Assembly: GCF_032062105.1 (NCBI RefSeq) | Contig: NW_026939963.1 | Span: forward strand, 1-64,000 | Length of the DNA: 64,000 nucleotides | Direction: 5' to 3' | Source: Saccostrea cucullata | Taxonomy: Eukaryota | In this document: piece by piece, positions 1 through 64,000 of the stretch | Position numbering within the stretch: position 1 is the stretch's first letter | How the letters are laid out: every line of letters starts with the position of its first letter | Notes under the pieces: model-generated | What the model saw: the letters and a program-made list of their open reading frames with translations, nothing else | The model's database searches: none | What the model was told of the DNA's origin: nothing | Position numbers and translations under genes: made by a program

Positions 1-1440
1 CGTAGCAATTTTTAAACACAGAAAGGAAGGTTCGTGATCAAGTGATTTATTTCGCTGAATTTTTTAATGTTTATAGAGGCTGGGGTGTGATAAAGTTATA
101 ATTTTTTGTGAAGTATATTTTATAGACACATAGTTAAAGAAACGATGGGGGGGGGGGGGTTGGGTTGGGTTGAAGATTTTGTGTTGACCCACTGGAGTTT
201 CCAGAGAGTTCTGAATGTGAAGATGAAGTAGCTTGGCCCTTTGGGTCATCTTTGTCAAGAACTGGTAGGTTAAAAGCCATACACAGAATTTTTTAAAAAA
301 ATAAATAATGTATTTGTTCGTATTTTTTTTAGTGTAAATCCTTGTTTACGGAGTTTTTGCTAGGCGTACATTGCCCTGATTGCGAGCATATAGAATTTAT
401 TTTTAGAGTAGTGAGGTCTTGAAAATAGAGTCTATATCTTTTGCTTGGACGTAAAAAAAATCCTTGTCTTTGTTTAGAACGATCAGATATTGACTCAGGC
501 TTTTCCGTTGGAAAAAAGGGAAAATTTGAAGTTTTACAATTACGTAGTTATCTTTAAAGTGTAATTAAGCTACACAATAAATAAACAAAGTTATTAAATG
601 ATACAACGAAATTTTTATCGTACGGTCTATCTATAGTAGTTTTCACAGTTTTCCCAGAATGCACGACCGTGAAGCCGAGCATGCGTATTCCAGGAGTTTG
701 GACTTACGTAGTTGCTAGCGCTCGAGAGCGCTAGCAATAACACTTTGTGCACATGCGCTGTTGAAAACATATTGTAAACGAACTATTTTCAATAGCGCGG
801 GCTTTCGAAATGTTGAAATTGTTGAAGATTTTCATGTTTCATATCGTTTTCGTCGATGTTATGTTTCTTAGTAGTTATATTCTGTTTTGATTTTTTGCAA
901 ATTAATGGTATAGTGCATTGGAATTTTAAGAATTAACATGCGTAAAGTCGCTTAACAATGTACATGTATCAATGTTTCTACATATAGTTGTCGATAAAAG
1001 CACTTTGTTTAAAACTAAAAGAATGTTCATAAAATATACATGTGCATTATTTTAACTATTCCAAGACTGAATTTTTAAGTTATGAGAAAAAATGCTTATA
1101 GAAAAGAAAACATGCGAAAATTTCTTGGAAACATTACTGGTATTTAACATATAATGTTAACATATAACATATATTGGGATCTGGACTGTTAATTTTAATT
1201 ACTGGTATACGGGATATTGTTTTAAATCATAATCATAGAGACTCTACCTGTTAAAAACAATGACCAAAAGGAAAAAAATAAATATGTACTAACTTCGGAT
1301 CAGACAATATACTCGGGCAATTAAAGTCCGGCTTTCAGTTCTTTCAATACTTTGATTAATTTAGCTATGTGTGTAGAAAGTAAAAATATACTTGACAAAA
1401 AAAATTTAAGACTTTAAATATCAGGAGCCAACCTCGTTAA

Positions 1441-2094
1441 GGTAGTCCGATCCTCAGGTTTATAAATTTAGCAGTTTAAAAGTAATCAAAAATACTCATA
1501 AAAGTATCTCTGAATCCACTAAGTTATGTAAATTTATCCACAGTATTTCTTTAAAGTTAAAGATTAAAGTTAAACATATTATATAGGGAAATCCCCAATA
1601 TTTCTGCAGAAAAAGCGAATTGGAATATCAGCAATGCCTTTTCTAATTGCAAATTGATCAACAAGTATATATTAGGTCAAAAAAATGATAGGTATCCAGG
1701 CATTCAGAGAAATTGTCATGATTTTTTTTTACTTATTTGGTATTTTCGTCATCTATTTCCGTTCTGTATTCTATAGTACAAATATTGAAAAGGCTTTTGT
1801 TATCATTGCAAATCACAAATTACTACTCATTCTATATCATGCTAATAAGCATTTGTATCTAAGGATGGATTCAAGAAAATCTTATTTCTCTAAAACTGTA
1901 TTTATGTTTCTCCTTTTATAGGTTACAAATGTAAACTTTTATAAGACTTTTTCTACGACTTCCAAAGACCTTGAATCTTATAATAAAGATGAATAAAATG
2001 AAAATTGTTGCATGAAAAAGTTTTATTTTTTAATGCATTTCAAATTAAATATTAATTTTTAGAGTTATCCTTCCTGGCTAAGGATAGGATATCC
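1441..2094. mobile_element. Putative non-autonomous TTAA-flanked DNA element (Kolobok-like MITE)
   Basis: TTAA at 1437-1440 and 2095-2098; imperfect TIRs GGTAGTCCGATCC vs GGATATCCTATCC (reverse complement of right end). Confidence 0.4.
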
Positions 2095-2169
2095 TTAAGG
2101 ATACATGTATTTTATTAATGTTTTCTTGTTCTAGCTATACATTTCTAAACACCAAACTATTTTTTTCAG

Positions 2170-5100
2170 TCGCAATTTAATTTTTCGACCTCGCATAAAA
2201 ACCCATGCTGGAAGTCCGTAAGTGGAAAATTGAAATGCCTTCCATATTTTCAGGTGATAGGAATGGATAAATGTGGCACAACTGACCTCTTTACCCGAAT
2301 ATCGCGACACCCAGATGTAGTAGTGAACACCAACAACAAAGAAAACATGTGGTGGTCCTGGAAACGATATGGTTCGTCTAATTTTCAATTTCTTTGAACA
2401 ATATTTTATTCACAGGAGTAAAAGTGGCTATGATTGGGCAATTTTTTTCTTCAAATTTGAATTGGGCAAATTTTCAGAATTTAATCATTTAAGCGTAGGA
2501 TTCAAATCGATTATAGAAATTATCAAAGCAGTTGCAGTACTCTTCCAGTGTGTGTTCTTAATATTATCATACACAAACTTAAGATTTTTTTTTTTGATCT
2601 CCTAGTTTAATGATACTAAGTATTTAGATATACAGTAATAATTTAGAAAATGTTCACAATTACATGTAGTTTTCAGTGGCAGAATTATAAGTAAATTTAC
2701 TTGATTTTTAGAAAAGTATATTTATACTATTATTCATAGGTTATTGGTTATGGTCAGCGAACACAAGGAAATCATATTTCTCAGACTACGTTAATTATTT
2801 TAGTAACACGGCTGCTTTGTTAAGTAACGCCTCTCAAAAAGATGGCAAGACAATGCTTATCACAGGTGAGTTGGCATTTAAGGACAGGTTCGTTATTTGT
2901 TTTTTTTTTCTTTCTTTTTTCCATTTTTTTTTTTTTTTACAAAAAATGAACTGGAATACTTGATTTTTAATTTGTATAATTTTTATGGAATTTATTCTAT
3001 CATTCAATGAATAAGAAATACAAAAAGCTACAATTAACATAATGTGTTATAGACATGGGTGATAAAATGAACCCTAGTCTGGCTTCAAGGCTATTAAGCT
3101 TTGACAGCTTCACTTCTGAGGCCCTCACTCTTCACTGTAATTTTGGGGATCAAAATTAAGCACTTCTAAGTTTAATGGTCCAGGATCCTATGCTCATGAT
3201 TATTTTAATTTTTTTCAGGGGACGGAACTCCGATGGATATGTGGGATTTCCGGGGATGGAAAATGATACCACAGAACAGGGGACTAGCCGAACCCCGATA
3301 TTTAACTCCACATCTCATAAAACACATAAATCCTGACGTAAAACTTATAGTTATACTCAGAAATCCAGTAGATAGGTAAAAGAAAAACACCACAGAATAA
3401 CATACGAGTAGTTGATTTTTAAGATTTTTGGATTTTTTAAAGGAAAATATCCAAGATTTCAATAATACAAGCCAACATTTTGAACAAAAACATATTTACC
3501 ACATAGATATGCTGAATATTTTCATCTTCTAGTTTTGAAACTAGAAAGTCTGAAAGGTGCATAGACACAGATTTGAAGTTAATATTTTCTGTATAATATC
3601 ACGACTTATATGAAAAGCATTTTACAGGAAAACATATTAAAAATCTTATTTCAACTAAAAGTTATTAAAACTTAAATTTTTGGACGGGTTTGATTGGCAC
3701 ATCCTCAAACTTTTACAAAATTAAAATCTGTGTCTATGCACCTTTAAACATTCTAATGTCATTTAATTTCTTTAAGACTGTATTCAGACTACTATTTTAT
3801 TGACAATGGAGAGCGCATCAAGAATCAAACCACCTTTCATCTTGCTGTGTTAGAAGCGATTAATGTTCTTGAGAGATGTCGCACACGAAGAAGTTTGAGG
3901 ATTTGTTTGTTTGATTTTAATATTAATGCAGCCTTAGTTAAGGGAAAAGTAAGTAATTAACTATTGCTACTTTAATTATTTTCCACTCAAAATCGTTCAT
4001 ATATTCATTGTTGGTTAATCAAAAAGTAAACTTGTTTCTGTTGTTTTTTTCATTCACTATGTTCAACCAACTCAGTTTTACTAATCTTCCAGATATGCAT
4101 AACAGAAAATTGACTTGATTTGGAGATGTAATTTAATAAAAACTTTTTGATGTCTTCAACTCTTCTATAACCAAAAAGCATTTGTTTACAAATGTTGCTC
4201 ACTTTATAACCCTCTTGGCCTGCTACATGTATTTTCTGAGTAACCTTTGTGTTGGAAAGAGCTTGTTCTGGGTACATAAACTTGATACTCACAATTCTCT
4301 TTTTACGTAGGAAACTCTCCCAAATCACATTTCAGTGCATGTTTAATACATGTATTTTTAACATTCCAGTGAACGTAAATGATTTCGACCTGCCCTATCT
4401 AAATTGGATTTCTTAAGTTCATAAAAAATTTAAAATCTTCAAAAAAAAGACAGAAAGAAACACATGGCCAGGTCCATCAAAATTGCTCTACCAAAACCTT
4501 ATCTTTTTTCCTTTTACAACGAATTTTTTTTCTGTTAGACATTTTACTTACGCACTGTACATCCAGTCCAAATTCATGAAATTGATAAAATGATGTTAAA
4601 AACTCAACAATATCTTAAAGAATGAATATATTTTATTGCATCTCCTAAATTTCATTTAATTTAGAAAATTGTAAGTGCATTTTTCATACCTTGTAGTTGC
4701 GCGAACAATAATTGATGTAACGTCGGACACGGGAATTTCGCAGTAATGACCAAGAACGAATTATGCCTCATCATAGTTAAAATAAATGTAAACAATTTAA
4801 AAGAGAATTTTTAGAATTATTTATTACTTTGGATAACATGAATAATTTTATTGTTAATTTTAAGTTAATATGACATCGTAAAACCGCCGAATTCTTTGTA
4901 ACATAAAGAGTTGGATATTATAGTGTGACCGTGTGAAATGAATAGATTTTGAGTCACAATTATATTCTTTGATAGTGCCAAGTAAAACATAATTAAAGAC
5001 CTTGATCGCAAGACATTTGATGCCACCTGTGCCTGAGTGAACATGTTAATTATTATTCAGTTAATTTAATTATGTCAATTATGTCCATCTGCTTAGAGTA

Positions 5101-8100
5101 ACTCTTCATTTTAATTGTTTATTTCATCATTGTTATAAGTTGGCCGTTTCATACATGATTATCAGTTGGAAGCTGGACATTCTACAGTCCACGCCGACAC
5201 ATAGATCGTGTAGTAAACACCAAGTTTGGAACGTTAATAAAATATTATACGAAGTACCGACTCGTGTATTTCTACCGGTTATAATAGTATCAACACCGTG
5301 CGCAACGTCTAAATGTATGACGTCATACGCGACATTTTAGTGATCGAGAGATGAGAAACTGTATACTTTTAACGATGTTATCAACGACAAATGCGTAAAA
5401 ATTATTATTAAAGTCCTGAAATAAATAAACATGCTTTTAATTACTTTAGTAGTGTAAAATTTATTAAAAGTTGAAGGTATAAATACATGTATTATTTACG
5501 GACTACATTGCGGTTTTACCTGGTGTAATGATTTTAATCAGATTTATTTCCAACTCAAAAAAATAATTCATATTTAAGAGTCTATACTTTGTTTGAATTC
5601 GCGAATCGCCGCGCTTTCTGTAAGCCCCGCCCCTTTTCCCAAACTACGTCACGGATGCTGAGGTTAGACAAACATCTCTTTATAAAGATGGCTGCAAAGA
5701 GGCAAGATCAACACGTTTTTGCAATTTTATCCGACTTACCTCATGACATATCCGAAAATTATATAGAGGGAGAAATTTCCATGAAAGCAAGGCAGCAAGG
5801 CTTTAAGTATTATAGTGAGAATTATTTCGAGAGGGTGAAATTGTATAAAAGCGACAAGGAGAATGAAGTCCGAATTTCCGCAAAATGTCACCGCTCCCAA
5901 CGGAAAAATGACTCTCAGCATTCTTTAAATATAGACGTATCGCCAGGATCCTTGGGTTTGGCGCATTGTTCATGCACAGCTGGGTATGTTTTTGGGTATG
6001 TTTTGTTTTAAAATTTGATGCATATGATTTATCGATACATTGAACATGTTGAATATTCCGATATCTTTGCTGTGAAAATCGTAAAATTAAACCCGACACT
6101 CGTTTTTTTTTCCAGAGCCAGTGGGTCATGTTCTCACATTATTGGCTTGCTGATGGCTCTTCAGCATTGGATTCTGATGGGTTTTAAAGCAGTCCCTGAT
6201 AATCTAACATGTACTAGTATGCCCCAGCAGTGGTCTGTGCCAAGAGGAAGCAAGATTGAAAGTTCTGCTGCTCCCCAAATTTGCATTATTAAACCCCACC
6301 CTGATAGAAAACAGAAACCTGTAGAAAATGTTTTGACAGAATGCAGGTAAGGCCAAAATAAAAAATACTCCTGTTTCCTGTCACCGGACCTACCCTACAT
6401 TTTACCCTTTGACCCTAATAGTTTCTATTACATTTTCATTTTTGGGGTAACTATTTTTCTAAAATACTGAAGTCGGCCAACGATATTTTTTGAATTAATA
6501 CATCACAACTGTACAGGATACCTGTACTTTATAAATCTTGATTAACAAACTTGCTTTGTAAACTGTTAACATATCATTTTCTTGTTATTACATGCTATAT
6601 GAATATGTACTGCATTCATTGAGTTTTGAAAATAAAATTTTTTCCCAAAATGAAATTTCTTCCCTACCTACCGACCCTAATTCTTTTGGTCAGGGGACAG
6701 GAAACAAGAGTATATTTTCTTTTGGTCTTACCAAAAATATCGTTAAAACCTTATAAATTAAATAACATTACTATTAGCAACAATTAAAATTTGTAATTTC
6801 TACATGTATGTATTTATAATCTAATTTTTAAAGTTTCTTGATTAAAATTCATTACCAGGGTACATTGTATTTTTAGGAAGATTTATGTGAATGGAGAAGA
6901 TGTTGACCATTTAAAAGCCTTAAAAGGATTGCCAATCAGTTACTTGGTGTCAAATCCCATGAAGAGGAAAATGACCCATTTGGGTGAAGTTGGAATAGGA
7001 AGTGGTCTAAGCACACATGTATGTTTTGTACTATAATTCAGATTACTTCTCTCTAGCTCTCTCTACTTCTCAGGCAGAACATATATTTTAGTACTATAAT
7101 TAAGTCAATATTTTAATACTTTATCATATGTGATATGCCGGTACATCATGTAATTAAATTTCATCAAATAACAACAATATTGCATGTATGCATATACCGG
7201 TAAACATGAATAAAATACATAATTATACACTACATACTGAGGGTAATGCGTTTAGTCAAGAAAATACCCCATTACATGTATGAAATGCATTTTAACTGGT
7301 TAATATTTATTTTTAAAAAATTAAAAGCTTTGACTTAGGTTTTGTTTTTAATGCAAGGAGGAAAAAAATTTGAAAGCATAGCACAGACATACCATATTTG
7401 GTTAATCAAAGTAAATAAAGAGAGTTTGAATTTTCCAGATAAAATTTTAAAACGTTTGATTCTCTCAATAGCTCTTTCAACGTGAACTCTACGTTTAGCT
7501 ATTTTCTTGGTTAGTAAAGCATCACTCTTGGTCATTTGTTTTCCAATGGTTGCAAAGGGTGGTATGTTTAATTGCAGCCCACATTTCTCTACTTCCTCTT
7601 CGATGTTAAATCCTTTATCTGCCATGAGTCCATATCCTTGGAGTAGGTAATCCTCATCCAACAAGTCTTTGAGCATGTCTTCAAACTTTGATCGCACAAA
7701 AATATCCTTGTCAGATATACCGCCACTAAATAACATGGAAGCAAATGTAACTGAACCCCTTGGATCACACACTACTAAACCTTTCGTAGTATTGCAGCTT
7801 TTATAGTCACTGTAGGTTTGTGATTGGGCCTTAAGAGATGATGGTTTGTTGATTTTTATTTCTGTGCAGTCAAGAATACCAAAAGTTGTCGGAAATTCTT
7901 CTTTAAATTTGGGTGGCATATTTTCTTTGATGACATTTCTGTGAGGCCAGATGGAAAGCTCTCCAAATCTCAAAAACATGTAATTGATCCAGTGCGTAAA
8001 AATAACACTTGTTGTCTGTTTACTAATTTTAAATCGAAAAGCCAAGTCAGAATAATGAAAATCATGTCTCAATTTCATAATTGTTAAAAATAATTGACTT

Positions 8101-11100
8101 TTCAAATTCAATGCCATGACTTCTTTTGATCTGTTTGATGGAAACTGTATTGGTATAACTTGATCATTTGGTACCAAAAAAATATATACTCCAAGAAACT
8201 GATCAGGTGTTAAACCTGTGTAATATTTGAATTGTTTTGCATCACCAATGATGACATCAACATTAAATTCCTGTGAAAGTTCAGCTTGCAATTTTACATT
8301 TTTTTTTCTGTGTAAGTCTTCTTATAAAGTTGATCATATGCTCCATATACAGTCTGAAGTTTACCATTTAAGCTTCTATTTTCCTCCAAAATGTTCTTGT
8401 TTTCAGCAGCCAGTAGTAAAACATCCATAGGTTCAACCCCTGGAATAAATTGCAAATAAAATGTATTTACATGTATTAGTTTTTCATAATGCAATGCAGC
8501 ATTTTCATTTATTTTTTTTTTACAGGCATCCTTCTATGAGCCACAAGTACAAAAGGCAGTGGATACAAAATGTGGAGATCTAAAATTGCCCTATATCTGT
8601 CCAGTTTTACTACCAGATAAATATAAACATTTATCAGAATCTCTAGCAATAGACTTGAACAAAGCTCATGAAATTCAAGAGGAAACACAAGAACAATATC
8701 ATTCACAGAGATGGCATTTAGAGAGAAAAACACGACTCACAGCGTCCAAATTTTACGAAATTTTACACAGGAAAACTATTTCTTTGAAGTATGTCAAAAG
8801 TATTTTAGAACCAAAAGCATTTAAGTCTACTTCCACGTCATAAATTTCCAATGAAAAGAAAGCCAGAGAGATGTATGTTAAAAGACAGGGATTGCATGTA
8901 CATGACTGCGGACTGTGCATTAATCCAGAATTGCCATTTCTAGGGGCAACTCCAGATGGAATTGTCTGTGATGGAGGTGTAAGTGGAATTGTTGAAATTA
9001 AGTGCCCCTACTCTGCTCGAGACTTGACCATTCAAGATTCTCTTTCCCTTCCCAACTTTTGTTTACTTGAAACTGATGGAAAAATTACTTTAAAAAAATC
9101 TCACGCCTTCTATTTCCAAGTTCAAGGACAACTTCTGGTCACCGGTGTTTCTTTTTGTGATTTCATTGTATTTACTCGAAAAGAATTACATGTCGAAAGA
9201 ATATATCCTAATGTTCATTTTATGAAAGAACTTGTCTCAAATTTAACTGAAATATACTTCTGTCATTTTCATGATTTTATTGAATAAACTGTTGTCTGCA
9301 TCTATGTTGGGTAATGTTCATAAATCAAACTGGCATCATGCACTTACATTTTTCCTCAGTTTGAGAGCAAGTTGACACACCAGTGGCAGTAACATGCTGA
9401 GAAGATTCTTCACATTGATTATCAGGGTCTTCCTGATTTTCTGATTCACTGAAATTACAGAACAAAGGTCACTGCAAAATTGATCTACCAACAAAATGTT
9501 TCACATCTATATATCAACACAAAACTATAGGCATTGCTCTATAAAAGACCAGGAGGCAATAAACTACAAGTGAAATATAAAAGTTACAATTTAAAAAAAA
9601 AGCAGTTTTTTTTATTTTAATTTTTTTTTCTTTATAAAATGTGCATGGAAATAATATATACTAATGATTTAATTTTACCTTGACTGTTTGCTGAAGATTC
9701 CCCTGTTCTTTGGAGGGGGTCTAGATGGCTTGGGTGTGCTGGAAGTCAGAGGAATGGGGTCAGGATATGTTGGTGTAGGACCACAGCCATTCATAAAGTG
9801 CTGCAATCAAATATAGCATGAATCTTAACCATGTTACCAAACAATTTTTCAGATAAACACATAGGCCTATTCTCAATTATTCTTTAGAAGTTCAAAGATA
9901 TACGTATAATCAGGGATCTACCAAATAGGTACTGAAAAAATTACTAAAGTGAAATCATATGCAAAATTTTCACTTCTCGAGGATTATGATGTGAAATGCA
10001 TGTTAACCTCTTTAATACACTATAAAACACATTTTATTCAGGCAGTAGCCCCGGCATTTGCGATATATTTTAAAATAATTGGGGACATGACAGACGATGT
10101 TCAAAAACAACAAAGGAAATTCTGGCTGATTTTGCTAACAATAAACGTAACTTCTGTTTAAATTCGCAAAATCATTTATAAGAGCGTAAATTTGTATGCT
10201 ACGATCAATATTAACAACATAATTGAACATACCTTGGAGCAGACATAAGTGTTTTTTGTTATCCTGTCGACGTTGAGTTGTTTGTGGGGGCGATTACACG
10301 CCTTGATCCACCGTCGGCATTTGTCAATATCTGTTTTAGGTTTAGGGAATGGGTAAAATATCACCCCCTTATTCCGGGCCGGATACCGACTGTCACTGTT
10401 GCAAAGTCCGAATGCACATCTTTTAACCATAACAATCGTATGAATGTGTTGACCTACTGTACAGTAGTAGTTTTGTTTGTCTAACCTTCCGCCACGCAAC
10501 TTTTGGTGACGCTTTCTCTACGTCATACCTTTTATCTGATTGGTCAGGTCAGTTATCCCGGGAAAATTGGCGATTCGCGAATTGTCTTTAATAAGATGAA
10601 AAATAAAACGATTGAAAAGCACAATAGAATTTATAGGGAGATTTGTAGGGTTTTTATGACAGTTCAATATAAAGATTATAGAAGTAAGGGTGTACAGTAA
10701 AGACTTTTCAACAACAGCTATTACCCCGGTTCCCCCGGATTACCGTGTAGAAAAATACACATTTATGTATATACGAGTATGTATCGATAGTCACTTTTTA
10801 GGTCCATAACTTGACGCATGTTTTATCATACAGTGTATTTAGGTGAAATACTTCAAAATAGTAATAAAATAGTAATTATAAGAAGTATTGCAATAGCAAA
10901 ATAACTTCAAATGGTTCTCAAACTAAACCTTCAATACGACTTCCAAAGAACTTTATAAGTAATAATTTTTACTTTAGTGTTCGGATTTTACTTTGATTCA
11001 GTGCAAAACATTTAAAGACATATATATGTGGCATATTTTTGATAATTTCAGTTAATTAGAATTAAGAAAACATTTCTATTTGTAACTTTATATGACTCTG

Positions 11101-12050
11101 CATATTACACAATTTAAACAATTGCGCCATGCGTTTCAAACATATAAAAAATTTGAAACAATATTCGATATATTTACCGACTCCACAAAAAAAAAAAGAC
11201 ATAAGGTCATGTTAACTATAAAACGTGAGGTTATAATTATTCAATTATTCATGCTCAAAATCTTGTGAAAATTTTTATTTGAACGCAAATAAGTGAAATA
11301 ACTATATCTACATCTAATTTCGTATTATTATTTTATAGCTCACATTCAACAAATTAAGTTTAAGGTTCGTAAGTCTGTAACAGATTTTTGGCAAAAGATT
11401 TAAAATGATAAAATTTCCTTTCAATATTTTTTTTCAGATTTTCAGACGAGAATACATTTAGGATTTAACGCCGTTTATCTACGAGAATGGCTGTCAGTAT
11501 TTCCACGTGATCAGATGTTAATTCTACGTACAGAAGACTACTCATCTAACGTGTCCTCTGTTGTCAGAAAAGTATTCAAATTTCTGGAATTACGTAAGTA
11601 TTATAATTTTAAAGTGTCTGTAATGCATTTTTTCTTTCAATACCAGAAATATTTTCAACATTGAATTTGTCATCATCATTTGCCCTTCATATTTTGGTAT
11701 AAAAATATATTGATCATAACAATAATTTTACATGTCTTTTAAGTATTTTAGAGGTTTTTATAATTATTTTATATGTTATTTTTTCAGGTGATATGACTGA
11801 TGATGAATTAGAAAAACTGAATATTACGATATCAGAAAGAGTTTATGTTACCAAAGACAAGATTGGAAAACCGCCCATGTACCCCAAAACAAGACAAATA
11901 TTAGAAAATCTTTATCGTTCTGATATACAAGACTTATACAAAATATTGAACGATGAAAGATTTCTATGGCGATCACAAAGCAGTGTTATTGTTAATAATA
12001 ATGAAAATGTAACACAATTTTATAAAGTATATTATGAAAATAAAACATGA
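2170..12050 (+). CDS. CHST15/GalNAc4S-6ST-like carbohydrate sulfotransferase, spliced, 5'-incomplete; exons 2170-2371, 2740-2865, 3219-3375, 3777-3948, 11446-11593, 11788-12050
   Basis: Hand-spliced GT-AG exons keep phase and give KNPCW..CLPYFQVIGMDKCGTTDLF (5'-PSB), KENMWWSWKRYG, GDGTPMDMWD..LIVILRNPVDRLYSDYYF (3'-PB), RIHLGFNAVYLREWLSVFPRDQMLILRTEDY, closely paralleling CHST15 motifs. N-terminal/TM exon not identified. Confidence 0.85.
3555..3743. mobile_element. MITE, Kolobok-like (TTAA-type target), in sulfotransferase intron
   Basis: 20 bp TIR AGGTGCATAGACACAGATTT / AAATCTGTGTCTATGCACCT; flanks TGAA / TTAA. Confidence 0.75.
5688..9287 (+). pseudogene. SWIM zinc finger + YqaJ/lambda-exonuclease-like protein; exons 5688-5983, 6116-6346, 6877-7018, 8526-9287; in-frame stop at 8841-8843
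   Basis: Spliced SWIM motif HCSCTAGASGSCSH; TCTSMPQQW; YqaJ motifs WHLERKTRLTASKF, LGATPDG, IVEIKCP, YFQVQGQL; GT-AG phases consistent. Confidence 0.85.
6351..6727. mobile_element. PIF/Harbinger-type MITE in intron 2 of the YqaJ gene
   Basis: ~32 bp TIR GGCCAAAATAAAAAATACTCCTGTTTCCTGTC vs GACAGGAAACAAGAGTATATTTTCTTTTGGTC; flanks TAA/TTA. Confidence 0.75.
7335..10430 (-). pseudogene. THAP + HTH + DDE_Tnp_4 (Harbinger/ISL2EU) transposase; exons 10430-10233, 9800-9679, 9448-9348, 8439-7335; one frameshift near 8295-8330
   Basis: THAP CAFGLC..FPKPK..W..VCSK|HF joined across a phase-0 intron; HTH LFLTIMKLR..DLAFRFKIS; DDE motifs LDCTE, YSDYK, MADKGF, RVHVERAIERIK. Confidence 0.88.
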
Positions 12051-12493
12051 TGCCTAATCTCTCTGAGAGTTTAATGGTCGTATTGAAATGAATATCATAA
12101 TAAAAATAGATTTTTCATGATATTTTACAAATGATTTAGTATCTGTCTGCAAAGAATCACAATACATGCTACATTTTGAAGAGTGCTTTTTAGCAAATCT
12201 TTCCAACTCGACGGACAAGTATCATTCAAAAGTCTACCAATCCATGTAACTTTCAGACTTTTATGAAAAGAATAAAGATATACAGCAGTATTCTGAAACC
12301 TTACTATTCATAACTCTGAAAAATATCCTTATTTGCTACTGTTGGGGTTTTATAAATCCAGATATAATCATAAAAGAAATTCCTTTATCTCTTCCCTGGG
12401 AAAGTTTGGAAGACTAATTGGTTGATATGTTTATTGTCTTCGTACTCATTGCGAGGTGGACTTTGAGCTGTGATCTATATATACCTACCAATT

Positions 12494-26211: not shown

Positions 26212-29200
26212 TCACAAATTGATTTTTGACCTCGCATAAAAACCCATGCTGGAAATCTGTAAGCGGAAAATTGAGGAATAGTCTGTATGATTTTAATGTT
26301 AATGCAGCTTTGGTTAAGCAAAAAGTACGTATCTACTATTGCTACTTTAATTAATTACTTTCTGCTCAATATTTTTCGTGCATTCATCGTTAGTTAATCA
26401 AAAAGTAAACTTGCTCAAGATTGTTAATTTACTTTATTAACAAATCAAACTTAAACTAACTCTAAGTTTTACTTTTCTTCCAGAATTGCTTTACAAAAAT
26501 TTAAATTGATTTAGAAATTAAATCAGAAAAAAGAAAACTATTCATGTCTTTATCGCAAATCTCGCTTGAAAGTATAAACTTCGACCGAAATACCATTGCC
26601 TTGAGTGATGACACTGTTGGATTTGACAGTTGAACAATTTGAATCACGAGTTTCATTTTATAAAATAAGCGTTTAATTGGTTGTTTTAGACCCGCCCACT
26701 CTCGTGCGGTATTCTTTGCTGTATAAGTATGATAAGTTGGAAAGCGTCCAACGACCTAGGGAATAGCCATGTTTGATTGTCGAAATGCGTTTTTGACTTT
26801 TTGAACCAAAAGAGAAAAAAAAACAAAGAAAGAAAATATATAATCATTTTTAGCATGTAATATACATGTATTCCTTACGCAGACGGTACATGAATATCGT
26901 TCGATGGTGCACACTATTTTTATCCTACATGGCTGCCGATTTCCTATTTACGACATTTTCCATTTTCGGTGTTTTGTGCAACTTTTCAGTGCATTAAAAA
27001 TCTTTTTTTCTCTCCATGTTTTATTTATTCACACGTGAGCTACGATTTCATTGAGTTGGCAAACACAGGCAAATTGAAACCGCGGATATTACTGGAAATC
27101 ATGTGATTACCCAGCTGAAAGCGGAACACTTGTTATTCAGTGAAAAAAAAATCATAGGTGGTAAAACGCGTAAAACATTGGATTTATTCAAAAGTTTACT
27201 GTTTTATTGACACTGTCAAAATACCATATGTTTCAAATGTATATGTACTACTGCATACCTATTTCAACAGTCGTCATGGCAATAAACATGCGACCAGAAA
27301 AATCTAAATCCTTGAGTTTTTTTTTCATGCAGTGCACTTTTTACTGTAACGACGAATATTATATCCACCTGATACGAACATGACATGTAATGCTGCCAGT
27401 TTTGGAACATATCTTATATGAAGATCATTAAACAGATTACGCACACTCACAATGAATAATTTAATAAGATATTGCATAGGTCTACTACATCCTTAATTAG
27501 TTCAATAAGTACCAATAAGTTTTTACCTGTTTTCTACAGCTTTTCTATCTTTCTTGGAAACATTCCATATTTTTGGCTTTACATTTGAGAAGGTGGGCGG
27601 GCCTATAAAAAAAAACACCAATCAGATTCTTTGTTGGATTTCGCAATTGAACGTCAGTAAGATTCATATTAATTTCATTATGTGTGAAAGTTTTGCATTA
27701 CGTCACGATCTTTTTCGTCAGATGCATCCAGCATAAACAATTCATGTGATTAGTCAACTTAAATTATCAACATTGACACGGAAATAGTCTGTTGCACGAG
27801 CAACCAATCAGGGATAAGAAGAAAGTTCCAGTCGTAAAACTTGCGGTTAGGAGGCATGTACAATTTACCTTGAGCGCAGCTGTCAAATAGATCGTGACGT
27901 AAGGTAAAACTTCACACTTAACTGCAAACTATAATCAATTGTATTTCAGTCAGATTCATCAGTGTCGTAACTCAACGCATCACAATATCGGCCAAAGTGT
28001 ATACGTTCAAGTGAGATTTGCGATAACACTTCTATATTATGTTGCTCACTTTACAACCCTATTGGCCAGCCAACTTAGGAGAAACCTTTGTGTAGGATAG
28101 AACTTGTTTTGGTTGACTAAATCAAATTTGTAAACTCACACTTCTCTTTCTAAGGATTAAATTTTTCAAAAATCACTTTTTAGTAGATGTTTAATACATG
28201 TACTTTTAACATCCAAGTAAACTTAGTTAATTCCGATATACCCTATCCAAATTGTATTTCCAAAGTTCATAAAAAAATAAAAATCCTTTCTAAAAAAGGA
28301 AACACATGGCCAGATCCATCAATATGGCTTTACAAAAATCTGATCTTTTCTCCTTAGAAAATTTTATAACATTTGATATGCTATAAAATTTAATATGTTA
28401 TAAAATTTGATTTCTTATAAAATTTAATATGTAAAGAAAAATTTAAGTATTGGTGCATGTTTTATTCATATTTTAGGAAAATACTTTAAAATAGCAATGA
28501 TAAGAAGTATTGCAATAGCAAGAAAACCTTTCAAAATAGTTCTCAAACTAAAGCTTCAATACGACTTCCAAAGAACTTTGTAAGTAACAAGTTTTATCTG
28601 AATCCAATGCCTCACGTGTTAACGTTTTGATCTTACTTTGATACAGTGCAAAACATTTAAAGCAATACATGTATATGGCATATTTTTGAAAATTTCAGTA
28701 AACCAGAATTAAAAATATATTCCTATTTTTTAATTACTTTATAGGACTTTTCTGTAGATTTCACAATTTAAACAATCGTGTTTCAAACCTTATCAACAAT
28801 TAACACAATATTTAACACAAAAATAAAACAATAACCGATTAATTTACGGACTCCAAAAAAAAAAAAAAAAAAAAAAAAAAAAGGACAAAAGTAAAAAATT
28901 ATAATAACTACTGAAACGTGAGGTTATTATCATAGAATTATTCAAGTTTAAAATCTAAAATTTTATTTTGAACTCATATAATTATATCTACATCCAATTT
29001 AGTATTGTAATTTTTTACCTGCGATGCGCCATTGTAGGCTAAGGTTCGTACAGTAAATTGAAAAAAAATATTAATTTGATAGAATTAATTTTCAATAGAT
29101 ATTTTTTTTCTATTTTCAGACGAGTATACATTTAGGATTTTACGCAGTTTATCTAGGAGAATGGTTGTCAGTATTTCCACGTGATCAGATGTTAATTCTA

Positions 29201-29613
29201 CGTACAGAAGACTACTCATCTAACGCGTCCTCTGTTGTCAGAAAAGTATTCAAATTTCTGGAATTACGTAAGTATTCAAAAAGTTTGTTAAACTCAAATT
29301 TCAACATCAGGAACATTTTTATCAGTAACTTTGTCATCATCTTTCTATCTGTGGCCTACATATTTTGGAATAAACCCTTTATTGTGAATAACAATATTTT
29401 CACAATTCTTAAAAGTAATTTACAAGTTTTTTATATCAAGTTTTTTTATTTGTTTTTTAAGGCGATTTGACAGAAGATGAATTAGAAAAATGAGTATTAT
29501 GATATCAGAAAGAGTATATTAGAAAATCATTATCGTTCTGATATACATGAATTATACAAGTTATTGAATGATGAAAGATTTCTATGGCAATCACAAATCA
29601 ATGTTATTGCTTA
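26212..29613 (+). pseudogene. CHST15-like sulfotransferase pseudogene (unit 2): fused exon 26212-26324, exon 29120-29267, frameshifted/deleted last exon from 29462
   Basis: Near-identity to exons 2170-, 3777-, 11446- and 11788-; both catalytic motifs deleted. Confidence 0.8.
26553..28023. mobile_element. Non-autonomous TIR DNA element (~1.47 kb)
   Basis: ~37 bp TIR TCGCAAATCTCGCTTGAAAGTATAAACTTCGACCGA; empty paralogous site CATGTCTTTAACACTTC at ~58678-58694 implies a TA TSD (or none). Confidence 0.8.
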
Positions 29614-30126
29614 AAATTATGAAAATGTGACATAATTTTACAATCCATATAATGAAAATATAATATGAAGCTTAATCTCTTTGTGAAGTTTAATGGTCTT
29701 ATTGAAATGGATATCATCATGAAAATAGATTTTTACAAATATTTCACAAATGGTTTAGTTAAATGTCTTCTAAAAATCACAATATTTGCTACATTGCGAA
29801 GAGTACTTATTAGCAAAGCTTTCCAACTTTACAGACAAGTATCAGTAAAACATACAAGAATTCAGGAATTTTTTAGACTTTTACAAAATTAATAAAGATA
29901 TACAATAATTTATTCTTAAGCCTCTCTTTTCTTACTAGTAACTCAGAATAATATCCTTTTTACTACCCTTGGAGTTTCTAAGTTCCATACAAAATCATAG
30001 AAAATGTTTCAATTTCCTTTATCTTTTCCCTAGAAGGGTTTGGAAAACTAATTTGTAGATGTGTTTAAGTCTTCGTACTCATTACCAAATGGATTTTGAG
30101 CTGTGATCTACATGTACCTACCATTT

Positions 30127-32115
30127 CTATGATACTGAGTATACACAGCATTTCATATCATAGCTTAAAACCAAAAGCTTCTCTCCTGCTGGATGAAGTA
30201 CAACGTTATAAGGTTTAGTCATGTCTGCCGCATCAATGTTTCTGCTCTCACTTTTATCGTGTTTAAACTGTTTAAGTTTGGTTGACCAATTACACACCAA
30301 AATATTATCTTGCAAGTCAAAGGAAACTCCTCGAAAATCTGTATTCTTAGTACTTTTAAAAATTTCTTTGTTATTCTGTTCCACAGCCACTACTGTATAA
30401 TCTTTTATAAAACAATGTGAATCTGAAATCAATGACGAAGACACAAAGGGTACATCTCCACTAGGTTCATATGATGAACTATGGATGACACAAAAGTCCA
30501 AAGAACATATCATTCTTTTGGAACTATTGGCAGCAAACGCTGTTCTTGGCCCTCGAGAAATTGCCAGCATGGGTTCTTTCAGTTGAATGGTTCTCAGCTT
30601 TGTGAATGTTATAGTTTCTGCAACATCAATTCGATAATGATTGATAAAGTTTTCGAACGAAACATAAATTTCATTCAAGCTTAAACCGGAGTGGCAGAGA
30701 TCATGCGGTCTATCTTGACACCTGTCAGTGTGAATACATTCTCCTGTGGCCTTACTGATGTCATAGATCTTCAATGAAGGTGGGTTGGTCAGAGATAATA
30801 TGATCTTTGTATCGTGTATAAACAAACCATAATAAACTCTTTCTGAGAAACCGGTAATCTGTGATATTTTCTTAAAGATGACATTCATCCAGTCCTTTTG
30901 AGACATGGTTAGTCTTCTTTTCAAAATATCATCTTTGTCAGGAGCATCTACTAAAATTCTCTCCAATGCTGTAGATTGTAGTCTAGACAATACTACGTCT
31001 TCAAACTCTTTTGCATTGGACATTTGGCTGAAAAAGTCCGAGTTGTTTTGCTTGTAATCTTCAGAGAAAGTCCAGATATCTAAGGACTTTAAACGAGTGA
31101 TGTGGTCAGTTATCTGGTTTTGTAATTTATAATTTGTAACAAACAATTGTTTAGAAGACCCACTCTTCAACACTGATTGTAACATGATTCTTGCTTCATG
31201 TACTGTAGTGGAAAACCGTCTCAACTCCTCAGAAGCAGTTTCGATATTTCCAACGGAGTCTGCATGATTCTGTTCAAAGCGTTTAAGCCACATGGCATGT
31301 GCATTGTCCAATAATGATTTGATTTCTTGAACTTTTTCTTCAGTGACCATAGAGATTTCTTGCTTCCTGGTATGAAGTTTAGATACTTTATTCAGGTTTT
31401 CTGATAGAATATCGTTAACGGTTTTCTCCAAACCGATATATCTTAAAGCAGTCTTTTGAATGCTATCTCGGTCAATCTCATGAGCTATATCTTCAAGTGT
31501 GCCTACATTCTTGCACAATTTATGCTGTTTGACAAGGCAAACACTACAGCATAGCTTTTGATGGTTGTGGCAAAACACATCAAGTATTTTCCCTACATGT
31601 AACAGACATGACTCTTCTATCTCAATTTCACTGTTCACCTCCTTGATGCTGGAAAGATTTACAATTTTATGATTTTGCAGGCTTGGTATAGCTCTGTGCA
31701 ATGATTTGCAATCTTCGCAAATGGCTTCCATACAAGATTTGCACCAGTGGTTTGCAAGTACAGTTTTCTCCAGTCGTTTGCAAAACATGCAGTTTTTATT
31801 TTCATCTAGCTCGGGATCTACAGATATAGATAAAAGAAGTTTATTCTGTGGTAGTTCTGATGCCCAATCTTCACTTGAAATGTCAATCCGCGGAGCCTCG
31901 ATACATCTACGACACACTGGACACTCGATCGATTTTAATGTTTCATTATCCTTATGTGTCACCGTACTTGAAATGTATGTCTGAATACACGCCTCACAAA
32001 ATGTGTGATAACATGGTAGATATCTCGGATTTCTCACCTTCTCTAGACATACTGGACAATGACATTCATCACTCTCAGGGTTATTGACAGGGGTTTTGTC
32101 TTTTGACTCAGCCAT
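30127..32115 (-). CDS. Intronless TRIM-like E3 ubiquitin ligase, 662 aa (RING C3HC4, B-box1, B-box2, coiled coil, beta-propeller/NHL-like C-terminus) (copy 3)
   Basis: CPVC..CYHTFCEAC..CPVC; CMFC..WCKSCMEAICEDCKSLH..H; CLLH..FCHNHQKLCCSVC..H; beta-rich C-terminal repeats. Confidence 0.93.
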   Translation of the reverse strand: MAESKDKTPVNNPESDECHCPVCLEKVRNPRYLPCYHTFCEACIQTYISSTVTHKDNETLKSIECPVCRRCIEAPRIDISSEDWASELPQNKLLLSISVDPELDENKNCMFCKRLEKTVLANHWCKSCMEAICEDCKSLHRAIPSLQNHKIVNLSSIKEVNSEIEIEESCLLHVGKILDVFCHNHQKLCCSVCLVKQHKLCKNVGTLEDIAHEIDRDSIQKTALRYIGLEKTVNDILSENLNKVSKLHTRKQEISMVTEEKVQEIKSLLDNAHAMWLKRFEQNHADSVGNIETASEELRRFSTTVHEARIMLQSVLKSGSSKQLFVTNYKLQNQITDHITRLKSLDIWTFSEDYKQNNSDFFSQMSNAKEFEDVVLSRLQSTALERILVDAPDKDDILKRRLTMSQKDWMNVIFKKISQITGFSERVYYGLFIHDTKIILSLTNPPSLKIYDISKATGECIHTDRCQDRPHDLCHSGLSLNEIYVSFENFINHYRIDVAETITFTKLRTIQLKEPMLAISRGPRTAFAANSSKRMICSLDFCVIHSSSYEPSGDVPFVSSSLISDSHCFIKDYTVVAVEQNNKEIFKSTKNTDFRGVSFDLQDNILVCNWSTKLKQFKHDKSESRNIDAADMTKPYNVVLHPAGEKLLVLSYDMKCCVYSVS

Positions 32116-32153
32116 TTAACACACTGAATTCCTGAAGTCCCAGTGGCAGTGTA

Positions 32154-32164
32154 ACTTTCGGTTT
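32154..32164 (-). promoter_or_regulatory. IRF/ISRE-like motif upstream of TRIM copy 3
   Basis: GGGAATTTAAACCGAAAGT on minus strand; motif 39 bp upstream of ATG. Confidence 0.45.
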
Positions 32165-32329
32165 AAATTCCCTTTACTATGGCTCACCAATAGCATGAAA
32201 ACTTTTTATCCTCCTATCATACACTACAGGGGCTTGTCTCTGGATTGTGTAAAATAAATTATAACAAGCAAATTCAAAGAATTGGGATCTCCTACTTTCA
32301 ATGTCTTAGTGAATGTGTTGCCATTATTT

Positions 32330-32740
32330 CCCCCCGCTGAAAGTGGGTGATGTTAATTGTGGTCTGTCCGTCCGTCCGTCCGTCTAGCTGTTACAGTAGT
32401 TCTATCTTTCTGTAACAATTTTGTCCCTAAGCATTTGAGCTTCTGCAATGAAATTTTACACAAGAACTCCCTCATGTCCCTATTGCCAGAGGAAGAACCC
32501 TACTGAAATTGAGGTCAAAGGCCAAGGTCATCAATTTAGAATTCCGTGTTTTTAAAAAAAACTGTAAGAACACCCTATTGCCCGAAGAAGAATCCTATTG
32601 AAATTGAGGTCAAAAGGTCAAAGGCGAAGGTCATAAATTTAAAAATTTGGTCTGTTTTAACACTTTCGTTTCCGCGCAATATCTCAAGAAGCATTTGAGC
32701 TTTTGCAATGACATTTTGTACCACAACTTACAGTTGTCAT
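32330..32740 (+). repeat. HINE-like satellite fragment
   Basis: CCCCGCTGAAAGTGGG hairpin, (GTCC)n, GAGGTCAAAAGGTCAAAGG repeats. Confidence 0.6.
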
Positions 32741-33453
32741 GTTGTAAATTACTGCCGGTGTAAAGACGAATAATGACCCCCATCGAATAATGACCGGGGG
32801 GTCATTTTTCAACGACAAAAAATGACCCCCACCCGTAGAAAAAATTCATTTTTTGTAGAAAAAGGGTCCTAGGGGGTCATTATTTTATATGTTAGTCCTA
32901 TAAAATAATGACCCCCATTGAAAAATGACCCCCTTTAAAGTGATACAAAATATACACTCTTTGATATCTTTTTTACAGCGAAACTAATTTTTACATTTTC
33001 TGTAACCAGAAAAATACAAAAAGTCGTATGAAATGATTAAGAGTTTACGTAGTCTTTCAATGCTAAAATTGTGTTTGAAAAGAGATTCTTTAATTGTCAA
33101 GTAAATATTTCTTTTTAATATTCCTCCTTATAGAGTTTGCTTAAAGAATGATATTCCACTTGTTTTTAGAAATCAAACCATGCAAAAATCAGGTTTAAAT
33201 ACTCTTTAATGGGAAAAATTAAATTTTCCGTAATTTCAACTTTTAGTTTGTTTAAGTTTGGCAAATCCTATTTGACAATGAAAGAGGAGGAAATTTTTAT
33301 CCCCCCCCCAAAAAAAAACATTACGCTAAATCAAAACAAAAAAAATAATAAATGAAAAGCAAAAATATAAATAAAACTCTATACCTTTTAATAATTCTGA
33401 AAGAGGCTCTAGATAAAATATTGAAATGAAGTTAAGCCTTCACACAAGTACTA

Positions 33454-35453
33454 TCATATCACAGTTGTATGGTGTTTATAGTTAGAATATGTTAAACTCT
33501 GATTTTCAAGATTTGAAGACCTCTGTATAAAAAGCTCTGTACAGTCAAGTATAACTCTAACAGAAGAATACTTAGCTTTGAAAGATAATGGCATAGTTCT
33601 ATCAATAATATCTCGAGTAGGAAATGGATTGAGAGACTTAAGTTCACAGGAGAGTAAAGAAATCCAGGTGGAAAAGTATTTCGAAAAAGTACTCTCTGAA
33701 ATACAAAATCTGTAAGCTAAGTCTGATGTGAAGAGGCCGAGTCTTAATCTGATGAGAACAGCAAATAACTGGTCGATCAATCCCAATGAGCCTATTGATA
33801 CTCTCTGTCTGACTGAATCCTGGTCTGTGTTGGAACCAACCCAATACCTCATTCTCTCTGCCTTAGGTCTCAGGAAACTATCATTAAAAAATTATTATCG
33901 TCAGAGTTACAGTATTAAAATAGAATTCATTGTGATGCAGATGTGAGATTTGGAGAAGAGGAAAACAAATACCGTAAATCTGGAAATTTTTACGTCGATT
34001 TTATTTTGCGAATTTAGGTCACAAAGGTATTTATTAATTTTTAACGTTTCAAAATTTTGCGAATTACCACTGCTTTGTTTACATTTTCTTACTGGTAATT
34101 TATTTATAAAAAAAATATTTTTGCGAATGCAATGAATGCACAAATTTGCTAAAAATTTATCTACAGCAAAAATTTCCAGATTTACGGTATTGTTTTCTTT
34201 TTTCCCAAAATGCTTTTGAAATTCCATCCTACATACTTAAAAAGCCAGGTGAACACTGCAAAGGAAGGTAGCCCAGTGTAATACTCGGTCTTTCCATCAT
34301 CATTGGCAATCTTCTCTGCACTCCATTTGTGTCGGTCACGTTCTCTCTTGAGATCCTCCAACTCTTTCCTCAGGGCAAGGTTCTCCTCCAGTAGAGGGTC
34401 AGGGTCACATTGTACACCTATAAATTTTGTTTTGAAAAAAAAAAAAAAAAAAATTGAGAGTGGTGTTACTTTTTTTCCTGCTGAAGACAGGTAAATATTG
34501 CATATATATATGTTTCACATTACAGATATTCCTTGCCTTATACATGTATATATACCTTTATCATTAAAGGTTTTTATGTCAATGTCATCTAATTTTAATG
34601 TCTCATCTGGTACGAAGGTGCTGTTGTTGTTCATATCCTGCGAGTCTGACTCTGGGGGTTGCAAACAGCAATAGCTGTGGGTGTATAAGCTAAATTCATG
34701 GTGCTGCTGCATTAAACGTCTGTCCCTAGCTTCTGCTTCATTAATTTCCTACAATTTGAAGTTTCAAGGTAATAAAATGGTGCAAATTATTTCAAACTTT
34801 AATACATGCTGTCAATCATTTTTTAAAATTCAAACATTGACAGTGTCATACAAAAAAAACCTCCAGAATTAATTGTCATATGTTTTAAATGTGAGGAATT
34901 GTATTTATGAGTATTAATATTGAATTTTACTTAATCTATATATAGCTAGGGCTTCATTTTATGGGTCAGGTTAAACATGTGAATAGGTTAATATTTTTTC
35001 TATTAAATTTTATAGCAATAGGTAAAGAGACCTAGCTAAAAAACGAAGGCATATAATCATGATTATAATAATGCATTTTTCTTATGAAGATGACTATAAC
35101 TATACATAGTGTGTTTATTTATATGCTTGTATATAAGCTACCTGCTGCAAATTTCTTCTGCATTTTCTCTCTTCCCTAGCGACGTCAGAGTTAGTTTGCG
35201 GTTTTTCTTTGTAGGTGAAAATTGTAGGTCTATAGTTCTCATCCTCCACCTCGTCGCTGTGCCACCCCCCTACAAAATGTTCAGAGCAGATCCGACTGTA
35301 TTCGTTCGGTGCCCAGTCATCTCTGTTAATCGCACGAATCCAAGCCTTTCTCTTCTTACTGCCTTTTGGAAATCTGAAAAAACTTATGCCCTTGCCCTTT
35401 GCTTTCTCGCCTTGGCGATTAGAACACTGGTAAACAACGCAGTGAAAGACCAT
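33454..35453 (-). pseudogene. Second THAP-HTH-DDE (Harbinger/ISL2EU-type) transposase, 3'-truncated; exons 35453-35142, 34748-34556, 34417-34237, 33877-~33460
   Basis: THAP CVVYQC..FFRFP..W..ICSEHF; YYTGL; LIRLRLGL..DLAYRFCISES; LDCTELFIQR..YSNYKHHTT, then truncated before the DKGF/ER motifs. Confidence 0.85.
33972..34187. mobile_element. Tc1/mariner-type MITE in transposase intron
   Basis: TIR CCGTAAATCTGGAAATTTT / AAAATTTCCAGATTTACGG; TA TSD. Confidence 0.8.
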
Positions 35454-35764
35454 TACGTTGTTATTGTAAACAACCTTGGAATGCGGATGTTTTGTTGCCG
35501 TCCGGAAGCGTTTATACGCATGCGCCAAAAACAGGACCGCAGTTAACGTGAAAAGGTTTATATTGTCAAGTTTATTTATTTTATTTTGTTGCGTATGAAC
35601 AAATTAAAATTTATTTCCTGTTTCGTTTTGTTTCCTGTGTTCGATGTATTTTTTTGCAAATTTCTAAATGCAGATTTTACATGCTGCGACTTAACTTAAA
35701 GCACCTGAGAATTAAACATATTGAATAGATATTGAAAAGATAACCAAAGCTAATAAGTTTAAAT

Positions 35765-36892
35765 ATTTGTTGTCCCCCGCTTGAAAAGTGGGGGATATTA
35801 ATTTGGGTTTGTCCGTCCGTCCGTCCGTCTTTCTGTCTGTCTGTAACGCTTTCGTTTCCACACGATATCTCGAGAACCCTTTGAGCTTTTGCAATGAAAT
35901 TTAGCATAGCAACTCCCTATGGACTAAAGAAGACCCCTATTGATTTTGAGGTCAAAAGGTCAAAGGTCAAGGTCATAAATAAGCAAATTCTGTCTGTTAA
36001 AACACTTTCGTTTCCACACGATATCTCGAGAACCATTTGAGCTATTGCAATGAAATTTTATATAACAACTCCCTGTGGCCTAATGAAGACCCCTATTGAT
36101 TTTGAGGTCAAAAGGTCAAAGTTCAAGGTCGTAAATTTATACATTCTGTCTGTATGTAAAACTATCATTTCCGGGCGATATTTCAAGAAGATTTTGAGCT
36201 AATGGAATGTAATTTTATACCAAAACTCCCTAGGACGTCTCTCGCCCCTCTCAAAGTGCCCCGCCCCGTTTGTTTTATTAGTATTTATAGTATTACATGT
36301 CGCTATTTTTAGTGCAGGGCCATGAGGAGAGTTATTGCGTATAAAACAGGTTCTCGGCGGACATTATGTTCTTATTACATCTATTAGAACTGTTTAATAA
36401 AGGCTAAATAAATCAAACACCATGGATTGTGTAAAATTTTGAGAATACCGAACATGAAAACATGAATATATACATGTATGTGACTTCAATTCTGCATATA
36501 TTTCAAGCGCGTAAAGCGATTCCGTGGTCTAGTGGTTAAGTCTCTCGCTTCAATTGTGAGAGGTCCCGGGATCGAATCTCGGACGGTCCTTTTTTTTTTT
36601 TTTTTTTTTTTTAAAATACTTTTTTTTTTACTAAATGATGGTATTCAGCATGTGAAATGAAAAATTTATGAGGTTATAAAATCATCATTACAGTGTGATA
36701 AACATTATATATAAAAAAAATCTTCTATACACTAATAAAGAATAAGCAATCAAATCTTTATATGCATATTGACATACATGTATTTTATTTGCTTCAGTAT
36801 ACATGTATACATTTAATAATTCTACAAATTCAGTGAGGGGGAGCCGACTTTTTCCCTAAGCGGGGGACACGAATTCTCTGAATTAGCTTGTT
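35765..36892 (+). mobile_element. Helitron/Helentron-derived HINE with (GTCY)n and ~140 bp tandem repeats
   Basis: 5' TGTCCCCCGCTTGAAAAGTGGGGGA hairpin; microsatellite; repeats containing GACCCCTATTGATTTTGAGGTCAAAAGGTCAAAG; 3' GCGGGGGACAC inverted copy plus hairpin and T-rich end. Confidence 0.75.
36518..36589 (+). pseudogene. tRNA-derived sequence (A/B boxes, poor acceptor stem) inside the HINE
   Basis: A box TGGTCTAGTGG, stem-loop CTCGC-TTCAATT-GTGAG, B-box-like GGATCGAATCT, followed by a T run. Confidence 0.55.
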
Positions 36893-37409
36893 TTTGCTTT
36901 AATTGTATTCCGAAATTTTAATTTTAATCAATATTTTTTTTTTTATTTGTTCTGTATTGAGTTTATTTATTACATACCGGTATAACTTTAAACAAATATT
37001 TCATAGATTATTTTTAACAGGACGCATGAATTCAATGTATTACAATGAAAGGGGTAATCATGATCAGTTTGATATGACCATTTTTCTTCCAGAATTTTAA
37101 TGGAAAAAAATGACGCAATTTTATTGAAATTTCTAATGAGAAAAAACAAATGTATGGCAAATGAATGTGATAATCGATTTTTGAAAAAAAAATGTTTTTT
37201 TTTTCAATTTATTTTGTTAAAATGCTATTGATCTTCCTATTTCCGTCGTGTAATATATATACTAATTATATTCCTTACACTAGTGTGTTGATTTGAACAG
37301 GAGTACAGATTATATAGATTTTTGCTAGGGCAGTAAAAATTGCGTCTCCCTCTGATGATGACTATACAAAATCAAGTTTACGTGAACAAAAAATACAAAA
37401 TGTTGTCAT

Positions 37410-38848
37410 ATTTATGTTCCCCAAACGAAGTTGGGGACCATATTGTTTTTACTCTGTTTCTTATTATTATTATTTTTCTTCTCGGGAAAATTTTGTCCGC
37501 GAATGATCTTGTAAAGTACACATCCGATTAAGGGGAAACCTTTTTAGGGTAAGTAGGCATGTTATGTAGATTTGCGGAACGAAGGTCATTTTGCGCGCAC
37601 GTGCTTGCAAGAGCGCGCACGTGCAACACGTGAAATGACCAATATACTTGAAATTGCCGTAACTTTTACATTTTTCGATGTAATGCTTTGATTTTTATCA
37701 TATATAGACATATTATAAATGTAGGTAAGATGACATTGTCAACATGCCATTTTGTGTGCACGTGCTTGCAAGAGCGCGCACGAGCAACACGTGAAATGAC
37801 CGATTTAATTGATATAGGCGTATATTTTTACCTTTTTGATGAAATGCTTTGAAACTCATAATATAAGGATATAGTAGTAGCATAGACAATATGACATGGT
37901 CAAAATAGCAAGATCTCACGCGCATGCACGTGTGCTTCGCTCTGATTGGCTGAAACTAAAGTCTCAAAATCTTTCTTGTTTTTTGATGAAATCATTTGAA
38001 ATTTTGAACATAGCCATGCATTAGGATATCCTACAATATGAAATATAACAATTTTCATGAAAACACGTGCATGCACGTGCGCTGCAACCTGATTGGCTGA
38101 AACTTTAAATAGCCACAACTCCCTTGGTTTTCAACCAAACAGGATGGGATTTGGAACATTGATAGATATAATAGACTTTTACAAGAAGGTATGGTGACCA
38201 TGCACATCCATGCACGTGCGTGTACGTGCGCTGCAATCTGATTGGCTGAAACTTTAAATAGCTATAACTCCCTTAGTTTTCAACCAAACAAGATGGGATT
38301 TGGAACATAGATAGATATTATGGACTTCTACAAGAAGGTATGATCACCAAGCACATCAATACACGTGCGTGTACGTACGCTGCAATCTGATTGGCTGAAA
38401 CTTTAATCAGCTATAACTCCCTTGGTTTTCAACCAAACGGAGTGGGATTTAGAACATAGATAGATGTAATGGACTTCTACAAGAAGGTATGTCACCATGC
38501 TCATGTATGCACGGGCGTGCACGTGAAATTAGTAAAATAAAAAAAAACACTTGAATGAGCGTATTTTTTAATACTTTTGGATTAAATACTTTAATATTTA
38601 GTAAATTTAATTATATAGATTGTGTAAACAAGATGATATGGTCATTACGCACATGCATTAACATGCGCACGCGTGCAATGCTAAAATTTGAATGAACTTG
38701 GTACCCATCTGGGTAAACGTTCTTAAAGTCTCAAATGCATAAAGATTGTCTTATTTAATGAAGCTTATAGGGAATATGGCACCAAAAGGGAGATGGGGAG
38801 GGTTTGGGGAACATCTGTAACGGTCCCCGTTACAATTAGCACTAGTTT
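37410..38848 (+). mobile_element. Second HINE-type element with ~124 bp tandem repeats
   Basis: TGTTCCCCAAAC at 5' vs GTTTGGGGAACA near 3'; terminal hairpin TGTAACGG-TCC-CCGTTACA then CTAGTTT; repeats CTGATTGGCTGAAACTTTAA at ~38089, 38238, 38387. Confidence 0.7.
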
Positions 38849-52978: not shown

Positions 52979-53066
52979 TTAAGAAATAAATGCCCATGTT
53001 TGAAAGTATAAAAAACATATTTTGAATAAAATTCATGTATATTGTACACGCATGCATCAACCAATT

Positions 53067-55031
53067 CTACGATATTTGGTATACACAACATTTTTTACAG
53101 TAGTCTAACACCAAAATCTTCTCTCCCGCTGGATGAAGTATAACGTTGTAAGTTTCTGTCATGCCTTCTAGAACAATGTCTCTACTCTCGCTCTTGTCGC
53201 ATTTAAATTGTTTTAGTTTAGTTGACTTATGCTTACAAACGAAAGTATTGTCTTTTAAATCAAATGCAAGACCACGTAGATTTCCATGCCGAGTGCTCCT
53301 GAAAATTTCTTTGTTATTTCCATCCACAACTATAACCATTTCATCTCTTATGAAACAATGTAAATCTGATATTAGTGACGAGGCCACAAAGGGTACAACT
53401 CCACTATGTTTATATGCTGAACTATGGATAACGCTAAAGTCCAAAGAACATATCATTCTCTTAGTATCATTGGCTGCAAATGCTGCGGTTGGCCCACAAG
53501 AAATTGCCAACATGGGTTCTTCTAACTGAATGGTTTTAAGAATTGTAAATGTTGTAGTTTCTGCAACATCAATTCGATAATGATTGATAAAGTTTTTAAA
53601 AGACACATAAATTTCATTCAAGCTCAGACCGGAGTGACAGATGCCGTGCGGTTTGTCCTGACACTTCTCAGTGTGAATGCATTCTCCTGTGGCCTTACTG
53701 ATGTCGTAAATCTTCAGCGAAGGTGGGTCTGACAGAGATAGAACAATCTTTGTATCATGTATAAACAAACCATAATAAACTCTCTCTGAGAAACCGGTAA
53801 TCTGTGATAATTTGTTAAAGGTGACTTTCATCCAGTCTTTTTTAGACATGTCTTGAGCACCCAATAAAATTCTGTCCACCGCCGTAGATTGTTGTTTAGA
53901 CAACACTACGTCTTCAAACTCATTTGTATTGGAAATTTGACTCAGAAAATCCGAGTTGTATTGTTTGTAATCTTCCGGAAATTTCCAAATATCCAAAGAC
54001 TTCAAACGAGTGATGTGGTCAGAAATCTGATTCTGTAATTTATAATTTGTGACAAACAATTGTTTTGAAGACCCACTCTTCAACACTGACTGTAGCATGG
54101 TTCTTGCTTCATGTACTGTAGTGAAAAACCTCCTCAACTCCTCGGAAGCAATTTCGATGTTTCCAACGGAGTCTGCGTGATTCTGTTCAAAGCGTTTAAG
54201 CCACATGGCATGTGCATTGTCCACTAATGATTTTATTTCTTGAACTTTCTCTTCAGTGGTCATACATATTTCTTGCTTCCTTGTGTTAAGTTCTGATACT
54301 TTATTTTGATTTTCTAATAGAATATCTTGAACAGTTTTCTCCAAACTAATATATTTGAAAGCAGTCTTTCGAATGCTTTCTCGGTCAACCTCATGAGCTT
54401 TATCTTCAAGTGTGTTTACATTCTTACACAATTTATGCTGTTTGACAAGGCAAACACTACAACATAGCTCCTGATGGTCGTGGCAAAACACATCAATAAC
54501 CTTCCCTGTATGTAACGGACATGACTCTTCTATCTCAATTTCACTGTTCACCTCCTTGATGTTGGAAAGTTTTACAATTTTATGATTTTGCAGGCTTGGT
54601 GCAGCTCTGTGTAACGATTTGCAATCTTCGCAAATGGCTTCTATACAAGATTTACACCAGTGGTTTGCAAGTACAGTTTTCTCCAGTCGTTTGCAAAACA
54701 TGCAGTTTTTATTTTCATCTTGCCCAGGGTCTACAGATAAAGTCAGTATAAGTTTATTCTTTGGTAATTCTGATGCCCAATCTTCACTTGAAATGTCATT
54801 CCGCGGAGCCTCGATACATCTACGACACACTGGACACTCTATCATCGATTTTAGCGTTTCATTGTCCTTACGTGTCGCCGTACTTGAAATATAAGTCTGT
54901 ATATACGACTCACAAAATGTGTGATAACACGGTAGATATTTCGGATTTCTTACCTTCTCTAGACATATCGGACAATGACATTGGTCACTCTCAGGGTTAT
55001 CGAAAGGGGTATCGTTTTTTGATTCACCCAT
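53067..55031 (-). CDS. Intronless TRIM-like protein, 654 aa; sixth RING zinc ligand Cys->Tyr
   Basis: Open ORF with the same architecture as 30127-32115; CYHTFCESY instead of CYHTFCExC. Confidence 0.9.
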   Translation of the reverse strand: MGESKNDTPFDNPESDQCHCPICLEKVRNPKYLPCYHTFCESYIQTYISSTATRKDNETLKSMIECPVCRRCIEAPRNDISSEDWASELPKNKLILTLSVDPGQDENKNCMFCKRLEKTVLANHWCKSCIEAICEDCKSLHRAAPSLQNHKIVKLSNIKEVNSEIEIEESCPLHTGKVIDVFCHDHQELCCSVCLVKQHKLCKNVNTLEDKAHEVDRESIRKTAFKYISLEKTVQDILLENQNKVSELNTRKQEICMTTEEKVQEIKSLVDNAHAMWLKRFEQNHADSVGNIEIASEELRRFFTTVHEARTMLQSVLKSGSSKQLFVTNYKLQNQISDHITRLKSLDIWKFPEDYKQYNSDFLSQISNTNEFEDVVLSKQQSTAVDRILLGAQDMSKKDWMKVTFNKLSQITGFSERVYYGLFIHDTKIVLSLSDPPSLKIYDISKATGECIHTEKCQDKPHGICHSGLSLNEIYVSFKNFINHYRIDVAETTTFTILKTIQLEEPMLAISCGPTAAFAANDTKRMICSLDFSVIHSSAYKHSGVVPFVASSLISDLHCFIRDEMVIVVDGNNKEIFRSTRHGNLRGLAFDLKDNTFVCKHKSTKLKQFKCDKSESRDIVLEGMTETYNVILHPAGEKILVLDYCKKCCVYQIS

Positions 55032-55044
55032 TTAACACACTTAT

Positions 55045-56333
55045 GGCCGGTTGCGTACCTATGGTTCAGATAAGTACAGCTCAGTGGTTGATCCGTGGAT
55101 CACGTAAGCCGGGTTTAAACCCCAGTTGAGTCGGGATTACCTGAGTCGCATTTCTGTTGCACGCTATAAAACTGAGTAAGGTTTACCTAATCTTGACTTA
55201 CTCGTATAAAATGTTGAAGGATAAAAGGTCCCCTAATATTACAGTACTTCAAAACAAGTTTTAATACTTAGTAACTGGTTGAAAATTAAAAGGATATATA
55301 TTATTTAAAAACAATGATATATGTTGATGTTAAATTGTAAATTGATACTAGTAATGCTGAAAAAATGCAATAAAATTTACATGATTTAATTCAAATCACA
55401 GCATCTTTCATCGAAACTCAAACTATAAGAAAATATAAAAACGCAAACAGAATAAAGCTTTTGCAAAAGACTGAATTGAAGAAAACATGGATAGTGTCTT
55501 TGGAATAAGTAATTTAGAATCAAAACACAATATATAGGTAAATAATAAAGGAAAAATGTATAAATTTAGATTTTTAGTTTAAAACCAAATGAAAAAAAAC
55601 TTATAAGACATTATTTTTGAGAAAACACTTATTATTATTTATGTTTTCTACAGAATTTTATACAACGGCAAAATTATATGGGACGAACATACCCTCCTCC
55701 CCCCGTGCCCGGTTCCTACGATCCGGCCCTGTAGATAGCCTGATTCACTGATAACTGAAAGACTTTTTATCCTCATGAAATTCGGCATTATTAGAAATTA
55801 TTGAAATTATTAGAAATTATTGAAATGTGTATCATCAGCTGTTCGAAACTGTAAAATTCCTAATTTGATTTAAATTTGGTATATTAGAAAGTTTCTATTA
55901 AATTCCTGTTTATGTACATTTATGCATTTTAATTAAAAGTATCTTCCAAAACTTCATACTACAGCTAAATCAGTATTAAAACGGCACATTGAACAGTTGT
56001 TGAAGAGGTGTGCAAAAAAAAAATCCCCATGCAACATGGCCAAAAAATTATTTTGTAGAATTGCTTTTTTGATACTGCAAAATATATCAATGCAATCATA
56101 ATTGCCATAAAACATTTCTGCAACATCGAGATATTTCAAAATATCGAACTATTCTACCCAAAAATACATGGAAACCTTGTAAAGCTGGGTTTAAACCACC
56201 TCTACACCAGGTTCAGAATTTACCGTAATTCTGAGCCGTACTCAGCCAATCCTTACATGCGTGCAACGCGAAAACTTGGATTTAAACCCGGAATCATTGA
56301 TCGTAGGTTTAAGTCTGAGATACGCAACCGGCC
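55045..56333 (+). mobile_element. PHIS/ISL2EU-type MITE, copy A
   Basis: TIR GGCCGGTTGCGTA / TACGCAACCGGCC; AT on both flanks. Confidence 0.85.
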
Positions 56334-56450
56334 ATTAGTGAATGGTTTACCATTAATTTCCCCCGCTGAAAGTGGATGATATTAATTTCGGTCTGTCCGT
56401 CTAGCTGCATGTACGTAGTTCTGTCTTTCTATAACAGTTCTGTCTCTAAT

Positions 56451-57689
56451 GGCCGGTTGCGTATCTATGGCTCAGATAAGTACAGCTCAGTGGTTGATCC
56501 GTGGATCACGTAAGCCGGGTTTGAACCTCAGTTGAGTCGGGATTACCTGAGTCGAATTTCTGTTGCACGCTATAAAACTGAGTAAGGTTTACCTAATCTT
56601 GACTTACTCACATAAAATGTTGAAGGATAATAGGTTTCCTAATATTACAGCACTTCAAAACAAGTTTTAATACTAGTAACAGGTTGAAAAATAAAAGGAT
56701 ATATTTAAAAACAAAGATATACATTGATGTTAAATTGTAAATTAAAAATGTCAAAATGCAATGCAATTTAGTTCAAATCACAGCAGCTATCATCGAAACT
56801 CAAGCTATAAGAAAATTTAAAATCGCAAGCAAAGTAATGCTTTTGCAAAAGTCTGAAGAGAAGAAAACAGGGGTGGGGGGTCTTTGGAATACTAGTAAGT
56901 AATTTAGAAACAATATAAAAACACAATATATTGGTAAATAATCAAGAAACAATGTATAAATTAAGATTTTTAGTTTAAAATAAAGTGAAAAAACTTATAA
57001 GACATTATTTATGAGAAAACACTTATTATCTATGTTTTCTAGGTAATTTTATACAGCGGCAAAATTATAGGAGACGAACATGCCCTCCCTCCCTCCGGTC
57101 CGGTTCTTACGGTCATGTAGATAGCCTGATTAATTAATCAGATAACTGAAAGACTTTTTATCCTTAGGAAATTATGCATTATTAGAAATAATTGGAATAT
57201 GTATCATCAGCTGTTCGACAGTGTAAAATTCGTAATTTGATTTAAATTTGGTATATCAGAGGGTTTCTAAAAAATTCCTGTTTATGTACATTTATGTATT
57301 TAAAAAGTATCTTCCAAAACTTTATACTACAGCTACATCAGTGTTAAAACGGCACATTGAACAGCTGCAAAAAAGAAAAATCCCCATGCTATATGGCCCA
57401 AAAAAATCTTGTAGAATAGCTTTTTTAATACTGCAAAATCTATCAATGCAATCATCATTACCATAAAACATTTCTGAAACATCGAAATATTTCAAAATAT
57501 CGAAATATTCTACCCAAAAATACATGAAAACGTTATAAAGCTGGGTTTAAACCACCCCTACACCAGGTTCAGAATTTACCGTAATTCTGAGCCGTACTCA
57601 GCCAATCCTTACATGCGTGCAACTCGAAAACTTGGATTTAAACCTGGAATCATTGATCGTAGGTTTAAATCTGAGATACGCAACCGGCC
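56451..57689 (+). mobile_element. PHIS/ISL2EU-type MITE, copy B (same family and orientation)
   Basis: Same TIR, AT TSD; alignable to copy A over its whole length. Confidence 0.85.
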
Positions 57690-58357
57690 ATAAGCCTTTA
57701 AGCTTCTGCAGTGAAATTTTACAAGAGAACTCCTTCATGTCCCTATAGCCCGAGAAAGAAAACCTATTGAAATCGAGGTTAAAAAGTCAAAGGCCAAGGT
57801 CATAGATTTAGAAATTCTGTGTTTTAACACTTTCGTTTCCGCGGGATATCTCAAGAAGCCTTTGAGCTTTTCCAATGAAATTTTACACAAGAACTCCATA
57901 TTGCCCGAGGAAGAATCCTTTTGAAATTGATGTTTAAAGGTCAAAGGCCAAGCACTAGGCTATAAATTCTAAAATGTGGTATGTTTTAACACTTTCGTTT
58001 CCATGCGATATCTCAAGAATCCTTTGAGCTTTTGCGATGAAATTTTATACCACAACCTATAGTTGTCATGTTGTAAATTACTACCGGTATTTAAATCCTA
58101 CTACCAAGAAGTTCACTTTCAATTCAAAAATTACATTACAATCCGTTTAGAGACTTGTGGAGGAATTATCGATTTTGAAATTTTAAAGTTTGTCTTTAGA
58201 AATTTTACTTATCTTAGAAACTTATCAAAACAACTCAAGCTTTCTGAGACGTCCTTTTTCTTCAAAGTGTAAAATATGGATCTAAGATTACATGCACTGA
58301 TTAATGTTTTGTTATTTGAGTCCTATTCTTCTAAACACAGACGGTTATTTTTTCCAG

Positions 58358-58464
58358 TCGCAATTTGATTTTTTGGACCTCGCATAAAAACCCATCCTGG
58401 AAGCAGAAAATTGAGGAATATTCTGTTTGATTTTAATATTAATGCAGCCGTAATTAAGGAAAAA
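58358..58464 (+). pseudogene. CHST15-like fused-exon relic (unit 4)
   Basis: 5' part matches 2170-2233 and 3' part matches 3895-3948; following intron paralogous up to ~59520. Confidence 0.75.
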
Positions 58465-59405
58465 GTTAGTAATTTACTATTGCTACTTTAATTACTTTCC
58501 GCTTAACATTTTTCGTGCATTCATCATTGGTTAATCAAAAAGTTAACTTGCTCTTGTTAATTTACTTTATTAACTAATCAAACTTCAATCAGGCAGCTCT
58601 AAGTTTCGCTTTTCTTCCAGAGTTGCTTTATAGAAAATTGAATTGATTTAAAGATTAAATAAAAAAAGAAAACTATTCATGTCTTTAACACTTCTATATT
58701 CAAAAAGCATTAAAAAAAAATAATGTTGCTCACTTAAAAACACTCTTAGCCTGCCAACTTCCGAGTACTAGTAACCTTTGTGTAGGATAGAGCTTGTTTT
58801 TGGCTGACAAAATCATATTTCAGTGCATGTTTTATACATGTTCTTTTAACATTCAAATGAACATAGTTAATTCCGATTTACCCTATTGGATTTCTAAAGT
58901 TCATAAAAATAAAATCTTTAAAACAAGGAAACACATGACCAGGTCCAGCCATATTGCTTTACAAAAACCTTATCTTTTCTCCTTACAATATGTATTTAAA
59001 AATTTATTATGTAAAGCAAAATTAAAGTATATGTGCGTGTTTTATTAATATTTTGGGAAAATGCTTCAAAGTAGCAATTATAAGAAGTATTGCAATAGCA
59101 AGAAAACTTCAAAATAGTTCTCAAACTAAAGTTTCAATACGACTTCCAAAGAACTTCATAAGTTTAATTTCAATTCAATGCCATACGTGTTAATGTTTAA
59201 TTTGGATCTTACTTTGATACAGTGCTAAACATTTAAAGTATTATATGGCATATTTTTGAAAATTTCAGTTAGCCAGAATTAAAAATATATATCTATTTTT
59301 TATTTTGTATGACTTTTCTGTAGATTTCATAATTGAAATACTCGTGTTTCAAACTTATCAAAAATTAACACAAAAATAACGTAATAACCGATTTATTTAC
59401 CGACT

Positions 59406-59439
<34 letters not shown>

Positions 59440-59562
59440 ATAATAACTATTGAAATGTGAGGTTATAATCATGTAAGTATTCAAGTTCAAAATCTAAAAT
59501 TTATTTTGAACTCATATAACTGTAATGGTTTGGGCCGTGGATGGCTCAGTTGGTGGACCCGG

Positions 59563-59738
59563 TGTAACGACGATAAGTGACCCCCGTAGAATATTGACCG
59601 GGGGTAATTTTTCTACGGAGACATTTGACCCCCTGGTCAATATTCTACGTAGAAAAATGACCCATTTTTCTGTAGAAATTATGGCCTTGGGGTCGTTTTT
59701 CTCCGTGTGCATTGTAGAAAACTGACCCCGTAGAATAA
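59563..59738 (+). mobile_element. Left end of a second Ginger1-type element (right end not in window)
   Basis: CCGG (59559-59562) then TGTAACGACGATAAGTGACCCCCGTAGAATATTGACCGGGGG, similar to the 32759 TIR with GTAGAA..TGACCCC subrepeats. Confidence 0.7.
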
Positions 59739-60044
59739 TGAGGGTTTTTTTTAAGGTAAAACCCCTGTTTATAAGATATCTATACTTACCTGCATCGAAC
59801 AATTAGCAATATGTCACGGACTCCTACTACTATGCCCGAATTATTTTAAGAACGAGTTATCTTCCCTTAACCCACTCTCTAATACCCAACATCCGGGTAC
59901 CTCAGTTTATGTGAGGGAAAAAATTAACCCTAAAAACTCTATAGCGGGGAGGTGGGTAGGGAATATGCAGGTAAGTATAGATATCTTATAAACAGGGGTT
60001 TTACCTTAAAAAAACCCTCAGTATATTTCACGCAGTACACTTAA

Positions 60045-61059
60045 GGTGCGCAATGGAAATATCGGCTAAATTTTATATTTAAAAATGTATTTGTAATCGG
60101 GATGGCGACTATTTTTAGTACATTATTTATATTGGATAATTATAATTATGATTAATAACTACATATCGAGGACAATTATATTTTTTATTTAGACTAGTCA
60201 CGTGATGCGGCAGTCACGCGATTTTAGCACATTGACTTGAAGTATTGATGTTACATATAAATATCACTAGTGCAAGGGCATAACCAAGTTAAATTTCCAA
60301 GTTTAGTATATAAATGTTTTCAAAAAGCATTGTAGTTTCTAAAAAGTGCTGCGATCCTGTCTAAATTCTGCAATTTCATTCTTAAAATTATATTTGTATG
60401 ACCGAATGCTATATTTTTTTCCTGGTCAGCGGCATGAAATATTGATATAATTAAATTGTTTTTAAGATTTCATCAGGATCGCAGCACTTTTCAGATACCT
60501 TATTAGTTCTATAGTTGAAATGCAAAAGCTTACTTTGATCCATAGAGTGTATGCCCTTGCACTAGACCGATTTATTAAGACCCCCCACATTACCATCCGA
60601 TGTACTTGCATACAAATATACGGCAGTGTCAATTAAATACGTTATGTACAGAAAATATATTAATAAAATAGCGAAGAAGACATTAAATTCAAATTATTGT
60701 CCCATAGAATATCTGTAAATAATATTTTATTTAATTAGAGAATACATATTTTGTTGAGAAAATATTACTTGATCTGTCTCTCACTGCATACAAACTACGT
60801 CACGTTGTAAGAAATGACGTCATATTGACAAGTGTATTGCGATCAGTGACTTGTTTATAACTTGTTATGTGGAATTTAACTAACGACAAAACAACACGCT
60901 GTAGTAAGTTTTTATGTAGTTTGACGATTTCTTACTGGTTAAATTAGCAGATAAACTCATTTTGTGGTATTTTAAAGAAATGTTGTATGACGTATATTGT
61001 GTATGATGTCATAGTCAAGTTTTCCCGTACAAATTAGGCTCCGCCTCCTTTTTGTAACC
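60045..61059. mobile_element. TTAA-flanked non-autonomous element inserted in the DIRS 3' region
   Basis: TTAA-GGT...ACC-TTAA; internal inverted repeats CTAGTGCAAGGGCAT (60267/60565) and AAAAGTGCTGCGATCCTG (60343/60491). Confidence 0.55.
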
Positions 61060-61166
61060 TTAACTGTGCTGCGCAGTATCTATACTTACCTGCATCGAAC
61101 AATTAGCAACTAACAGAATTTGTAGCTAAAGGAGGAGGGAATAGAGTAAATATAAATCTACTCACC

Positions 61167-62250
61167 CTAAAGGTTCTTTTTCTTTGCCCACTTCATTGTC
61201 TTTAAAATGGAAGATCTGGCAAAGTTCTCATCACCCCAAGACACATCTTTCAGGTAAAATGAGGTAAATGTATTTTCAGAGGCCCAGTGGGCTGCTTGTA
61301 AAATCTCTTTGAGTGAGGATCCATTAAACAAGGCCCAGGATGAAGCCAAGCGTCTAGTATCATGAGCTCTAACTTCTCTCAAATTTAGGTCTGTTGAATT
61401 CTCATATACATATCTTATAAGGGAAACAATCCATTTAGATATAGAGCCTTTAGCTGCTGGCCTATGTAAATTCTTTTGATAAGTAATAAAAAGTGGCTCA
61501 TTTTGATCCCTTATGTCCCTAGTTCTTTTTCTGTACATCTTTAGACATCTACATGGACAGAGTAACAGATCATCTGATTCTGTCGCAAATCTGTCAAATC
61601 TAGGTATAAAAATTGGATTCCATGCCCTACCAAGACGTTGAGTTTTGGCTAAAAATTGTAAATTAGGAAGAAGTCTAATACCAGTACGTTCCTCTCTGTA
61701 ATTAGATTCCTTGATAGACAAGGCATGTATTTCACTTACTCGTGAGGCAGATGCCAAAGCCACCAGGAATACAGTTTTCCAAGTCAAAAACTTCAAATCT
61801 ATAGATTCAATGGGCTCAAACGGGTGTTTTGTCAAAGCCCAAGTCCCAATTAGGTAACAAAGGCTTAATGGAAGGATTTGAATTAAAAATTCCCTTTATC
61901 AAGTCTGACAAACTTTTCTCAGAACTGACTGTACTCTTACTCCAACCCTTGTGGACTGTAGCAATTGCTGCCCTATAACCAGCAAGGGTGGATGCTCTGC
62001 ATCCCTTTGTTTCATGCAAATATACCAAGAAATTTGCCATGTCTTCTACAGAGGAAGAATATGGACTGACACATCGCTCACTACACCAGCTTTTGTAAAC
62101 TCGCAGTCTCGCATCATAAACTCTCTTGGTTGATGATCTTCTGCTCTTTTCAATGTATTTCTGAGCTCGCGGAGAAAACGTTCTCTCAGCTGTCTTATGC
62201 TGGATATTTTCCAAGCTACTAGTTTGAGATTTTCTGGGTCTGGATGAACC
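61167..62250 (-). pseudogene. DIRS tyrosine recombinase (frameshift ~61820-61850)
   Basis: SRRSSTKRVY..W (N-terminal part in ORF 61816-63225), LTWKTVFLVALASASRVSEI, AHDTRR, AAHW, FTSFY. Confidence 0.88.
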
Positions 62251-63225
62251 ACTTGACCTCTTTTCTGTGTCAGCATTCTTGCTATTACTGGTAACTCTCT
62301 TGGATGATCTATGAGAAGCTCCAGGAGTGATGGGTACCATGACCGACGTGGTGCAAATGGTGCTATCAGTATCAAAGTGCACTGTTCCTGAGCTACTTTC
62401 TGTAGAACTAAGTGGAGCAGAACCGGAGGGGGAAATGCATATGCATACATCCCTGTCCAATTTACACTCAGTGCATCTGTTGCGAAGGCTCCTTCCATTG
62501 GAAATGGGGAGCAAAACACTTGAAGCTTCTTGTTTTCCGAAGTCGCAAACAGATCGATATTCGGTGGATTGAATCTCTGAAAAATATTCGTCACAATATT
62601 CTGATTCAGGCTCCACTCTGTCAGTCGAATGCCTAATCGACCTCTGGATAGACTGTCTGCTAGGATGTTTCTCTTTCCTGGTATGTGGGCTGCACTGAGG
62701 ACAATATTGTGACTCTTCGCCCATTGAAAAATCTCCCAGGTCAGAAGACAGAGTAGAATGGATTTTGTGCCTCCCTCCTTGTTTATGTACGAGACAACTG
62801 TTGAGTTGTCGCACCTGAGTAGAACTCGCTTGTTCCTGATCTGGGGCAAAAACTGCATCAAGGCCAACTGAACAGCTTTCATTTCCAGCCAGTTGATATG
62901 GTGGGTCTGTTGAGACATATTCCACTTCCCTGCAATTTGAAGTGTGTCTAAATAGGCTCCCCAACCCATCTCTGATGCATAGAACTACTGGCTCCTCCTG
63001 GTAAAGAAGAACTCCTTTGAATATATTTGTTCTGCTGGTCCACCATTCTAGGTGAATGACCAAATCCTGACTGATGGGTATCAGGGCAAACAAACTGTCT
63101 TTGTGTGGTTGCCATAAAGACAGGAAATAAAATTGGATAGGCCGCATATGTAGGCGAGCTAATGGGATTAAATCTATACATGCTGTCATTAAACCCAGAT
63201 GTCTGAGAAACTTGTGTGCTTGCAC
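62046..63225 (-). pseudogene. DIRS RNase H + Dam-like methyltransferase domains (frameshifted ~62980)
   Basis: (D)ASEMGWGA, INWLEMKAV, CDNSTVV, NILADSLSR; IDLFA..DALSVNW..YAFPP. Confidence 0.85.
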
Positions 63226-63231
63226 CCAAGT

Positions 63232-63903
63232 TTATCTCTGGAATTGTGGAATTTCTTGTGAGAGATTCTGAAACCTTTCTTCTGACGGGTACACTGCTCC
63301 CATTGTCAAACTGAAGTGCGCCCCCAAATAGTCTAATTCCTGAGTTGGTATCAGTTGAGACTTTTGCCAGTTTACTAACAGGCCTAAGTTGCTGAGCAAG
63401 TTCAGTAGTATCTCCCTGTGATGCATGAGCAGTTGACGTTGTTGGCTCTTGATTAACCAGTCGTCCAGGTACATGTATATGTGAATCTGTCGAGATCTCA
63501 AATACTGCCCTATTACAGCCATCAGCTTTGTGAAATCTCTGGGAGCTATTGCTAGTCCAAATGGCATTACTTTGAACTGGTAATGCTTTCCTTGAAAACA
63601 GAACCGAAGGAACTGTCTGTGATGTGGGTAGATTGGAACATGAAAGTATGCATCCTTCAGGTCTATTGAAATTGTCCAGTCTCCTTTTCTTACAGCTTGT
63701 CGAATTGATCGGAAAGTTTCCATTTTGAAATTAGGAACATGCAAGTGAACATTCAGATTTCTTAAATTCAAAATTGGACGAAGACCTCCGTCCTTCTTTG
63801 GAACTAAAAAGAATGTGCTGTAGTAACCCATGCCTTCTTGGCTCTTGGGCACAGACTCTATTGCTCTTTTTTCTAATAAATCCTTATTTCTTCGGATATA
63901 CAT
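63232..63903 (-). pseudogene. DIRS reverse transcriptase
   Basis: YSTFFLVPKKDGGLRPILNL, IDLKDAYFHVPI, MPFGL, YLDDWLI. Confidence 0.92.
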
Positions 63904-64000
63904 ATATTTTTCTGTAACGAACTGAATACAGTTTCTCTTACGCCGCTTCCTGCCGGCCTGGAGGCAAACTGAAGACGAAGTCCTTCCTGTACTATATTTA

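What the first reader, a model, noticed from the sequence alone, without database searches (positions are those of the whole stretch)
5599..10580. Transposon whose two genes are mutually nested: each terminal exon sits inside an intron of the other gene
Seen: the SWIM-YqaJ gene (+, ATG 5688) has intron 7019-8525, which holds the whole DDE exon (8439-7335) of the transposase. The transposase gene (-, ATG 10430) has intron 9347-8440, which holds the whole nuclease exon (8526-9287). All six junctions are GT-AG and phase-consistent, and no coding bases overlap. The two last 3' splice sites lie back to back in an 86 bp spacer (8440-8525). Known: ISL2EU elements encode a THAP-DDE transposase and a YqaJ nuclease. 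Inference: the pre-mRNAs must overlap antisense over ~2 kb (7335-9287) while the mature mRNAs barely do. This interlock could impose transcriptional collision or mutual exclusion, link splicing to escape from dsRNA silencing, and keep the two catalytic domains from being separated by simple deletion. I do not know of this layout being described, but cannot check.
Basis: partly seen in the sequence, partly recalled or inferred. Interest (0 to 1): 0.8.

Follow-up and report, generated by a model that had tools for sequence, protein, structure and literature searches.

The report
Transposon with two interleaved genes
This is a decayed copy of a known kind of cut-and-paste transposon (ISL2EU) whose two genes are interleaved, each one's last exon lying inside the other's last intron; the same layout recurs in bivalves, an acorn worm and a fish, arose once, and is not mentioned in the papers I could search.

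Summary
The layout is real. Window 5599-10580 is one ISL2EU element with 12-bp inverted ends and an AT target duplication.

The nuclease exon has an in-frame TAA at 8841-8843. The two halves of the DDE exon are out of frame at a 9-A run (8299-8307). A 380-bp MITE sits in intron 2.

The interleaving is not a one-off:
- Two other full copies and a second family in this genome have the same order.
- So do loci from Argopecten, Dreissena, the hemichordate Glandiceps and a cyprinid fish, plus several metagenome contigs.
- Intron positions and phases match, and public gene models of scallop and zebra mussel splice the same way.

More distant relatives (a tick and 45 metagenome contigs) have two plain convergent genes. 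On a transposase tree of 80 rows, all interleaved loci form one clade (support 99), so the layout changed once.

Two short public contigs look like spliced transcripts, but their run type is unknown.

The ISL2EU papers I read speak only of "two ORFs".

An earlier scan note covers the nuclease gene on this same stretch.

The parts
5597..5598 (.). left target-site duplication AT (preceded by A)
   Evidence: every copy in this genome shows aAT|TCGCGA... with a different flank
5599..5610 (+). left terminal inverted repeat TCGCGAATCGCC
5688..5983 (+). nuclease gene exon 1, ending in the CxC half of a SWIM-like motif
   Evidence: homologous to the N-terminus of Argopecten protein P0271 and to intronless relatives
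6116..6346 (+). nuclease gene exon 2, carrying the CxH half of the motif and the conserved CTSxPQxWxxPR block
6350..6730 (.). MITE-like insertion in nuclease intron 2, with ~43-bp inverted ends at 6346-6390 and 6688-6732
   Evidence: dozens of solo copies at ~90% identity; absent from L002 and L003
6877..7018 (+). nuclease gene exon 3, ending ...GSGLSTH at a phase-0 donor
   Evidence: the Argopecten model has the same junction STH|A
7019..8525 (+). nuclease gene intron 3, which holds the whole DDE exon of the transposase gene
7335..8439 (-). transposase exon 4 (HTH_Tnp_4 + DDE_Tnp_4), broken by a frame change at the A-run 8299-8307
   Evidence: the same exon is one open frame of 364-375 codons in L032, L033 and L130
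8440..8525 (.). 86-bp spacer with the two last acceptor sites back to back, each with its pyrimidine tract
   Evidence: the spacer is 74 bp in Argopecten and at most ~50-240 bp in the other interleaved loci
8526..9287 (+). nuclease gene exon 4 (YqaJ / alkaline exonuclease domain), with no start codon of its own and an in-frame TAA at 8841-8843
8440..9347 (-). transposase intron 3, which holds the whole nuclease exon 4
   Evidence: the last intron hosts the nuclease exon in Argopecten, Dreissena, Glandiceps and Sinocyclocheilus models too
9348..9448 (-). transposase exon 3 (acidic linker)
   Evidence: joined to the DDE exon in Saccostrea echinata model P0001
9679..9800 (-). transposase exon 2, starting HF, the end of the THAP signature
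10233..10430 (-). transposase exon 1 (THAP zinc finger)
   Evidence: PF05485, E 5e-7
10569..10580 (-). right terminal inverted repeat
10581..10582 (.). right target-site duplication AT (followed by T)

Best explanation
Window 5599-10580 is a dead copy of an ISL2EU cut-and-paste transposon. It belongs to a clade in which the two element genes are interleaved.

The THAP-HTH-DDE transposase gene reads inward from the right end. The nuclease gene (SWIM-like N-terminal domain plus YqaJ domain) reads inward from the left end. Each gene's long catalytic last exon lies, on the opposite strand, inside the last intron of the other. Making either mRNA therefore requires transcribing through the partner's catalytic exon in antisense and splicing it out.

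Shown here: the exon order, the junctions, their conservation, and a single change of layout on the transposase tree.

Inferred: the layout arose once from the plain convergent arrangement kept by more distant ISL2EU lineages, by an exchange of the two adjacent 3' segments. It has persisted because undoing it would need a multi-breakpoint rearrangement that spares both genes. This is a structural lock-in, not a demonstrated regulatory device.

This particular copy cannot make either protein.
For: Element identity: Pfam domains; TIR and AT duplication in all copies; fit to the published ISL2EU definition.

One nuclease protein from exons 1-4:
- Exon 4 has no start codon, and homology starts right at the acceptor.
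- Relatives with an uninterrupted ORF carry the same N-terminal blocks followed by YqaJ. These are the DNA metagenome scaffold L037 and contigs L036 and L035.
- Argopecten RefSeq proteins P0271 and P0272 map exon by exon, with the same STH|A junction.

One transposase from the four - strand exons:
- Annotated THAP+DDE proteins exist in Argopecten, Dreissena, Glandiceps, Sinanodonta and fishes.
- Their last intron contains the nuclease exon, and the acceptor phase is the same: AG followed by 2 nt of a split codon in the oyster window, the scallop and the acorn worm.
- In the tick, the DDE region and the C-terminal part of the THAP domain lie in one ORF.

Conservation: the same order is seen in L002 and L003, in a second family in this genome (L130), in L031-L034 and in metagenome contigs L045, L048-L050 and L112.

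Single change: in the DDE tree of 80 rows, the 9 definite interleaved loci sit in one clade with no convergent locus (SH-aLRT 99). There is 1 change between the 9 interleaved and 41 convergent rows. Its sister is the convergent L054.

Possible transcripts: Logan contigs L132 (the whole nuclease CDS contiguous on 1743 nt, closest to interleaved-type nucleases) and L125 (transposase exons 2-3-4 contiguous, nested in the interleaved clade).
Against: There are no RNA reads from this genome, so the junctions are not demonstrated here.

The RefSeq models may rest partly on protein homology.

L125 and L132 come from runs of unknown library type. They could be genomic copies that lost introns.

The tree is unrooted, so 'derived from convergent' rests on midpoint rooting and on the greater depth of the convergent lineages.

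Every copy of this particular family that I examined is damaged.

The neutral lock-in reading is an inference. Nothing here excludes a selected function.
Confidence: 0.8

Rival explanations
1. The interleaving is a selected regulatory device. Convergent transcription across both catalytic exons would make the two genes mutually exclusive per copy, or would feed dsRNA or small-RNA self-limitation, with splicing as the escape.
For: The layout has been kept across a clade spanning molluscs, a hemichordate and teleosts. The close back-to-back placement of the two acceptors is conserved too, at roughly 50-240 bp or less. The gene ends are tight: in Argopecten the nuclease stop lies 18 bp from the neighbouring transposase exon.
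Against: There are no expression or small-RNA data. Many ISL2EU lineages do without the layout (45 convergent loci). Persistence is equally expected from a rearrangement that is hard to reverse.
Confidence: 0.15
2. The interleaved layout is ancestral for ISL2EU, and the plain convergent layout is the derived one.
For: The tree is unrooted. One change separates the two states, so either direction needs one event.
Against: The interleaved clade is small and shallow. It is nested among many deep convergent lineages under midpoint rooting, with a convergent sister, L054. Several convergent-type genes are single ORFs or have few introns.
Confidence: 0.15
3. There is no splicing across the partner. 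The four blocks would be separate genes: a THAP protein, a stand-alone DDE transposase starting at the Met at 8428, a stand-alone YqaJ protein, and a SWIM-like protein.
For: The DDE exon has an in-frame ATG 4 codons after its acceptor. Many database models are DDE-only proteins of about 360-400 aa.
Against: The YqaJ exon has no start codon. Conservation runs right up to both acceptors. Intronless relatives have the N-terminal domain and YqaJ in one ORF, and the tick has the DDE region and the end of the THAP domain in one ORF. Junction positions and phases are conserved across phyla.
Confidence: 0.04
4. It is a one-off rearrangement or an assembly artefact of this copy.
For: None was found.
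Against: Other copies, a second family and other phyla show the same order.
Confidence: 0.01

Closest known systems
ISL2EU transposons (Repbase superfamily; a group of the PHIS / Harbinger-like superfamily), for example the Crassostrea gigas families ISL2EU-8, -10, -11 and -15_CGi listed in Table S2 of PMC4482050
   Same: AT duplication in an A|AT|T target, short TIRs and a size near 4.8-5.4 kb. One gene encodes THAP-HTH-DDE_Tnp_4 (about 530 aa) and the other a YqaJ protein (about 480-540 aa).
   Different: Nothing in membership differs. The papers describe 'two ORFs' and say nothing on their arrangement. The TIR starts TC, not the 'usually GG' reported there.
Convergent-type ISL2EU elements (tick Ornithodoros turicata locus L044, JGI contig L036, 45 metagenome contigs)
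   Same: The same two proteins, including the SWIM-like N-terminal domain of the nuclease. DDE identity to the window is 33-45%.
   Different: The genes lie tail to tail without overlap. The nuclease gene has few or no introns, and in the tick most of the transposase is one ORF. These loci fall outside the interleaved clade.
PIF/Harbinger elements (transposase plus Myb-like protein)
   Same: Related DDE_Tnp_4 transposase, and two genes both needed for transposition (as stated in PMC9179366).
   Different: The second gene is a Myb/SANT DNA-binding protein, not a nuclease. The target duplication is 3 bp. No interleaving is reported in the papers read.
Interleaved or nested host gene pairs of animal genomes
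   Same: Exons of one gene lie in introns of a gene on the other strand. From my own memory, the Drosophila genome annotation has an 'interleaved' class. PMC8493703 reports exon and intron sharing in opposite directions between human Pou5f1 and Tcf19 (title and abstract only).
   Different: Those are pairs of unrelated host genes at fixed loci. Here the pair is the complete coding content of a mobile element and travels with it between genomes.

Membership tests
ISL2EU | DDE transposase of the DDE_Tnp_4 type with HTH_Tnp_4 | tested here: met
   PF13359 E 1.7e-42 over the full profile; PF13613 E 2.4e-13
ISL2EU | THAP domain at the N-terminus of the transposase | tested here: met
   THAP exon on the same strand. 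It is joined to the DDE exon in the annotated proteins of relatives.
ISL2EU | second gene with a YqaJ exonuclease domain | tested here: met
   PF09588 E 3.5e-12 and PF01771 E 1.7e-4
ISL2EU | 2-bp AT target-site duplication in an A|AT|T target | tested here: met
   the ends of ten copy termini read aAT|TCGCGA... or ...TCGCGA|ATt with unrelated flanks
ISL2EU | terminal inverted repeats (6-259 bp, 'usually' starting GG) | tested here: met
   A 12-bp perfect TIR. It starts TC rather than GG, but GG is a tendency, not a rule.
Interleaved (mutually nested) gene pair | each gene has an exon inside an intron of the other, on the opposite strand | tested here: met
   At the level of sequence, homology and conserved junctions.
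Interleaved (mutually nested) gene pair | both spliced mRNAs are actually made | not testable with these tools
Contigs L125 and L132 are suggestive only.
SWIM zinc finger (N-terminal domain of the nuclease) | CxCxnCxH signature recognised by the family model | tested here: inconclusive
   The motif spans the exon 1/2 junction and is conserved in relatives. Pfam SWIM matches 2 of 16 relatives, best E 0.0007, and P0247 at 18.4 bits against a cutoff of 19.6. UniProt names relatives 'SWIM-type domain-containing'.

The most novel reading that the evidence does not exclude
The interleaved layout is a selected self-regulating circuit. Each copy can complete only one of the two convergent transcripts at a time, or the overlapping pre-mRNAs seed small RNAs. 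Either would set the transposase:nuclease ratio or limit the element's own activity. That would explain why one ISL2EU clade carrying the layout spread through several animal phyla.
Probability: 0.15. Interest if true: 0.8.

Novelty: new variant of a known kind. Interest (0 to 1): 0.55.

Why it matters
The transposon kind is known, but ISL2EU turns out to have two gene layouts. One of them is a compact, mutually nested gene pair that has been kept in a clade found in molluscs, a hemichordate and fishes.

- It gives a clear structural character for subdividing ISL2EU and for tracing its spread between hosts.
- It explains why ORF-based transposon annotation sees four disconnected pieces.
- It offers a small, portable natural system for studying convergent transcription and splicing across an antisense coding exon.
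- It bears on how the still unexplained YqaJ nuclease is co-expressed with the transposase.

Tried and rejected

Joined spliced models: I never built or searched one. Every search used single exons by reference or database proteins.

Hunt for spliced contigs of the close family: Logan contigs L038-L043 and protein P0274 are unspliced, genomic-type sequence.

Programmed frameshift or transcriptional slippage at the A-run 8299-8307: rejected. Copies differ in run length (8, 9 or 10 A plus CC). None of the family copies aligned there has an open frame across the site. Relatives have one open frame.

Other steps that led nowhere:
- The sigma-70 and terminator scan is meaningless for an animal genome.
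- AATAAA sits at both gene ends (9283-9288 on +, 7306-7311 on -), but the hexamer is no commoner than in shuffled sequence (209 observed against 193 expected), so I give it no weight.
- L078 and L089 show N-terminal exons after the DDE with no YqaJ. They could not be classed and were left as unknown.
- The nuclease tree supports the clade only weakly: 2 changes, with a long-branch intruder.
Full report
**1. What is at 5599-10580**

The stretch is one transposon. It has 12-bp perfect inverted ends (TCGCGAATCGCC). These are flanked by AT on both sides, within A-AT...AT-T. Ten termini of other copies in this genome show the same ends next to unrelated flanks. This matches the ISL2EU target A|AT|T and the 2-bp AT duplication described in PMC4482050.

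Pfam finds these domains:
- THAP in 10430..10233 (-).
- HTH_Tnp_4 and DDE_Tnp_4 in 8291..7338 (-).
- YqaJ / viral alkaline exonuclease in 8526-9284 (+).

The closest database protein is a Saccostrea echinata model at 92% identity. The host is therefore an oyster-like bivalve.

**2.

All six introns are GT...AG, and each junction keeps the frame that carries homology. The order along the + strand is:
- nuclease exons 1-3 (+);
- the DDE exon (-);
- an 86-bp spacer;
- the YqaJ exon (+);
- transposase exons 3, 2 and 1 (-).

- The YqaJ exon has an in-frame TAA at 8841-8843. It was made by a 3-nt deletion private to this copy.
- The DDE exon is in two frames, with the break at a 9-A run at 8299-8307. 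Copies L002 and L003 share this state, other copies have other run lengths, and none of the copies aligned there is open across the site.
- A 380-bp MITE-like element sits in intron 2.

L002 and L003 carry further lesions of their own. This family looks dead or non-autonomous here.

**3. Are these really two spliced genes?**

The case is therefore comparative. I searched exon by exon and never joined exons.

For the nuclease gene:
- Exon 4 has no start codon, and homology begins right at its acceptor.
- 22 of the 150 best YqaJ relatives carry exon 1-3-like sequence N-terminal to YqaJ, in the same order.
- Some of these relatives are uninterrupted ORFs on short contigs. One is a Tara DNA metagenome scaffold (L037); others are L035 and L036.
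- The conserved blocks are CxCx7-9CxH, CTSxPQxWxxPR and GSxLSYQL. They lie in exons 1/2, 2 and 3 respectively.
- Argopecten RefSeq proteins P0271 (478 aa) and P0272 map onto locus L031 with the same phase-0 junction...STH|A....

For the transposase gene:
- Annotated THAP+HTH+DDE proteins of about 500-535 aa exist in Argopecten, Dreissena, Glandiceps, Sinanodonta and fishes.
- Mapped on their loci, the last intron of each contains the YqaJ exon on the other strand.
- The last acceptor has the same phase (AG plus 2 nt of a split codon) in the oyster window, the scallop and the acorn worm.
- The Saccostrea echinata model joins exon 2, exon 3 and the DDE exon.

**4. How widespread is the layout?**

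The same order occurs in:
- the other full copies;
- a second, 56%-identical family in this genome (L130), where the DDE frame is open and the YqaJ exon matches as one uninterrupted stretch;
- Argopecten L031, Dreissena L032, the hemichordate Glandiceps L033 and, as a remnant, the cyprinid Sinocyclocheilus L034;
- metagenome contigs L045, L048-L050 and L112.

In Dreissena the public annotation itself shows two overlapping genes. They are a 511-aa THAP-DDE gene at 8001-12611 (+) and a 492-aa YqaJ gene at 10540-14307 (-).

The gap between the heads of the two catalytic exons is short everywhere, at most about 50-240 bp.

**5. Relatives without the layout**

The tick Ornithodoros turicata (L044) has the nuclease gene at 8001-9745 (+). 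Its transposase ORF of 484 aa, which holds the C-terminal part of the THAP domain through the DDE region, lies at 12254..10800 (-). The two genes are plainly convergent.

JGI contig L036 and 45 metagenome contigs are also convergent.

I built a maximum-likelihood tree of 80 DDE sequences. The 9 definite interleaved loci, 2 probable ones, one unclassed contig and L125 form one clade with SH-aLRT 99. The convergent L054 is its sister. Interleaved versus convergent needs exactly one change.

The nuclease tree agrees only weakly.

The tree is unrooted. With midpoint rooting, and given the much greater depth of the convergent lineages, interleaving is most simply a derived state that arose once. 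A swap of the two adjacent 3' segments would produce it, with breakpoints in two introns and in the space between the gene ends. That step is inference only.

**6. Possible transcripts**

L132 is a Logan contig from SRR23477407, 1743 nt long. It carries the whole 485-aa nuclease CDS without interruption. That protein is 40-52% identical to interleaved-type nucleases and about 30% identical to convergent-type ones. It maps onto interleaved loci with the same four exon blocks.

L125 is a Logan contig from SRR27896760. It falls inside the interleaved clade. Its equivalents of transposase exons 2-3-4 are contiguous, and they are preceded by an acceptor and 1.3 kb of intron-like sequence.

Both contigs are what spliced or partly spliced RNAs would look like. 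The library types are unknown, so intron-less genomic copies are not excluded.

**7. Prior knowledge**

The three papers that treat ISL2EU in any depth describe 'two ORFs' (THAP-HTH-DDE and YqaJ) without any word on arrangement. These are PMC4482050, PMC4122938 and PMC9179366. The other papers in the library that mention ISL2EU together with THAP or exonuclease add nothing.

Table S2 of PMC4482050 lists oyster families with multi-exon ORFs of about 534 and 477 aa. The interleaved exon coordinates are therefore probably implicit in Repbase, and they are explicit in RefSeq gene models. What appears to be unreported is:
- the layout as such;
- its conservation;
- its single origin;
- the existence of two ISL2EU layouts.

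That agrees with my reading.

**8. Verdict**

The structural interpretation is supported and extended. The functional ideas are untested.

I score it as a new variant of a known kind, with moderate interest.

Noticed in passing
window 6346-6732: A ~380-bp MITE-like element with ~43-bp inverted ends is inserted in intron 2 of the nuclease gene. Dozens of solo copies at about 90% identity lie elsewhere in the genome.
   Followed up: partly
G000, many contigs: The genome holds more than 100 loci with ISL2EU/PHIS-type DDE domains at 32-56% identity to this one. Many have open frames of 360-425 codons, so several other families may still be intact. Only one (L130 = C4574:2581-6399) could be checked, and it is interleaved too.
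   Followed up: partly
L005 / L025 (G000:C6672:176075-181043): This is an internal-deletion derivative of the same family. It lacks the YqaJ exon together with transposase exons 2 and 3, while keeping the THAP exon, the DDE exon and nuclease exons 1-3.
   Followed up: no
P0122 / P0275 (Syngnathoides biaculeatus): RefSeq models named 'syntaxin-binding protein 1b isoform X4 / X1' fuse a Sec1-family part to an ISL2EU nuclease (exon 1-4 homologues). This is either exon capture by a host gene or an annotation chimera.
   Followed up: no
L125 (SRR27896760) and L132 (SRR23477407): These short public contigs hold interleaved-clade genes without the host intron. They are candidate spliced transcripts, but the run types are unknown.
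   Followed up: partly
L006-L009, L014, L016, L021 (G000:C16820 and C22951): Two contigs carry near-identical, more diverged copies (82-95%) of the element. Each has extra DNA of about 1 kb and 2.8 kb inserted inside the YqaJ and DDE exons. They may be haplotigs or a segmental duplication.
   Followed up: no
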